Shown: one piece after another, positions 1 to 64,000 of the stretch | How the letters are laid out: each line of letters opens with the position of its first letter | Position numbering within the stretch: the first letter of the stretch is position 1 | DNA from: an uncultured Gammaproteobacteria bacterium | GTDB taxonomy: Bacteria > Patescibacteriota > Patescibacteriia > UBA1558 > S5-K13 | NCBI GenBank assembly: GCA_964640635.1 | Contig: CAZXFD010000001.1 | Span: forward strand, 177,302-241,301 | Length of the DNA: 64,000 nucleotides | Reading direction: 5' to 3' | Position numbers and translations under genes: made by a program | The notes under the pieces: model-generated | The model's input: the letters and a program-made list of their open reading frames with translations, nothing else | Told to the model about the DNA's origin: nothing | The model's database searches: none

Positions 1-48
1 TCATTTTTTTATTATAATTAAAATATAGAAATTAATCAATCATAAAAA

Positions 49-459
49 ATGGAAAAAGATAGAGGTGAACATAGATCATTGATTCTTAGAATTTTGTCTT
101 CCAAGACGTTTTTGTTTATTTTTTTGATTATTACAATATATGCACTACTTAATGTTTACCACAATATCTCTCAAAGAATAAAAGTACAACAAGAAATAAA
201 GAATCTTCAATTAGAAGTAGAAAACTTTCAAAAAGACAATGATAAGCTAGGTAGTTTGATAAAATATTTTCAATCAGAAGAATATGTAGAATCTTCTTCA
301 AGGGAAAAATTGAGCTACAAAAAACCAGGAGAAACGGTAATCGTTTTTAATCATGAACAAAATAGTCAAATAAATACAGATCAATTAGAAAACGGCAAGA
401 AACAAACCAATATTATTTTGTGGTGGAACTATTTTTTTAATAATAATAATGAAAAATAG
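49..459 (+). CDS. Septum formation initiator FtsB/DivIC-like protein (N-terminal TM helix, coiled coil, C-terminal ...EEYVEsssREKLsYKKPGE motif)
   Basis: ORF translation: single TM helix then coiled coil, with the C-terminal motif resembling the DivIC/FtsB family signature. Sits next to ftsE/ftsX. Confidence 0.5.
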   Translation: MEKDRGEHRSLILRILSSKTFLFIFLIITIYALLNVYHNISQRIKVQQEIKNLQLEVENFQKDNDKLGSLIKYFQSEEYVESSSREKLSYKKPGETVIVFNHEQNSQINTDQLENGKKQTNIILWWNYFFNNNNEK

Positions 460-1306
460 ACTTATAAAAATCATTTTTGTATTTATGATAATTGTTTTGG
501 CATTTACATGTTTAGATGCTTATTTTTTTTATAATAAAACGTTTGTCGCAAGATTAGTTGAGCACGTCTTTCCCATTCCAGTTGTGTATGGTAATGGAGT
601 ATATATTACATTTAATGAGTATAACGGGTTATATGATTTTTATAAAAAAAATATTTATCCAAACGATCCAGAAATAAGAAAAAATTCTTTAGATTATATG
701 GTTAATATTAAGTTAATGCAAAAAGCTATAAAAGATTATAATATCAAACTTGATGGTACAAAATATAAAGAATTTGAACAAAATTTTTATATTAATAATG
801 GTGTAAAAAAAACATCTGATGATTTCGTAGGCTTTGCAAAATATGTTTTAGAGCCAGCATTTATTGAAAATGCTATTAATTTTGAATTGTCTAAGGACTC
901 TTTTAATCAGGCCAAAAAAGAACAAATGATTGGTATTTATGGAGAGCTTTTAAAAGATGCAAGTCTTTTTGATAAATATGCGGGTGAATATTTTGATAAA
1001 AATATGCTCTTTGGAGATGACCAGATATCTTATTTGCCAAAAAAAGATTTGCCAGAAAATATTCAAGAATCTATAGATGATATGAAAATAAATGATTTTA
1101 CAGAAGTCAAAAAAAGTATTTCAGGTTTTCATATATATAAATTAGTTTCAAAATTAGAGGGTAAAGAGGGGGAAGAGTCTTATTATAAAATACAGCAAAT
1201 TTTTATACCACTTATGAATTTTGATGAATATAGTCAGAATTTAATCAGTAAGTCGGAAATAAAATATTTATTGCCTAACTATGCTACAGCTTCTGTTGGT
1301 GAATAG
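449..1306 (+). CDS. Membrane-anchored hypothetical protein, possibly a SurA/PrsA-like chaperone with a degenerate parvulin-like C-terminus
   Basis: N-terminal TM/signal anchor and a long open frame. The C-terminal GFHIYKL segment weakly resembles a parvulin PPIase. The functional call is weak. Confidence 0.35.
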   Translation: MKNRLIKIIFVFMIIVLAFTCLDAYFFYNKTFVARLVEHVFPIPVVYGNGVYITFNEYNGLYDFYKKNIYPNDPEIRKNSLDYMVNIKLMQKAIKDYNIKLDGTKYKEFEQNFYINNGVKKTSDDFVGFAKYVLEPAFIENAINFELSKDSFNQAKKEQMIGIYGELLKDASLFDKYAGEYFDKNMLFGDDQISYLPKKDLPENIQESIDDMKINDFTEVKKSISGFHIYKLVSKLEGKEGEESYYKIQQIFIPLMNFDEYSQNLISKSEIKYLLPNYATASVGE

Positions 1307-1319
1307 TTGGTAATTTCGT

Positions 1320-1395
1320 GCCGGGATAGCTCAGCTGGTAGAGCAGTGGTATCGTAAACCAAAGATCGCAGGTTCGAATCCTGTTCCCGGCTCCA
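1320..1395 (+). tRNA. tRNA-Thr (anticodon CGT)
   Basis: Manual cloverleaf: acceptor stem GCCGGGA/TCCCGGC, D-arm GCTCAGCTGGTAGAGC, anticodon loop ATCGTAA with U33 and anticodon CGT, T-arm GCAGG-TTCGAAT-CCTGT, and an encoded CCA end. Confidence 0.85.
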
Positions 1396-1585
1396 TTATT
1401 ATAAAATTTAGACGTTGAGGTCGTCCTGCTAAGCGGGACAGATGGCTCCACTCGAATATAAAATTTAATAAAATAATTTTAGTCAAAAACTTAAAAATGT
1501 AGTAAAATATAGATAGCTTTTAGTTGTTAGTATTTAGTATTTAGATTTCTCTAAACTCTAACCCCTAAATTCTAAACCCTAGTCC

Positions 1586-2266
1586 ATGATTAAACTCACA
1601 AGTGTTTCAAAATTTTATTCACCAAATGTCTGGGCACTAAGCAAAGTTTCTTTGCAAATACAAGCAGGAGAATTTGTTTCAGTGGTAGGACAATCAGGAA
1701 CCGGCAAAACAACGCTGGCTAAAATTTTGTTTGCAGAAGAGAAGCCTACAGAAGGTGAAATAGTTGTAGGTGGATGGAACATAACCAATATTAAACCAAG
1801 CGAAATTCCATACTTAAGACGTCAAATAGGATTTATATTTCAAGATTTCAAATTACTTCAGCGAAAAAATATTTATGAAAATATTTCTTTTGCAATGGAA
1901 ACTTGTGGCATGGATGCAAAAAAAATAGATTTAATAGTTCCACAAATTTTGAAAATAGTAGGACTTCAAAATAAAAAAGATGCATATCCATATCAATTAT
2001 CAGGTGGAGAGCAACAGAGAGCAGCTATTGCACGCGCACTCGTTCATCAGCCAAAGTTTTTGATAGCAGATGAGCCCACTGGTAATCTAGACTCAATAAA
2101 TACAAGAGAAATCATAGATTTGCTGGTAAGAATAAATAAATTAAATACAACAGTAATGCTCGTTACTCACAATCGCGATGTTGTAAATAGTTTGAATAAA
2201 AGAGTTATAACATTTGAATCAGGAAGAATTATCAGCGATCAAAACAATGGACGCTACATCCTGTAA
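1586..2266 (+). CDS. ftsE: Cell division ABC ATPase FtsE
   Basis: Walker A GQSGTGKTT, ABC signature LSGGEQQRAAIARAL and Walker B LIADEPTGNLD. Immediately upstream of ftsX. Confidence 0.9.
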   Translation: MIKLTSVSKFYSPNVWALSKVSLQIQAGEFVSVVGQSGTGKTTLAKILFAEEKPTEGEIVVGGWNITNIKPSEIPYLRRQIGFIFQDFKLLQRKNIYENISFAMETCGMDAKKIDLIVPQILKIVGLQNKKDAYPYQLSGGEQQRAAIARALVHQPKFLIADEPTGNLDSINTREIIDLLVRINKLNTTVMLVTHNRDVVNSLNKRVITFESGRIISDQNNGRYIL

Positions 2267-2327
2267 TTTATAATTTACAAATAGTAAATCAATTAATAAT
2301 TTCTAAATTGAAAATTGAAAATAATTT

Positions 2328-3248
2328 ATGTTTGTACAATTTACAAGAATACTAAAGTTTGCAATCCAGGGTTTTTTTAGAAACTTCTGGCTTTCTATTG
2401 CAAATGTTACTATTTTGACACTCACTCTTGTTGTTATAAATTTTCTTATAGTATTTAATCTTTTAACAATGAATGCCATTGACCTTGTTAAGGACAAGGT
2501 TGATATAAGCTTATATTTCAAGCAAGATATTAGTACTAACGATATAGAGCAGGTAAAACAAAAAATATCAAAATCTCCGGAAATTAAATCTGTTGAATAT
2601 ATATCATCAGAGAAAGCATTGCAAATTTTTCAAGAAAGACATGATGGAGAAGATATTAATAAAGCTATAGAAGATCTCAAAAAAGAAGATGATCAAATTT
2701 TTGCGGCAAGCATAAAAATAAAAGCAAAAGATGTTGCAATGTATGATCAAATATTAAAAGAGTTAAGAACTAGTCAATACAGCAATCTCTTTGAAATAGA
2801 TGAAAATCAATTTAAAGATTATTCTAGGATTACAGAGAGGCTAAATAGTATTTCATCTAAAGTTGAGCTTGTTGGATATATGGTTTCTTTGATATTTATC
2901 ATAATCACTCTTACGATGGTGTATAATTCTATAAAAATAGCGATATATACACATAGAGATGAAATTTACATAATGAAGCTTGTCGGTGCAAACACTAGTT
3001 TTATAAAAGGACCATTTTTTATAGAAATTTTAATGTCTAATATAATAGCACTTTTGGTGGTAATGGGTATATTTTATGCCTCTGCTGCCATAGCTCAGCC
3101 ATTTATAGATAGATTATTTGAGGGTTATTCGATAAGCTTAATAGGATATTTTAATGAAAATTTTATAGTGATATTTTTAGGGCAACTTATTATAAGCAGT
3201 GTATTTTCTGTATCAAGTAGCTATATTGCAATGAAAAAATACTTATAA
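2328..3248 (+). CDS. ftsX: Cell division permease-like protein FtsX
   Basis: Follows ftsE. Topology is N-terminal TM, a periplasmic domain and 3 C-terminal TM helices, as in the FtsX family. Confidence 0.8.
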   Translation: MFVQFTRILKFAIQGFFRNFWLSIANVTILTLTLVVINFLIVFNLLTMNAIDLVKDKVDISLYFKQDISTNDIEQVKQKISKSPEIKSVEYISSEKALQIFQERHDGEDINKAIEDLKKEDDQIFAASIKIKAKDVAMYDQILKELRTSQYSNLFEIDENQFKDYSRITERLNSISSKVELVGYMVSLIFIIITLTMVYNSIKIAIYTHRDEIYIMKLVGANTSFIKGPFFIEILMSNIIALLVVMGIFYASAAIAQPFIDRLFEGYSISLIGYFNENFIVIFLGQLIISSVFSVSSSYIAMKKYL

Positions 3249-3276
3249 AGATATTTTTGTTTGATATAATACAAAA

Positions 3277-3305
3277 AACATCCCACTAAATGAGATGTTT
3301 TTTTA
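3277..3305. terminator. Bidirectional intrinsic terminator between ftsX (+) and rpmA (-)
   Basis: Hairpin AACATC-cccactaaatga-GATGTT flanked by an A-run upstream and a T-run downstream. Confidence 0.6.
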
Positions 3306-3330
3306 AATAAAGTTATTTGTAGTCCAGATA

Positions 3331-3609
3331 TTATTTTGTTTTTACAGCAACGAAACCACGTTGTTTGATTTTGCCATCAAAGGCTTTTACTTTCTTTTTG
3401 GAAAATTTGATTACCCCAGCTTTTTTTGCATAAAGAGTATCATCAGATCCTCTTGCTACATTTTCTCCGGGATGATATTTTGTACCACGTTGTTTTATGA
3501 TAACTTGACCAGCTCTTGTTGTTTGGCCGTTTTGAAGTTTTACGCCCAGTCTTTTTGCTTTGGAATCTCGTCCCAGCGAGGTGGATCCACCAGCTTTTTT
3601 ATGTGCCAT
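3331..3609 (-). CDS. rpmA: 50S ribosomal protein L27
   Basis: [24 protein letters not shown]... is the canonical L27 N-terminus. Confidence 0.95.
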
Positions 3610-3694
3610 ATGATTAGTTTTTTAGAGTTTAGGCTTTAGTATTTGAAAACACTATAGACCAGCAACCTTTTTAATTTAAATTATTACTTTTCAA

Positions 3695-3722
3695 AGTATA
3701 TCAGAAACTACATAATTGTCAA
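3695..3722 (-). promoter_or_regulatory. Sigma-70-like promoter for rpmA (TTGACA, 17 nt spacer, TATACT, read on the minus strand)
   Basis: Reverse complement reads TTGACAattatgtagtttctgaTATACT. This is followed by a G-free CTAAA-type leader running to the rpmA ATG. Confidence 0.5.
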
Positions 3723-3772
3723 GGATTTTTTGTATATTTGTTGGATAAATAGCTTGTTTTATGGTGTTTTTG

Positions 3773-3801
3773 TTGACTCTAAGTCTTTCAAGTGGTAATA
3801 T
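3773..3801 (+). promoter_or_regulatory. Candidate promoter for the Fe-S cluster operon (TTGACT, 17 nt spacer, TAATAT)
   Basis: ttgactctaagtctttcaagtggtaatat lies upstream of the IscU-like gene. Confidence 0.4.
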
Positions 3802-3896
3802 ATTATATATGATTAGAGTTTAAAAACCTTATTTTTTCATAAAATAATCATATTTTTTTGACCCCAATCATCTAATTTCCTAATCTTACTAATTAT

Positions 3897-4349
3897 ATGT
3901 ATTCCAAACAAGTATTAAAACATTTTCAAAGCCCAAAAAATCAAGGAAAGTTATTAAATCCAGATGCCGTTGGTCAGGTGGGTAATCCTGTTTGTGGAGA
4001 TATAATGAAGTTATATTTGAAAATAGACAAGAACAAGACAGATATAGGAAAAAGTAAAATACAAAGTATTAAATTTGAAACACTCGGTTGTGGAGCAGCA
4101 ATAGCATGTTCATCGGTAGTTACTGAAATTGCAAAGGGAAAAACCTTAGATTATGGACTTAATTTAGATAAAAAATTTGTATTAAAAGAACTTGGTGGTT
4201 TACCAGAAACAAAAGTTCATTGTTCAATGCTTTCTATTGAGGCGCTTAAAAAGGCAATTAATTCATATTTACAAAAAAATGATAGTTCAAAAAAAGATAG
4301 TCAAAAAATTAGTAAAAAATCCATTACTAGACCCAAAGTTAAAAAATAA
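3897..4349 (+). CDS. IscU/SufU-type Fe-S cluster scaffold (NifU N-terminal domain) with an odd Lys-rich tail
   Basis: Conserved Cys-containing motifs GNPVCGD, TLGCGAAIACSS and KVHCSMLSIEALKKAI. The tail NDSSKKDSQKISKKSITRPKVKK overlaps the next reading frame. Confidence 0.8.
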   Translation: MYSKQVLKHFQSPKNQGKLLNPDAVGQVGNPVCGDIMKLYLKIDKNKTDIGKSKIQSIKFETLGCGAAIACSSVVTEIAKGKTLDYGLNLDKKFVLKELGGLPETKVHCSMLSIEALKKAINSYLQKNDSSKKDSQKISKKSITRPKVKK

Positions 4350-4542
4350 AATAAATCAAATAAGAAAAATGCTCCAATTAGATGGAGGAGATTTGAAAGT
4401 AGTTGATTTTACAAAAAATGTTTTGAGTATAGAGTTGTTGGGAGTTTGTTCTCATTGTCCTATGGCGGAGATAACTATATCTGGATTTATTCAAGAAGAG
4501 CTTCAAAAAGTCATTCCAAAAATAAAAATTAAAAGAGTCTAA
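4279..4542 (+). CDS. Nfu/NifU C-terminal domain protein; start uncertain (ATG at 4279 or 4369) and possibly fused to the IscU-like gene by a frameshift
   Basis: ...KINQIRKMLQLDGGDLKVVDF...LLGVCSHCPMAEITI matches the Nfu-type CxxC domain. The domain begins upstream of the only non-overlapping ATG, at 4369. Confidence 0.55.
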   Translation: MIVQKKIVKKLVKNPLLDPKLKNKINQIRKMLQLDGGDLKVVDFTKNVLSIELLGVCSHCPMAEITISGFIQEELQKVIPKIKIKRV

Positions 4543-4554
4543 TTTTATATTATT

Positions 4555-5724
4555 ATGAAATTAAAAAAAATATATTTTGATAATGCGGCTACAACAGAGA
4601 TAGACAAAGATGTTCTTAAGTCAATGATGCCATATTTTTCAAATTATTTTGGAAACCCATCTTCTATACATTCTTTTGGGCAAAGAGCAGAGGGAGCCGT
4701 GCTTAGATCAAGGGACGTAATTGCAAAATTTTTAAATTGTAAGTCCAACGAAATTATTTTTACATCGGGTGCAACAGAAAGCAATAATACTATTTTAAAA
4801 GGTATTTTTTTTGATTTTAAGGGACATCTTATTACGACAGCTTTTGAACACCCATCCGTCTTAGAAACAGCAAAATATTTACAAAAAAATGGTGTAGAGG
4901 TAGATTTTGTTTTCCCTGAAAAAAATGGAATTATAGATTATAAAAAAGTTTTATCATTTATAAAAAGCAATACAAGGCTTATTTCAATAATGTATGTTAA
5001 TAATGAAATAGGAACTATACAGCCCGTTGCAAAAATTGGTAAAAAATTAAGAGAAATAAATCAGAGTAGAAAAGATAGGGTTTTTATGCATACCGATGCT
5101 GTACAGGCTACATATTTCTTGCAAATGAATGTAGAGAGACTATATGTTGACCTTATGTCTATTTCTTCTCACAAAATATATGGACCAAAAGGAGTAGGCG
5201 CTTTTTATGTAAGAAAAGAAGCAAAATTAAAACCCTTTATTCATGGTGGCCATCAAGAATATGGTTTGAGAGCAGGCACCTTGAATGTGCCAGCAATAGT
5301 GGGTTTTGCTAAGGCAATAGAGCTTATATCTAATAAATCTCATAAAGTAAATGTATTAAAAATACAGAAAATAAGAGATTATCTTATAAAGGAGGTACTT
5401 AAAATAGATATGGTTAGTTTGAGTGGAGATAGCGCACTAAGAGTTCCAAATAATGCGAATTTCTTGTTTAAGAATATCGAGGGAGAGAGCTTACTTCTCA
5501 AATTAGATATGGGTGGAATTTCTTGTTCAACTGGATCTGCTTGTGCGTCAGGATCTCTTAGTCCATCACATGTTTTATTGTCAATGGGAATAAAACCAGA
5601 AGATGCCCATGGATCTTTGAGGATTTCTTTGGGTAAATATAATGAAATGGAAGAAGTAAAGTATTTTGTTTCAAATTTAGAAAAGATAGTAAAAGAATTG
5701 AGAGGATATTCACCGCTAAAATAA
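4555..5724 (+). CDS. Cysteine desulfurase (NifS/IscS family, PLP-dependent)
   Basis: FDNAATT start and the PLP lysine motif SISSHKIYGPKG, next to the scaffold genes. Confidence 0.9.
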   Translation: MKLKKIYFDNAATTEIDKDVLKSMMPYFSNYFGNPSSIHSFGQRAEGAVLRSRDVIAKFLNCKSNEIIFTSGATESNNTILKGIFFDFKGHLITTAFEHPSVLETAKYLQKNGVEVDFVFPEKNGIIDYKKVLSFIKSNTRLISIMYVNNEIGTIQPVAKIGKKLREINQSRKDRVFMHTDAVQATYFLQMNVERLYVDLMSISSHKIYGPKGVGAFYVRKEAKLKPFIHGGHQEYGLRAGTLNVPAIVGFAKAIELISNKSHKVNVLKIQKIRDYLIKEVLKIDMVSLSGDSALRVPNNANFLFKNIEGESLLLKLDMGGISCSTGSACASGSLSPSHVLLSMGIKPEDAHGSLRISLGKYNEMEEVKYFVSNLEKIVKELRGYSPLK

Positions 5725-5728
5725 TGGT

Positions 5729-6097
5729 ATGATGTATTTTAAGGATAAATGGAAAATTTTTTTTACAAATAGAATAGTTACTAAATTTTTATTAGCTTTT
5801 TTATTGCTAAATGTTGTAATGGGATTTATGCTATATAGATTTGTAGATTTTTCAAAAGATTCTTATGTGTTGCATTATAATTACTATTTTGGAATAGATC
5901 TTTTGGGCGCCTCAAATAATCTAATTTATGTTGTAGTAGGATCTTTATTTTTGATGATCGTAAATATAATTATTGCTTTTGGAGTTTTTTCTAGAAAAAA
6001 TAATTTTTTTATATCAAATATTATATTATCAGTATCTTTGTTTATTGATTTAGAAATATTATTTTATTTAATTCAAATTATTAAATTAGAATATTAA
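5729..6097 (+). CDS. Small hypothetical membrane protein (3 TM helices)
   Basis: Hydrophobic ORF tightly packed between the desulfurase gene and mraY. Confidence 0.4.
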   Translation: MMYFKDKWKIFFTNRIVTKFLLAFLLLNVVMGFMLYRFVDFSKDSYVLHYNYYFGIDLLGASNNLIYVVVGSLFLMIVNIIIAFGVFSRKNNFFISNIILSVSLFIDLEILFYLIQIIKLEY

Positions 6098-6098
6098 T

Positions 6099-7139
6099 AT
6101 GTTTATTATAAAAATTTTTGTACTCACAACCCTTTCTTTTTTTGTGGCTTTTTTTATTACACCATTTATTACAAATATTTTATATAAATATAAACTTGGA
6201 AAACAGATAAGAGATGAGGGGTCTGCTCCAATTTTTTTTAGTTTACATAAAAAAAAAGCAGGTACTCCAACTATGGGAGGTATTATTATTTGGCTTACGA
6301 TGATTATTGTAATGGTTTTGTGTTATTTTATTTTTATATTTTTCCCAGAGAGCAAATTATCATCACTAAACTTTTTTTCTAGATCTCAAACATTGTTGCC
6401 ACTTGGAGTATTTATTGCATCAGCACTTGTTGGGTTATTAGATGATTATCTTGGTGTTAGAAAAATCGGTGAAAAAGGGGGTGGATTATCTATGAAATAC
6501 AAGCTTATTATTTATTTTGCTATAGCCACTATTGGTGCATTGTGGTTTTATTTTAAACTTGATTGGGATGTGCTTCATATTCCATTTGTTGGAAATTTCA
6601 ATATTGGGTGGTGGATTATTCCTATTTTTACTTTTGTTGTTGCGTCAACATCTTTTTCTGTAAATGAAACAGATGGACTAGATGGTCTTGTTGGAGGTTT
6701 GCTTCTTATCTGTTTTGCGGGGCTCGGGGTCATTTGTTTTTCTCAAGGAAAATATGATTTGGCAGCATTTTGTGGAGTAATAGTTGGATCTCTTATAACA
6801 TTTTTATGGTTTAACATACCACCAGCTCGTTTTTTTATGGGGGATACTGGATCTATGAGTCTTGGAATAACTCTTGGAATTATAGCAATGCTTACAAATA
6901 CACTTATTTATCTCCCAGTTATTGCATTTATTTTTATATTAGAATCATTGTCTGTGATAGTTCAGATGACTTCAAAAAAAATAAGAAAAGGAAAGAAAAT
7001 ATTTCAATCCACTCCAATTCACCATCACCTTGAAGCTATTGGATGGCCAGAGTCAAAAATTGTAATGAGGTCATGGCTCTTGGGAGGGGTTTTGATGGTT
7101 ATAACGCTTATTGTATATATGTTTGATAAGGGCATCTAA
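6099..7139 (+). CDS. mraY: Phospho-N-acetylmuramoyl-pentapeptide transferase MraY
   Basis: Polytopic membrane protein carrying the MraY motifs LDDYLGV, DGLDGL and PIHHHLE. Confidence 0.9.
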   Translation: MFIIKIFVLTTLSFFVAFFITPFITNILYKYKLGKQIRDEGSAPIFFSLHKKKAGTPTMGGIIIWLTMIIVMVLCYFIFIFFPESKLSSLNFFSRSQTLLPLGVFIASALVGLLDDYLGVRKIGEKGGGLSMKYKLIIYFAIATIGALWFYFKLDWDVLHIPFVGNFNIGWWIIPIFTFVVASTSFSVNETDGLDGLVGGLLLICFAGLGVICFSQGKYDLAAFCGVIVGSLITFLWFNIPPARFFMGDTGSMSLGITLGIIAMLTNTLIYLPVIAFIFILESLSVIVQMTSKKIRKGKKIFQSTPIHHHLEAIGWPESKIVMRSWLLGGVLMVITLIVYMFDKGI

Positions 7140-7264
7140 GATATTTATAATTTACTATTTTTAATTTAGCAATTGATTCATTATTTAAATATTGTGTAAT
7201 TGGAATTGAAAATAGTAAATAGAAATTCAATTGAAAATTGTGAATAGTAAATAGAAAATAATTT

Positions 7265-8596
7265 ATGTTGGATTTTAAAGGTAAAAAAGTTTTAATAATG
7301 GGATTAGGAACTATAGGAAAGGGTCTAAAGGATGCTTTATTTTTTCGAGAGCATGGTGCAATAGTTACAGTTTGTGATCTAAAAACAGTAAATGAATTAG
7401 GTGCTTCAATAGATGAATTAAAAAAATATAAAGATATTATATTGCATTTAGGACCACACCTTGAGTCTGATTTTATAGAAAATGATATTATAGTTAGAAA
7501 TCCAGATGTGAGATATGACTCTCCATTTTTGGCAATTGCACGACAAAACAACAAAAAGATTATCATGGACGAATCATATGCAGTCACACTTACAGATGCA
7601 ACTGTTATTGGTATTACAGGCACACGTGGAAAAACTACTACAACAACCCTTATTTATGAAATTTTAAAGAAAGCTGGATACGATGTATACATCTCAGGCA
7701 ATATTAGGGGGACTGCAACACTGCCACTTTTAGATAAATTAACAAAAAATTCTTATCTTGTTTTGGAATTATCTTCTTGGCAATTACAAGGTTTCGGGGA
7801 AGAAAAAACTTCTCCAGATTATTCTATTATCACAAATATTTATGAAGATCATTTAAATCGTGGCGGAGGAATGGATAATTATGTCGCTGATAAAAAGAAT
7901 ATTTATAAATATCAAGTCGAGTCAGATTTTTTATTTTTAAATAATGAAAAACAAGATAAATATCACACAGATTTTAAACAGGAAGCAAAATCTAAAATAA
8001 TATTTTTTTCTAAAAATGATTTAATTAATTATAAAACAAATCTTTTTGGTGATCATAATTTAGAAAATATTGCTGCGGCACGAGCACTTTGTATAGAGCT
8101 TGGAGTTGATGAGGGTATTATAAGAGGTGTTGTAGAGAATTTTATGCCAGTTGAATTTAGGTTAGAGAAAATTAGAGAAATAAATGGAGTTATTTTTATA
8201 AACGATGCAGCAAGTACTGCTCCTATTGCTGGAGTAAAAGCGCTCGAGGCTTTTGGTGATAAAGTACTTTTAATCTGTGGAGGAGCAACAAAGGGCTTGC
8301 CAATTGATGATTTTGCAAAAACAATTTGTGATCATTCAAAGCACGTCGCGCTCCTTAGCGGGACAGAAACAGAGGGTTTAAAAAACAAGATAAAAGAATT
8401 TGGTGGTGAAAATTTGATAATAGGTGTATTTGATAATTTTGAGATGGCTGTAGAGACTTTATATAAAAAAGCAAAGAGTGGTGATATTATTTTACTTTCT
8501 CCTGGATGTGCAAGCTTTGGTATGTTTAAGAATGAATTTGATAGGGGAGAACAGTTTAATAAGATTGTTAATGCGTTAATAGATAATTCAAAATGA
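7265..8596 (+). CDS. murD: UDP-N-acetylmuramoylalanine--D-glutamate ligase MurD
   Basis: Mur ligase P-loop GITGTRGKTTTT. N-terminal Rossmann segment GKKVLIMGLGTIGKG. Confidence 0.9.
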   Translation: MLDFKGKKVLIMGLGTIGKGLKDALFFREHGAIVTVCDLKTVNELGASIDELKKYKDIILHLGPHLESDFIENDIIVRNPDVRYDSPFLAIARQNNKKIIMDESYAVTLTDATVIGITGTRGKTTTTTLIYEILKKAGYDVYISGNIRGTATLPLLDKLTKNSYLVLELSSWQLQGFGEEKTSPDYSIITNIYEDHLNRGGGMDNYVADKKNIYKYQVESDFLFLNNEKQDKYHTDFKQEAKSKIIFFSKNDLINYKTNLFGDHNLENIAAARALCIELGVDEGIIRGVVENFMPVEFRLEKIREINGVIFINDAASTAPIAGVKALEAFGDKVLLICGGATKGLPIDDFAKTICDHSKHVALLSGTETEGLKNKIKEFGGENLIIGVFDNFEMAVETLYKKAKSGDIILLSPGCASFGMFKNEFDRGEQFNKIVNALIDNSK

Positions 8597-9735
8597 GAAG
8601 ATTAAAAAGATTAATAGCTAGCTTGTTTCAATCAGAGAGTAGGGAGCATGAACCTAATTATTCCTTTGTAATTTTGACGGGGATAATATTGATTTTTGGA
8701 CTTTTGATGCTTATGTCTGCTTCATCGGTTTTTTCTTATAGAAAATTTGGAACTTCTTATCATATGTTTTGGCACCAAGTTCTATATGGATTTATTCCTG
8801 GCATAGTGGCTTTTTATATTTTTTCTAGAATTGATTATAGAAAATGGAAAAAATTTTCTTCTTTGTTGTTGTTTTTTTCCTTATTATTATTAATTACAGT
8901 TTTCATTCCAGGCGTTGGAAGAGTTTATAATGGTTCTCGTAGCTGGGTTAATATCTTTGGTTTTCAATTTCAACCAGCTGAAATAGTTAAACTTACATTT
9001 ATTTTGTATTTGGCATCTTGGATTGATAGTAGAGGAGAAAAAATCAAAGAATTTTATGATGGTTTTGTTCCATTTTTATGTGTATTGGGGTCTATAGTGC
9101 TTTTGATATTTTTACAGCCAGATTTTGGGACAATGGCAATAATTATATTTATATCACTTATATGTTTTTTTATTGGAGAAGGAAATTTGAAACATATTTC
9201 ATATTTAATATTTCTTTTTATGGGCTTAGCTCTTGTTGCTGTAAAAATGGCCCCATATAGATTATCTAGATTTTTAGTTTTTTTAAATCCAAATATAGAC
9301 ATGAGAGGAGCGGGATATCATTTGAATCAAGCGCTCATTGCCGTTGGTTCTGGTGGTATATTTGGACTTGGGCTTGGACAATCAAGGCAAAAATATGGAT
9401 ATTTACCAGAAGTATCGGGGGATTCAATATTTGCTATTATGGCTGAAGAAATTGGTTTTATTTTATGTTTGTTGTTTATATTTTTAGTATTCTTATTAGT
9501 TTCTCAGGGCATAAAACTTGCAAGAAGTTGCAATGATAAATATTCTCGAGTTCTTGTTTCTGGAATTATTGTCTGGATTGGATTTCAGAGTTTTATAAAT
9601 ATTGGATCTGTAATAGGACTTATGCCAATGACAGGGGTGCCACTTCCATTTGTGAGTTATGGTGGTACGGCTATGATTATAAATCTTGCTGCGATGGGAA
9701 TATTGTTTAATGTTTCTAAATTTATTAGGATTTAA
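8593..9735 (+). CDS. ftsW: SEDS-family cell division protein FtsW
   Basis: 10-TM SEDS topology. Sits between murD and murG. Confidence 0.85.
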   Translation: MRRLKRLIASLFQSESREHEPNYSFVILTGIILIFGLLMLMSASSVFSYRKFGTSYHMFWHQVLYGFIPGIVAFYIFSRIDYRKWKKFSSLLLFFSLLLLITVFIPGVGRVYNGSRSWVNIFGFQFQPAEIVKLTFILYLASWIDSRGEKIKEFYDGFVPFLCVLGSIVLLIFLQPDFGTMAIIIFISLICFFIGEGNLKHISYLIFLFMGLALVAVKMAPYRLSRFLVFLNPNIDMRGAGYHLNQALIAVGSGGIFGLGLGQSRQKYGYLPEVSGDSIFAIMAEEIGFILCLLFIFLVFLLVSQGIKLARSCNDKYSRVLVSGIIVWIGFQSFINIGSVIGLMPMTGVPLPFVSYGGTAMIINLAAMGILFNVSKFIRI

Positions 9736-9739
9736 AATT

Positions 9740-10816
9740 ATGAATAATAAAAATCAGAATAAAAGATCTAGTGGATTAAGATTGCTTTTTTCGGGGGGTG
9801 GAACTCTTGGTCCAGTCACACCACTTGTAGCAATAATAGAAAAAATACAAAAAAGCAACGCATCAGATGAAATTTTTTGGATTTCAACCAAGGGTGGTAA
9901 AGAAAATATATTTCTCAAAGATTTGGGTATAAAAGTTTATTCAATGAGTGCTGCTAAGCTTAGAAGATACATGAGTTTTGAAAATTTTTTGGATATTTTT
10001 GTATTTATTAAATCTTTGTTTGTAAGTTTTTATTTAATTAAAAAAATACACCCCGATGTTATAATTAGTGCGGGAGGTTATGTGAGTGTCCCGCTTGTTA
10101 TTATCGGAAAATTATTGGGTAAGAAAATTTTTATTCATCAACAAGATATTCAAATAGGACTTGCAAATAAAATAATGAGTTATTTTGCAGATGTTATTAC
10201 AGTAAGTTTTCAGGAACAATTAGAATATTTTAAAAATAAGAATATTTATTTTACAGGTAATCCGTGTAGATTTACAAAGGAACAAATAGATAGTCTTGAT
10301 AAAAATTTTATAATTAAAAAATATAATTTAAAAAGCGAAAAGAGTATAGTATTAGTTTTGGGTGGTAGTTCTGGTGCCAACTCTTTAAATGAGGTAATAT
10401 ATAATTCTATTAATTTACTAGTTGATAAGTGTCAGGTAATACATATTACTGGATTTGACAAAGGAAGCCCACTTGAAAATGACGATTATTTACAAATGGA
10501 ATTTCTCAAAGACGAGGCAATAGAACTTATGTATGTGGCAGATATTGTTATATCTCGCGCAGGACTTGCAACACTTACTGAATTATCAGCACTTCAGAAA
10601 ACATCTATAATAATACCACTTCGTGGGCATCAAGAGTTTAATATGAAATATTTTTATGAAAAGAATGCAGTGGAGTCTGCAGATGAAAATAATTTAGTTG
10701 AAAAAATTTGTTTATTACTTGCAAATGAAAACAAAAGAACTATGTTGTCTGAAAATATAAGTAAAATTTTTCCACACGATAGTACGGAAAAAATAATTAA
10801 ATATATAATAGAATGA
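9740..10816 (+). CDS. murG: Undecaprenyl-PP-MurNAc-pentapeptide GlcNAc transferase MurG
   Basis: G-loop FSGGGTLGPVTP. ATG at 9740 chosen as MNNKNQ...; the longer track ORF overlaps the ftsW 3' end. Confidence 0.85.
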   Translation: MNNKNQNKRSSGLRLLFSGGGTLGPVTPLVAIIEKIQKSNASDEIFWISTKGGKENIFLKDLGIKVYSMSAAKLRRYMSFENFLDIFVFIKSLFVSFYLIKKIHPDVIISAGGYVSVPLVIIGKLLGKKIFIHQQDIQIGLANKIMSYFADVITVSFQEQLEYFKNKNIYFTGNPCRFTKEQIDSLDKNFIIKKYNLKSEKSIVLVLGGSSGANSLNEVIYNSINLLVDKCQVIHITGFDKGSPLENDDYLQMEFLKDEAIELMYVADIVISRAGLATLTELSALQKTSIIIPLRGHQEFNMKYFYEKNAVESADENNLVEKICLLLANENKRTMLSENISKIFPHDSTEKIIKYIIE

Positions 10817-12237
10817 AATTAGATAAATACGAAAAAGTATATTTTATAGGGATAGGTGGTATTGGTGTATCAGCCGTAGCGAACATGATGCTTTCTTTGA
10901 ATAAAGAAGTTTTTGGATCAGATGCATGTAAAAGTGATATAACACAAGATTTAGAAAAATTAACTTGTTCACCCACAGGTAGAAATATTAAAATTTTTTA
11001 TAATCATAATAAAGTAAATATTGATAAGGTTGATTTGGATAAAAAAGATTCTCTTGTTATTTATACTTCAGCAATTCCAGCAACAAATCCAGAGTTAAAA
11101 GAAATTAAAAAACGAAAAATAGATAGTTTTACATATTTTGAATTTTTAGGAGAGTTATCAAAAGATTATAAAACAATAGCGATAACAGGTACTCATGGTA
11201 AATCTACTACAACTACCCTTACTGCTTTATTTATGCTAAACGCAGGACTTGATCCAACTGTTTTTGTTGGGAGTAAAATTTTGTCACTAAACTCAAATTT
11301 TCATCTTGGCAAAACAGATTATCTTCTCGTAGAGGCATGTGAATATAATGCAAATATGTTACACCTTAATCCCTATATGATAGGACTAGTTTCTGTAGAT
11401 AGAGATCATTTAGATTATTATAAAAATCTTACAGATATCAAAAATACATTTCAAAAATTTATTAATAAATTAGAAGACAAATCTCAGCTTGTTTATAACT
11501 TAGATGATATAAATATAGAAAGTTTGGATATCGCTAAATCGGCTTTTTCCATAGGAATTTCAGAAAGTTCAAAATTGTATGTAAAGAATGTAAAAAAAAT
11601 AGAGCAAAAACAATTTTTTGATATTTATATAAAACAAGATAAGATAGATAAGAAAATTTGTAGAACAAGCACAGTATTACCCGGATATTATAATATTTAC
11701 AACATATTAATATCAGTTGGTATCGCTATAAAACTAGGGATAGGTTCAAAAATCATAAAAAATACTATAGAAAATTTTCAGGGACTTTGGAGGCGATTTG
11801 AATTTCTAGGACTATGGAAAACCAATATGATATTTTCTGATTATGCTCATCATCCGACAGCGATAAAAGCGCTTTTATATGGTGCAAGAGGATTTTTCAA
11901 AAATAAAAAAATAATAATAATATTTCAGCCACATCAAGAAGATAGGACTGAAAAATTGTTTGATGAGTTTTTGACTAGCTTTGAACTTGCTGATGAAATT
12001 ATTTTATATCCAACATATAAAGTTTCTGGTCGTAGAAGTAAGTCTAAGAAAAATACATATGAAATGTACAAGCAGATAAAGAAAAATTATTTGAAAGAGG
12101 ATCAAAATATTTATTATTCTAAAGATTTTGAATCTTTAGAAAAAGAATTGAAAAAATATAAAAATTCAGTTGTATTAACGGTGGGGGCTGGGGATATAGA
12201 TAATTTCCCAAGACATTTTTTAAAACTAGACAAATAA
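10813..12237 (+). CDS. murC: UDP-N-acetylmuramate--L-alanine ligase MurC
   Basis: GIGGIGVSAVA plus P-loop ITGTHGKSTTTT. Confidence 0.9.
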   Translation: MKLDKYEKVYFIGIGGIGVSAVANMMLSLNKEVFGSDACKSDITQDLEKLTCSPTGRNIKIFYNHNKVNIDKVDLDKKDSLVIYTSAIPATNPELKEIKKRKIDSFTYFEFLGELSKDYKTIAITGTHGKSTTTTLTALFMLNAGLDPTVFVGSKILSLNSNFHLGKTDYLLVEACEYNANMLHLNPYMIGLVSVDRDHLDYYKNLTDIKNTFQKFINKLEDKSQLVYNLDDINIESLDIAKSAFSIGISESSKLYVKNVKKIEQKQFFDIYIKQDKIDKKICRTSTVLPGYYNIYNILISVGIAIKLGIGSKIIKNTIENFQGLWRRFEFLGLWKTNMIFSDYAHHPTAIKALLYGARGFFKNKKIIIIFQPHQEDRTEKLFDEFLTSFELADEIILYPTYKVSGRRSKSKKNTYEMYKQIKKNYLKEDQNIYYSKDFESLEKELKKYKNSVVLTVGAGDIDNFPRHFLKLDK

Positions 12238-12239
12238 TT

Positions 12240-13184
12240 ATGGATGAATTTATAATAAAATTTCCAAGTATTAAACAAAATATAGGCTTAGTTAATTTTA
12301 CCACTTTTAATATTGGTGGAAATGCAAAATATTTTTTAGAGGCAGGTGATATAGAAGAAATTACAAATGTCATCAAATTTTGCAGTGATAATAATATAAG
12401 ATTTAGAGTTTTGGGTTGGGGCAGTAATGTGCTTGTAGGTGACAATGGTTTTGATGGACTTATTATAAGGCTAAAAAATGATTTAATAGAATTTTCTCGC
12501 GGATATTTAGATGTTGGCGCAGGAGTTAGTTTGGTAAAGTTTTTGAATTTTACATTAAAAAATGGGTTTACTGGGAATGAATTTTTAGCAGGCATTCCAG
12601 GCACAATAGGTGGTGCAATATATGGAAATGCAGGAAGTTACGGTGTAGATATTTCTAGTATAATAGAGTCTGTCAAGGTAATAACTGAAAATGGATCTAT
12701 TGAAGAAGTTTCTAAAATAGGCTGTAATTTTTCATATCGTGATAGTATATTTAAAACGCTCAATGTAATTATTGCTAGTGCTAAGATAAAAATTATTCAA
12801 GGTGATATCGAGGAGTCAAAGAGAATAGTTCAGGCAAGAATATTAGAGAGAGCAGGAAAACATCCAAGTGAATTTGCCAATGCAGGAAGCTATTTTAAAA
12901 ATATTTTTATGACAGAAGAAATAGAAGAAAAGTTGGATCAATTTTTAGATATTTCGCCTTTTTTAGAATCAAAAAAAATTCCAGCAGGATTTTTGATAGA
13001 ATCACTGGGATTAAAAGGATTTTGTGTTGGTGATGCATGTGTATCAGAGCGTCACGGTAATTTTATTGTGAATAAAGGATCTGCTATGGCAAAAGATATT
13101 CTTGAACTTGCAAGTATTATAAAAAAACAGGTTTTGGAGAAATATAGCATAGAATTGGAAGAAGAAGTGCAATACATAAGTTAA
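12240..13184 (+). CDS. murB: UDP-N-acetylenolpyruvoylglucosamine reductase MurB
   Basis: Short MurB-like FAD-binding protein that follows murC. Confidence 0.8.
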   Translation: MDEFIIKFPSIKQNIGLVNFTTFNIGGNAKYFLEAGDIEEITNVIKFCSDNNIRFRVLGWGSNVLVGDNGFDGLIIRLKNDLIEFSRGYLDVGAGVSLVKFLNFTLKNGFTGNEFLAGIPGTIGGAIYGNAGSYGVDISSIIESVKVITENGSIEEVSKIGCNFSYRDSIFKTLNVIIASAKIKIIQGDIEESKRIVQARILERAGKHPSEFANAGSYFKNIFMTEEIEEKLDQFLDISPFLESKKIPAGFLIESLGLKGFCVGDACVSERHGNFIVNKGSAMAKDILELASIIKKQVLEKYSIELEEEVQYIS

Positions 13185-13340
13185 AAATTTTAAAGTATGA
13201 AGTATGAAGTTTGGAATATGAAATTTTAGTTTTTAGAGTATACTCGAATACTGAAATTAATTAGTCTTCGAGTGAAACCATGAGTTCGTCGAATGGTGGA
13301 GTCGAGAAGTTTAAGAATTCACGTTAAGTGGATTTTTTTA

Positions 13341-13372
13341 ATGAAAAAAGGACTCCGAGGAGTCCAAAATTT
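13341..13372 (-). terminator. Intrinsic terminator oriented for the minus strand, about 300 bp beyond the prs terminator
   Basis: Hairpin GGACTCC-ga-GGAGTCC. The minus-strand read is followed by TTTTTTCAT. Confidence 0.5.
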
Positions 13373-13651
13373 ACTTACTAAATATCAACAAACATTATAT
13401 AAAACTTTAACCTTGTTATAAGGCTTTGTTTAATTTGGTTATCAAATATATATTGCCAAAGTTTTAGTACAAGTTCATTGTTAATGTTTTTTTGTTTCTA
13501 AGTCTTCATAATTCTTCCTTTTGACCGATGGTCAATACCCTGTTTTTTTGCATTATTGCATTTGGTATAAATACCTACCATGGGTTGACTAGACTTATTG
13601 CTTCATAATTCCTCCTAAATCGTATTCTATAATTACATTAACTCATTTTTA

Positions 13652-13692
13652 TAAAAAAGGCAAGAAAAAAGGCCTCATTGATTTGGAGGCCT
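13652..13692 (-). terminator. Intrinsic terminator of prs
   Basis: Hairpin AGGCCTC-attgatttg-GAGGCCT. The minus-strand read is followed by TTTTTTCTTGCCTTTTTT. Confidence 0.7.
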
Positions 13693-13708
13693 AGGATTTA
13701 TAGTTTGG

Positions 13709-14752
13709 TTAGAATTTCATAAAAAGCTCACTAAGAGATTTTTCTAAGTGAATTCTTAAGATGCATTCTGCTAAAAATTCTGCTGGATCTAGGACGGTTA
13801 TTTTTTTAGGTAACCTATTTTCAAATGGTATCGTATCAACAAATATAACTTCGTCTGCACAGGATTTTTCAATATTCTGCATTGCTTCTGGCGTTAAGTC
13901 TGGATGTACTGCTGCAATAGTTATTGATTTTGCACCATGCATTTTGAGTATTTCAAGAGCCGCCATGATAGTAGAAAAAGATTGAATCATATCGTCAAAA
14001 ATCCAAACATTTTTATCTTTTACATCTCCAAGTACACGACTTCTTGTGGTATCTATGCATTTTTTTTCATGATCCTGAATCTTTTGGACTAGACATATAT
14101 CTTTAATGCCAGTTATTTTTGATATGGCTTCAATTCTTTTGGCAGATCCAATATCGGGACTACACAACACAACATCGTTAGGGTTCCTTTTTTGTAATTC
14201 TTTGATGAGAAGAGCCATTAAATAAACTCTATCATTGACCTTGAAAAAGTCAGCGGTTGCAGAATTATGGATATCACATAGTAGTACACGACTGGTTCCC
14301 GACTGATTTACTCTATTTGCAGCAACTTTTAGACTTCTGGATTCTCTTGGTATTGTTTTCCTATCTTGTTTAGTAAAACAAAACCAAGGGAAAACACCAG
14401 TGATTCTTTCAGCAGAATCTCTAATACAGTCTACTAGTAATTCATATTCTTCTAGTAGACTATAGTTATTTTTGTAATGCACACTTTGTATGATAAAGAC
14501 ATCACAACCTCTTACATTCTTAAGGGCTCGGGCATAGGGTTCTCCATTTTTAAATCTTTGTATGAATGTTGGTACGAGTTCAACTTTGTAATTAACCTTT
14601 TTAGATAATTCAAGAGCTATTCTTTCCGCAAGGGCAAGATGACCAGTACCACTGATTAGTCTAATTTTTTTACAATATGGTTTTTCTAAGTTAAGAAAAT
14701 CCAATATTTTCATAGCGAGTTTTTTTAGCAAGCTCTTAAAGTGTTTCAGCAT
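13709..14752 (-). CDS. prs: Ribose-phosphate pyrophosphokinase (PRPP synthetase)
   Basis: Motifs KIRLISGTGH..LAERIA and RFKNGEPYARALKNVRGCDVFIIQS. Start set at the ATG preceded by a GGAGGAT Shine-Dalgarno, not at the longer upstream ATG. Confidence 0.85.
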   Translation of the reverse strand: MLKHFKSLLKKLAMKILDFLNLEKPYCKKIRLISGTGHLALAERIALELSKKVNYKVELVPTFIQRFKNGEPYARALKNVRGCDVFIIQSVHYKNNYSLLEEYELLVDCIRDSAERITGVFPWFCFTKQDRKTIPRESRSLKVAANRVNQSGTSRVLLCDIHNSATADFFKVNDRVYLMALLIKELQKRNPNDVVLCSPDIGSAKRIEAISKITGIKDICLVQKIQDHEKKCIDTTRSRVLGDVKDKNVWIFDDMIQSFSTIMAALEILKMHGAKSITIAAVHPDLTPEAMQNIEKSCADEVIFVDTIPFENRLPKKITVLDPAEFLAECILRIHLEKSLSELFMKF

Positions 14753-14934
14753 TTTATCCTCCCAAGATAATGTAGTTTTATACAACTATTCTATCTAATA
14801 GCTTTTATTTGTCAACCGGTTATATAACTGATTTATTAGAGATGGTATGAATAGGTCATATAAATTGGTAACCTTGCCGATAAAGGGTATATTTGATAAG
14901 ATAAAATAAGCAATTAATTAATAACAAAAAACAA

Positions 14935-15228
14935 ATGAACATTCAATTTTATGCCAAAAATGTGGAGTTAACAGAACAAATTAAGGATTATGTCAATGAT
15001 AAAATTGGTGGACTTTCAAAATATGATTCAGGGATAATGGAGGCAAATGTAGATATTTCAAAAGATACTCATCATCAAAAAGGATGTGTATATAGATTTG
15101 AAGTAAATATGAAATCTAATAGAAATAAAAATCTTTTACGAGCCGAAGCTAATGGAGAAACTATTATGGAGGCTGTTGATTTGGTAAAAGATAAATTGCA
15201 TAGACAGATAATTAAGACAAAGAAATAA
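14935..15228 (+). CDS. hpf: Ribosome hibernation promoting factor (short HPF/RaiA/YfiA form)
   Basis: MNIQFYAKNVELTEQIKDYVNDKIGGLSKY... is the typical sigma-54 modulation protein / S30EA fold sequence. Confidence 0.85.
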   Translation: MNIQFYAKNVELTEQIKDYVNDKIGGLSKYDSGIMEANVDISKDTHHQKGCVYRFEVNMKSNRNKNLLRAEANGETIMEAVDLVKDKLHRQIIKTKK

Positions 15229-15399
15229 ATTTAATTTAATAAATAAATTCGAAATAAGAATATCTAAATACTAAACAAATTTGAAATAAGAAATATTAAA
15301 TTAAGCAAACAGTATTTGAGTAATTTGTTTGTGATTTATTGTTTGATGTTTATTATTTGTTTATAATTTAGAATTTAGACTTTAGAATTTTTGAACATT

Positions 15400-18174
15400 A
15401 TGTCGCTATTAACAAAAATATTCGGTGATCCTAACAAAAAATATATAGACTCACTACTTCCTATCATTGAGAAAATAAATTCTCTTGAATCTGAGGTAGA
15501 AAAATTGTCTCAAGAAGAGCTTCGTGCTAAAACAAAGCAGTTTCAAACAGATCTAAAAGACAAAAAAACAACACTAGACGATATACTGCCATATGCATTT
15601 GCTATGACTAGAGAATCAGCAAAAAGAACTCTTAATCAGCGTCATTATGATGTTCAGCTTATTTCAGGAATTGTACTTCATCAAGGAAGAATTGCTGAAA
15701 TGAAAACAGGAGAAGGAAAAACACTTGCTTCAACGTGTCCTATATATCTCAATGCTCTTACGGGTCGTGGAGTTCAACTTATTACTGTAAATGATTATTT
15801 ATCAAAAAGAGATTGTGTTTGGATGGGACAAGTTTATCATTATTTAGGGCTTAGTGTTGCATCTATTGAGCACGAGACTTCATATATATATGATGAAAAT
15901 TTTGTAGATGCAAAAGACAAATCAGAAGATAAAAGTATTAAAGTGGTAGATGATTATCTTCGTCCAGTTACAAGACGTGAGGCATATCAAGCAGATGTTG
16001 TCTATGGAACTAATAATGAATTTGGTTTTGATTATCTACGAGATAATATGCAAACTGACAAAAATGAAATATGTCAGCGAGATTTTTATTATTGTATTAT
16101 TGATGAGGTTGATAGTGTACTTATTGATGAAGCTCGTACCCCACTTATTATAAGCTCTCCAGATGTTGAATCGACTGACAAATATAGAGAATTTTCTTTT
16201 GTTGTAGATGATCTTATAGAAAGTAAGCACTACAATATTGATGAAAAAATGAAATCAGTAACCTTTACAGAAGAAGGTCAAAATTATATAGCACAAAAAT
16301 TAAATGATGATCCATGGGCAAGAGCAGATTTTACAACAGTATTTCATTTGGAAGCGTCTCTTAAGGCAAAATTATTATTTAAGCGAGATAAGGATTATAT
16401 AGTCAAAGATGGTGAAATTTTAATCGTAGATGAGTTTACTGGACGTTTGATGCCTGGTCGTCGTTATTCTGAGGGAATTCACCAGGCGCTTGAGGCAAAA
16501 GAAGGAGTAAAAGTTCAAAGAGAGAGCTTAACCTTAGCAACGGTCACTTTTCAGAATTATTTTAGAATGTATGAAAAATTGTCTGGCATGACAGGAACTG
16601 CTCTTACAGAAGCAGAGGAGTTTGCAAAAATTTATAGTCTTGAAGTTGCCTCTATCCCTACAAACAAGCCCGTAGCTCGTCTTGATCTTAATGATAGAAT
16701 TTACAAAACAGAAATTGCAAAGTTTAATGCTATTGTAAAAGAAGTAAAAGAAAGAAATAAAAAAGGACAGCCAGTTTTGATAGGTACAATTTCAATAGAG
16801 CGAAATGAAATCATAGGAGATTTACTTAAGCGTGAAGGAGTTCCATATAAGCTTCTAAATGCAAAACAACATGAAAAAGAAGCTGAAATTATTTCTCAAG
16901 CAGGAAGACTTGGCGCAGTAACAGTTGCCACAAATATGGCTGGTCGTGGAGTAGATATTATTTTGGGTGGAAATCCATATAACAGTGAAGAAGCAGAAAA
17001 GGTAAAAAAATTAGGAGGTTTGCTAGTGCTTGGTACTGAGCGTCACGAATCTCGTCGTATTGATAATCAGCTTAGAGGTCGTGCAGGAAGACAAGGTGAT
17101 CCAGGAGCATCTCAGTTTTATGTTTCAATGGAAGACGATTTGATGCGTGTATTTGGTTCTGATCGTATGAAATCTATTATGAATACACTTGGTATTCCAG
17201 ATGAAATGCCTATTGAAAATAGAATGATATCAAGTTCAATAGAAAAGGCTCAGGTCAGAGTAGAAGGATATAACTTTGACATTAGAAAACATTTAGTTGA
17301 ATATGATGATGTTATAAACAAACAAAGAGAAATAATTTACAAAAAAAGAAGAGAAATTCTTGATTTATCAACTGGGTTGAAGATGGAAGAATATAAAAAC
17401 TTAGGTGATTATATCAAATCTATGATAAGTGAAGAAATTTCACAAATCATTTCTTTTCACACATCACTTGAGATAAATAATGTTTGGAATATAAATGAAA
17501 TAATAGAAAGCATAAAAACAATATTCCCACTAAGCGATGAAGAAGTAGAAAAAATTAGAAAGATGAATCCATTTGAGAGTCAGGAAAAGTCAAATCATGA
17601 TGAAGCGAGAGTTGCGATGACTAGCTATATTAATAATCTTTTGGAAGAAAAGTATAATTTATTAAGATCAAATATAAATAATTTGAGTAAACAAGAAATT
17701 GAAGATGGTTTTTCTCAAATAGAAAAAGGAATATTACTTCGATCTATTGATAATCTGTGGATAGATCATTTGGATAATATTTCTCATCTTAGAACTGGCA
17801 TTGGTCTTCGTGGATACGCACAAGCTGATCCTTTAGTTGAATACAAAAGAGAGTCCTATGATTTGTTTGTAGAGCTTTTAGCATCCTTAAATAAGCAAGT
17901 TGTCTATAGTATTTTCAAGGTAGGACCAGTAACGGGTATGCTTAGAGAAGAAAAGAAAACCATCAAACTAAATGACCCAAGTGAAAACCTAAACAAACAA
18001 TTTGAGCTTGGTGATGAAAGTAGAAAAGAAATTCACAACAAAACAACACTAAAAAACGAAGAAGTAAAGAAATATGGGACAAAGGTGGGTAGAAATGATG
18101 ATTGCCCATGTGGAGCGAAGAAGGCTGATGGAAGTCCAGTTAAATACAAGAATTGTTGTGGTAAGAATGAGTAA
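15400..18174 (+). CDS. secA: Preprotein translocase ATPase SecA
   Basis: MSLLTKIFGDPNKK N-terminus, DEAD-like motor motifs, and the C-terminal SEC-C zinc motif CPCGAKK...KYKNCCGKNE. Confidence 0.95.
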   Translation: MSLLTKIFGDPNKKYIDSLLPIIEKINSLESEVEKLSQEELRAKTKQFQTDLKDKKTTLDDILPYAFAMTRESAKRTLNQRHYDVQLISGIVLHQGRIAEMKTGEGKTLASTCPIYLNALTGRGVQLITVNDYLSKRDCVWMGQVYHYLGLSVASIEHETSYIYDENFVDAKDKSEDKSIKVVDDYLRPVTRREAYQADVVYGTNNEFGFDYLRDNMQTDKNEICQRDFYYCIIDEVDSVLIDEARTPLIISSPDVESTDKYREFSFVVDDLIESKHYNIDEKMKSVTFTEEGQNYIAQKLNDDPWARADFTTVFHLEASLKAKLLFKRDKDYIVKDGEILIVDEFTGRLMPGRRYSEGIHQALEAKEGVKVQRESLTLATVTFQNYFRMYEKLSGMTGTALTEAEEFAKIYSLEVASIPTNKPVARLDLNDRIYKTEIAKFNAIVKEVKERNKKGQPVLIGTISIERNEIIGDLLKREGVPYKLLNAKQHEKEAEIISQAGRLGAVTVATNMAGRGVDIILGGNPYNSEEAEKVKKLGGLLVLGTERHESRRIDNQLRGRAGRQGDPGASQFYVSMEDDLMRVFGSDRMKSIMNTLGIPDEMPIENRMISSSIEKAQVRVEGYNFDIRKHLVEYDDVINKQREIIYKKRREILDLSTGLKMEEYKNLGDYIKSMISEEISQIISFHTSLEINNVWNINEIIESIKTIFPLSDEEVEKIRKMNPFESQEKSNHDEARVAMTSYINNLLEEKYNLLRSNINNLSKQEIEDGFSQIEKGILLRSIDNLWIDHLDNISHLRTGIGLRGYAQADPLVEYKRESYDLFVELLASLNKQVVYSIFKVGPVTGMLREEKKTIKLNDPSENLNKQFELGDESRKEIHNKTTLKNEEVKKYGTKVGRNDDCPCGAKKADGSPVKYKNCCGKNE

Positions 18175-18283
18175 TAATATTTATAATAATGAGTGACATC
18201 TCGCCAAGGGTGGGTTGGTAAAAGAAATCAGTTATTTTTAAAAGAAATAATTTCAAGAATTTTGTTATTATAATTTAAAATTC

Positions 18284-18490
18284 ATGCTTAAACTAGGAAA
18301 ATACAAACATTATAAGGGTAATGTTTATGAAGTAATTGGTATTGCAAAACATAGTGAAACTCAGGAAGAATTTGTTGTTTATCGCGCGCTTTATGGAAAT
18401 AATGACTTGTGGATTAGGCCACGAGAAATGTTTGAAAGTGATGTTGAGATAAATGGTCAAAAAGTTAAAAGATTTGAAATAATATTATGA
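18284..18490 (+). CDS. DUF1653 domain protein
   Basis: YKHYKGNVYEV...HSETQEEFVVYRALYGNNDLWIRP matches the DUF1653 signature. Confidence 0.6.
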   Translation: MLKLGKYKHYKGNVYEVIGIAKHSETQEEFVVYRALYGNNDLWIRPREMFESDVEINGQKVKRFEIIL

Positions 18491-18939
18491 AACAAAAAGA
18501 TTTATATCAAATATCGCTAAAACTTATCTTAAAAAATGATAAGGGAGAAGTTTTAATACTTAATGCAATTCGCGGCGGTACTTTTGAAGGGTTTTATGAT
18601 TTACCAGGTGGAAGAATAGATGTTGATGAGTTTAGGATTGATTTTGAAGATATTTTAAAAAGAGAAATAAACGAAGAACTCGGGGAAATAAAAGTTGATA
18701 TTTCATCCATTCCTATTTCAATAGGACGTCACTTGATTCCAGCTAGTTTATCAAGTACGGGTAGTGAAATGCATGTGCTTTATCTGTTTTTTGAAGGATG
18801 TTATTTGAGTGGGGATATTAAAATAAGCGAAGAACACCTTGGATATAAATGGGTAAATTTAAAAGAAATTGTGTTGGATGAATATTTTAATTCGGGAATC
18901 TTAGAGGGTATGAAAAGATATGTTAATACAATAAAATAA
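18487..18939 (+). CDS. NUDIX hydrolase
   Basis: Nudix box GGRIDVDEFRIDFEDILKREINEELGEI (G-x5-E-x7-REuxEExGu). Confidence 0.7.
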   Translation: MKQKDLYQISLKLILKNDKGEVLILNAIRGGTFEGFYDLPGGRIDVDEFRIDFEDILKREINEELGEIKVDISSIPISIGRHLIPASLSSTGSEMHVLYLFFEGCYLSGDIKISEEHLGYKWVNLKEIVLDEYFNSGILEGMKRYVNTIK

Positions 18940-18943
18940 TATT

Positions 18944-19756
18944 ATGAGCTTTGAAACCCCAGATATACAACAAGAAGTTAAAAAAAATAGAGAGAATTCA
19001 TCTGAAAAATTTAAATCTATTTATCGTGGTATTTGGGCAGATGAATTAGAAGATAAACAACAATTGCCAATGGGAGGTTCTTTGTTTAGTAAAGAATTGA
19101 CTACAAAATTGGAATTAGATTTTTCAAGTTTTGATTACGAGCTTAGCGGTTTTACAGAAGAAAATCTGAAAAAAATATATAAACAAAGCGAAGATAGTGT
19201 AAAGGAATGGCTTCGCAAAATAAACTCTAACATAGACCCATATTTATTTTTTTTGTTATTTCAGGCTCAGAAAAAGGTTCATAAACTTTTAGAAATAAAC
19301 CTAGAAACTCCAACAAATTCATTTGAAAGAAGAAAAATGTATCAAAATAATAATATTCCAAAATTATCTCAATTAAAGGGCAAGAGTGAATGTGTAGAAA
19401 GAGCTGTTTTGGGTCAATATATACTTCAAAAATCTGGAATAAAATCGTCTTATGTAAGTGGAATTACAATGAACAATCCTAAGGATGATGATGAATATCC
19501 AGAAGATCATAGTTTTATAGTTTTGAGTGATCCAACAAACAAAGCAAAAACTTTGATATTTGATATTGCAAGACCAAAGTCTGGAGCAGAAATTCCAAGA
19601 TTGTTAGAAACAGATGCCCCACTTACTTATGATTTATTAAAAGACAAGGAAGATCTTCTTGTGGGTGCAACAGAGGTTTTACAGAGAGGGAGACTTTGGT
19701 TTGGTGTTGGAGATCCAACAGCGGGATATCATGAAATAATAGAAAAACCAAATTAA
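18944..19756 (+). CDS. Hypothetical protein with a possible transglutaminase-like cysteine-peptidase core (Cys-His-Asp)
   Basis: GKSECVERAVLGQYILQKSGIKSSYVSG, then EDHSFIVL, then LIFDIARP. The order resembles the transglutaminase-like Cys/His/Asp core. Not verified. Confidence 0.35.
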   Translation: MSFETPDIQQEVKKNRENSSEKFKSIYRGIWADELEDKQQLPMGGSLFSKELTTKLELDFSSFDYELSGFTEENLKKIYKQSEDSVKEWLRKINSNIDPYLFFLLFQAQKKVHKLLEINLETPTNSFERRKMYQNNNIPKLSQLKGKSECVERAVLGQYILQKSGIKSSYVSGITMNNPKDDDEYPEDHSFIVLSDPTNKAKTLIFDIARPKSGAEIPRLLETDAPLTYDLLKDKEDLLVGATEVLQRGRLWFGVGDPTAGYHEIIEKPN

Positions 19757-19793
19757 TTTAATAAAGATTCAAAATCAATAAATAGTAAATCAA

Positions 19794-20276
19794 TTGAAAA
19801 TTGAAAATAGTCAAAATTCATCCCGCCAGGGCGGGATAAAAAATGTCTTTATCTGGGGCGCATACGATATTCTCCACGACGGTCATATTAAATTTATAGA
19901 ACATGCTAAGAAATTGGGTGATGTTTATGTTATTCTTGTACCAGATAAAGTAGTAAAAAAATACAAAAAATCTTATTTTAAAGCGAGTATAAGAAAAAAA
20001 CATTTACTAAAAACGGGGTTAGTAAAAAATGTTTTTATAGATGCACTTCCAAATATGAAATGTTTTGATAAAATAGCTCCTGATATATTTGTATTCGGTT
20101 ATGATCAGAACAAAGAATGGAATAACATTTTGAAGAAATATATTTTAGAAAGATTTTCAGATTGTAGGTTTAAAACATTAAAACAATATAGCGAAACACA
20201 TTCAAGTCATCTAAAAAGCAAGATATTATGTTATTGTAGAAGTGGAAAAAAGTTCGTTGATTGTCACGGAAAATAA
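19794..20276 (+). CDS. TagD-like cytidylyltransferase (HxGH nucleotidyltransferase) with a C-terminal SEC-C-like Cys/His motif; start codon ambiguous
   Basis: GAYDILHDGHIKFIEHAKKLGDVYVILV and IFVFGYDQNKEW closely parallel glycerol-3-phosphate cytidylyltransferase. The tail is CYCRSGKKFVDCHG. The only in-frame starts upstream of the KNVFIWG core are TTG 19794 or ATT 19800. Confidence 0.7.
   Translation: MKIENSQNSSRQGGIKNVFIWGAYDILHDGHIKFIEHAKKLGDVYVILVPDKVVKKYKKSYFKASIRKKHLLKTGLVKNVFIDALPNMKCFDKIAPDIFVFGYDQNKEWNNILKKYILERFSDCRFKTLKQYSETHSSHLKSKILCYCRSGKKFVDCHGK
19820..19837. repeat. 18-bp perfect palindrome ATCCCGCCAGGGCGGGAT (copy 1), inside the 5' coding region of the cytidylyltransferase gene
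   Basis: Seen directly. Encodes ...SRQGGI.... GC-rich in an AT-rich context. Confidence 0.8.
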
Positions 20277-20282
20277 TAATTA

Positions 20283-20300
20283 ATCCCGTCATGGCGGGAT
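20283..20300. repeat. 18-bp palindrome ATCCCGTCATGGCGGGAT (copy 2), intergenic, ending 11 nt before the MazG-like ATG
   Basis: Seen directly. Differs from copy 1 by a C-to-T change in the stem and a 1-nt change in the loop (CATGG for CAGGG). Confidence 0.8.
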
Positions 20301-20311
20301 AAGCTAAAAAT

Positions 20312-20671
20312 ATGAAAAAAATTACTACAATTAAAGATGCTCAAAAATTAGTAAAAGAATTTGCAAAGAAAAATAATTGGAAAGATATCCCAAATGTTGA
20401 TAAATTTGACCATATCCACGAAGAACTTATTGAAATGTCACAATACCTAAGATATAAAACGGAGAAGCAGAGAATAAAAGAAATTAAAGTTAATAAACAA
20501 ATTTTTACTGACGGAATAGGGGACTTATTTTTTGCAATTTGTAGGTTAGCAAATCAATTGAATGTTGATATTGAAAGTGCATTTAATATAGTAAGCGGTG
20601 AAATTTTCAAAAAATATGACAACAAAAACAAAGAAATAAACATTTCTTCAAAGAGGAAAAAAATAAAATGA
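20312..20671 (+). CDS. MazG-like nucleotide pyrophosphohydrolase (all-alpha NTP-PPase)
   Basis: HEELIEMSQYL...DGIGDLFFAICRLANQLNVDIESAF matches the MazG/YpjD-type EExxE...D motifs. Confidence 0.65.
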   Translation: MKKITTIKDAQKLVKEFAKKNNWKDIPNVDKFDHIHEELIEMSQYLRYKTEKQRIKEIKVNKQIFTDGIGDLFFAICRLANQLNVDIESAFNIVSGEIFKKYDNKNKEINISSKRKKIK

Positions 20672-21111
20672 TTTCAAGACAGCGACCATGTGCTATTATT
20701 GTTCAAAATGACAAAATATTGCTAATGAAAAGAATTAGAGATAATGAAACTTATTTTACATTTCCAGGTGGTCACGTAGAAGAAAATGAGGACTTGCAAG
20801 CGACTTTAAAAAGAGAAATTAAAGAAGAGTTAAATTTTGATATTAGTAATTTCAAAGAAGTTTTTCGAATTATTCAATTTATCCCGCCAAGGCGGGATGA
20901 ATCAAGAGAAAATATAGAAATTGAAAGTATATTTTATTTAGTATTTGATTTTAAGGGAGAATTACAACTTGGTGGCCCAGAGATTGAAAGAATGAAAACT
21001 GGAAAAAATAATTATTATCCAACGTGGTATAATAAAGTTGAATTTAGTGAACTTGATCCAATTTATCCAGTTGGTATAAAAGAGTTTGTTTTAGATAATC
21101 TACTTAGTTAA
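20668..21111 (+). CDS. NUDIX hydrolase (second copy) carrying an in-frame 6-codon palindromic insert
   Basis: Nudix box PGGHVEENEDLQATLKREIKEELN. Codons IPPRRD are encoded exactly by palindrome copy 3. Confidence 0.7.
   Translation: MISRQRPCAIIVQNDKILLMKRIRDNETYFTFPGGHVEENEDLQATLKREIKEELNFDISNFKEVFRIIQFIPPRRDESRENIEIESIFYLVFDFKGELQLGGPEIERMKTGKNNYYPTWYNKVEFSELDPIYPVGIKEFVLDNLLS
20881..20898. repeat. 18-bp perfect palindrome ATCCCGCCAAGGCGGGAT (copy 3), in-frame inside the Nudix CDS
   Basis: Seen directly. Starts on a codon boundary of the 20668 frame. Confidence 0.8.
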
Positions 21112-21118
21112 AAATTTA

Positions 21119-22327
21119 ATGAGAAAGAATTTTTCTTTGAAAACTATAAAATATATAATTTTATTTACCGCATTGGTAGATGTTCTTGGCATTGGAATCA
21201 TTATTCCAGTTTTACCATTTTATGTTAAATCATTTGGACTCTCTCCAGCTGGAATGACTATTTTATTTTCAGCCTTTTCTTTGTGTTCACTTTTTTCTAC
21301 TCCAATTTTAGGGTCGCTATCAGATAAATATGGAAGAAAAATCATTTTAGCAATAAGTCTTGCTTCAACAAGTCTGGGGTGGTTTGTATTTGCATTTGCG
21401 CCATCTGTTTTGTGGCTTTTTATAGGAAGAGTTATAGATGGACTTGCTGCTGGAAATTTTTCTACAGCGCAGGGAGTTTTATCGGATATTGCAAAAGATG
21501 AAAAACAAAGATCTCAAAATTTTGGACTTATTGGAGCTTTGTTTGGAATGGGGCTTATTATAGGACCAGCACTTGGTGGTCTTCTTATGTCAATATCACA
21601 CAATGCATCATTTATATTTGTTGGAATATTGTCTTTTTTAAATACAATTTTGATGTTGATTTTCTTGCCAGAAACCAATCTAAATAAAAGAAAAGAGGCA
21701 ATAATTAACCTCAATCCATTAAAAGCTATTTTTTATTCTTTCACAAAGTCAAATATAAAGAGTTTGTTTTCTTCATGGTTTGTTTTCCATGTATCAATGG
21801 CAATTTTCCAATCAGTTTTTTCTTTGTATCTATTAGAAATATTTGGATTTAATTCTATAACAATTTCCATGGTTTTGGCAGGGCAAGGAGTAATAATGGT
21901 TATAAATCAAGGATTCTTATTAAAACATTTTTGGCTCAAGAGATTTTCTATTAAAAGCCTGTCTTATTACTTGTATATATTTATAGGATTAGCGACATTA
22001 TGTTTTGCAGTTAAAAATGTATATTTTTTAATTTTAGGAATATTGATTTTGTCGCTTTCTCAGCCAGTTCTAAGAGTGGCCGTTACGAGCGAGGTTATAT
22101 CAAATACAGATGATACAAAAAGAGGAGAGGTGCTTGGAGTTATGGCATCAATTGCAAATTTAGGTATGATTGTTGGACCACTTTTCTCTGGACTTCTATA
22201 TTCAATATCTTTTAGGCTTCCTTTTCTAATTTCCTCGGGGATAATATTTTTGATATTTATTATTATGAGTATTTCTATAGGGAAATACAAAAAGGCAAAT
22301 AAAATATCGGATTGTGTTAATATATAA
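21119..22327 (+). CDS. MFS transporter
   Basis: 12-TM profile with the MFS loop motif GSLSDKYGRKIIL and GRVIDGLAAG. Confidence 0.8.
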   Translation: MRKNFSLKTIKYIILFTALVDVLGIGIIIPVLPFYVKSFGLSPAGMTILFSAFSLCSLFSTPILGSLSDKYGRKIILAISLASTSLGWFVFAFAPSVLWLFIGRVIDGLAAGNFSTAQGVLSDIAKDEKQRSQNFGLIGALFGMGLIIGPALGGLLMSISHNASFIFVGILSFLNTILMLIFLPETNLNKRKEAIINLNPLKAIFYSFTKSNIKSLFSSWFVFHVSMAIFQSVFSLYLLEIFGFNSITISMVLAGQGVIMVINQGFLLKHFWLKRFSIKSLSYYLYIFIGLATLCFAVKNVYFLILGILILSLSQPVLRVAVTSEVISNTDDTKRGEVLGVMASIANLGMIVGPLFSGLLYSISFRLPFLISSGIIFLIFIIMSISIGKYKKANKISDCVNI

Positions 22328-22403
22328 AAGTCTAAGGCATAAAGTCGTAAGGCGTAAGTTTTTTGCCTTTTCACTTTCACCTTTATTTACTAATTTTAAA
22401 ATT

Positions 22404-23024
22404 ATGCAAAAAACAACAAAAAATGTATTATTATTAGCTTTACTATTAATTGGATTAGTAGTTTTGGTGTTTTGTTTACGAAGCTACTTAAAAAAGAGTG
22501 TCACACAACCTCAAAAAATTATTCAAGAAAATCAGGAGTCTGTTGGCATTGCAAATCCTGCGTCAGTATATTGTAAAGATAATGGTGGAAAATCTGAGAT
22601 AAAAAATAATGAAGAGGGACAATATGGTATGTGTGTTTTTCCAGACGGAAGCCAGTGTGATGAATGGAAATTTTTTAGAAAAGAATGTGGCGTTGGAGAT
22701 TCTAACATAAGTCCAGAAAAAGATTTAGAATTAATTACTCAAGCACTAGTTTTAAAGGATGGAATTGATTTAGATCTTGTTGATGTTTCTATAGGTAATA
22801 GAGTAAATAATTTTGTTTCTGGTTCTATTTCGCCAAAAGAAGAGGGTATTGGTGGAGCATATTTTTTCGCAGTAAAAAATAATGGTGTATGGAAAATATT
22901 AGCTAGTGGAAATGGTATTATAAAATGTGAAGACATAAAAGACTATCCAAATTTTCCTATAAACATGATTCCAGCATGCATTTCTAAAAATGGAGAACTA
23001 GAGAGACGAGACTTGCCGTTATAA
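22404..23024 (+). CDS. Secreted/membrane-anchored DUF333-like protein
   Basis: Signal anchor then NPASVYCKDNGG...GMCVFPDGSQCDEWKFFRKEC, the DUF333 putative hemolysin-like Cys pattern. Start set at the internal ATG after a weak hairpin. Confidence 0.5.
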   Translation: MQKTTKNVLLLALLLIGLVVLVFCLRSYLKKSVTQPQKIIQENQESVGIANPASVYCKDNGGKSEIKNNEEGQYGMCVFPDGSQCDEWKFFRKECGVGDSNISPEKDLELITQALVLKDGIDLDLVDVSIGNRVNNFVSGSISPKEEGIGGAYFFAVKNNGVWKILASGNGIIKCEDIKDYPNFPINMIPACISKNGELERRDLPL

Positions 23025-23088
23025 GTTTTTAGGTAAAAAAGAAAAGAGTGATCATAGACCACTCTTTTTAGTTTTCCGTATTTCTTTA

Positions 23089-23472
23089 TTATATGTTTGG
23101 GAACACGGGGGATATATCTTCTTGTAGAAGTTGTCTTATGATAATTCCCGAGATCTCACTATATTCTTTTTTAATTTGTGAAATGGCATCTAATAAGTCG
23201 TATGCCATAATAGTTTTTTCTTCTTTGGTGCCGAGTATTTTGTAAACAAAGGCACGCAGCGGGTTAATTAGACCTTGAACATCTTCTGGAAGGACGCGTT
23301 TGCATCGAACTGCGTCTCTATCCGGTACATTTGAATGTTTGGAATTTTCCAATCCTTCAAAATACTTGTCAATTGCATTTTTCTCGTTTTCTGCTTCGAT
23401 GTATCCGGCACTGGGCTTTGGTCCGTCACAATTAAACCAGCATGCCCATAAAATAAGTTGTTTTTGACACAT
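23089..23472 (-). CDS. Hypothetical cytoplasmic protein (Cys-containing N-terminus CWFNCDG)
   Basis: Strong Shine-Dalgarno GGGAGGAAAA immediately upstream on the minus strand. No family recognised. Confidence 0.5.
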   Translation of the reverse strand: MCQKQLILWACWFNCDGPKPSAGYIEAENEKNAIDKYFEGLENSKHSNVPDRDAVRCKRVLPEDVQGLINPLRAFVYKILGTKEEKTIMAYDLLDAISQIKKEYSEISGIIIRQLLQEDISPVFPNI

Positions 23473-23550
23473 TTTTCCTCCCTTATTTCTCTTTATGAGA
23501 ATTTATATATTAATATATCATATATATTACTATTTGTCAAATATGCCATA

Positions 23551-23579
23551 TTGACACTTTTTATATATCTGCTATACTT
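23551..23579 (+). promoter_or_regulatory. Sigma-70-like promoter of the rplJL operon (TTGACA, 17 nt spacer, TATACT)
   Basis: ttgacactttttatatatctgcTATACT lies about 200 nt upstream of rplJ. Confidence 0.55.
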
Positions 23580-23666
23580 ATTTCGTAATCCACAGACAGC
23601 GAGCGTCGACTGAAAACGGCTTAATTTCTCGCCAAGGATAAAAGATTATTTTTTAGTCTATTATTT

Positions 23667-23693
23667 CTGCGGATAACGCAGTTTTTTTATTTT
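23667..23693 (+). promoter_or_regulatory. L10 leader attenuator-like hairpin plus U-tract
   Basis: CTGCG-gataa-CGCAG followed by TTTTTTTATTTT, inside the long rplJ 5' leader. Confidence 0.45.
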
Positions 23694-23782
23694 AGTATAA
23701 AGTTAAATATCGCGAGATTATAAAGAAAAAACCAACTTTATATACTTTCGACTTTAGACTTTTTAACTTTTAACTTAACATT

Positions 23783-24301
23783 ATGGCTAAGACAAAATTA
23801 CAAAAGCAAGAAGCATTAAGAAATATACAACGTGGATTTGAGAATTCAAAGCTCGTTGTTTTGACATCTTATACAAAGATGCCAGTTTCAGATGTTTCTG
23901 ATTTAAGAAGAAGATTAAACAAGGAAAATGTATCTCTTGCAACTATAAAAAAGACATTATTAAAAAAAGCAATGACAGACATTGTTGATGAAAATGATCT
24001 TGTAGAAGCAGGAAATCTTTCTCTTGCTTATGGAAAAGATGAGACAACTGCTGCAAAAGTTCTTTCAGCTTTCGTGAAGGATCATGAAAATTTGAAGATT
24101 TTGGGTGGTTGGCTTGAAAATCAGTTTTTAACAAAAGAAAAGGTGAGTGCGCTTGCAATGCTTTTAAGCAAAGAAGAGACACTTGCAAAGTTGTGTGGTA
24201 CATTAAATGGTCCTTTAAATGCGTTTGCTCGTGTTTTAAGTGGTAACACAAGGGGACTTGTAAATGTATTAAGTGCTATAAAGGATCAAAAGTCTAATTA
24301 A
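23783..24301 (+). CDS. rplJ: 50S ribosomal protein L10
   Basis: L10 N-terminal sequence MAKTKLQKQEALRNIQRGFENSKLVVLTSYTKM... Confidence 0.9.
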   Translation: MAKTKLQKQEALRNIQRGFENSKLVVLTSYTKMPVSDVSDLRRRLNKENVSLATIKKTLLKKAMTDIVDENDLVEAGNLSLAYGKDETTAAKVLSAFVKDHENLKILGGWLENQFLTKEKVSALAMLLSKEETLAKLCGTLNGPLNAFARVLSGNTRGLVNVLSAIKDQKSN

Positions 24302-24336
24302 TAATAATAGGTATTAGTTGTTAGTAGTTAGTATTT

Positions 24337-24378
24337 AGAAAATAAATACTAAACACTAAAAACTAAACACTAAAAACT
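24337..24378 (+). repeat. Tandem G-free repeat (ACTAAACACTAAAA)x2.5 forming the rplL 5' leader
   Basis: Seen directly. Similar CTAAA-rich leaders precede ftsE, mraZ, dnaJ and rpmA. Confidence 0.7.
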
Positions 24379-24384
24379 AAACAT

Positions 24385-24786
24385 ATGACAGAAAAAAAAG
24401 ACGTAATTGTGCCAGAAAAATTTCAATCAATAGTTTCAGAGATTGAAAAGATGTCCGTATTAGACCTTTCAGAATTGGTTTCAATTTTGGAAGAAAAATT
24501 TGGAGTAAGCGCAGCAGCTCCAATGATGATGGGTGCTATGCCAGCAGCAGCTGGGGCAGCTGAGATTGAAGAAAAATCATCATTCGATGTTGAACTTACT
24601 GATTGTGGCGCAAGCAAAATCAATGTTATTAAGGCAATAAGAGAAATTACTCAACTTGGTCTTAAAGAAGCAAAAGATATTGCTGACGGAGCACCAATGA
24701 TGGTTTTAGAAGCTGCTGACAAAGCAAAGGCAGAAGATGCAAAAAAGAAGATAGAAGAAGCTGGTGGAAAAGTTACATTAAAATAA
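24385..24786 (+). CDS. rplL: 50S ribosomal protein L7/L12
   Basis: Ala-rich hinge and the C-terminal domain [21 protein letters not shown]...KVTLK. Confidence 0.9.
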
Positions 24787-24894
24787 TCCCCCACTCATAA
24801 AAAGAATAGATATATAAAAACACAGCTCTTAACGGAGCTGTGTTTTGTGATATTTAAATTTATTTTTCTAGATGAATTTTTATGAGTGGGGGAT
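24786..24894. repeat. 109-bp element bounded by perfect 18-bp inverted repeats (ATCCCCCACTCATAAAAA and its reverse complement) and enclosing the rplL terminator
   Basis: Seen directly. The right repeat ends on the stop codon of the minus-strand 748-aa gene. Confidence 0.55.
24820..24848. terminator. Bidirectional intrinsic terminator after rplL
   Basis: ACACAGCTC-ttaacg-GAGCTGTGT then TTTGTG, with an A-run upstream. Confidence 0.7.
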
Positions 24895-27140
24895 TATTTT
24901 ACTTCTACAACTTTATTTTCAGACTGCAAATAAATAGTTTTACTTGCACCATCTACAATAAAGTTGTTGAGAGTATTTAATGTTGGAAAATAATATTGTT
25001 TGATGAGTTCTCCTTTTTTGTTTATTATTATGATTCTCTTTGTTTGTGAGTCTAATAAGTATATTTCAGTTATTGTTTTATCTGTATAAATTTTATCAAT
25101 AGATTTTATTATAGGATTAATTGTCTTTAGCTCAAATGCTTTTTGTTTTCCCATATAAAACATTTTTATCGTGCCGTCGTTAAATCCTAGATAAATATTG
25201 CTATCTATTGCAATTGAAAGAGCATTTTTTATATCAGTGCCATCTTGTATCCAAGCTTCTCCTTTATCAAGAGATGAGGTTTTGATGGTGTGTTTGTATA
25301 TTTGATTGCTTTCGGGATCTAATATATATATTTTATCATTATAGCTTACTGCCCCGATAGATTTTTTATAATTTGGATGATAGCTAATGTCAAATTTATT
25401 TATAGTTCCATCCTCTAAATTTATGGCATCGACTTTATTATTCGTGTCTAACCCATAAACAAAATTATTGTATTTTTCAAATATATTTACGTTACTGTAT
25501 ATTGATTCTTTGCCTATTAATTCTTTTTTGTTGTCTTTTATGCTGTATTTTTCTATATCTTTTGATTCTTTTCCAAGTCCTACAATATAATCGTTGAATT
25601 TTATTATTTTTTCAGGATAAAATGCAAATTCTGTTGTAATTTTTGGCTCTTTTATAGAGTTTATGTTCCATACTTTATTTAGTGTATCTGTAAAATTATT
25701 AAGTATTTCGTCATATTTTTTCTTTTGTTCATCTGTTTTTTGAGGAAGTTCATTAATAAGGTCTGATATTTCTTTGAGTTTTTCATTGGCAAGTTTTTCA
25801 TCTTTATAAATAGATAATAAATCATATTCTGTTTTTTTGTCATCTATAGTGCCTAGTATTTTTTCATAAGCTTGTTTTTTCGCAGAGGCTTGTTTTTTGT
25901 AGTTCATTATTAGAACGTTAGCAGTGAATCCCAGAAGTATTATTATTCCACTGATAAGAAGTATTCTTTTTTTGTTTATTTTTTTTCTTGGTTTACCTTC
26001 TATTATTCCATTTGTATGTAGCGATATTGTATTTTCAGATTTTTTGTGTATGAGTATTTTTTTGATTAGTTTTGCTATATATAAAAATGGACTAAAAATA
26101 TTTTTTAATAACTTTTTTTTGTTTATTTTTTTTCTTTTTTCTAGTACATCTTTTTTTTCTATGGTTTTAAAAGGTGTTTCTATTTTGTCATCTAGGGAAC
26201 TTTTTCCTTTTGTAAGAATGTCTTTTGTTTTTTGTTGTATGTTCAAAAGTTCATCAATAGAGTTTTTGGAAGAAGAATAACCATATGTTTCTTTTGTTTT
26301 TATTTCTGCAGTATCAACGTTTTCTTGTATAATCTCTTTTTCTTCTGAATTTTCTTCTTCTGGTTTTTTAATTTTTGCATCATTTTGAGAATTTTCTAGA
26401 TCTTTGTTGGTGTTAGACTCTTCGGTAGCTTCTATTTTTATAGAAGAATCTTCTTCTGTTTTTTGATTTTCTTCGTAGGGGGTTAATTTTATAGAGACGC
26501 TACAGAAACTTCGATTTTCAATTTTAAATAAGATTTCTTTTAATTTTATATTTATTCCAGATGGGTCATTGTCTAAAGCTATTTTTTCAAGAGATTTTTT
26601 TGATACATAATCAAAAATAGAATTACTTGCAAATAGTAGTGTTTGTTTGGTTTCAATGTTTCCGCTTAGAATATTTGTAAAGATTCTATCTACAGAAGGT
26701 TTTTCTATGTCATTGTTTTCTAGATAATCAAAAACATTTATAAGTTCGTTTCCATTAGCAACCCAGGCAGACACATTTCCCACTGGAGAGAAATAAGTTT
26801 CTTGTTTGTAGATAATAGCTATTATGGCATTAAATTTTTTAAGCCAAGCATTGTCTACTTTTGTAAGCAGAGGAAGATTTTCATTACTTTCTTCTAGAAT
26901 ATTTTCAAGTATCGTTTCTTGATCTATTATAGACGATCCATAATAGAGTTGATGAATTTTTTGTATCAAAAGATTGCCAAGCTCCTTTACGTTGTCGGTT
27001 TCTTCTGGAAAATCTAGCATTATAATAAGTTTACCCTTGTCTTTTTGTCCTTTGTTTGGTGAGCCTGTATATATAAAGGCATTGTTCGGTTTTTGTAGAG
27101 AATTGATGAGTAATTTATTTGTTTTAAGTATATACTTCAT
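24894..27140 (-). CDS. Large hypothetical membrane protein
   Basis: Roughly 390-aa cytoplasmic N-terminal part with a Lys/Glu-rich linker, one TM helix, and a C-terminal region with repeated beta-strand-like motifs (YILDPESNQIY, IYLLDSQTKRI) suggestive of a beta-propeller. Long ORF with coherent composition and no recognisable enzyme motifs. Confidence 0.5.
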   Translation of the reverse strand: MKYILKTNKLLINSLQKPNNAFIYTGSPNKGQKDKGKLIIMLDFPEETDNVKELGNLLIQKIHQLYYGSSIIDQETILENILEESNENLPLLTKVDNAWLKKFNAIIAIIYKQETYFSPVGNVSAWVANGNELINVFDYLENNDIEKPSVDRIFTNILSGNIETKQTLLFASNSIFDYVSKKSLEKIALDNDPSGINIKLKEILFKIENRSFCSVSIKLTPYEENQKTEEDSSIKIEATEESNTNKDLENSQNDAKIKKPEEENSEEKEIIQENVDTAEIKTKETYGYSSSKNSIDELLNIQQKTKDILTKGKSSLDDKIETPFKTIEKKDVLEKRKKINKKKLLKNIFSPFLYIAKLIKKILIHKKSENTISLHTNGIIEGKPRKKINKKRILLISGIIILLGFTANVLIMNYKKQASAKKQAYEKILGTIDDKKTEYDLLSIYKDEKLANEKLKEISDLINELPQKTDEQKKKYDEILNNFTDTLNKVWNINSIKEPKITTEFAFYPEKIIKFNDYIVGLGKESKDIEKYSIKDNKKELIGKESIYSNVNIFEKYNNFVYGLDTNNKVDAINLEDGTINKFDISYHPNYKKSIGAVSYNDKIYILDPESNQIYKHTIKTSSLDKGEAWIQDGTDIKNALSIAIDSNIYLGFNDGTIKMFYMGKQKAFELKTINPIIKSIDKIYTDKTITEIYLLDSQTKRIIIINKKGELIKQYYFPTLNTLNNFIVDGASKTIYLQSENKVVEVK

Positions 27141-27234
27141 AATAAAAAATACACTTGTCTGTTAGCTAAAAATATTATACTATAAATATAAGAATTTGGG
27201 AACTATAATTTGATATACACAACAAAAAAAGATT

Positions 27235-27804
27235 ATGTTAGAACAATTATTTGGGTCAAGAACAAGAACAAAAATTTTACGTTTATTTTTTACAAAATCA
27301 AATAGCAGGTTTTTTGTTAGAGAAATTACTAGATTTATCAATGAAAGAATAAATTCAGTAAGAGTAGAGCTTGATAATTTACAAAAAATAGGTTTGATAA
27401 AATCAGAGACAGTGGATAATAAGAGGTATTATTTCTTGAATACAAAATTTGTTTTATTGAACGAATTAAAAGAGTTAATTATTAAATCTCGTTTTCTTAT
27501 TGAGAAAAGCTATATAGAAAAATTCAAAAAGTTATCGGGTATTAAATATTTGGCTTTAACAGGATATTTCATAGATTCTAAAGATGAGACCCTTACAGAT
27601 GTTTTGATTATTGGAAATATATCAAAAGAGAAAATAGAGAAAATAATTATAGAGATGTCTGATGAGTTTATGATTGAATTAAATTATACCATTATGACTA
27701 AGTCAGAGTTTGAGTATAGAAAAAATATGACAGACAAGTTTTTGTATAATATTTTGAAAAATAAGAAAATAGTTGTAATAGATAAGCTTGGTATAGACAT
27801 TTAA
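27235..27804 (+). CDS. Winged-helix transcriptional regulator-like protein
   Basis: N-terminal SRTRTKILRLF...VREITRFI resembles an ArsR/MarR-type HTH. C-terminal domain unassigned. Confidence 0.4.
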   Translation: MLEQLFGSRTRTKILRLFFTKSNSRFFVREITRFINERINSVRVELDNLQKIGLIKSETVDNKRYYFLNTKFVLLNELKELIIKSRFLIEKSYIEKFKKLSGIKYLALTGYFIDSKDETLTDVLIIGNISKEKIEKIIIEMSDEFMIELNYTIMTKSEFEYRKNMTDKFLYNILKNKKIVVIDKLGIDI

Positions 27805-27806
27805 TT

Positions 27807-28208
27807 ATGATTTTATATATCAATACAACAGAAAGAGACTTTATCAAATTCGCTCTTATAGATAATAAGGGTGAAGTTTTTTTATTCTCTAAGAACGTAG
27901 GAAACAAACAATCTGAAAATATGATATTTCTATTAAATAAATTTTTAAAATCTAAAAGAATAAAGTTAAATAATATTTCAAAAATTGTTGTAAATCGTGG
28001 ACCAGGGTCTTTCACCTCCGTTAGAGTTGGTGTTGTTTTGGCAAATACATTGTCATATTCTCTAAAGATCCCAGTTTTGGGAATTGATAATTTTATCCCA
28101 GAGAAAAAAGAGGATTATTTAGAGCTTTTAAAACAGGCTCCAAAAGAAGAATTTATAAAACCATTTTATTATAAAGAAGCGAACATAACCAAGTCAAATG
28201 TCAAATAA
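27807..28208 (+). CDS. tsaB: tRNA t6A biosynthesis protein TsaB (YeaZ), short form
   Basis: Motif VVNRGPGSFTSVRVGVVLANTLS (GPGSFTG-RxG). Confidence 0.7.
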   Translation: MILYINTTERDFIKFALIDNKGEVFLFSKNVGNKQSENMIFLLNKFLKSKRIKLNNISKIVVNRGPGSFTSVRVGVVLANTLSYSLKIPVLGIDNFIPEKKEDYLELLKQAPKEEFIKPFYYKEANITKSNVK

Positions 28209-28283
28209 CAAATTTCAAATATCAAATCAAGTCCAAAATTAAAAGAATAAATATCAAATTGGATATTGCAATTTTGAACCCCA

Positions 28284-28350
28284 ATATTTATTTGTCATTT
28301 GTAATTTAGAATTTGGAATTTATCTGTAATTTGTCATTTGTAATTTAGAA
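28284..28350 (+). repeat. Direct repeats TTTGTCATTTGTAATTTAGAATTT(G/A)G, two copies, in the 5' leader of the flavoprotein gene
   Basis: Seen directly. G-poor TTTAGA-type leader. Confidence 0.5.
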
Positions 28351-28405
28351 TTTAGCAAATTTTGTAATTTCAAATATCAAAAGAATAAAAGAAAGAGTAT
28401 CTATT

Positions 28406-29632
28406 ATGAATAAAAAAAAGATAGCAGTGATCGGGGGTGGTCCCGCAGGAATGATGGCTTCTGTTGTTGCTTCAGAAAATCCAGAAAATGATGTCTATTT
28501 GTTTGAAAAAAATGATATACTTGGCAAGAAATTACTTATCACAGGCTCCGGAAGATGTAATATTACAAATGCAGAGTCAGACGTTCATAAATTTATTGAA
28601 CGATATGGTAAAAATGGAAAATTTTTATTCAGTTCTTTTAGCAGGTTTTTTAATAATGATTTATTGGCCTTTTTTGAAAATTTAGGAGTTAGATTTGTTA
28701 CAGAGCGAGGAGGAAGGGTTTTCCCGGAAAGTAATGATGCAAATGAAGTTACAAATGCTTTGATAAAAAAGTTGAAAGATAATAATGTAAAGATTAATTT
28801 AAATCATGAATTAAAAGACATTAAACTAGTTGACGATAAATTTAAATTAGTATTTAAAAATAGTGAATTTTTAGCTGATAAAGTAATAATAACGTGTGGA
28901 GGAAAATCTTATCCAGGAACTGGTTCAACGGGGGAGATGTTTAAGATTATCCAAAAATTAGGACATAAAATTGTAGAATTAAAGCCATCTCTTGTTCCAC
29001 TTGGCTTGGAAGAGGCTTTCGTAAAAGACTTAGAGGGCTTGTCTTTGAAAAACGTAGAGGCAAATATTTTAAAGAATAATAAAATTATTGTAAAAAGATT
29101 TGGTGAAATGTTGTTTACGGATAGGGGGGTATCAGGGCCTATTATTTTTGAAATAAGTAAATATATTTGTAGAGAAAACCCAAGTAACTTGACTCTTTTA
29201 GTTGATCTCAAACCAGCACTATCGCTAGAACAGTTGAATAATCGCATAAGACGAGAAATGTTAGACAAAAATATTATTTTTAAAAACTTACTTAGATTAT
29301 TGTTGCCAATTAGGTTAGCAGATTTATTTATAGATTTACTTTGTATTGATGAAGATAAAAAGATAAAACATCTAAGCAAAGAGGAAATCAACAGATTATG
29401 TAATCTGCTAAAACATTTTGAATTACATATTACAGATTTGGGGAATTTTTATCACTCAATTGTTACTTCAGGTGGAGTTGATATTAAAAGTATTAATCCG
29501 AAAACAATGGAATCAAAAATAGTTTCAAATCTTTATTTTGCAGGAGAAGTAATAGATATAGATGGCGAAACCGGTGGGTATAATCTTCAAGCAGCATTTT
29601 CAATGGGATTTGTGGCTGGAAAATCTGTGTGA
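28406..29632 (+). CDS. HI0933/BaiN-family FAD-dependent oxidoreductase
   Basis: N-terminal FAD fold IAVIGGGPAGMMAS and the GSGRCNITN motif typical of this family. Confidence 0.8.
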   Translation: MNKKKIAVIGGGPAGMMASVVASENPENDVYLFEKNDILGKKLLITGSGRCNITNAESDVHKFIERYGKNGKFLFSSFSRFFNNDLLAFFENLGVRFVTERGGRVFPESNDANEVTNALIKKLKDNNVKINLNHELKDIKLVDDKFKLVFKNSEFLADKVIITCGGKSYPGTGSTGEMFKIIQKLGHKIVELKPSLVPLGLEEAFVKDLEGLSLKNVEANILKNNKIIVKRFGEMLFTDRGVSGPIIFEISKYICRENPSNLTLLVDLKPALSLEQLNNRIRREMLDKNIIFKNLLRLLLPIRLADLFIDLLCIDEDKKIKHLSKEEINRLCNLLKHFELHITDLGNFYHSIVTSGGVDIKSINPKTMESKIVSNLYFAGEVIDIDGETGGYNLQAAFSMGFVAGKSV

Positions 29633-29679
29633 TTATTGCCAACCTTGGTTTCAGTTGATAGTAAATAAAAAAAGGTGGA

Positions 29680-29895
29680 TTATTCCACCTTTTGTTGTAG
29701 TTCATTAAAATTCTTGATGAAGACTTTGAAATCTTCTTCGTCCTTAATACAAATATAGGCAATGTCATCTGCATCTAGTTTTCCATCTGGAAATTGACTC
29801 TCGAATTTTTTTTCAAATTCGAATTTTTTCTCAGGTGGAATATTCAGAACAAATCTTGCGCAACGACAGGACTCTTCAATTGTGACTTCTTCCAT
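29680..29895 (-). CDS. Small hypothetical protein (71 aa)
   Basis: Shine-Dalgarno AGGGAGA upstream on the minus strand. No homolog recognised. Confidence 0.45.
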   Translation of the reverse strand: MEEVTIEESCRCARFVLNIPPEKKFEFEKKFESQFPDGKLDADDIAYICIKDEEDFKVFIKNFNELQQKVE

Positions 29896-29936
29896 TTATT
29901 CTCCCTTGTTTTATGTTTTCGTGCTATTGAATCTTT

Positions 29937-30355
29937 TCAGAAAATCTTCAAAGGCTTTTGCTCTTTTTCTGCTATTGTAGCAATGTCATTTATAGAAAGT
30001 TTGTCATATGGAAATTTTTTGCCAAAACTTGTTCTAAAGTTTTTGTTGGATGTGACAGAAATGCTTAGATTAAAGCATATGAAGTGTTCTAGTTTTTTGA
30101 TTTTTATTGATTTTGTACCGCGCTCTTCTTTGAACCCATCAACAAAGCTTATGAATAGATCTCTTTTGTCCCAAGGAATTGTTATAGTACAAAACTTTAT
30201 TCCAAAAATAAATTCTCCGCCGGAAAATTTTCCCTTGAAGTCCTTTTCAAATAAATCTTTAAAACCACCGTCTTTAAAGGTCGCATGGAAATAAGCTAAA
30301 TCTTTTTTCCATTGGGCTTTAGTGCTACGTGAGATTGTGTTTCATTAGTTTTCAT
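29937..30355 (-). pseudogene. Frameshifted gene: GGAGGA Shine-Dalgarno plus ATG, 19 codons, then a 135-codon ATG-less continuation in the -1 frame across an A_AAA_AAG heptamer
   Basis: Manual minus-strand translation gives MKTNETQSHVALKPNGKKI*. Slipping -1 at AAAAAAG (plus coordinates 30303-30309) continues as DLAYFHATFKDGGF...KPLKIF. Confidence 0.45.
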
Positions 30356-30460
30356 TTTTCCTCCTACTATAGTTTATTAATAATGAATATTATATATTTT
30401 TTAGTGTTTTGTCAATTTATGAAAGAAAGATGCTATAATAAATGTATTATTAAATAGAGT

Positions 30461-31021
30461 ATGGAAAATGAGTTAATAGAAAAATCTGATGAAGAATTGG
30501 TTGCGATGACCTTGTTCAATAAGGAGTCTTTTGTATTTTTGGTAAAAAAATATGAAAAACAATTATTGCGATATATTCTTAGAATTTCAAATATTTCTCA
30601 CGAAGAGGCAGAGGATGCTTTGCAGGAAGTATTTATAAAGGTTTATAGAAACTTAAATGAATTTGACAAGAGTCTTAAGTTTTCATCTTGGATCTATAGA
30701 ATAGCTCATAATGAAACAATAAATTACTATAGAAAATCAAAGGCAAGGCCAGAAAAAATTGAGCTAAATGAGGATTCGGATTTGATAGAAAATTTAATGT
30801 CAGATTTAAACACAGAACATGAAATAGATAATAAAATATTAAGAGATAAATTATTAAAAATATTAGATTCAGTAGATATAAAATACAAAGAAGTAGTATA
30901 TTTAAAATTTTTTGAAGAAAGAAGCTATGAAGAAATTTCAGATATATTAAAAAAACCCATAGGAAGTGTATCTATTCTTATAAGTCGTGCTAAAAAGAAA
31001 TTAAAAAAATTATTAATATAA
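30461..31021 (+). CDS. ECF-type RNA polymerase sigma factor
   Basis: Region 2 (LQEVFIKVYRNL...WIYRIAHNETINYYRK) and region 4 (SYEEISDILKKPIGSVSILISRAKKKL). Confidence 0.8.
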   Translation: MENELIEKSDEELVAMTLFNKESFVFLVKKYEKQLLRYILRISNISHEEAEDALQEVFIKVYRNLNEFDKSLKFSSWIYRIAHNETINYYRKSKARPEKIELNEDSDLIENLMSDLNTEHEIDNKILRDKLLKILDSVDIKYKEVVYLKFFEERSYEEISDILKKPIGSVSILISRAKKKLKKLLI

Positions 31022-31026
31022 AAATT

Positions 31027-31788
31027 ATGTCATTACAAGATAAATTATTAGAAAAAATCAAGAACATAAAACCAAGATCAAAATCATATTTTATTATAAA
31101 AAATATTTTGTATTGGTTGTTCTTTGTTGTTTTTGTGATTGTTGGTGCAGTTTCTACTTCTATTATTATTTTTATTGCAAAACATAATGATTGGGATATT
31201 CATCGATATGCAAATGATAGTATGTTGTCTTTTTTCTTTTTAACAATTCCATATATTTGGGTTTTTGTATTGCTAGTGTTTGTTGTTCTAGCATATTACA
31301 ACTTGAAACGCACCAAGAGGGCATATAAATATAAACTTTATAGCATTGTTTTATCCAGTATATTTTTAAGTATTGTGCTGGGTTTTATTTTGTATAATAT
31401 TGGTTTTGCGAAAACAATACAAACTTCTCTAGTAAAAAATATTTCAAGTTACAATAAAATGTTTTGCGAAAGAGCATCTCTCTGGCATCGGCCAGAGCGG
31501 GGAGTGATTGTAGGTCAAATAAAGGAGATAAATAATAATGAATTCATATTACAAGATCCTTATATGGAAAATTGGACAGTTATTTATGATAAAAATTTAG
31601 TTGGTATGAGTGATTTAATGATTGACAACAAAATAAAGGCATTAGGTTATCAAAAAGAACAAAGGAGTTTTTTTGCGGCTGAAATAAGAGAGTCTAGTTG
31701 TGGCTGTGGACATATCAATTGTAAATGTGGGCAAAGTGAAACAAAAATAAATAATATGCGTAATAATAAGTGTGGAGCTAATAATTAA
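31027..31788 (+). CDS. Polytopic membrane protein with a C-terminal Cys cluster, candidate anti-sigma partner of the ECF sigma
   Basis: 4 TM helices then a soluble domain ending SSCGCGHINCKCGQSE...NKCG. Separated from the sigma gene by a 5-nt gap. Confidence 0.45.
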   Translation: MSLQDKLLEKIKNIKPRSKSYFIIKNILYWLFFVVFVIVGAVSTSIIIFIAKHNDWDIHRYANDSMLSFFFLTIPYIWVFVLLVFVVLAYYNLKRTKRAYKYKLYSIVLSSIFLSIVLGFILYNIGFAKTIQTSLVKNISSYNKMFCERASLWHRPERGVIVGQIKEINNNEFILQDPYMENWTVIYDKNLVGMSDLMIDNKIKALGYQKEQRSFFAAEIRESSCGCGHINCKCGQSETKINNMRNNKCGANN

Positions 31789-31792
31789 TTTT

Positions 31793-31808
31793 TCTCGCAG
31801 TGGCGGGA
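31793..31808. repeat. GC-rich hairpin TCTCGC-agtg-GCGGGA, ending 8 nt before the ATG of the Cys-rich mini-protein gene
   Basis: Seen directly. Member of the CCGCCA-N-GGCGG hairpin family. Confidence 0.6.
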
Positions 31809-31816
31809 CAAAAAAA

Positions 31817-32111
31817 TATGCAAAATAAACACGTAGTATTTGTATCAGCAGCAGCACTTATTCTAACGATGGGAATAGTCGGCATTACAAATGCCTATTC
31901 ACTTTCAAAGAATAAAACAGTAAGCACAGAAACAGTAGAAAAATGTTCTTGTGGTTGCAACAAAGATAAGAAAGATTGCTCTTGCAATGGAACGGGTTCT
32001 TGTTTAAATAAACAAAATAAGAATAAAGGAGTTGGTGTTACATGTGGATCTAATAATGTTGAAAGTGGTGCTGGAGGTGCCAAAAAAAGTTGTGGATGCA
32101 AAACCCAATAA
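31817..32111 (+). CDS. Small secreted/membrane-anchored Cys-rich protein
   Basis: N-terminal hydrophobic segment then CSCGCNKDKKDCSCNGTGSC...CGSNN...CGCK. Confidence 0.5.
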
Positions 32112-32160
32112 TAAATTTTATAACGTTTTTAAAACCCAGTTTCTTGTAAGGGGCTGGGTT

Positions 32161-32850
32161 TTATAATATATCTATTTTTTGTATCGTTTTGTATTTGCCT
32201 ATTTTGATATCTCCTAGGTCTAGTTTTCCTATTTTTATTCTTACAAGACTCATTACCTCACATTCAATAGCTTGCATCATGAGTCTTATTTGTCTTTTTC
32301 TTCCTTCGTAAATAGTGATATGTAGTAGTGCTGTGTTTTTGTTTTGTTTTATAATTTTTACAATTGCAGGGAGTGTTTTTTTGCGCTCTATGATTATGCC
32401 GTTTTGTAATTGAGAAATTTTATTTCTATCAATAAATCCTTTAACAAAGACTTCATATGTTTTTGCAAGTTTATATTTTGGATGTGTCAGTTCATTTGCA
32501 AAATCTCCATCACTAGTAAGAATTAATAATCCTTCGGAATCATAGTCTAGTCGGCCAATATATTTTAGATCTTGAAGTTTTTCTGGTAATAATTCATATA
32601 TTGTTTTTCTACCAAATTCATCTATGCGACTGACGATATAATTTTTTGGTTTATTAAGTGCTATATAAATATTGGAAGTTGTGTTTTTCAAAATTTTACC
32701 ACCATATTTTACATAGTCATTTTCATTTATTTGAGTAGATAGATCTTGGCAAACTTTTCCATTTACAATAATTTCGCCATTTTTGATGAGCTCCTCAACG
32801 TTTCGGCGTGAACCAAGATTACATTTAGCTAAAAATTTATTTATTCTCAT
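32161..32850 (-). CDS. RsuA/RluB-family pseudouridine synthase (S4 domain plus catalytic domain)
   Basis: S4 N-terminus MRINKFLAKCNLGSRRNVEELI. Catalytic motif GRLDYDSEGLLILTSDG. Confidence 0.85.
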   Translation of the reverse strand: MRINKFLAKCNLGSRRNVEELIKNGEIIVNGKVCQDLSTQINENDYVKYGGKILKNTTSNIYIALNKPKNYIVSRIDEFGRKTIYELLPEKLQDLKYIGRLDYDSEGLLILTSDGDFANELTHPKYKLAKTYEVFVKGFIDRNKISQLQNGIIIERKKTLPAIVKIIKQNKNTALLHITIYEGRKRQIRLMMQAIECEVMSLVRIKIGKLDLGDIKIGKYKTIQKIDIL

Positions 32851-32916
32851 ATTTAGAATGATAGCATTTAATTGGGAAAAGAAAAACCGCCAAATCGAAT
32901 GCTTTGGCGGTATATA

Positions 32917-34065
32917 TTATTGAAACATTGGTTTTGTGCTTAAATCGGCACTAAACGGAGATGGACCTTTTTCTAGTAAAATAGCATTACTTGGATTGTC
33001 TGGATTGAAGTAGCTATTATGCCAGAAAATATATTTGAGCCAATTTTCTCCGCTTCCAAGGTCCATGAGGGCTTTTGCATAGTTTGCTTGCCCCACGTAA
33101 TTAGTAACTTTGCCTGAGAGCGTATTTGCATCCCATGCCCAGCCAACGTATCCATTTGTAAGAGGATATTTGACGCTAGGGCAGGATGTCTCTGCAATTA
33201 CAAATGGAACACCCGTTTGATTGTAAATCTGCTTGCAAAATCCAAATATTGGACTAAGAGCGGTTTTTAGGGAACTTAGGCTAGGGATTTCTTCATCTGA
33301 TAATCCTGGATACATTGTCATGCCAAGGATATCAAAGTTTGAGCAAAAGTTATTACTTACTTGATAGAATTCACAATCTGGGAATTGTTGTGAAGATCTA
33401 TTATATGCTCCACCATTAAAGTAATAACTCACTGATCCACTGTAAATAGTTTTTATGGAATCAACTAGTGCGTGCCAATAGGCATCTTTATCTGGTGTTG
33501 TGAGTAAGATGTTCTCTTGTCCAATATTGAGAATATCAATTTCCTGAAATTCACAAAATTGGGCATCGATTCTTATCTTATTCCAGAAGTTTGTGAAGAA
33601 ATATTGAGTATTTGATGGGTTAAAATTTCCCCTCCAAATTTCTCCATATCCATTATACCATCCAGACCCACGTCCAATAGGACATATTTCAATAGCATAT
33701 TGGACTTTCATCCCATAGCTTTTTGCCCTGGTAGTCATTTGGGCAAGCTCAATATATGAATAATTGCTCCATCCAGGATCTTCAGCGGGAAATTCTTCGT
33801 GAGGGTAATATGAGTTAATCCCGTCGAAATAGTAAACTTTGTAAAAAGTTACTTGTCCAATGCCACGACTAGCAAGTGAGTCTATTCTTGCTAAAATGTT
33901 TGGTAAGGCACCATTTTGATAGTAATCACCGTAGTATTTTCTATCAAAGTTTACTCCAAACTTATTTCTTCCATCTTGTGGATCAATATTTACGTCTACC
34001 GGATTTTTTGATGTGCATGACGTAAAAAATAGCAACAGTAATATGGCACAAAATATATTTCTCAT
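32917..34065 (-). CDS. Lipoprotein, putative TIM-barrel glycoside hydrolase-like
   Basis: Shine-Dalgarno GGGAGGAAAAA plus signal peptide with lipobox LLFFTSC. Aromatic-rich catalytic-domain-like sequence; family not resolved. Confidence 0.45.
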   Translation of the reverse strand: MRNIFCAILLLLFFTSCTSKNPVDVNIDPQDGRNKFGVNFDRKYYGDYYQNGALPNILARIDSLASRGIGQVTFYKVYYFDGINSYYPHEEFPAEDPGWSNYSYIELAQMTTRAKSYGMKVQYAIEICPIGRGSGWYNGYGEIWRGNFNPSNTQYFFTNFWNKIRIDAQFCEFQEIDILNIGQENILLTTPDKDAYWHALVDSIKTIYSGSVSYYFNGGAYNRSSQQFPDCEFYQVSNNFCSNFDILGMTMYPGLSDEEIPSLSSLKTALSPIFGFCKQIYNQTGVPFVIAETSCPSVKYPLTNGYVGWAWDANTLSGKVTNYVGQANYAKALMDLGSGENWLKYIFWHNSYFNPDNPSNAILLEKGPSPFSADLSTKPMFQ

Positions 34066-34362
34066 TTTTTCCTCCCAAATTGATTTTATTGTGAACATTG
34101 TATACTACAATATATTTGTAAAAAAAGCAAGTGATGTGATTATGTAGATAAATGGTTTATTTTTAGTTTTATTTTATTGGGTTTAGAGATTTTAGGCGTC
34201 AATAAAACATGTTTTTTACTTAACTTATCCACAGATAACGAGTGTTGAAAAAAGGTCTTTAGTGGTGTATAATATAAGTAAGGTGGTGAGAAGTGGAGAA
34301 TGTTGGGGATAACTATTTTCTCTCTACTAAACGTTAAACACTAAAAACTAAACTCTAATTCA

Positions 34363-34794
34363 ATGTTTATAGGTGAATACAATCACATAATAGATGAAAA
34401 AGGAAGATTGGCATTGCCAATTAAGTTTAGAACTGAATTTAAATCTGGGGCAGTTGTAACACGAGGACTCGACAACTGTCTTTTTGTTTTCACAAAAAAA
34501 TCATGGAACGAACTTGCTGATAAATTATCAAAGTTACCAATATCACAATCAAAGTCTCGTGCTTTTGCAAGACTTATGCTTGCTGGTGCAATGGACGTGA
34601 GGCTCGATAGTCAAGGAAGAATTATATTACCAGAATATTTAAGAGTTTTTTCAAAATTAAATAAAAAAGCAATTGTTGCGGGCGTCTTCAATAGACTAGA
34701 GATTTGGGATGAGAATTTGTGGAATATATATAAAACAGACGTTGAAAATAAATCAATTGAAATAGCAAATGAATTAGGTGATTTAGGAATCTAA
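34363..34794 (+). CDS. mraZ: Transcriptional regulator MraZ
   Basis: MFIGEYNHIIDEKGRLALPIKFR... with a duplicated MraZ half-domain. Confidence 0.9.
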   Translation: MFIGEYNHIIDEKGRLALPIKFRTEFKSGAVVTRGLDNCLFVFTKKSWNELADKLSKLPISQSKSRAFARLMLAGAMDVRLDSQGRIILPEYLRVFSKLNKKAIVAGVFNRLEIWDENLWNIYKTDVENKSIEIANELGDLGI

Positions 34795-34798
34795 AAAA

Positions 34799-35734
34799 AT
34801 GAAACCACATATACCAGTATTATTAAATGAAGTAATTGAAGGATTAAATTTAAAATCAAATCAGAATGTTATTGACGCAACTTTAGGAGGTGGGGGGCAT
34901 AGCGAGGTGATACTAGAGAAGATTGCACCGAGTGGCATAGTAATAGGATTTGATTTAGATAGCTCTGCAATTGAAATAGCAAAAAAAAGATTAGAGAAAT
35001 TTGGAGATAGAGTCATTTATATTAACGATAATTATCAAAATCTAAAAAAATATGAATCACAATTTGATTTTGGAATTAATGCAGTATTACTTGACCTTGG
35101 TCTCTCATTGTATCAATTGCAAGATAAAAGTAGAGGATTTTCTTTTTTAGATGAATCTGGTCTTGATATGAAATACAATAAAGACGAAGATGGCCCCGAT
35201 GCAAAGCATATTATTAATAATTATAAAGAAGAGGATCTTGTAAAAATTTTTATAGATTTTGGGGAAGAAAAGTTAGCAAAACAAATTACAAGAGAAATAA
35301 TTGCTTTTAGGAAAACAACAGAAATAAGTACTGGATCACAATTGTCAGAAATTATTACAAGAGTTTATAGAAGATTTTATAAGAAACATTCTAGAACCAA
35401 TCCAGCTACAAAAGTATTCCAGGCACTTAGAATTTATATAAATAAGGAATTTGAAAATATAGAAAATTTTTTACCAGATGCAATTAATATTTTAGAGCCA
35501 GGAGGAAGGTTCGTGGTTATTAGTTATCACTCTTTAGAGGATAGAATTATTAAAAATTATTTTAGAACAGAATCTAGAGATTGCATATGCCCTCTTGAAC
35601 TTCCAGAATGTCGTTGTAATCATAAAGCAAGTATAAAAATCATAAATAAAGGTGTTATTGTTCCGACAAGTGATGAAACAAAAGCTAATTCAGCATCAGA
35701 GAGTGCAAAAATGAGAATAGTAGAAAAAATTTAG
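34799..35734 (+). CDS. rsmH: 16S rRNA m4C1402 methyltransferase RsmH
   Basis: HIPVLLNEV...DATLGGGGHS SAM motif. Confidence 0.9.
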   Translation: MKPHIPVLLNEVIEGLNLKSNQNVIDATLGGGGHSEVILEKIAPSGIVIGFDLDSSAIEIAKKRLEKFGDRVIYINDNYQNLKKYESQFDFGINAVLLDLGLSLYQLQDKSRGFSFLDESGLDMKYNKDEDGPDAKHIINNYKEEDLVKIFIDFGEEKLAKQITREIIAFRKTTEISTGSQLSEIITRVYRRFYKKHSRTNPATKVFQALRIYINKEFENIENFLPDAINILEPGGRFVVISYHSLEDRIIKNYFRTESRDCICPLELPECRCNHKASIKIINKGVIVPTSDETKANSASESAKMRIVEKI

Positions 35735-35857
35735 TTATTTGCTGTCAGTTTATATAAAAAACAAAAGTTAAATGATTTGGGGAAAGGGGAAAAGGAAGTT
35801 TCAAAAAAAGCTTTATCCTTATCCCCACGTCATTTGGCAACAATAATTTAAATAATT

Positions 35858-36184
35858 ATGAAAACAAAAACAAAAAATAGAATGAAGTTTAATAAGAAAT
35901 TTATATTTATAAGTAATATTTGCTTGGTGTTTGTATTTTTTCTCTCCTTGTTTGTAAATTTGATAGCCTCAACTCAAGCAGCAACAGAAGGATTTGTAAT
36001 TAAGAATCTAAATTCAAAATTGGCAGATTTAAAAAATGATAATAAGGAATTAAATATTGTATCTGCTCAATTGCAATCAATCGCGAGAATTCAAGAAGTT
36101 TCAGCAAAGGAATTAGGTATGGTAGGAGATAAAGACATTAATTATTTTGTAACAAAACAAGAAGAAACGATTGCAGTAAGATAA
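35858..36184 (+). CDS. FtsL-like cell division protein
   Basis: Single TM helix plus coiled coil, in the mraZ-rsmH-[ftsL]-ftsI position. Confidence 0.5.
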   Translation: MKTKTKNRMKFNKKFIFISNICLVFVFFLSLFVNLIASTQAATEGFVIKNLNSKLADLKNDNKELNIVSAQLQSIARIQEVSAKELGMVGDKDINYFVTKQEETIAVR

Positions 36185-36197
36185 AATATAACTATAT

Positions 36198-37919
36198 ATG
36201 ATTGGTAGACATAATAAACAAAAATTTGATAGACCATATCTTGTTTTTGTTTTTATGTCTATTTTTATTTTGCTTATAATAGCTAGATTATTTTTTTTAC
36301 AAGTTATAAATAGAGAAGAATATGTAGTAAGAGCACAAAATCAGTATTTTATAAAAGCAGTAGAGAGTCCAAAAAGAGGTGATATCTATTTTTCTATGGG
36401 AAAAGAAAATCAAAAATATCCAATAGCAACTAGTAAAATTTATTATCAGCTTTATGCAGTGCCACGAGATATAGTAGATCCAGAAAAAGTAAGTCAAGAT
36501 TTAGCAAATATTTTGAATCTAGATAAAGAAACTATTTTTGATAGATTATCAAAGCCAAATGATCTTTATGAGCCTATTAAAAATAAAATAACAGAAAGCG
36601 ATGCTCAAAAAATTAAAGATTTAAAATATGAAGGGCTTAATTTTGTAAAAGAAAGTTTTAGATATTATCCGAGTGGTGATTTGGCAAGTCAGGTATTGGG
36701 ATTTGTGAGTTATAAAGACAACACAACTATAGGAACTTATGGACTTGAAGGATATTGGGATAATGTACTTAGAGGATTAGAAGCGGAAAATAATTCTGAA
36801 AAAGATGCTTATGGAAATTTGATAACAATAGGGGATAGAGAAGTAAAGCAGGCCATAAATGGTTCTGATTTATATCTTACTATAGATCAAGCAATAGAGA
36901 GCTTTGTTTGTTCGGAATTAAAACTTGGAGTTGAAGAGTATGGGGCAAAAAGTGGTTCTGCTATTGTTGTTGATCCTCAAAATGGAGATATACTGGCAAT
37001 GTGCAATTATCCATCATATGATCCAAATAATTATTCAAAAGTCGAGGACTCAAATATTTATAATAATAATGCAATTTTTACAGCTTATGAACCAGGATCT
37101 GTTTTCAAACCGATTACGATGGCGATGGGACTTGATTTGTCTTTGGTTGAGCCAAGTACAACCTATACCGACACAGGAAAGTTGACATTAGATGGATATA
37201 CTATTCAAAACTCAGATTATAAAGCAAATGGAGTGCAAACAATGGTCAATGTTTTAGAAAAATCATTGAACACTGGTGCAAGTTTTGTTGGTGAAAAAGT
37301 TGGAAGAGAAAGATTTTTAGATTATGCCAAAAAGTTTGGTTTTGCTAAATTAACTGATATTGAGCTAAAAACAGAATCTGAGGGAGATTTGAGAAATTTG
37401 AATAAAAAAGGTAAGATATTTTTAGCAACAGCTTCTTTTGGCCAAGGTATTACAGCAACGCCAATTCAGCTTGTAATGGCATACGCTAGTTTGACAAACG
37501 GGGGTTATTTGTATAAACCTAGAATAGTGGAAAAAATAGTAAATCCAGATGGTAAAGAAGTTGAAATAGCCCCAAAAATAATAAGAAGAGTCATATCAGA
37601 GAAGACTTCAAAAGAAATAAGAGCTATGCTTATATCAGTTATTGAAAATGGTCATACAAAATCAGCCCAATCAAAGCATTATTATGTTGGGGGAAAAACG
37701 GGAACAGCTCAAGCAACAGATTATGGTTCAAGGGGATATGTTGAAGGAAAAACAAATCAAACCTTTATTGGCTTTGGACCATCTAGAAATCCAAAATTTG
37801 TAATTCTTACAAAGTTTGAGTCTCCTCAAAGAGAGTGGGCCGAATCAACAGCGGGAAGATTGTTTGTTAAGATATCTGAATTTTTATTTGATTATTATAA
37901 ATTATCGCCAGAAAAATAA
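36198..37919 (+). CDS. ftsI: Penicillin-binding protein 2/FtsI transpeptidase
   Basis: N-terminal TM helix, then the active-site serine in the GSVFKP SxxK motif, then SLNTG (SxN) and KTGTA (KTG). Confidence 0.85.
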   Translation: MIGRHNKQKFDRPYLVFVFMSIFILLIIARLFFLQVINREEYVVRAQNQYFIKAVESPKRGDIYFSMGKENQKYPIATSKIYYQLYAVPRDIVDPEKVSQDLANILNLDKETIFDRLSKPNDLYEPIKNKITESDAQKIKDLKYEGLNFVKESFRYYPSGDLASQVLGFVSYKDNTTIGTYGLEGYWDNVLRGLEAENNSEKDAYGNLITIGDREVKQAINGSDLYLTIDQAIESFVCSELKLGVEEYGAKSGSAIVVDPQNGDILAMCNYPSYDPNNYSKVEDSNIYNNNAIFTAYEPGSVFKPITMAMGLDLSLVEPSTTYTDTGKLTLDGYTIQNSDYKANGVQTMVNVLEKSLNTGASFVGEKVGRERFLDYAKKFGFAKLTDIELKTESEGDLRNLNKKGKIFLATASFGQGITATPIQLVMAYASLTNGGYLYKPRIVEKIVNPDGKEVEIAPKIIRRVISEKTSKEIRAMLISVIENGHTKSAQSKHYYVGGKTGTAQATDYGSRGYVEGKTNQTFIGFGPSRNPKFVILTKFESPQREWAESTAGRLFVKISEFLFDYYKLSPEK

Positions 37920-39214
37920 TGGAAAAAATTATAACAAAAATTTTAAAATTCTTTAGTAAGTTGGTTTTAAAGAAATATAAACCAGAGATTATTGCTATTA
38001 CCGGATCACTGGGTAAAACATCAGCAAAAGAAGCTATTTCTCAGATGCTAGGCAGTAAATATAGAATTTGGCAAACAAAAGGAAACTTTAATAATCAAAT
38101 AGGTGTTCCTTTTACAATTCTGGGAATTGATAAATCTCCAAAAAAATCTATTGTAGGTTGGATTATTGTGTTTATAAAATCTTTTATGCTTGTTATCAAA
38201 ACAGATAAAAATTATCCAAAGAAAATAGTGGTAGAAATGGGAGCAGATCATGTTGGAGATATAGAGTATCTAGTTGATTTTATAGATGTGAGTATTGGCG
38301 TGCTTACCAAAATAGCCAGTGTTCATTTGGAGTTTTTTAAGAGTATTGATAATATTTTGAAAGAAAAAACCAAAATATTCAAAAATATAAAAAAAGATGG
38401 CTGGGCAGTTATAAATATAGATGATGACAAATTAAGAGATTATAGACCACGCATTACTCATTGTAATGTAATGACCTATGGTATAGATATTGAAGCAGAT
38501 GTTTGGGCAACAGATTTACAGATTATAAGAAAAGAACATTTTGTGGGCATGAATTTCAAAATTAGGTATAAGGGCAATGTAATACCAATATTTTTGCCAC
38601 GTGCACTTGGTAAAACACAGGTTTATGCTTTTTTGGCAGGGGCATCTGTTGCGCTTATTCATGGAATAAATTTAGTAGAAATTTCAATTTTAGCAGATAA
38701 ATATTTTTCACCTCGTGGAAGGACAAATTTATTAAAAGCAATTAATAATTCCAATGTAATTGATGATACCTATAATTCATCTCCTCAAGCAGTAAAAATG
38801 GCCCTTAATTTATTATATGAAATAAAAGAAAAAGAAATCATAAAAGGGAAAATCACAGTTGTTTTAAGTGATATGCTTGAGATAGGTGCTTCCAGTGAGG
38901 ATCGTCATAGAGAAATAGGTAGATATATTGCAGAAAAAGGTCTTAATAGTATAAATTATTTACTCACAACGGGTAATATGGCAAAATATATTAAAGAATC
39001 AGCTATTTCTTCTGGATTTGATCAAAAATTTGCTATGTATTTTGAAAGCAAAAAAGAACTTACAGAATATTTAAAAACAATTATAGAAAATGATGACCTT
39101 ATCCTTGTAAAAGGATCTCGTGGAACAAAAATGGAGCGCGTTGTTTATGAAATAATGGCCGACAAACATTTAGCAGATAATTTATTGGTTTCTGACTGGA
39201 AAGATGCAATATAG
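37919..39214 (+). CDS. murF: UDP-MurNAc-tripeptide--D-Ala-D-Ala ligase MurF
   Basis: Mur ligase P-loop ITGSLGKTSAKE, downstream of ftsI. Confidence 0.8.
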   Translation: MEKIITKILKFFSKLVLKKYKPEIIAITGSLGKTSAKEAISQMLGSKYRIWQTKGNFNNQIGVPFTILGIDKSPKKSIVGWIIVFIKSFMLVIKTDKNYPKKIVVEMGADHVGDIEYLVDFIDVSIGVLTKIASVHLEFFKSIDNILKEKTKIFKNIKKDGWAVINIDDDKLRDYRPRITHCNVMTYGIDIEADVWATDLQIIRKEHFVGMNFKIRYKGNVIPIFLPRALGKTQVYAFLAGASVALIHGINLVEISILADKYFSPRGRTNLLKAINNSNVIDDTYNSSPQAVKMALNLLYEIKEKEIIKGKITVVLSDMLEIGASSEDRHREIGRYIAEKGLNSINYLLTTGNMAKYIKESAISSGFDQKFAMYFESKKELTEYLKTIIENDDLILVKGSRGTKMERVVYEIMADKHLADNLLVSDWKDAI

Positions 39215-39346
39215 ATTATTTAAAACTTATTATTGATATTATTAAAATTGGTTTTGCCAGTTTTTTATTTTTAGTGTAATATTATATAGTGATTATATTA
39301 ATAATTAATTAAAATCTTAAACCTTAAAAGGAGTAAATAAAAAAAT

Positions 39347-40306
39347 ATGAAAAAGAAAATTTTGTTCGTCGTTGCGTTTTTGGTTTTTGCAGTTGTCATA
39401 TCAGGATGCTCTGTAAATCTCAAAAAAGCAAAAACTTTGAACCCAGAACAAGCTAAGACAAGAATTACTGAATTTATAAACAAGAACTTAATGAGTAATG
39501 GAGAGACTGTAGAAGTAAAAGATTTTGTATTGGAAAATGGTTTATACAAAATGTCAGTTGCCCTACCAAATAATCAAACAATAGATGCTTATATGACAAA
39601 AGATGGTAGCAAGTTTTTTCCACAAGTAATGGATTTGGCAAAAATTGAATCAGAAGCAGCTGGTGGAAGTACTGCTCAAGCACCTGTTGCAGAAGCTCCA
39701 AAAAGTGATAAACCAGTTGTAGAGGTTTTTGTTATGAGTCATTGTCCTTATGGAACTCAAATTGAAAAGGGTGTTATACCAGTTGCTGAAACACTAAAGA
39801 ATAAAATTGATTTTAGTATCAAATTTTGTGACTATGCAATGCACGGCGAAAAAGAATTGCAAGAACAATTGAAACAATATTGTATTTCAAAAGAACAGCC
39901 AGGAAAATATTTTGCATATCTTAAATGTTTCTTAAAGGCTGGGGACTCAGCTACATGTAGCAAAACAGCGGGTCTCGCATCAGTTGATTCATGTATTGCA
40001 AAATCAGATAAAGAGTTTTCTATCACAAAGAATTTCAATGATAAATCAACTTGGAAAGGTGATTATCCACCATTTTCCATTTTCGCAGCAGATAATACAA
40101 AATATGGAGTTCAAGGTTCCCCAACCCTTGTTATAAATGGTGCTCAAGTTGAGTCAGGTAGAGATTCGAAGAGTTTACTAGCAACTATCTGTACCGCTTT
40201 CAATAATGCTCCAGAAGAATGTTCTACAGAGTTATCAGGTGCTGCTCCATCAGCAGGATTTGGAGAAGGAACAACAAGTGGATCTACAGATGCTAGTTGT
40301 GAATAA
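39347..40306 (+). CDS. Lipoprotein with a thioredoxin/DsbA-like fold and a degenerate CPYG active site
   Basis: Lipobox VISGCS and VEVFVMSHCPYGTQ. Weak assignment. Confidence 0.4.
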   Translation: MKKKILFVVAFLVFAVVISGCSVNLKKAKTLNPEQAKTRITEFINKNLMSNGETVEVKDFVLENGLYKMSVALPNNQTIDAYMTKDGSKFFPQVMDLAKIESEAAGGSTAQAPVAEAPKSDKPVVEVFVMSHCPYGTQIEKGVIPVAETLKNKIDFSIKFCDYAMHGEKELQEQLKQYCISKEQPGKYFAYLKCFLKAGDSATCSKTAGLASVDSCIAKSDKEFSITKNFNDKSTWKGDYPPFSIFAADNTKYGVQGSPTLVINGAQVESGRDSKSLLATICTAFNNAPEECSTELSGAAPSAGFGEGTTSGSTDASCE

Positions 40307-40423
40307 TATTTATTGATTTTTTATAAAAAGCCGTTCTTTATTGGGCGGTTTTTTCTTTTACTTTATATGTGCTAAAATTTAAATAGGATTAGTATGTTCT
40401 AACCCTACTAACCAACTAATTTA

Positions 40424-40439
40424 CCCCGCCATGGCGGGG
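40424..40439. repeat. Perfect GC palindrome CCCCGCC-at-GGCGGGG, ending 12 nt before the desulforedoxin ATG
   Basis: Seen directly. The hairpin loop contains an ATG. Confidence 0.7.
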
Positions 40440-40451
40440 CAAGCTAACCAT

Positions 40452-40586
40452 ATGAACGTACAAAAAGAAGGAGAAAAGTATTATTGTGAAATTTGTGGAA
40501 ATGAAGTAACTGTAACAAAAGCTGGTGGAGGAGAGCTTATTTGTTGCGGAAAGCCCATGGAATTATTGAAGGAAGTGACTGAATAG
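40452..40586 (+). CDS. Desulforedoxin-like small metal-binding protein (44 aa), absent from the ORF track
   Basis: [39 protein letters not shown] has the CxxC...CC spacing and flanks of desulforedoxin and the Dfx N-domain. Confidence 0.65.
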
Positions 40587-40605
40587 AATTTAGTTGTTAG
40601 TGTTT

Positions 40606-40634
40606 TCCGCCAGAGGCGGATCAGCCTTCGGCTG
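40606..40634. repeat. Two adjacent GC hairpins (TCCGCC-aga-GGCGGA and CAGCC-ttcg-GCTG) downstream of the desulforedoxin gene
   Basis: Seen directly. Confidence 0.55.
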
Positions 40635-40647
40635 AAGAATTTAGAAA

Positions 40648-40680
40648 AAGAGTTGTTTTAAACGGCAACTCTTTTTTTCT
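40648..40680 (+). terminator. Intrinsic terminator
   Basis: AAGAGTTG-ttttaaacgg-CAACTCTT followed by TTTTTTTC. Confidence 0.7.
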
Positions 40681-40795
40681 TAATTTTTCTCGCGAAGCGG
40701 GATCCTGCAATAATTATAAAATATATGGAGACGTGGCCAGTTTCCTAATTTTCTAACCCTACTAACTTTCTAACCTCACTAACCCTCTAACCTCC

Positions 40796-40824
40796 TTGAC
40801 ACTATTTATTATTTTGCTATACTA
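40796..40824 (+). promoter_or_regulatory. Sigma-70-like promoter of the hrcA heat-shock operon (TTGACA, 16-17 nt spacer, TATACT)
   Basis: ttgacactatttattattttgcTATACT lies directly upstream of CIRCE. Confidence 0.55.
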
Positions 40825-40827
40825 AAT

Positions 40828-40854
40828 TTAGCACTCGTCTCTTATGAGTGCTAA
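40828..40854 (+). promoter_or_regulatory. CIRCE operator TTAGCACTC-N9-GAGTGCTAA overlapping the hrcA start codon
   Basis: Perfect match to the CIRCE consensus. The hrcA ATG lies inside the element. Confidence 0.9.
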
Positions 40855-41557
40855 GATACAAAAAAGTATGGAATTAAAAGACAAAGAATTACTTTTCAAA
40901 ATAATAGAAGAATATATTAGCTCTGCAAATCCTATTGGCTCTGCTTTTTTGGTTAAGAAAAAGAAAATGGATTGTTGCCCTGCAACAGTAAGAAATTCCA
41001 TGATGGACTTGGAAAAATTAGGATATTTGTATCAGCCTCATACATCAGCAGGAAGAATCCCAACCGAAAATGCTTATAAGCTTTATACACAAGAGCTAAA
41101 CAAAGACGAGAAGTTAAATTCAAAAATAGAAAAAAAGATAGAAAGCTTTTTAAACGAATTAAAAATAAAAGATAGAGTTACAAAATCAAAGGTTCTTGCA
41201 AAGATTATTGCAGAGGTAGCAAAGAATTCAGTTTTATTAGCTTTTTCAAAACACAATTATTATATTACTGGTTTTTCAAATATTTTGTCTCAAGTTGAGT
41301 TTGAAGATCCAGAAAAGTTAAGAGATTTAAGTCTTGTTTTTGATGAGCTTGAAAATATAGTTGAAAGAATGTTTAAGGGCGTTTCTGATAATGACGTTTT
41401 AATTGGCTCTGAGAATGAATTTTCTAAACATTTGTCTGTAATTGCGTCTCGAGCAAATTTAGTTCAAAATGAGGGCTTTTTGGCGATTCTAGGGCCTATG
41501 AGAATGAACTACAAGCAAAATTTAGGATTAATCAACTACTTTAAAAAAGCTTTATAA
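40844..41557 (+). CDS. hrcA: Heat-inducible transcription repressor HrcA (short form)
   Basis: N-terminal wHTH KELLFKIIEEYISSANPIGSAFL. Context is CIRCE plus grpE downstream. Confidence 0.75.
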   Translation: MSAKIQKSMELKDKELLFKIIEEYISSANPIGSAFLVKKKKMDCCPATVRNSMMDLEKLGYLYQPHTSAGRIPTENAYKLYTQELNKDEKLNSKIEKKIESFLNELKIKDRVTKSKVLAKIIAEVAKNSVLLAFSKHNYYITGFSNILSQVEFEDPEKLRDLSLVFDELENIVERMFKGVSDNDVLIGSENEFSKHLSVIASRANLVQNEGFLAILGPMRMNYKQNLGLINYFKKAL

Positions 41558-41584
41558 TTTTATAAACAATTTAATATAAAAATA

Positions 41585-42133
41585 ATGACAGAAGAAAAAG
41601 ATATACAAGAAGAAGATACTCAAGTAGAAGAGGCCGAAGAAGAAACATTAGACAAAGAATTCGGAGATGAAGTATTTTGCGCTAACTGTAAAAAATTAAA
41701 GGCACAATCAGATGAATATTTAAATAATTGGAAAAGATCCCAAGCTGATTATGAAAATTTGAAAAAACAAACAGAAAAAAGAATAAAAGATATTATAGAA
41801 TTTGGTAATGCTGAAATGATATTGGAATTTTTACCACTTTACAATTATTATTCTGTTGCGCTAAATCACATTCCTGAAAGTAGTAAAAAAGAATCTTGGT
41901 TTGAGGGTCTAAGTCATATTGACACTCTTTGGCAAGGATTTTTTGAAAAGTTTGGTATAAAGAAAATAAGCACAGTAGGAAATCAATTTGATCACAATAT
42001 TCATGACGCTGTTGATTTTGAAAGTGATAAGGATAAAAAAGATCATGAAGTGCTCAAGGAATTGCAAGCGGGTTATGAGCTTTCGGGGAAAGTAATCCAA
42101 CCAGCAAAAGTAATTGTTAATAAACTAGATTAA
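41585..42133 (+). CDS. grpE: Nucleotide exchange factor GrpE
   Basis: Acidic N-terminus, coiled coil and the GrpE C-terminal beta domain ...GYELSGKVIQPAKVIV. Confidence 0.85.
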   Translation: MTEEKDIQEEDTQVEEAEEETLDKEFGDEVFCANCKKLKAQSDEYLNNWKRSQADYENLKKQTEKRIKDIIEFGNAEMILEFLPLYNYYSVALNHIPESSKKESWFEGLSHIDTLWQGFFEKFGIKKISTVGNQFDHNIHDAVDFESDKDKKDHEVLKELQAGYELSGKVIQPAKVIVNKLD

Positions 42134-42141
42134 TATAATTA

Positions 42142-42190
42142 ACCCCGCCTTTGGCCCGCTTCGCAGTAGCGACAGCGAGGCAAGTCGGAA
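42142..42190 (+). promoter_or_regulatory. GC-rich structured leader upstream of hsp20, including its AAAGGAGA Shine-Dalgarno; candidate RNA thermometer or processing element
   Basis: ccccgcctttggcccgcttcgcagtagcgacagcgaggcaagtcgg includes the hairpin CGC-agta-GCG and a GCGAAGCGGG-family motif. Confidence 0.3.
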
Positions 42191-42206
42191 AAAGGAGATC
42201 AAAATT

Positions 42207-42617
42207 ATGAAATTAGTAAGATGGAATCCTTTTCTTGATGAGGGTGGTGACTGGGGAATGCTAAGTCCTTTTACAGGGGCAAATGCATTTGTGCCATCAC
42301 TTGATATTTATCAAGACAAAGACAACGTTATTGCAAAGGCAGCTTTGCCTGGAATTGACCCAGAAAATGTCAATATTTCTATTGAAAATGATATTTTGAC
42401 AATTGAAGGAACAATGAAAAAAGAATCAGAAGTTGATGAAAAAGATTATTACAGAAAAGAAATAAGTTCAGGATCATTTCACAGAAGTATGATTTTGCCA
42501 ACTAGCGTAAATGGTGATAAGGCAAAAGCAGAGTTTGCAAATGGAATACTAGAGATAACAATGCCAAAGAAAGAAGAAGTAAAACCAAAAACAGTTAAAA
42601 TTGAAATTAAGAAATAA
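42207..42617 (+). CDS. Hsp20/alpha-crystallin small heat shock protein
   Basis: Alpha-crystallin domain ...DNVIAKAALPGIDPENVNISIENDILTIEG...AEFANGILEITMPK. Confidence 0.9.
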   Translation: MKLVRWNPFLDEGGDWGMLSPFTGANAFVPSLDIYQDKDNVIAKAALPGIDPENVNISIENDILTIEGTMKKESEVDEKDYYRKEISSGSFHRSMILPTSVNGDKAKAEFANGILEITMPKKEEVKPKTVKIEIKK

Positions 42618-42624
42618 ACAAACC

Positions 42625-42656
42625 CGACCTCGTAGGTCCAAGGACCTTCGAGGTCG
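42625..42656 (+). repeat. Long near-perfect hairpin CGACCTCG-t-AGGTCC-aa-GGACCT-t-CGAGGTCG between hsp20 and the next gene
   Basis: Seen directly. About 14 bp of GC-rich stem with no U-tract. Confidence 0.6.
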
Positions 42657-42671
42657 TAAAGCTAAAACAAA

Positions 42672-42998
42672 ATGGACGGATCACTGATTTTCCCAAAAAA
42701 AATATTACAAAAATGCCCTGTCTGCGACGCAGATTATGATGCAAAAAAAGTGCAACTTTTAGATGCACAGGATTTGGATATATTATCTTATTTTAAGTGT
42801 GATAATTGCAAAAGTGGAATAGCTCTAAAGATTATGATTATGCCTCATGGCGTAGTAGGTCAGGCTATTGTCACGGATTTAGAACCGAGTGAAATATTAA
42901 ATTTCAAAAGCAAAAAGATACTAGTCAATAGCACAGATGTGTTGTATGTATATGATTTTTTTAAGAAAAAGAAGGATTTATTACGTGAAATTAAATAA
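42672..42998 (+). CDS. Hypothetical zinc-ribbon protein (CPVC...CDNC)
   Basis: Two CxxC pairs. No family recognised. Embedded in the heat-shock operon. Confidence 0.5.
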   Translation: MDGSLIFPKKILQKCPVCDADYDAKKVQLLDAQDLDILSYFKCDNCKSGIALKIMIMPHGVVGQAIVTDLEPSEILNFKSKKILVNSTDVLYVYDFFKKKKDLLREIK

Positions 42999-43008
42999 TT
43001 TAAAAATA

Positions 43009-43494
43009 ATGAAGAAAGATATTTATATAAAATTGATTGAATTTGGAAGAAAGAATTATTCGGGATTCAATTATGAAGATTTAAATAAATCTCAAGAATT
43101 AGATGATGATATTAAAGAAGTGGGGAATATTATGTTAAAAAATGCTTACAGTAATACATTTAAATCTATACATGGCGGTTATTCTAATTTAGAAACTATG
43201 TTTCTTGTTAAATCAAATAATGGCGGTTATATTGAAAATTATATTGATCCAAAAATTAAATATGTACTAAATTTAGATGCTGATTTTAAATATATAGATT
43301 ATCAAGAATTGAAACATGCAAGAAGAATGTCTAGAGAAGCAAAGAAAACTTCTGAGAAGTCTATAAAAATAGCTATTATTGCAATGATGTTATCTGTAAT
43401 TATTCCTATAATAGTTGCGCTTTTGTTTACACAAACCATAAAGGTAAACAGAAATCAGTTTAATGAAATAAAAACATTGATAAACAATAAATAA
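43009..43494 (+). CDS. Hypothetical protein with a C-terminal TM anchor
   Basis: Start set at MKKDIY. The longer track ORF overlaps the previous gene. Confidence 0.45.
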   Translation: MKKDIYIKLIEFGRKNYSGFNYEDLNKSQELDDDIKEVGNIMLKNAYSNTFKSIHGGYSNLETMFLVKSNNGGYIENYIDPKIKYVLNLDADFKYIDYQELKHARRMSREAKKTSEKSIKIAIIAMMLSVIIPIIVALLFTQTIKVNRNQFNEIKTLINNK

Positions 43495-43512
43495 TATAAT
43501 TTATAAAAGTAT

Positions 43513-44355
43513 ATGCCAAACAAAGAATTTTTAGAAGAATATCCTCTTTATAAAAGTTTTGAAACAGGAATCGTTCACGATAAAAGATACACTAGTGATA
43601 TTATAGATTTTACTAAAATTCCAAAACCAGCAATTCATATGTATTGCTCAACTTGTGGTTCTGGACAGACGTTTAATATGATAAATGATTATCATGAAAA
43701 TGAAAGTAATCAGGGCGTTATTGTTTTTGATAAGGTTGTTAGAGCGCTATATCTATGTTCGGCATGTGAGGATAACAAAAGATTTTTTATTATAAGATTT
43801 TTGTCAGAAAAGGTGAATGATTATCAATATAAAGTTATTGTTATGAAGGTTGGACAATATCCAGCGTGGGAAATTAAGATGAATAAAAATTTAAAGAAAA
43901 CTTTAGGAGAGCACTCTGGTTATTATAATAAGGGATTAATATGTGAATCTCAGAATTATGGCATAGGTGCTTATGCTTATTTTAGAAGAATAACAGAAGA
44001 TATAATTGATGAATTATTAGAATCAATACATGGTTTAATTGATGGAGAAGAGAAACAAGAAGAATATAAAAAAGCATTAGAGAATATACGCCAAGAAAAA
44101 AGAACATCTGAAAAAATTGATGTTGTAAAAGACTTATTACCAAATAGTTTAATAATAGATGGTATTAATCCATTAAAAGTTTTGCACGACGCTTTAAGTG
44201 TTGGACTGCATGGTAAAACAGACGAGGATTGTATGGAGCTTTCAGTAACTATTAGAGATAGTTTAGTTTATTTAATCAATCAAATTCTATCAAATAAACA
44301 AGGAAAAGAGCAATATAAAAAAAGCTTAGCTAAGCTTTCTAAAAAAATTAAATAA
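43513..44355 (+). CDS. Hypothetical protein with an N-terminal Cys4 zinc-finger (CSTCGSG...CSACEDN) and an alpha-helical C-terminal domain
   Basis: No confident family. The C-terminus is loosely reminiscent of DUF4145-type helical domains. Confidence 0.45.
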   Translation: MPNKEFLEEYPLYKSFETGIVHDKRYTSDIIDFTKIPKPAIHMYCSTCGSGQTFNMINDYHENESNQGVIVFDKVVRALYLCSACEDNKRFFIIRFLSEKVNDYQYKVIVMKVGQYPAWEIKMNKNLKKTLGEHSGYYNKGLICESQNYGIGAYAYFRRITEDIIDELLESIHGLIDGEEKQEEYKKALENIRQEKRTSEKIDVVKDLLPNSLIIDGINPLKVLHDALSVGLHGKTDEDCMELSVTIRDSLVYLINQILSNKQGKEQYKKSLAKLSKKIK

Positions 44356-44391
44356 TTTAAATATAAATTAAAATAATAATTCAGAAAGGAA

Positions 44392-44409
44392 CCCACGCCT
44401 GTGGCGGGG
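44392..44409. repeat. GC hairpin CCCACGCC-tgt-GGCGGGG, ending 11 nt before the dnaK ATG
   Basis: Seen directly. One mismatch in the stem. Confidence 0.6.
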
Positions 44410-44420
44410 TAAATAAAATT

Positions 44421-46352
44421 ATGAGCAAAATATTAGGAATTGACTTAGGAACAACAAACAGTGCAATGAGTATTATTGAGGGTGGAAAGCCAGTTATCTT
44501 GGAAAACAAAGAAGGCGCAAGAACTACTCCATCAATAATCGCAGTTGCAAAATCAGGTGAACGTCTTGTAGGACTTCTTGCAAAACGTCAAGCAGTTATT
44601 AACCCTGACAACACTTTATTTTCTATCAAACGTCTTATTGGTAGAAGATTTGATGACAAAGAAGTTCAAAGCGATATTAAGACATTGCCTTATAAAATCA
44701 AACAAGCTGGTGAGGGTGTAAAAATTACTCTTGGAGACAAGGATTATTCACCTCAGGAAATCTCAGCAATGATTTTACAAAAATTAAAAGCAGATGCAGA
44801 AGAAAAACTAGGTGAAAAGATAGAAGAAGCTGTTATTACGGTTCCAGCATACTTTGATGACGCACAACGTCAAGCAACAAAAGATGCAGGAGAAATCGCA
44901 GGACTAAAGGTCCGAAGAATTATCAATGAACCTACTGCAGCAGCTTTTGCATATGGTTTTGACAAGAACAAAGACCAAAAAATCGTTGTATACGATTTAG
45001 GCGGTGGAACATTTGATATTTCAGTACTTGATATTGGTTATGACGCAGAAACAAAGCAATCTACCGTAGAAGTAAAGTCCACTAATGGTGATACTCACTT
45101 AGGTGGAGATGACTTTGACCAAAAGATTATTCACTTTATTATTGATGAATTCAAAAAAGACCAAGGAATTGATCTTGCAAATGACAAAACCGCTTTACAA
45201 CGCTTGAAGGAGTCTGCAGAAAAGGCAAAGATAGAGCTTTCTACTTCAATGGAAACTGAAATTAATCAACCATTTATTACAACAGACGCTAGTGGTCCAA
45301 AGCACTTGGTCATGAAAATGACAAGAGCAAAATTAGAAGAACTTGTTGGAGAATTAGTTGATAAAACAATGATTCCTTGCCAAAAGGCATTAGACGATGC
45401 AGGACTTAAAAAAGAAGATATAAATGAAGTAGTGCTTGTCGGTGGTATGACTCGTATGCCATATGTCCAAAAGAAGGTAGAAGAATTCTTTGGTAAAAAG
45501 CCAAATATTACAGTAAATCCAGATGAAGTTGTAGCAATGGGTGCAGCAATTCAAGCAGGACAATTTGAAGGGTCTATGGGTAGTAAAGAAGTATTGCTTC
45601 TTGATATCACTCCACTTACTCTTGGAATTGAAACTCTTGGGGGTGTTATGACTCCACTTATTGAAAAAAATACAACTATCCCTACAGCAAAGAGCCAAAT
45701 TTTCTCAACCGCAGCAGATAGTCAGACTTCTGTAGAAATTCATATTCTTCAAGGTGAAAGACAATTAGCGCAGGATAATAAGACACTTGGCAGATTTATC
45801 TTATCAGGTATTCCACCAGCACCTCGTGGTATTCCTCAAGTTGAAGTTAGCTTTGATATTGATGCAAACGGAATTTTGAATGTAAAAGCAGTAGACAAGG
45901 CAACAGGAACTGAGCAGAAAATTACCATCACAGCATCAAGTGGTCTTTCAAAAGAAGAAATAGAAAAAATGAAGCAAGAAGCAGAAGCTCATGCTGAAGA
46001 AGATAAGAAAAAGAAAGAAGAAATAGAAGTAAACAATAATGCAGAAAGTATCATTTATAATACTGAAAAAATGCTAAAAGACGCTAGCGGAAAAGTTGGT
46101 GCTGACGTAATTACAAAAGTAGAAGACAAACTTAAGGAATTAAAAGATGCAAAAACTGCAAACAATGTTGAAGATATGAAAAAGAAAATGGAAGAAATGA
46201 ATGAAGTTGTTCAAGAAATTGGAAAAGCAATGTATGCTCAGCAACAACAGGCTCAACCAAATGGAGATGCGCAAGCAAACCCAGAAACTTCAGAAGAGCC
46301 AAAAAAAGACGAGCCAGTTGAAGCAGAATTTGAAGATGTTAAAAAGGAATAA
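44421..46352 (+). CDS. dnaK: Chaperone DnaK (Hsp70)
   Basis: [17 protein letters not shown] and the Glu/Lys/Ala-rich C-terminal lid. Confidence 0.95.
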
Positions 46353-46444
46353 GTTAAAAGTCAAAAAGTCATAAAGTTAAAAAGCAATAACCAAAACTTT
46401 ATAACTTTATGACTTAGTACTTTATAAACTTTATAACTAAATCT

Positions 46445-46741
46445 ATGACAGAACAAAATCAACAAGTGGAATTAAAAATCTCAGACAATATTCCTGGTGG
46501 TGAATATGCAAATGCAATGCAAATTTCTCATAATCAAGATGAATTTCATATGATATTTATGAATTTATTGCCACCTACTGGAAAAGTAGTATCAAAGGTT
46601 ATTACAAGTCCAGGACATATGAAAAGAATCATCGGTGCTATGCAAGAAAATCTCAAAAAATATGAAGATCAATTTGGGGAGATAAAAGAATCTTCAAGCC
46701 CAGAAAAAACAATCGGTTTTGCAGATAGAAAAGAATCTTAA
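46445..46741 (+). CDS. DUF3467 domain protein
   Basis: GEYANAMQISHNQDEFHMIFMNLLPP...VVSKVITSPGHMKRIIGAMQENLKKYEDQFGEI. Confidence 0.6.
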   Translation: MTEQNQQVELKISDNIPGGEYANAMQISHNQDEFHMIFMNLLPPTGKVVSKVITSPGHMKRIIGAMQENLKKYEDQFGEIKESSSPEKTIGFADRKES

Positions 46742-46786
46742 ATCAAAATCGCTAAATACTAAAAACTAAACTCTAAACACTAATAA

Positions 46787-47875
46787 ATGTCCAAAGACTA
46801 CTATAAAACCCTGGGTCTTGATAAAAATGCCACAGAGGATCAAATAAAAAAAGCCTTTAGAAAACTTGCCCACGAACATCATCCAGATAAAGCAAATGGA
46901 AAAGATGAAAAATTCAAAGAAATAAACGAAGCTTATCAAGTTTTAGGCAACAAAGACAAAAGAGCTAAGTATGACCAATTTGGTAGTGCTGATTTTGGTT
47001 CTGGCTCAGGATTTGGTGGAGGAGGCTATAGTGGAAACTGGCAAGATTTTTCTGGAGGGTTTAGTGGTGGAAATTCAGATTTTGGATTCGGTGATTTAGG
47101 TGATATTTTTGGGGATATTTTTGGTGCAGGCGGACGAACTACAAAAAAAGGGTCAAGTAGAGGACGAGATGTTGAAATATCTATTGAAATATCATTTGAA
47201 GAAGCGGTTTTTGGGGTAGAAAAAATAGTAAATCTTAAGAAAAATGTTCAATGTGAAAAATGTAATGGTGCCGGTGGTCATGGAAGCAAAACTTGCTCAA
47301 GGTGTAATGGTACAGGACGTATTCATATTCAACAAAATACTATTTTTGGATCTTTTGCTTCAGCGGCACAATGCCCAGAGTGTGATGGTTCAGGGCAGTT
47401 ATTGAAAGAAGTCTGTGGTCATTGTAGTGGCAATGGTTACTATAGTGGTAGTGAAGAAATCAAAATAAAAATTCCAGCAGGAATTGACAATGGTCAATCA
47501 CTCAGACTTCAAGGAAAAGGTGAGCCAGGTAAAAAATCAAAATCAGTGGGGGATTTGTATGTAAGAATAAAAGCACAACCTAGTCGTGAGTTTCAAAGGG
47601 ATGGGTATGATATAAAAAGTTCTGTAAAAGTAAAATATTCCCAACTTATTTTGGGAGATAAAATAAATGTAAAAACACTAGATGGAGATGTGAAGCTCAA
47701 AATTCCTAGCTCTACATCGAGTGGAAAAGTTTTTATATTAAAAGATAAAGGCGTACCAAAATTAAATAGTCGTGGTCGTGGAGATCACTTTGTAAAGGTT
47801 ATATTAGATATGCCAAGTTCTTTAAGTCATGAACAAAAAAAGTTAATAGATGAATTAGCAAAGAGAGGGTTGTAG
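46787..47875 (+). CDS. dnaJ: Chaperone DnaJ
   Basis: J-domain HPD, Gly/Phe-rich linker and four CxxCxGxG zinc-finger repeats. Confidence 0.9.
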   Translation: MSKDYYKTLGLDKNATEDQIKKAFRKLAHEHHPDKANGKDEKFKEINEAYQVLGNKDKRAKYDQFGSADFGSGSGFGGGGYSGNWQDFSGGFSGGNSDFGFGDLGDIFGDIFGAGGRTTKKGSSRGRDVEISIEISFEEAVFGVEKIVNLKKNVQCEKCNGAGGHGSKTCSRCNGTGRIHIQQNTIFGSFASAAQCPECDGSGQLLKEVCGHCSGNGYYSGSEEIKIKIPAGIDNGQSLRLQGKGEPGKKSKSVGDLYVRIKAQPSREFQRDGYDIKSSVKVKYSQLILGDKINVKTLDGDVKLKIPSSTSSGKVFILKDKGVPKLNSRGRGDHFVKVILDMPSSLSHEQKKLIDELAKRGL

Positions 47876-47908
47876 TTATTAGCAGGTCAGTAGTTTAGTT
47901 GCGTATCT

Positions 47909-47926
47909 ACGTAGCTAAGAAGCTAC
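47909..47926 (+). repeat. Hairpin CGTAGCT-aaga-AGCTACG downstream of dnaJ
   Basis: Seen directly. The GTAGCTAAG motif recurs 25 nt later. No clear U-tract. Confidence 0.4.
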
Positions 47927-47995
47927 GAAACTCAATCTATGTAGCTAAGTAACTAATTTTTTGTTATAATATATTTGTTAAATAAAATAGACTTT

Positions 47996-48325
47996 ATGAA
48001 CTTAGATAAATGGAAAGACGTGAAAGCCAATATACTCAGTAATTTTGAAATTACAAATCAATACGAAGAAAAAGATGAGGATTCTCACGGAATAAAAGAA
48101 ACAATAGAATTCAACGGACCTCTTGGAAAAACAAGATTGGTATTTTCTAGCAGAGATTTAATATTAGATAAACATACAAATTATTCAAATAGAATTGGAT
48201 CTGGAGTGTCAGTAGAATATCATTATTCTGATACAGAAAAAACGAATTCTCTTAAAGCATTTAAATTCGTTGATGGAGATTGGCAAGAAATTGAAATGCA
48301 ATTCCAACCATTTATTCAAGATTAG
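47996..48325 (+). CDS. Hypothetical protein
   Basis: ORF preceded by an extended -10 TGTTATAAT. No homolog recognised. Confidence 0.4.
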   Translation: MNLDKWKDVKANILSNFEITNQYEEKDEDSHGIKETIEFNGPLGKTRLVFSSRDLILDKHTNYSNRIGSGVSVEYHYSDTEKTNSLKAFKFVDGDWQEIEMQFQPFIQD

Positions 48326-48374
48326 CCCCATCAATTATATTATTATTCAATTAATCAATTAGGCTATTAATTTT

Positions 48375-48728
48375 ATGAGCTTTATAAGCAGAATTTTTAA
48401 AAAAGAATACTCCCATTTTTTCATTTATAAGTGGAGTATTTTTGCAAGCTTTGTCGAAGTTTTACTCATTGTCCTAGCAACATTTTCGATGACAAATTTA
48501 TATACAATTTTGTCTTCATCTGGGTCTATGAGTAATTCTATATACACAATGGTTTTTTCTTTCTATTTAGTATTGTTTGTTATTCTTACCTGTTTCATCG
48601 TTTTTGGAATGCCATTATATTTAATTATCAAAAAAAGAGCATTTTCTACAGCATTTTTAATGTTGCTTATGACTATGGCTTTTATTTTTGTGTTTTTTAC
48701 AGCACTGCTTTTAGTATATTTGATGTAA
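48375..48728 (+). CDS. Hypothetical membrane protein (3-4 TM helices)
   Basis: Hydrophobic ORF. Confidence 0.4.
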   Translation: MSFISRIFKKEYSHFFIYKWSIFASFVEVLLIVLATFSMTNLYTILSSSGSMSNSIYTMVFSFYLVLFVILTCFIVFGMPLYLIIKKRAFSTAFLMLLMTMAFIFVFFTALLLVYLM

Positions 48729-48805
48729 TTTTTTAATGAATTATTGTGTGTTTTGTATGTAGTGTGAAAAATTAAAAAAATAAATAATAAATTTAAAACA
48801 AAAAA

Positions 48806-49285
48806 ATGCCAAATAATTCATTTTTTTTAAAGGTTTTTCATCCCCAAGAAGATGAAAAAGCATTTTCGCTGATTATTAAGATAGTAATGATTTGTATTAT
48901 TTTAAGTATTCTGCTTTTAGCTATAATTTTGTATTCAAAGAATTTAGAAGAAGAAAGTCAAATTAATGTTTCAAAAGATACAAAACCCGTTGCGGAAGCA
49001 CAACAAGTAGTAACTATAACTCATGACGAACTCGTGTCTAATTATAAAGAAGGTATGATAAAAGTACTAGATGATTTCGATGGAGATTTTTCAAAGCTTA
49101 AAGATAAAATTCTAAACCTTGATGTTCCAATGGAATTTCAAAAATTGCATTTTACTCTTGCAACATCACTAGATAAGGTTATTTATGAAAACGACAAACA
49201 ATCTGCAAAATCAGAAATAACGGATCTTATTAAAGATAATTCATGGCTTGAGCAAGGACTTAGCAAACTCGCAAACAATTTATAA
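48806..49285 (+). CDS. Hypothetical membrane-anchored protein
   Basis: N-terminal TM helix and a soluble helical domain. Confidence 0.4.
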   Translation: MPNNSFFLKVFHPQEDEKAFSLIIKIVMICIILSILLLAIILYSKNLEEESQINVSKDTKPVAEAQQVVTITHDELVSNYKEGMIKVLDDFDGDFSKLKDKILNLDVPMEFQKLHFTLATSLDKVIYENDKQSAKSEITDLIKDNSWLEQGLSKLANNL

Positions 49286-49303
49286 TTTTCAAATACAAAA
49301 AGT

Positions 49304-50050
49304 ATGATAATTTACAAAAAGATACTCGGTTTTTTGCTTAGCTTTTTGTCTGGATTTTTTCTTATTTTAATAAATTACAAACCAACTTGGACTTTTTACA
49401 TAATAATTGTTTATGTGTTATTTTTAGCTTTGTATTTTTGGAGAATAAAAAATAGATTTATTAAATATTCAGAATTGTTGGCTTATTTTTTAATGTTTTT
49501 TGTTTTTATTTTTTCAGTGTTTTTATTTTTTATAACTCTAGATAGTCTTTTCATAAAAATTGTTATATCTATTTTTGTTGCTATTTATTCATTTTTTATA
49601 TTTGAGAGTATATTTAAAAGGATTTATGAGAATATAGAAATCAAGCTTCAATTATTTTTGTATGTTGATTTGTTCTGTTTTTTGTTTTTTATATATTTTT
49701 TATTCTATTCTTATACCATAGTAAAGACTAATTTATTTGCTCTAATATCTTATTTGTTAATTTTTTCTTTTATATTGACAAATATGCGTTTTTATTGGAA
49801 TAAAATAAGTATTAAAAGAAATCTTTTGGGAGCCTTGATTATATGTATGGTTCTGATAGAGTTATATTTGGCTACCTTATTTCTCCCATTTAACTTTTAT
49901 TTATCAGGGTTCATAGTGTGGATATGGTATTATTGTCTAGTAGATTTCATTGTTTTAAAGATAAAAGATGAGTTTATCTGGAGAAAAAAGAAGAAAATGG
50001 TATTTCTTGCCATTATTTTATTTATTTTATCAATAATAAGCATAAGATAA
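49304..50050 (+). CDS. Hypothetical polytopic membrane protein
   Basis: Multiple TM helices. Stop overlaps the next start (ATAATGA). Confidence 0.45.
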   Translation: MIIYKKILGFLLSFLSGFFLILINYKPTWTFYIIIVYVLFLALYFWRIKNRFIKYSELLAYFLMFFVFIFSVFLFFITLDSLFIKIVISIFVAIYSFFIFESIFKRIYENIEIKLQLFLYVDLFCFLFFIYFLFYSYTIVKTNLFALISYLLIFSFILTNMRFYWNKISIKRNLLGALIICMVLIELYLATLFLPFNFYLSGFIVWIWYYCLVDFIVLKIKDEFIWRKKKKMVFLAIILFILSIISIR

Positions 50051-51141
50051 TGAAACAAAATCTCAAAAATATAACAATAATAGTCCTTATCGTTTGTTCA
50101 GCTATTTTTGTCATAGTTAGTATTTTCTATGGAATTCAGATGAGAAAAATTTTATCCCAATATCAAGAATCTGTTGATGCAAAAAGAATCAATTTTGTAA
50201 ATGAAGAGAATAAAAATCAAAATCCAAAGAACATAAATGCAAAGTTGTTAGATAGTCTAAATAATCAAATCTGGACACTTGCAAGAGCCAAAACTAGTAA
50301 ATCAAAAGAAGTATTAGATCAAGCATATTTTAATGAAAATTTTATAGGTTGGGTTGTCGTTGCAACAAATGATGGTTGGTTTATGACAAATAGTCCACTT
50401 AGTGATTATAAGAATTTAGTTGTAATAAGTAATAAAAATGAAATTATAAATATTGAAAGTGTTTATAAAGATCCAATTTTAAATATTTATTATTTGAAAG
50501 CGAATAAAAATGGATTGGAGCCAATTGCATTTGCAGATCCAGATGATATAAATGTGGGTCAAGACGCATATCTCATTAAACCTAATTTATACAATTATCA
50601 AAACGAGACGTTGTTTAATTCAGTGAGAAATCTTCATTCAAGATTCATAAATAACAAACTAGATCTAGTCCACAAACCAGACGATTTTATCTTATATGGA
50701 CTTCTAAATAGTTATAATGATGAAAATTTGCCTATTGTAAATAGTGAGGCACAGCTTATGGGCTTTTCTATAAATAAGAACAATCAAAGCTATTTTGTTC
50801 CAAGTAGATACATAAGGTATTCAATAAAGAGCTTTTTTGCAAACAACAACAAGGTTATTTATCCAAGCACAGGAATTTCTTATATAGATTTGAGCGAAGT
50901 TGTTCTAAGGGATCAAAATTTACCAAAGAAAGGTGCTTATGTTTATTCAGTCACCAAACCTAGCGAATTTCAAAAAGGGGATGTTATTACTTATATTGGC
51001 GGAGATGAAATCAATGAAATAAGGCAGTTAAATACAATTTTACTTGATTATGGTCCAGGATCTAAGGTTTCTGCTACATTTATCAGAGATGGCAAGGAAC
51101 AAAAAGTAGACATAACATTAGGACAATCGCTTATTAAATAA
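50050..51141 (+). CDS. Membrane-anchored PDZ-domain protein (HtrA-like architecture, catalytic motifs not evident)
   Basis: N-terminal TM helix. C-terminal PDZ-like segment GAYVYSVTKPSEFQKGDVITYIGGDEINEIRQL...ATFIRDGKEQKVDITLG. No GNSGG serine motif found. Confidence 0.55.
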   Translation: MKQNLKNITIIVLIVCSAIFVIVSIFYGIQMRKILSQYQESVDAKRINFVNEENKNQNPKNINAKLLDSLNNQIWTLARAKTSKSKEVLDQAYFNENFIGWVVVATNDGWFMTNSPLSDYKNLVVISNKNEIINIESVYKDPILNIYYLKANKNGLEPIAFADPDDINVGQDAYLIKPNLYNYQNETLFNSVRNLHSRFINNKLDLVHKPDDFILYGLLNSYNDENLPIVNSEAQLMGFSINKNNQSYFVPSRYIRYSIKSFFANNNKVIYPSTGISYIDLSEVVLRDQNLPKKGAYVYSVTKPSEFQKGDVITYIGGDEINEIRQLNTILLDYGPGSKVSATFIRDGKEQKVDITLGQSLIK

Positions 51142-51147
51142 AAATTA

Positions 51148-51720
51148 ATGAATAGATTAAAAATAGAAAAATTAGCACTCTATAAGATTAAGGCTGGGCA
51201 ACTAGATGCTTTCGCAGATCTTTATGATTTATATTATAAGCAAATTTATAGATATATTTATTTCAAAGTTCCCACAAAAGAAAAGGCAGAAGATCTTACA
51301 AGTGATACTTTTTTAAAATGTTGGGAATATATCAACAAGCACGAAAACGCTATAAAGAATTTTCAAGCCTTTATCTATCAGGTAGCTAGAAATCTTATAG
51401 CAGATTTTTACAAAAAGCCCAAGGAAAACCAGCTTCCTATTTTTGATGAAAAAGACGAAGCAATACAAATAGAGGACACAGATTTTACCCAAAACCTAGA
51501 ATTATTGTCAGATTGGCAAATTTTAGAAAAATCACTGCGAGTATTAGGCAAAATCAATGGAAAATGGCAAGAAGTAGTACTTCTTAAACATATTGAAGGA
51601 TTTTCAATAAATGAAATTGCCAACTTATTAAATGAATCAAAGTCAAATGTGAAAGTCTTAATTCATAGAGGTATGGAAAAACTCAAAGAAATAGCCAATA
51701 AAGACATCAAAGAAGATTAA
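51148..51720 (+). CDS. Sigma-70 family (ECF-like) RNA polymerase sigma factor
   Basis: Region 2 FLKCWEYI...FIYQVARNLIADFYKK. Region 4 SINEIANLLNESKSNVKVLIHRGMEKLK. Confidence 0.8.
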   Translation: MNRLKIEKLALYKIKAGQLDAFADLYDLYYKQIYRYIYFKVPTKEKAEDLTSDTFLKCWEYINKHENAIKNFQAFIYQVARNLIADFYKKPKENQLPIFDEKDEAIQIEDTDFTQNLELLSDWQILEKSLRVLGKINGKWQEVVLLKHIEGFSINEIANLLNESKSNVKVLIHRGMEKLKEIANKDIKED

Positions 51721-51750
51721 AACCGCCAATACAGATTGACGGTTTTTTGT
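51719..51750 (+). terminator. Intrinsic terminator after the sigma gene
   Basis: AAAACCG-ccaatacagattga-CGGTTTTTTG. Confidence 0.5.
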
Positions 51751-51765
51751 TTAATAAAAAAAATC

Positions 51766-51795
51766 AGGGGCGATCGCTTTTGCGCAACTGCCCCT
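51766..51795 (-). terminator. Terminator of the minus-strand lipoprotein gene
   Basis: AGGGGC-gatcgcttttgcgcaactg-GCCCCT, with a T-run on the minus strand. Confidence 0.5.
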
Positions 51796-51803
51796 ATTTG
51801 TGT

Positions 51804-52157
51804 TTATAGTTTCTTTATCCGACTCCAACGGGTGTCGGAACCAGAAGTTTTCGTGTTATAAGTTACAACGTTTTCTCCCGAAGATGATAACATTGCTTCA
51901 GTAAGATTGATCTTTGTCACAATGGCATCTGTGGGTATTTCTACCCTATAGCTATCACCTTCATAGCTGAAAGTAATAACCGCAGCGCCGGTTTGGATTT
52001 CTCGGCCGGAGCCTATTGATACTGAGAAAAGCCCTTCTACAAAGGTGTAATCACCATTTACAGATGAACCATCTATTATAACACTTGTTTCTTGCTTGCC
52101 ACAGGCAGATATGCACAGTAGCGCTGCTAATGAGATTATTATTAATATACCTTTCAT
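51804..52157 (-). CDS. Small lipoprotein
   Basis: Shine-Dalgarno AGGAGGA plus signal peptide with lipobox LLCISAC. Start placed at MKGIL rather than the longer ORF. Confidence 0.55.
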   Translation of the reverse strand: MKGILIIISLAALLCISACGKQETSVIIDGSSVNGDYTFVEGLFSVSIGSGREIQTGAAVITFSYEGDSYRVEIPTDAIVTKINLTEAMLSSSGENVVTYNTKTSGSDTRWSRIKKL

Positions 52158-52221
52158 TTTATCCTCCTTATTGGATATATTTATACTATAGCATATCTTA
52201 ATATAAATGTCAAATAATATA

Positions 52222-52258
52222 CCAACCCGGGGTTGACTATTCGGCAACCCCGGGTTGG
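52222..52258. repeat. Perfect 14-bp inverted repeat (CCAACCCGGGGTTG, 9-nt spacer, CAACCCCGGGTTGG), each arm itself palindromic, in the divergent intergenic region
   Basis: Seen directly. Strongly GC-rich. Can fold as one long hairpin or two small ones. Confidence 0.6.
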
Positions 52259-52361
52259 GGTTTCAAGGTGTAACCTTTTCCCATTAAACCCGTCTTACTA
52301 TATAGAGAAACATATCTCTACAAAACAAAAACAAAAAAATAAGCCTAAAAACAACAATATT

Positions 52362-53435
52362 ATGAAAGACACTGACATATTAAAAAATTTAAAAGACTTC
52401 AAAGACATAGAGCCGGATGAAAAGTGGTACCACGTCAACCGCTCTATTTTGTTAAACATTATAGATCGTGATTCTGTAACAAAGGAATCGTTTAGCCTAA
52501 AGAGAGTATTTTTTGGGTTTTTGCTTGTATTTAGAAACATGATGCCAAACTGGAAAGTAGCTCTATCAAGCTTTGTAGCAATAGTAATGGTCGGTGGTAG
52601 CGTATTTGGAGCAAGCGCATCTATTCCAGGACAAGCACTTTACCCAGTAAAGCTTGCTACAGAAAAAATTGAAATCAGTCTTGCAAAGGACGAAGTATCA
52701 GAAACCAATATTAGACTCAAGCATATTGATAATAGAATAGCAGAAATTAACAAACTTTCTTCAGATGAGGCTCAAAAGCACATAGAAAGCATTACAGCAA
52801 ATATTACCGAAAATCTAAACAATGTTCAAAACTCACTCAAAACAATAGAAAAAAGTGATTCTGTCAACAATAAAGACATTGTTAAGCTAGCTCAACTAGT
52901 CGACGAGAAAACAATCAATGCTACAAAAGCAATAAAAGGAATTAGTTCTGACTCTGTTTCAGCTACCGAAATTGCAACGCTAGGAAATCAAGTTAGCCAA
53001 AAAGCTCTTGAAGTCATCATAGATAAGACTGGTGAGGAATCAAAAGAAGTCATTGAAAACAGTCTAAACAACAAAATTCAATTACAAGAAGAAAGAGCAA
53101 CTGCTGTTACAGCAAAGATAAATGAAGTTACAAAAGCAGATGATTCTAAGGTAATTGTTAAATCTACAAGTACAGACCCAAATATTGAATTTAATATAGA
53201 TCAATTAAAGAAAATAGATCCAACGGAAATTGACAAATATTTGAAATCAGCAAAAGAGCTTATATCCCTCGGTAATTACAAAGGAGCTCTTATAGAACTA
53301 GAAAAAGCACAATTTTCTCTAGACTTATCAGATAAAGCACTAGATTCTGTTATAAAAGATGGATATAAAAAAGATATTGAAAATATAGAAAAAAATATAA
53401 AAGAAATAGAAAACAAAGACACCTTGAAAAATTAA
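52362..53435 (+). CDS. Membrane protein with a DUF5667-like coiled-coil ectodomain (anti-sigma-factor-like)
   Basis: Cytoplasmic N-terminus, TM helix, then LYPVKLATEKIEISLAKDEV...IRLKHIDNRIAEI. Located beside an ECF sigma gene. Start set at MKDTDIL. Confidence 0.5.
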   Translation: MKDTDILKNLKDFKDIEPDEKWYHVNRSILLNIIDRDSVTKESFSLKRVFFGFLLVFRNMMPNWKVALSSFVAIVMVGGSVFGASASIPGQALYPVKLATEKIEISLAKDEVSETNIRLKHIDNRIAEINKLSSDEAQKHIESITANITENLNNVQNSLKTIEKSDSVNNKDIVKLAQLVDEKTINATKAIKGISSDSVSATEIATLGNQVSQKALEVIIDKTGEESKEVIENSLNNKIQLQEERATAVTAKINEVTKADDSKVIVKSTSTDPNIEFNIDQLKKIDPTEIDKYLKSAKELISLGNYKGALIELEKAQFSLDLSDKALDSVIKDGYKKDIENIEKNIKEIENKDTLKN

Positions 53436-53487
53436 TTTAATTTAAATAAGATATCAAAATTTATCTTGATTTGTGGAAGCTTTATTA

Positions 53488-53755
53488 TTGTAGATTGTGT
53501 TAAGGGCCTATAATATAGACATTTAGCACAATCTATAATGACATTGCGCGAGCAAGTCAGGATGGATTTCTCTCGCACCTTATTAAGAGGTGGGGGGATA
53601 AGTTCTCTATTACGGGTTGTGTTTTATCTTATTGGCCCATTGGTCCTGGTTGATAGCAAGATCGATGCCGCAAGGCAATCACCTCGAGTCAATGAATAAA
53701 GGTAATAAGACAAAGGCAATTTAAGTAATATTGAATTATAAAAAGGAAAAAAAAT
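53488..53755 (+). promoter_or_regulatory. Candidate promoter (TTGTAG...TATAAT) plus a roughly 230-nt GC-rich structured 5' leader of the giant surface-protein gene
   Basis: 9-bp stem TAGATTGTG/CACAATCTA around the -10 region. Stems GCGAG/CTCGC and CACCT/AGGTG. GNRA hairpin TGCC-gcaa-GGCA. The GC content is atypical for intergenic DNA here. Confidence 0.35.
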
Positions 53756-56700
53756 ATGAATTTAATTAAAAAATTATTTGTTTATGCCGTTGTATTTTCA
53801 ATGGTATTGACAATGGCTTTGCCAGCAGGTATCGCTGTTGCTTCTACAAGTTTAGTAGCAGGCGATTTGATTAAGGCAAACAATTCTGCTGCTGTATATT
53901 ATTACAACGGTTCAGAAAGATTTGCTTTTCCAAACGCAACAACATACTTTAGTTGGTATCAAGACTTCAGCACTGTAAAAACAATTACACCTGAAGAACT
54001 ATCTGCCGTTACATATAATGGTAAGTTAGTAACAGTAAGACCTGGAACACAATTGGTAAAGATTCAATCTGATCCAAAAGTTTATGCAGTAGAACCAGGT
54101 GGAAAATTAAGATCAATTCCTTCAGAGGCTGTAGCAGCATCTTTGTTTGGAATTAATTGGGGTAGATTGGTAGTAGATGTATCAGACGCTTTTTGGTTCT
54201 GGTATGATAGAACAAACACAACTCCACTATCAACAGTTCATCCAACAGGATCTTTAGTAAAATATGCAAATTCAAACAATGTTTATTATATTGATGGAAC
54301 ATCAAAGAGATTAGTAACAACAGCAGGATTTACAGCAAACAAATTCGACAATGATTTTGTACTTGTAATCCCTGATACAGTTACTTATACAGATGGAACA
54401 CAAGTTACAGGAGCAGAAGCTGGTTTATTCCCTATTACTAGCGGAACAACAACAGCTCCAGCAACATTAGGAGCTTTGACTTTCGCTATGTCTGCATCAA
54501 ATCCAGTTTCAGCAACAATTATTTCTGATGATGCAAGTTCAGCTCAAGCAATGATTCCATTTATTGCTGTAAATCTTACAGCTTCATCAGCAGGTAGTGT
54601 AAAAGTTTCAAAGATGATGTTTGAAAGAACTGGTATCTCTTCAGATACAGATCTTGCAAATCTTTATTTATTTGATGGAGTAACAAAACTTACAGATTCT
54701 GGATCAATATCAAACAAGATAGTAACTTTCAATGATAATGATACAGAGGGAATTATTACAATTCCTGCAGGAACAACAAAAACAATCATGCTAAAAGGTG
54801 ATTTAACCGTTCCTACATCTGCTTCAAAGCAAATTGGATTTAATTTGACAAATGTTACATCAAACGCAGCTTCAACAGCTGGATCATATCCAGTAGTTGG
54901 AAATCTTATGGTAACAGCTCAAGCAACAGATTTGGGTTATGCTACTATTGAATCATTACCTATTCCAACTGCAGCTTCAACAGATGTAAATTCAAATGAA
55001 AAAGATTTCGAAGCATTCAAAGTAACATTCCAAACAGTTAATCAAGACATGCAACTCGAAGGTTTGAGACTTACTCAAGTTGGTAGCGTTTCAAATGGAG
55101 ATCTTGCAAACTTTAGATTAATGGTTGGTGGAACAACTCTTGCAACTGCAGAGTTGAATGGTAACAATGAATTGTATTTTGATCTTTCAGCAAATCCTTA
55201 TGTTATTACAAAAGGAAATTCAAAGACGTTCTCATTGTTAGTTGACGTTGTAAAAGGTTCTACAAGAACATTTTATTTCGCAATTCAAAATGCATCTGAT
55301 ATTTTGATGAAAGATAAAGGATATAATGTTTATACTCAAACATTTGACACCGGTACAACATGGACAGCATATAAAGATGCTGACGGTTATTATGAAGTAT
55401 TAGCAGGTACCCTTTCAACAACAAAAGATAACACATCTCCATCAGGAACAGCTGTAGTAAATGCAACTAATGTTAAATTAGGAACATTTAAATTCGAAGC
55501 ATCTGGAGAAGATGTAAAAGTAAAGAGCTTGGATCTTAAAATTGCTTCAACAGGAGCAACAGCAGATTCTGGTATTCAAAATGTAAAGATTTATTATGAT
55601 GGTGTACAAGTTGGTAATACAAAAAATCTTACAACAAGTACAACAGCAGTAAATTTCTCATTTGGATCAAGTATGGTATTGCCAGCTGGAACACCAAAAT
55701 TAGTTGATATCTATGCTGATACAAAGAAAGCAGACGGTACAACTCTTACAGATGGTGGAAACATTCAAATTAAGATTATTGCAGGATCAGATGCTCAAGG
55801 AGTAGTTTCCCTTTCAACTGTTAGCGTAGGCGCAGTAGATGGAAATTCTTTAACATTGTCAACATCTGCTCTATCAATGGCAAAATATGCTTCATTCGGT
55901 GATAACTACCTAACATCTCCTGCATCAGCTGCTAAAATTGGTTCTTTCACAATGACAGCTGGAGCAACAGAAGGTATTACCATTGACAATATTTATGTTA
56001 GTGGTGTTACTTCAGGAGTATTATCAAATTTGACATTGAAAAATGGAACAACAATTTTAGCTACAAAAGCAACTCTTCCATCAAGTGGTACAACTACTAT
56101 TGGAATGGGAGCAAATTTGTCTCTAAATGCTGGTGAAAGTAAAGTTATTGATATTTATGCTGATGTAAAATCAGGTATAACTTCATATAGCCTTACCTCA
56201 GTAGTAGCAGCTGATGGAACAACAAAGGTTACAAATACATCAGCAGTTTCAACAGGTGCAACACTTCAAACAATGGGTATTGCAGCTGGTTCTATTTCAG
56301 TAGCAAATGGTTCAGCAAAACCAGATGCTGATATAGTAATTGGTGGAATGACAACTCTTGTAAACTCAGTTGAGTTCACTGCTCTTAACGAAGCAATGAG
56401 AGTTACAAACTTGCAAATTACTTCAGCTGGAACAGCTGGATCTGTTGCAGCAGTAATACTTGAATATCCAAAAGAAGATGGTACAACAGGTACTGCTACT
56501 GGATATATTAGTGGAACTACAGCAACATTTAATAATTTAGCAATGTATGTTCCAAAGAATGGAACAGCAGTGTTAAGTATTAAAGCTCAGGTTTCATCAG
56601 TAACACAATCTGCAGCAAATATATCAGGGTATGGAGTTAAATTAAGTATTGCAAGCTTGACATCAAACACAGATCCATCATTATTCAGTGCAGTTGGTCT

Positions 56701-57322
56701 TACATCAGGAACAACTCTTTATGCATTGGGTGGTGGTGCTATGACAGGAAACACAATGATCTTAAGAGCTACAAGACCTACAATTACTCTACTTGCTCTT
56801 CCTACAACAACTCTTACAAATGGAACTCAAGTAATATCTAAATTCAAGATTGCAGCTGATGCCACAAATGATATATCATGGGGTAGAATTGAATTTACTT
56901 ATGTAACTTCAACAAATACTTCAATTGATAATACCACAATCAATTTGTATAGAGATGGTAGTGCAACAGGAATATTATCTACTGCAACTAGCTTAGATAA
57001 AGTAAACAAGAGAATTGTAATTACCGCTCCAACTGAACAAACAATTACTAAGGGAACATATGCAACATATGAACTTAAGGGTGATATTTCAGGAACAGGA
57101 ACAGGAGAATCATTCTCAACAAGAATTGGCGGAGGTACTGTAACAGCAGCATCAACACCTACAACTGGTACTTATGCAAACATAGCTACAGCTGAATTGA
57201 GATTTGTATGGTCTGATAGATCAGCAGCTCCTCATACAGCACTTACATCATCTGACTGGTGTGATTCAAACTATGTTAAATCATTACCAACAGATTCTCA
57301 AACATTAAGCACAACATACTAA
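53756..57322 (+). CDS. Giant secreted Thr/Ser/Ala/Gly-rich surface protein (S-layer/adhesin-like, 1188 aa)
   Basis: Signal peptide MNLIKKLFVYAVVFSMVLTMALPAGIAVA. Three N-terminal repeats built around (A)VYYxNGxxKR. Then a long beta-rich, low-Cys body. Strong terminator downstream. Confidence 0.8.
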   Translation: MNLIKKLFVYAVVFSMVLTMALPAGIAVASTSLVAGDLIKANNSAAVYYYNGSERFAFPNATTYFSWYQDFSTVKTITPEELSAVTYNGKLVTVRPGTQLVKIQSDPKVYAVEPGGKLRSIPSEAVAASLFGINWGRLVVDVSDAFWFWYDRTNTTPLSTVHPTGSLVKYANSNNVYYIDGTSKRLVTTAGFTANKFDNDFVLVIPDTVTYTDGTQVTGAEAGLFPITSGTTTAPATLGALTFAMSASNPVSATIISDDASSAQAMIPFIAVNLTASSAGSVKVSKMMFERTGISSDTDLANLYLFDGVTKLTDSGSISNKIVTFNDNDTEGIITIPAGTTKTIMLKGDLTVPTSASKQIGFNLTNVTSNAASTAGSYPVVGNLMVTAQATDLGYATIESLPIPTAASTDVNSNEKDFEAFKVTFQTVNQDMQLEGLRLTQVGSVSNGDLANFRLMVGGTTLATAELNGNNELYFDLSANPYVITKGNSKTFSLLVDVVKGSTRTFYFAIQNASDILMKDKGYNVYTQTFDTGTTWTAYKDADGYYEVLAGTLSTTKDNTSPSGTAVVNATNVKLGTFKFEASGEDVKVKSLDLKIASTGATADSGIQNVKIYYDGVQVGNTKNLTTSTTAVNFSFGSSMVLPAGTPKLVDIYADTKKADGTTLTDGGNIQIKIIAGSDAQGVVSLSTVSVGAVDGNSLTLSTSALSMAKYASFGDNYLTSPASAAKIGSFTMTAGATEGITIDNIYVSGVTSGVLSNLTLKNGTTILATKATLPSSGTTTIGMGANLSLNAGESKVIDIYADVKSGITSYSLTSVVAADGTTKVTNTSAVSTGATLQTMGIAAGSISVANGSAKPDADIVIGGMTTLVNSVEFTALNEAMRVTNLQITSAGTAGSVAAVILEYPKEDGTTGTATGYISGTTATFNNLAMYVPKNGTAVLSIKAQVSSVTQSAANISGYGVKLSIASLTSNTDPSLFSAVGLTSGTTLYALGGGAMTGNTMILRATRPTITLLALPTTTLTNGTQVISKFKIAADATNDISWGRIEFTYVTSTNTSIDNTTINLYRDGSATGILSTATSLDKVNKRIVITAPTEQTITKGTYATYELKGDISGTGTGESFSTRIGGGTVTAASTPTTGTYANIATAELRFVWSDRSAAPHTALTSSDWCDSNYVKSLPTDSQTLSTTY

Positions 57323-57365
57323 TTAATTAGTTATTGACTTAGTGAAAAAGATTTAGTTCTTTTTA

Positions 57366-57397
57366 CCCCCCACCTTATTGGTGGGGGGTTTTGATTT
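57366..57397 (+). terminator. Strong intrinsic terminator
   Basis: CCCCCCACC-ttatt-GGTGGGGGG followed by TTTTGATTT. Confidence 0.85.
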
Positions 57398-57448
57398 AAG
57401 CTTAAAAATTTGCTATATTTATACTTATTAATATATAAAATAAGACTT

Positions 57449-58210
57449 ATGAAATTAAAACAATCAATCAAAGGAGTTATTACAATTTTAGTTTGCATTA
57501 TAATTATTGTAGGAGCTATATTTTTCTACAATGTTTATAAAAACAAGAAAACACAAAATGCGCAACAACCAAGTATATCAATGTCTGAAAAGGATTTTTC
57601 AAATGATTTTGAAAACATACTCAGAAAAGAGATTTCTGAAACTATTCCACCACAAGAAATAAAAGATAGGTTTAATAAGGAAATTGAAATATCAAAGAAG
57701 GCTATAGAAAACAATAAGCCATCTCAAGAAAAATTTAAAGATTTGAGCGAAGATTATGTAATAGTGGGTTTTAATTATCAAATTTTAGGTCAATATAAAG
57801 AAGCAGAAGATTGGTATAAAAAGACTATTGAGAAATGGCCAGATAATTACAAAGCTATTGTAAACTTAGGAGATTTGTATATTTTGATGGGTCAGTATAG
57901 AGAATCTGCAAGTTATTTTTATACTGCTATAAAGGCATATCCAGAAACAGATATTGCATATATGAAATTAGCAGATTTATATAATAAATATGCTAAAAAT
58001 AATAAGGATAATGCAAGTATTATATACGAAGAAGGTGCTAGGGTAGCAAATTATAAGAGAGCTTTATTAAAGGCGTATGCTGGATATTTAGAATTATATA
58101 AAAAAGATTATGAAAAAGCCGTTTCAATATGGAGAGAATATGAGAAGGTGTCTGGAGATAAAGTTGAACAAGAAATTTTAAGACTTCAAGAGGCAATAGA
58201 GTTAAAATAA
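57449..58210 (+). CDS. Membrane-anchored TPR-repeat protein
   Basis: N-terminal TM helix, then TPR-like helices with W/Y/A periodicity (EAEDWYKKTIEKWPDNYKAIVNLGDLY...). Confidence 0.55.
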   Translation: MKLKQSIKGVITILVCIIIIVGAIFFYNVYKNKKTQNAQQPSISMSEKDFSNDFENILRKEISETIPPQEIKDRFNKEIEISKKAIENNKPSQEKFKDLSEDYVIVGFNYQILGQYKEAEDWYKKTIEKWPDNYKAIVNLGDLYILMGQYRESASYFYTAIKAYPETDIAYMKLADLYNKYAKNNKDNASIIYEEGARVANYKRALLKAYAGYLELYKKDYEKAVSIWREYEKVSGDKVEQEILRLQEAIELK

Positions 58211-58211
58211 T

Positions 58212-60401
58212 ATGCTAGAAAATACATTAAAGAAAATAAATTTTTGGGGAATAATTTTAATAATATTTTTGCCATTATTTACAAGTACAGCATTTATATT
58301 CCCATTTATGGCACTCAAGAATCTTCTTTTTAGATTTATTGTTTTACTTATTTCTATTTTTTTTGTTTGGTATTCTATAGGTATAAAAAAAATTAGGTTT
58401 GGTTGGATTTTTTTGAGTTTTATTATATTTTTTATTATTCAAACATTCTCATCTATTTTTGGTGTTAATTTTTATTATAGTTTGTTTGGTAATTTAGAAA
58501 GAATGGATGGATTATTTCATATTTTTTTATTACTTATATTTTTATTAATTCTTATTAATATATTGAAAACGAAGCAAGATTGGCTAAAAGTATTTAGATC
58601 TCTATCTATTTCTACGATATTAATGAGTTTATTTTATTTCCTGGGTTATTATGGAATCAGATTTTCTATTATATCTCTAGATAATTCAGGAACAATTGGA
58701 AACACTGCATTTCTTGGTGTGTATATGGTTTTAGTATTGTTTTTTCTTGCAATAGCTTATGTATATGATGACAGCAAGAAATGGAAGTATTTTTATATTA
58801 TTAATATAATCTTAGGTTTAATAATAGTTTTCATGAATGCTTCAAGAGGATCTATTTTGGGATTAATATTTGGAATATTTATTTTCTTATTATTTTTAAG
58901 TTTTAAATCAAAAAAAATAATAAAGCACATAACGATTATTTTTTTATCTGCAGTTATTTTGTTTGGGGTATTGGTTTTTAGCAATAGAGATAAATCTTGG
59001 GTACAGAATACAAAATTTTTAAATAGATTCGCAAGTATCGCTTCAAAAGATTATAGTTCTCAAGGAAGGTTATTGATTTGGGAAGTTGGATATAAGGCAT
59101 TTTTAGATAGACCAGTTTTTGGATATGGGCCTGAAAATATTTTGTATGGTGTTAATAAATATTTTAATCCACAAATTACAGAAAACTGGTTTGATAGAAT
59201 GCATAATTTTGTATTTGATTATTTAGATTCGTCTGGAATTTTGGGATTGCTGAGTTATTTATTTATGATTTTAGTAACATCTATATATATATTAAAGTAT
59301 TATAAAAAAGATTATTTGTTGGGCTCAGCTTTGTTTGGATTTTTAGCATCTTATTTGGTAATGAATTTTTTTGTTTTTGATACACTTAATTCTTGGATTC
59401 TTGTAATAATGTTTTTAGCCCTTGTTAGTTTTCTATATAAAAATAATAGTAAAATAGATCAGGAAAAAATAATTCCTAAATTGTTAGTTTCAAATGTGAA
59501 TATGGTATTGGGTTTTTCAACAATAGCATCAATATTGTTTATGTATATTTTTGTATTTTTACCAGCACAGGCAAACTCATGTGCTTTATTATCTCTTAAA
59601 GAACTTGGTAAAAATCCAGAAAAAAGCTTAGAATATATAGAAAAAGGAATTGCTTTAAATACCTTTGGAAATCGTGAATTATCAATGCAGTTATCAAAGG
59701 CTTATGTAGAAAATTTGGCCGACAGAAGTGATGTAACTCTTGACATACAAAAACGATTCTTTGAAAGTGCTGAAAAAAATTTACTAGAAATTATTAAAAA
59801 AGACCCAGAGGATGTTAGAACTAGAATGATTTTAGCAGAGCTTTATTTGAAATATTCAGCGCGTAATTCTTTTTATATTGACGAGGCCATTAAGTTAATT
59901 GAAACAACTATTCAATATTCTCCAACAAGAGTTGAGTCATATCCTATGTTGGCAGAGGCCTATCTTATGAAAAGTGACCCCAATAAAGCAATAGATTATT
60001 TAGAAAAAGCATTAGAGATAAATAATACAAGAAGTCAAGATTATCTAAATATAATTAATGTTGCATCGCAACTTAAAAGAAAAGATATAATGGATAAATA
60101 TGTTAATAAATTTTATGAAGGTTTTTATAATATTGATTCAGAGAGTTATAGAAAAATAGGTCAATATTATTTTATGGCAGGATATTTGAGTGATGCAGAG
60201 AGAATTTTAATAGAAAAAGCAATTCCATCAGATCCTGATAATATGAAAAGTTATGTATCACTTGCATCTATTTATGAATATGCAAAACAGTATGATAAAG
60301 CGATTAGCTATTTGGAGGGTGTTATAATAGATCATCCAGACTGGTCTATCACGCTACAAGATTATATTAAGTATTTACAAGACTTAAAAAATAAAAAATA
60401 A
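58212..60401 (+). CDS. O-antigen ligase/Wzy_C-like polytopic membrane protein with a C-terminal TPR domain
   Basis: About 10 TM helices, a large loop with NASRGSILG, then TPR repeats. Paralog of the protein at 60629. Confidence 0.65.
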   Translation: MLENTLKKINFWGIILIIFLPLFTSTAFIFPFMALKNLLFRFIVLLISIFFVWYSIGIKKIRFGWIFLSFIIFFIIQTFSSIFGVNFYYSLFGNLERMDGLFHIFLLLIFLLILINILKTKQDWLKVFRSLSISTILMSLFYFLGYYGIRFSIISLDNSGTIGNTAFLGVYMVLVLFFLAIAYVYDDSKKWKYFYIINIILGLIIVFMNASRGSILGLIFGIFIFLLFLSFKSKKIIKHITIIFLSAVILFGVLVFSNRDKSWVQNTKFLNRFASIASKDYSSQGRLLIWEVGYKAFLDRPVFGYGPENILYGVNKYFNPQITENWFDRMHNFVFDYLDSSGILGLLSYLFMILVTSIYILKYYKKDYLLGSALFGFLASYLVMNFFVFDTLNSWILVIMFLALVSFLYKNNSKIDQEKIIPKLLVSNVNMVLGFSTIASILFMYIFVFLPAQANSCALLSLKELGKNPEKSLEYIEKGIALNTFGNRELSMQLSKAYVENLADRSDVTLDIQKRFFESAEKNLLEIIKKDPEDVRTRMILAELYLKYSARNSFYIDEAIKLIETTIQYSPTRVESYPMLAEAYLMKSDPNKAIDYLEKALEINNTRSQDYLNIINVASQLKRKDIMDKYVNKFYEGFYNIDSESYRKIGQYYFMAGYLSDAERILIEKAIPSDPDNMKSYVSLASIYEYAKQYDKAISYLEGVIIDHPDWSITLQDYIKYLQDLKNKK

Positions 60402-60404
60402 TTT

Positions 60405-60596
60405 ATGTTAGACTCAAATGATATATATAATATAACAGAATCTATTGATAGAAAAATAGAGCAAAGACTTGAAGATTTCCAAGAAAAAGTTATTTCAAAA
60501 GATGATTTATATAAATTAAAAGAAGATATAATGTATAGCGTAAAAGAGGAGTTGAATAATTTTTATGATAAGGTAAAAGAACTTTTAAATAAATAA
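60405..60596 (+). CDS. Small coiled-coil protein (63 aa)
   Basis: Amphipathic helix. N-terminal theme (MLDSNDIYNI..IDRKIEQRL) is shared with the small proteins at 62741 and 63235. Confidence 0.4.
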   Translation: MLDSNDIYNITESIDRKIEQRLEDFQEKVISKDDLYKLKEDIMYSVKEELNNFYDKVKELLNK

Positions 60597-60600
60597 AATA

Positions 60601-60617
60601 ATCTCGTCAGACGAGAT
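60601..60617. repeat. Perfect palindrome ATCTCGTC-a-GACGAGAT, ending 11 nt before the ATG at 60629
   Basis: Seen directly. Confidence 0.7.
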
Positions 60618-60628
60618 AAAATAAAAAA

Positions 60629-62647
60629 ATGTTAGATAAAAATATTAAAAAGTATTTGCAAATATCAATATATTTTCTTATTGTATTTGCTTTTGCATCA
60701 AGTCTTGTGATTTTCAAGACTTGGATTTTTCCATTTATTACATCAAAAGCAATTCCTTTTAGAATTTGTGTTGAATTATTGGGATTTGCTTATGTGATTT
60801 TGATGTTAAATTGTGAAGAATATAGACCAAAAAAGTCTTGGATCACTTATAGTGTTGGTATATTTACTCTTATCGCAATAATCACATCTATATTTGGTAT
60901 TAATCCATATTTGTCTTTTGTCGGGGATTTAGAGCGAATGTGGGGAATAAATAATTGGTTACACTTAATTCTTTTCTTTTTTGTAGTTACGAATTTCTTG
61001 AAAACAAAAAAAGAATGGTTTGTATTTTTTAATTTTATATTAATTTTTGCAACTATAGTTGCAAGTGTTGCATATTTACAAATATGGAAAGTGTTTTCTA
61101 TCATATCTGTAAATCAAGGACTTGAAAGCTTACTAGGTAATATTGCCTATGTTGCTGGATTACTCCTTCTAGGCGTGCTTATATCCCTATACTACTTTAT
61201 AGAAAAAAAAGAATGGTGGTGGAGACTTCTTTATTCTATTCATATCATTATTCAGCTTCCAATATTAATAAAGACTCAAATTAGAGGAGCTCACGTTGCG
61301 CTATATTTATCTATTCTTACATTGTCTTTAATTTTTATTTTTAAGTCTCGTGCAAAAAAAGTAAAAATAGGATTATTAGTCTTTGTATTATTTTTTATTT
61401 CTATTTTTGGAGCAGCCTTTGCAAATAAAGATAAAGATTGGGTTAAGACAAGCCCAATTTTTGGTAAAATGGCAAGCATTTCAGCAAGCACTGGTACGGT
61501 AAGAACAAGACTTATTTCTTGGAATAGTGGTTGGCACGCATTTTTATTAAACCCCGTTCTGGGATATGGAATGGAGAATTATTATTATGCTTTCGATAAA
61601 TTCTTTCCAGGCTCTTATTACAGTGTTTCAGCTGGTGAAACTTGGTTTGATAGAGCACATAATATGGTTGTAGAAACTCTTGTTGCTCACGGAATATTTG
61701 GACTTGTTTCGTATTTGTTGATTTTTGTAATAACACTATTATGTTTATATAAAACATATAAAATAAATAAAGAAAAAAACTTTTTATACTATTTGTTTTT
61801 TTCCTGCATTGTAATAGCATATTTTATACAGAACTTTTTTGTATTTGATTCACTAGCCGTTACATCTGTATTTTTCTTTATCCTAGCTTATATAAATTTT
61901 AGATACACCGAAGAAACAAAACAAGAATATATTTGGAAAAGTGATTTATCAAATATTTTTAAGTGGACGATAGGAATTTTATCGGGAATTGTTTTGTTGT
62001 ATTTTGTTTTTGCTATAAATTTTGTAGAAATGAGTGTTGCAAAACAAAATTATGCAGTCCAGAGATCTATTTATCAAGACAATGATTTTAATAAATCACT
62101 TATAGAAATAAAAAAACTTTATGAGATAAATAGCTATCTAAATAAAGATTCAACTACAATGCTTACAGACACCATTACCACGGCATACACAAGAGCCCAA
62201 GGACAAGAACAAATTCAATCTGTTTTTAATATTATTAATTATCTTATAGATCAATATGATTATTATTTAGGTATCAATAACAAAGAAGCTTACATGCAAA
62301 TGAATTTATCTCGTCTTTATATTGTAAAGTCTAATTTTTTTGCCCCAGGTAGCAAGGATAGTGTCGACGCCTTGCAAATGGCAAAATTAGTAATTCAAAA
62401 ATCAATAGATCTATCTCCAGAGAGACTTCATAACTATTATTTTATGGCAAATATTGAGATGGCGCTTGGTAATACAAACTTAGCAACTGAAAATCTTGAA
62501 AAAGCTATAAAATACAATGATAAATATGGTGAGTCATATTTATTCTTGGGTAATATTTATAAGCAACTTAAAGATTCTAGAGCTGACGAATATATTAAAA
62601 AAGCTATAGAATTAGATCCAGCATTAGCAGCTCGAGTACAAAATTAA
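60629..62647 (+). CDS. O-antigen ligase/Wzy_C-like polytopic membrane protein with a C-terminal TPR domain (paralog)
   Basis: N-terminal region aligns by eye with the protein at 58212 (FPF(I/M)..KA/NL.FR..V.L, G(I/V)N.Y.S..G.LERM.G). C-terminal TPR repeats. Confidence 0.65.
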   Translation: MLDKNIKKYLQISIYFLIVFAFASSLVIFKTWIFPFITSKAIPFRICVELLGFAYVILMLNCEEYRPKKSWITYSVGIFTLIAIITSIFGINPYLSFVGDLERMWGINNWLHLILFFFVVTNFLKTKKEWFVFFNFILIFATIVASVAYLQIWKVFSIISVNQGLESLLGNIAYVAGLLLLGVLISLYYFIEKKEWWWRLLYSIHIIIQLPILIKTQIRGAHVALYLSILTLSLIFIFKSRAKKVKIGLLVFVLFFISIFGAAFANKDKDWVKTSPIFGKMASISASTGTVRTRLISWNSGWHAFLLNPVLGYGMENYYYAFDKFFPGSYYSVSAGETWFDRAHNMVVETLVAHGIFGLVSYLLIFVITLLCLYKTYKINKEKNFLYYLFFSCIVIAYFIQNFFVFDSLAVTSVFFFILAYINFRYTEETKQEYIWKSDLSNIFKWTIGILSGIVLLYFVFAINFVEMSVAKQNYAVQRSIYQDNDFNKSLIEIKKLYEINSYLNKDSTTMLTDTITTAYTRAQGQEQIQSVFNIINYLIDQYDYYLGINNKEAYMQMNLSRLYIVKSNFFAPGSKDSVDALQMAKLVIQKSIDLSPERLHNYYFMANIEMALGNTNLATENLEKAIKYNDKYGESYLFLGNIYKQLKDSRADEYIKKAIELDPALAARVQN

Positions 62648-62710
62648 TTTGACGGCTAAATAATGGTTAATAAGTCGTTTGACGAAATATTTTTGTGATT
62701 ATAAAATAAC
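62641..62710 (+). repeat. Roughly 70-bp promoter-containing repeat, copy A (TTGACG...TTGACGaaatatttttgtgatTATAA)
   Basis: Near-identical to copy B at 63124-63193, with about 5 mismatches. Confidence 0.7.
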
Positions 62711-62740
62711 AATAAATTATTTTTAATAATAAAAATATTT

Positions 62741-63037
62741 ATGAAAAAGAGTGACTTAAATCAAATTGCAGATTTGTTAGATAAAAAGCTAATCAACTTT
62801 GTAGCAAAAAAGGATTTAAAACAGTTTTCTATGAAAAATGATCTGATTGCCGCTGACAATAGGGTTGTTGTATGTGTTAATAGGAATTTTATAAAAAATG
62901 ATAAAGCTCAGAGAGTTATATTTAAAAAATTAGATTGTGCAGAGACTAGATTAGATGGTATTGATATAAAATTAGATAGAATAGATGCGATTTTAGAAGA
63001 TGTGAGCGATGTTCTATTACCAAAGTCTGTTTCATAA
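62741..63037 (+). CDS. Small alpha-helical protein (98 aa), paralog of the protein at 63235
   Basis: MKKSDLNQIADLLDKKL... versus MRKSDLKQFSDLIDERL.... Confidence 0.5.
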   Translation: MKKSDLNQIADLLDKKLINFVAKKDLKQFSMKNDLIAADNRVVVCVNRNFIKNDKAQRVIFKKLDCAETRLDGIDIKLDRIDAILEDVSDVLLPKSVS

Positions 63038-63123
63038 GGTGATTTACTCTATTAGATAAATAAGAAATCAATACTGTGAAGAATAGCTATTAAATTATAT
63101 TCAGTATTAATAGTTTGAATGCA

Positions 63124-63193
63124 AAATTAATTTGACGGCTAAATAATTGTTAATAAACTATTTGACGAAATATTTTTGTGATTATAATATATA
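63124..63193 (+). repeat. Roughly 70-bp promoter-containing repeat, copy B
   Basis: See copy A. Confidence 0.7.
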
Positions 63194-63234
63194 TATATTA
63201 ATAAATTCTAATTAAGGTTTTAAAATAATGTATT

Positions 63235-63696
63235 ATGAGAAAAAGCGATTTAAAACAATTTTCAGATTTAATAGATGAGAGATTGGATTTGAAATTAGAC
63301 CAAAAGCTAGATGAAAAGCTAGCTAATTTTGCTACAAAGGATGATTTTAATGGCGCAAGAGAAGATCTCAAGGGTTTTGCTACAAAAGAGGATTTGAAGC
63401 GGTTTGTCACAAAAGACGATTTAAATGAATCAGAAGAAAAAATAGCACGGTCTATTAATAGCGGCATTAATATTAGTTTAAAAGAATTTGAAGGAAAGAT
63501 GAATATTAAATTTGATGAGATTAATAAGGAATTAATGAAAAGACCTACGAAAGATGAAATTTTTCAAAAATGGGATAACAACATAGATCAAATAAAGTGT
63601 GATGTCGATGGATTGAAATACATGCATAGAGATCAGTGGAAGCAGCTACCAAATAGAGCCACTATAAAAAGCGCTCTCGGCACAAGAAATGCATAA
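63235..63696 (+). CDS. Small alpha-helical protein (153 aa) with internal KDDL/KEDL repeats
   Basis: Repeats of FATKDDFNGAREDLKGFATKEDLKRFVTKDDL. Confidence 0.5.
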   Translation: MRKSDLKQFSDLIDERLDLKLDQKLDEKLANFATKDDFNGAREDLKGFATKEDLKRFVTKDDLNESEEKIARSINSGINISLKEFEGKMNIKFDEINKELMKRPTKDEIFQKWDNNIDQIKCDVDGLKYMHRDQWKQLPNRATIKSALGTRNA

Positions 63697-63717
63697 TATA
63701 TATTTATATAAAAAGAG

Positions 63718-64000
63718 CTATTCTAAATAGTTCTTTTTTATTTTGTCTATGAAGTTCGAAAAGTTAAATTTTTCAAGGCTATTTGGACCATTTTTGATGA
63801 GCTTTGAAGCTAGTTCTTGGTCTGTGAGTAGTAGTTCAATTTTACTGGCTAAATCATTGGAATTTTTGGCTTCAAAAATGACTCCATTTACGTTATTTTC
63901 AACAACTTCGGTCAATGATTCAAGATTGCTAGAAACTATCAAATTTGAGGCATTTAGAGCTTCTAAAAGGGTATATGGTAAGCCTTCTTTAATGGATGAT
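63718..64000 (-). CDS. GT4-family glycosyltransferase, C-terminal part (5' end lies beyond the window)
   Basis: Minus-strand translation ...EGLPYTLLEALNASNLIVSSNLESLTEVVENNVNGVIFEAKNS... shows the GT4 E-x7-E region. The ORF runs off the window edge. Confidence 0.6.
   Translation of the reverse strand, partial: SSIKEGLPYTLLEALNASNLIVSSNLESLTEVVENNVNGVIFEAKNSNDLASKIELLLTDQELASKLIKNGPNSLEKFNFSNFIDKIKKNYLE

Follow-up and report, generated by a model that had tools for sequence, protein, structure and literature searches.

Together the genes hrcA-grpE-hsp20-orf108-dnaK-DUF3467-dnaJ make up a class I heat-shock operon of an ultra-small Patescibacteria (Parcubacteria-like) genome with 30% GC. We place a probability of about 0.78 on the explanation of the whole as a CIRCE/HrcA operon that carries an ancestral orf108, an inserted defence-type gene (orf280), and boundary hairpins that act on RNA. 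The source organism is represented by two independent assemblies, L001 and L002, and the arrangement is the same in both. Features are listed below by position in the window, the whole 64-kb stretch of DNA that was analysed.

40796-40823, + strand: sigma-70-type promoter with an extended -10 (TGc-TATACT), 11/12 match
40828-40854, + strand: perfect CIRCE, TTAGCACTC-N9-GAGTGCTAA, overlapping the hrcA ATG at 40844
40844-41557, + strand: hrcA, short form, 237 aa (Pfam HrcA, 3.5e-18)
41585-42133, + strand: grpE (Pfam GrpE, 6.6e-37)
42145-42188, + strand: imperfect 17-bp GC-rich hairpin in the hsp20 leader, dG -21.7
42207-42617, + strand: hsp20, small heat-shock protein (Pfam HSP20, 4.1e-21)
42625-42656, + strand: 13-bp hairpin 3' of hsp20, a GACCTCG-type palindrome, dG -23.7
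42672-42998, + strand: orf108, small Zn-ribbon protein, 108 aa
42988-43004, + strand: 17-bp direct repeat AAATTAAATAATTTAAA, left copy, at the orf108 3' end; left indel edge
43009-43494, + strand: orf161, 161 aa (169 aa from GTG 42985)
43513-44355, + strand: orf280, 280 aa, part of the insertion
44345-44361, + strand: 17-bp direct repeat, right copy, spanning the orf280 stop codon; right indel edge
44391-44410, + strand: dnaK-leader hairpin, CCCACGCC-TGT-GGCGGGG, dG -12.5 to -13.9
44421-46352, + strand: dnaK (Pfam HSP70, 2e-252)
46366-46415, + strand: AT-rich hairpin 3' of dnaK with 8-nt tandem repeats, dG -21.2
46445-46741, + strand: DUF3467 gene (Pfam, 1.3e-16)
46787-47875, + strand: dnaJ (Pfam DnaJ, DnaJ_CXXCXGXG and DnaJ_C, all three domains)
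47875-47970, + strand: structured region 3' of dnaJ with a T run at its end, dG -24.9; probable operon end

The Pfam identities of hrcA, grpE, hsp20, dnaK, the DUF3467 gene, and dnaJ agree with the gene order given in a first-pass annotation of this DNA, and the three unknown ORFs that it listed are present: a 108-aa protein with a CxxC...CxxC pattern, one of 161 aa that has a hydrophobic stretch close to the C-terminus, and one of 280 aa in which four cysteines are invariant. HrcA scores 164.5 bits against TIGR00331, under the cut-off of 197, and the forms found in relatives measure 230-249 aa. The DUF3467 gene is a conserved operon member, lying between dnaK and dnaJ also in L010, L034, L036, L129, and L131. 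The promoter boxes are TTGACA (40796-40801) and TATACT (40818-40823), with TG preceding the -10, and together they make the top match across 8.2 kb; the proposed promoter thus stands, with a spacer of 16 nt instead of the 17 first assigned, and a TTGACA...TATACT block also lies upstream of CIRCE in L010 and L036. The CIRCE reported over the hrcA start codon has no mismatches and is the sole match in the window even when up to 3 are allowed (0.02 expected), and perfect copies occur 5' of hrcA in L009, L030, L033, L034, and L133 as well. As also claimed earlier, nothing comparable precedes dnaK: a search of the 64-kb window with up to 3 mismatches found no second CIRCE, and the + strand from hrcA to dnaK holds no promoter match of 10/12 or better. 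Because a separate CIRCE or strong promoter is missing before dnaK, co-transcription of the unknown genes with the chaperones is the simplest reading and, as had been suggested, probable. Weak promoter-like matches are numerous in such AT-rich DNA (41 found vs 35 expected), and given these there may be an internal promoter before orf280 or dnaK. A single sigma-70 promoter would read the operon and HrcA at the single CIRCE would repress it; the genes and sites are read directly from the DNA, and from the established HrcA/CIRCE model we infer the regulation, heat induction included.

The three unknown genes do not form one unit, as the first-pass annotation had treated them. On sequence comparison, orf108 is an ancestral, vertically inherited member of the hrcA-grpE-hsp20-dnaK-type operon. 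It matches no Pfam or NCBIfam family, its AF2 model (pLDDT 76.7) consists of a Zn ribbon, four strands, and helices, and its unannotated family comprises 632 representative clusters. L009 and L010 have homologues (78% and 50% identity) in the hsp20-dnaK interval, the same order recurs in L034/35 and L036/37, and distant family members occupy the same slot within quite different outer flanks in L129, L131, and L133. In L033, a 98% identical orf108 comes after hsp20 and the contig stops before dnaK. Remoter members lie directly upstream of ribosomal protein L25/Ctc. The gene is probably a stress-linked factor.

In contrast to orf108, orf161 and orf280 are a strain-specific 1.36-kb insertion, and the orf108/dnaK junction is a variable slot. 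The exact 17-bp repeat at the two edges has only two copies in 64 kb, 1357 bp apart (0.14 expected), and TAAATAATTTAAATATAAATTAA, just 3' of the right copy, is matched in the dnaK-proximal spacer of L034. Nothing occupies the slot in L009, L010, L036, L129, L131, and L133; in L034 it holds a NUDIX gene with repeats, and in L033 a repeat array. Compared across relatives, the hsp20-dnaK interval gave a mixed outcome, the order found being hsp20-orf108-dnaK and not hsp20 directly followed by dnaK; the suggestion of an insertion into the operon holds for orf161 and orf280, which the relatives' slot lacks and the repeats bracket, and fails for orf108. Alternatively, the pair could be ancestral and lost from relatives by recombination between the repeats, which we regard as very unlikely. 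Direct repeats favour deletions, and recombination at this one could just as well have deleted the pair in relatives: at the orf108 stop, L036 retains one complete 17-nt copy and L033 matches through nucleotide 16 (AAATTAAATAATTTAA) before it diverges, and the closest species-level relative (L008, GrpE 91%) is unreadable because a 100-N run falls exactly at the slot. However, six or more lineages whose outer flanks differ lack the pair, one of them with NUDIX cargo there, the insert is AT-richer than its surroundings (23-27% GC vs 33-38% in the flanks), the best homologues of orf280 (about 55% identity) lie in restriction-modification (R-M) operons of other taxa, and none of its 93 other loci is linked to dnaK. 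An insertion remains our preferred reading, and the segment would most likely have entered by illegitimate or microhomology-mediated recombination; the insertion has no integrase, transposase, or terminal inverted repeats. Since the gaps between orf108, orf161, orf280, and dnaK are short (10, 18, and 65 nt) and the insert lacks a terminator and its own strong promoter, read-through of orf161-orf280 from the CIRCE promoter is probable. Within the insertion, orf161 (23-24% GC) is an orphan protein: a search of 5.8 billion sequences returned only itself, and no homologue occurs among the neighbours of the 93 orf280 loci.

The protein encoded by orf280 joins an N-terminal beta/Zn-ribbon domain, with invariant C45, C48, C82, and C85, to a C-terminal HEPN-like helical bundle from which the Rx4-6H catalytic motif is absent; further invariant polar residues are E145, Q147, R158, E162, N219, S229, and H233. 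It matches PHROG 25239 (1.6e-49) but no Pfam family, and PADLOC models give nothing above noise. The family counts over 600 homologues of about 50% identity, whose source names come from Patescibacteria, Bacteroidetes, and Phycisphaerales. Their commonest neighbours are HsdS upstream (7/67 loci) and HsdR, GmrSD, or MmeI downstream (among 76 loci, ResIII/HsdR in 5, GmrSD in 3, MmeI in 2, and AbiGi in 1), and in 17 loci type I R-M genes are at most two genes away. Homologues are embedded between hsdS and hsdR and adjoin MmeI-type and SIR2-like genes. Another is carried by a Leptospira plasmid, with Shedu and an IS3 element nearby, and in a temperate Rhizobium phage a solitary copy adjoins the capsid gene on the opposite strand. 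The family is a horizontally mobile single gene, normally inside or beside R-M systems and also a phage moron, and orf280 is best read as a putative accessory anti-phage or abortive-infection-type effector that landed in a chaperone operon. The first-pass annotation had offered stress co-chaperones as one role for the trio, and dedicated co-chaperones that evolved with the operon would account for their place among chaperone genes under CIRCE control, where no terminator or promoter is visible, and for the tight linkage of orf108 to hsp20 and dnaK across many genomes; Cys4 zinc sites, moreover, are found in DnaJ and Hsp33. For the trio as a whole we consider this highly improbable, and for orf161 and orf280 it is largely refuted: neither occurs in the slot of any relative that can be read there, orf161 is without homologues anywhere, and we rejected a co-chaperone role for orf280 on finding a heat-shock gene in 0/93 of its other loci, with R-M and defence genes as neighbours instead.

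The three strong GC hairpins described earlier are confirmed, with slightly adjusted limits for two of them, at 42145-42188, 42625-42656, and 44391-44410, and related genomes have them at corresponding positions; the window contains 7 perfect GC-rich hairpins, where Markov shuffles give 0.27. The hsp20-leader hairpin stops just 5' of an AAGGAG Shine-Dalgarno sequence and has a homologue with substitutions in L033 (dG -22.9), and the dnaK-leader hairpin follows GAAAGGA immediately, 11 nt ahead of the ATG. Since all relatives have a strong hairpin 3' of hsp20 (dG -19 to -43) and compensatory changes occur in it, the structure at this position appears to be under selection: pairing holds in 95% of cells of the A8 alignment and 5/13 pairs are compensatory, values that 0/500 shuffles reached. 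The hairpins do not fit canonical terminators, and the one at 42625-42656 has no U tract. Their position and structure are conserved, yet they are not specific to heat shock. RNA thermometers are known in small-hsp leaders (ROSE, fourU), and the leader hairpins, 10-20 nt from the start codons, with one that shifts between genes (before dnaK in L010, before hsp20 in L008, L009, and L034), could act as thermometers, or as some other translational switch, and supplement HrcA with a further layer of heat control; this is very unlikely, as minimum free energy folds leave the Shine-Dalgarno sequence and AUG unpaired, G+C-rich stems of 7-17 bp (-12 to -22 kcal/mol) are unlikely to melt physiologically, no Rfam family matches at E <= 1 except a chance let-7 match, and the CCCGCC/GGCGGG mini-palindrome also stands ahead of non-heat-shock genes and inside two coding regions. 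That last element belongs to a family (CCCGCC-N3/4-GGCGGG) that is represented five times in 64 kb, twice in frame within genes (19820-19837 and 20881-20898), which could mean that REP-like or mobile mini-palindromes, or protein-binding sites, build up at the DNA level in the spacers of an AT-rich genome and have no specific role in operon expression. GACCTCG-type palindromes 3' of both hsp20 and dnaK in relatives, where GC-rich hairpins take the place of the AT-rich one seen here after dnaK, and the absence of the dnaK-leader hairpin from the dnaK leaders of L008 and L036 lend this some weight; we hold it possible but doubtful, because the hairpin after hsp20 is present in every relative even where its sequence is unrelated (L010, L036) and its pairing is kept by compensatory changes. 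We infer instead that the hairpins are intercistronic RNA stability or processing elements, and the role in mRNA stability or processing proposed in the first-pass annotation is plausible. [quoted passage not shown]

The closest known counterpart in layout is the B. subtilis hrcA-grpE-dnaK-dnaJ operon, which likewise has a sigma-70 promoter followed by a perfect CIRCE and begins with hrcA, followed by grpE, dnaK, and dnaJ. The structured intercistronic regions recall its post-transcriptional processing (treated in passages of PMC3446304 and PMC11313650 that both cite Homuth et al., 1999). Unlike it, the operon described here has hsp20, orf108, and the DUF3467 gene as conserved extras, encodes a short HrcA that falls below the TIGR00331 cut-off, and carries a defence-type insertion specific to this strain. 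REP elements and intercistronic stem-loops of the Escherichia coli malEFG type stabilise upstream mRNA segments. Like REP elements, the hairpins are G+C-rich imperfect palindromes at cistron boundaries that lack U tracts, recur at several sites, and are conserved in structure; they differ in being much shorter, few in copy, and partly located in coding regions. The orf280 homologues between hsdS and hsdR or adjoining type IIG/IV enzymes resemble defence genes embedded in type I R-M operons (PMC11411939; bioRxiv 10.1101/2024.01.29.577857), such as PrrC, TgvAB, and the HEC/PDC candidates found through 'guilt by embedding' (Payne et al., 2024), and orf280 shares with HEC-08 the combination of HEPN(-like) and zinc-ribbon(-like) domains, in reversed order. 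In contrast to these genes, the orf280 of the window adjoins no R-M gene, sits in a chaperone operon, and has neither an Rx4-6H motif nor a significant PADLOC match. The missing motif also sets it apart from HEPN RNases (the AbiA C-terminal domain, RnlA/LsoA, Csm6, HEPN-MNT), and sequence profiles gave no connection to those families. Although it lies on the strand of its host operon with no promoter or terminator of its own seen, unlike phage morons, orf280 resembles morons and defence-island cargo in being a single gene of a PHROG family with a patchy spread across phyla, and its homologue in the structural module of a temperate phage is a lone opposite-strand copy.

The nine same-strand ORFs within 40796-47875, separated by short gaps in a window of 30% G+C, constitute an HrcA/CIRCE class I heat-shock operon, as judged from the CIRCE at the promoter, the hrcA gene, the grpE/dnaK/dnaJ gene order and the accompanying Pfam hits. 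Pfam names six of the nine ORFs; the other three, lying between hsp20 and dnaK, are called orf108, orf161 and orf280 here after their lengths in amino acids.

40796-40823: promoter, TTGACA (40796-40801), 16-nt spacer, TATACT (40818-40823), with TG two bases 5' of the -10
40828-40854: CIRCE, TTAGCACTC-N9-GAGTGCTAA, perfect match, spanning the hrcA ATG and starting 4 nt past the -10 hexamer
40844-41557: HrcA (Pfam HrcA C-terminal domain, 3.5e-18, above the gathering score)
41585-42133: GrpE (Pfam)
42207-42617: Hsp20 (Pfam)
42988-43004: left copy of the 17-mer AAATTAAATAATTTAAA, final codons and stop of orf108
44345-44361: right copy of the 17-mer AAATTAAATAATTTAAA, final codons and stop of orf280
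44421-46352: DnaK (Pfam)
46445-46741: DUF3467 protein (Pfam)
46787-47875: DnaJ (Pfam)

The first-pass annotation had described this anatomy correctly, including the gene order, the gene identities and a perfect CIRCE, which has no second match in the window when up to three mismatches are permitted (0.02 expected); only its 17-nt promoter spacer was one nucleotide too long. The hrcA promoter scores 11/12, the top match in 8.2 kb. A good intrinsic terminator at 40643-40678 ends the unit upstream of the operon, and a structured region with a terminal T run lies 3' of dnaJ. Between these, no promoter match of at least 10/12 occurs from hrcA to dnaK and there is no second CIRCE ahead of dnaK, again as previously claimed, and the + strand has no terminator-like site from hrcA to dnaK or between grpE, dnaK and dnaJ. 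At 237 aa the window's HrcA is a short variant (relatives have 230-249 aa) that scores 164.5 bits against the TIGR00331 cut-off of 197 in a two-stretch match, and the usual middle region of the protein seems, from sequence, to be reduced. The flanking genes also show conservation. Directly upstream, with conserved synteny, are a lipoprotein gene with a thioredoxin/GILT-like C-terminal region (39347-40306) and a 44-aa desulfoferrodoxin FeS4-domain (rubredoxin-like) gene (40452-40586), for which a longer call of 51 aa, with its start within the leader hairpin, is probably wrong. Downstream of dnaJ, a gene of about 109 aa at 47975-48325 (probably ATG 47996) is conserved in the window and in the related loci L010 (55% identity), L036 and L131; it has no Pfam, PHROG, PADLOC or NCBIfam match, and a TGtTATAAT extended -10-like sequence lies ahead of it near 47958-47967.

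The three unannotated genes had been proposed to form a trio, either of stress co-chaperones or inserted together into the operon. They can instead be sorted into one conserved core gene, orf108, and two recent cargo pieces, orf161 and orf280. Relatives were fetched by GrpE from species-representative genomes, giving L008 (91% GrpE identity), L009 (71%) and L010 (64%), followed by Staskawiczbacteria at about 35%; this places the source among the Patescibacteria as a Parcubacteria-like member. In L009 and L010, hsp20 is followed by an orf108 homologue (78% and 50% identity, respectively) and then immediately by dnaK, with nothing like orf161 or orf280 in between. Comparing the hsp20-dnaK interval, as the first-pass annotation had suggested, thus gave a split answer: orf108 is kept in L009, L010, L034/35, L036/37 and the loci of the homologues P0134, P0136 and P0160, while the other two genes are absent from L009 and L010. 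A profile search found only 12 close orf108 clusters, all on contigs with hrcA-grpE-hsp20-orf108, and an exhaustive HMM search extended the family to 632 representative clusters (E <= 1e-3), all of about 100-130 aa with full-length matches. Genomic context was taken from eight representatives looked up among the 632. P0134, P0136 and P0160 again occupy the hsp20-X-dnaK position with very different outer operon flanks, and the more distant P0145, P0200 and P0282 lie directly upstream of ribosomal protein L25/Ctc, outside the dnaK operon. Loci with distant family members in this position are listed here.

L130, 108-461: orf108-family gene directly upstream of L25/Ctc
L137, 21-347: orf108-family gene directly upstream of L25/Ctc
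L138, 4001-4300: orf108-family gene directly upstream of L25/Ctc
L139, 1479-1778: orf108-family gene directly upstream of L25/Ctc

At L130 the gene is preceded by a promoter of its own, TTGACT-N17-TATAAT, and its leader contains a CCCC...GGGG hairpin. The window itself holds neither an L25 gene nor an orf108 paralogue, and an HMM search of the Staskawiczbacteria grpE-dnaK intervals returned no orf108 homologue. Because the hsp20-X-dnaK position recurs across relatives, including distant ones with different flanks, sequence comparison indicates that orf108 is a long-standing, vertically inherited member of this operon type. Pfam, NCBIfam and PADLOC give no match above noise for the protein, and its AF2 model (pLDDT 76.7) combines a Zn ribbon with a sheet of four strands and with helices at the C-terminus. 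The family has two conserved contexts only, hsp20-X-dnaK inside the HrcA operon and X-rplY (L25/Ctc). On a bolder reading, taken up below and thought improbable, these would point to a new co-chaperone, or to a proteostasis factor associated with the ribosome, in organisms whose chaperone sets are minimal. To our knowledge, the proteostasis machinery of Patescibacteria is almost unstudied, and a widespread, unannotated family tied to both Hsp20/DnaK and L25/Ctc in these organisms is a candidate for experiment.

The history of orf161 and orf280 is different in kind. The 17-mer AAATTAAATAATTTAAA, which forms the final codons and stop of both orf108 and orf280, is the longest direct repeat in 42600-44450; its two copies, spaced 1357 bp apart, are the only ones in the window at up to one mismatch (0.14 expected; 0/100 shuffles reach two). 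All 17 nt are present as a single copy at the orf108 end in L036, which then runs straight into the dnaK leader, so that in L036/37 dnaK starts 24 nt past the orf108 stop. In L033, whose orf108 is 98% identical, only the first 16 nt remain and a repeat array takes over from there. The window sequence immediately to the right of the second copy matches the spacer next to dnaK in L034. An allele lacking the insert would have the orf108 stop joined directly to TATAAATTAAAATAATAATTCAGAAAGG. The insert has 23-27% G+C, against 33-38% in the chaperone genes on either side. The insertion half of the trio proposal thus stands for orf161 and orf280 as an indel flanked by a 17-bp repeat, but not for orf108, which is ancestral in relatives.

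What fills the orf108-dnaK junction varies within the clade. L034/35 carry a 183-aa NUDIX gene and an array of ATTCGTAT-like repeats, such an array also follows the orf108 stop of L033 until the contig ends, and the ATTCGTAT repeats are absent from the window. In L008, the closest species representative, the 3' end of orf108 and the dnaK leader are covered by a run of exactly 100 N (1764-1863), so this genome gives no state for the junction; repeats or strain heterogeneity could have broken the assembly at this point. The window arrangement also appears on contigs of two sequencing runs, SRR10083292 and SRR10083293, and is therefore not an assembly artefact. A transposon, IS or integron cassette can be set aside: no transposase or integrase domain was found in orf161 or orf280, the insert has no convincing terminal inverted repeats (just low-complexity 79% inverted repeats), and a 17-bp repeat exceeds usual target duplications. 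The two genes would rather have entered by illegitimate or microhomology-mediated recombination, which would have targeted a junction whose content varies within this clade. That they are ancestral and were deleted in all relatives is conceivable in principle but would require many independent losses.

The operon interior is generally permissive to extra genes in Patescibacteria, as shown by two further cases. Staskawiczbacteria have anywhere from about 40 nt to 4.4 kb between grpE and dnaK (L011-L026, e.g. L016 10438-12145, L011 10611-14598 and L013 9260-10374), with passengers that share a proteolysis theme: trypsin-like peptidase, ClpP/SDH-type protease, CYTH and DUF6680 genes. In a distant relative (L133/L134, 6661-8357), dnaK is followed by a GIY-YIG gene, a 252-aa gene and a HigB-like toxin rather than by DUF3467-dnaJ, on sequence evidence another mobile-type intrusion. 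An essential, tightly regulated operon thus takes cargo in its interior at a defined junction, which holds orf161/orf280 in the window and a NUDIX gene or repeat array in relatives; the GIY-YIG and HigB genes of L133 follow dnaK instead. The intergenic spacers of the lineage are degenerate 7-9-nt tandem repeats whose unit varies by spacer (window 40745-40792, 46351-46438 and 46752-46783; L033 2716-2885; L034 6960-7050): TCTAACCC just 5' of the -35, AAAAGTCA and AACTTTAT 3' of dnaK, CTAAACA 5' of dnaJ and, in the orf108-dnaK junction of relatives, ATTCGTATT repeated 7.9 times. Such repeats end contig L033 and probably break assemblies.

The two cargo genes differ in their distribution. orf161 has no homologue but itself among 5.8 billion sequences, and no match above noise in Pfam, PADLOC or NCBIfam. 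Homologues of orf280 number more than 600, similar in length and about 45-56% identical; the few with named sources come from Parcubacteria, Taylorbacteria, Bacteroidetes and Phycisphaerales, a patchy distribution that points to horizontal mobility. A conserved two-gene system of orf161 and orf280 is rejected, since no orf161 homologue occurs among the two neighbours on either side of orf280 homologues at 93 loci; a hydrophobic segment was found in only 1/18 close upstream neighbours. The remote-homology and structure searches called for on the 280-aa protein were productive in part. orf280 matches PHROG 25239, of unknown function, with E 1.6e-49 (residues 24-278 on profile positions 41-289 of 294), and its AF2 model (pLDDT 86.7) has a six-stranded N-terminal domain containing a Zn ribbon and a C-terminal helical bundle, but there is no Pfam family match for orf280 or any of 45 aligned family members, no NCBIfam match, a single noise-level PADLOC match (PDC-S35, E 0.009), and, in the PDB, no hit by sequence-profile search and no significant one by Foldseek. 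Invariant in the 45-sequence alignment are C45, C48, C82, C85, a KVGQxPxW motif, E145, Q147, R158, E162, N219, S229 and H233. The Rx4-6H motif of HEPN is absent: H233 is preceded by A/L/S at positions 227-229, R158/R159 have no H 4-6 residues downstream, and the HEPN, DUF4145 and Abi Pfam models match none of the 45 members at E <= 1. A common origin of the orf280 and orf108 Zn ribbons is likewise rejected (hhalign probability 1.4%).

Genomic context is more telling for orf280. One homologue (P0003) is flanked by hsdS and hsdR in a type I operon and another (P0013) adjoins an MmeI-type enzyme and a SIR2-like gene. Across 93 further loci the upstream neighbour is most often HsdS (7/67) and the downstream neighbour ResIII/HsdR (5/76), followed by GmrSD (3), MmeI/Eco57I (2) and AbiGi (1), and type I restriction-modification (R-M) genes lie within two genes of the homologue at 17 loci. 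Elsewhere a homologue is the lone opposite-strand, moron-like gene by the major capsid gene of a temperate Rhizobium phage, and another sits near a Shedu nuclease and an IS3 element on a Leptospira plasmid. None of the 93 loci has hrcA, grpE, hsp20, orf108, dnaK, DUF3467 or dnaJ nearby, and with R-M neighbours in their place the idea that orf280 is a stress co-chaperone fails. In the window, chaperone genes lie on both sides and no R-M gene is among the operon neighbours. That a gene is embedded in a type I R-M operon is accepted as predicting a role in defence (PMC11411939; bioRxiv 10.1101/2024.01.29.577857). Given this predictor and the R-M-embedded context of its homologues, orf280 is best explained, on sequence grounds, not as a chaperone but as cargo, a single gene of the defence or abortive-infection type. 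Its placement under the CIRCE promoter looks accidental and probably makes it heat-inducible. A bolder combination, which we think improbable, is that orf108 founds an unrecognised Patescibacteria family of small Zn-ribbon stress proteins and that a CIRCE-controlled, HEPN-like orf280 brings an abortive-infection effector under the HrcA chaperone-titration signal, so that orf280 would be derepressed when phage structural protein is made in a burst. Reading orf280 as cargo avoids annotating a defence-type gene wrongly as a chaperone, and its family (PHROG 25239) is an uncharacterised, R-M-embedded candidate suited to anti-phage testing.

The three GC hairpins reported earlier, in the hsp20 leader, 3' of hsp20 and in the dnaK leader, all fold as described, and the window has 7 perfect G+C-rich hairpins against 0.27 in Markov shuffles, an excess of about 25-fold. 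A strong hairpin 3' of hsp20 is found in every relative (dG -19 to -43 kcal/mol), even where its sequence is unrelated (L010, L036). A GACCTCG-type hairpin occurs 3' of hsp20 in the window, L033 and L034 and 3' of dnaK in L034 and L010; among its copies 95% of cells are paired and 5/13 pairs have compensatory changes, values reached by 0/500 shuffles and by no slid register. Covariation was scored on a trimmed alignment with explicit structure, as MAFFT/RNAalifold misaligned the palindromes and understated conservation. The hsp20-leader hairpin (42145-42188) is common to L033 and ends just ahead of AAGGAG. The dnaK-leader hairpin, CCCACGCC-TGT-GGCGGGG, lies 11 nt 5' of the ATG and immediately 3' of GAAAGGA; the element recurs ahead of dnaK in L010 and ahead of hsp20 in L008, L009 and L034, and it is missing from the dnaK leaders of L008 and L036, which have GAAAGGA/GAAAGGG 8-9 nt from the ATG. 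It belongs to a mini-palindrome family, (AT)CCCGCC-N3/4-GGCGGG(AT), with five copies in the window.

19820-19837: in frame within the N-terminus of a cytidylyltransferase-like ORF
20287-20304: 11-12 nt 5' of the start of a MazG-like gene
20881-20898: in frame within a NUDIX gene, as 'IPPRRDE'
40424-40439: 11-12 nt 5' of the start of the desulfoferrodoxin-N-type gene
44392-44409: 11-12 nt 5' of the start of dnaK

Since copies stand at genes unrelated to heat shock, the dnaK-leader element is not heat-shock specific. The family resembles small mobile palindromic elements.

An RNA thermometer of ROSE or fourU type was considered for the hsp20 and dnaK leaders, where AAGGAG or GAAAGGA, like the AUG, is single-stranded in the MFE structures and the stems are G+C-rich. 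An Rfam scan of 40000-48500 at E <= 1 found no ROSE or other thermometer and no match for the three hairpins. Its sole match is to the let-7 precursor, on the - strand at 46352-46422, where the long AT-rich hairpin 3' of dnaK lies; at 28.6 bits, with the gathering score at 53.5 (E 0.018), it is due to chance. Nor are the three hairpins Rho-independent terminators, having no coding-strand U tract and no + strand hit in the terminator scan, which reports 42638-42626 and 44408-44392 for the - strand. With no SD/AUG sequestration, no U tract and no Rfam match, neither a thermometer nor a canonical terminator describes them. The best remaining reading is that they would act as intercistronic RNA elements protecting or defining transcript ends; a purely DNA-level, REP-like origin may alternatively account for them.

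Taken together, the observation of the first-pass annotation is confirmed and its interpretation partly supported. The operon is of a kind already known, with hsp20, orf108 and DUF3467 as conserved extras and one strain-specific defence-type insertion, and its most novel feature is the unannotated orf108 family, linked both to Hsp20/DnaK and to L25/Ctc. In the Bacillus dnaK operon, according to two reports, processing uncouples hrcA from grpE-dnaK (PMC3446304; PMC11313650), and end protection by the hairpins described here would parallel that processing.
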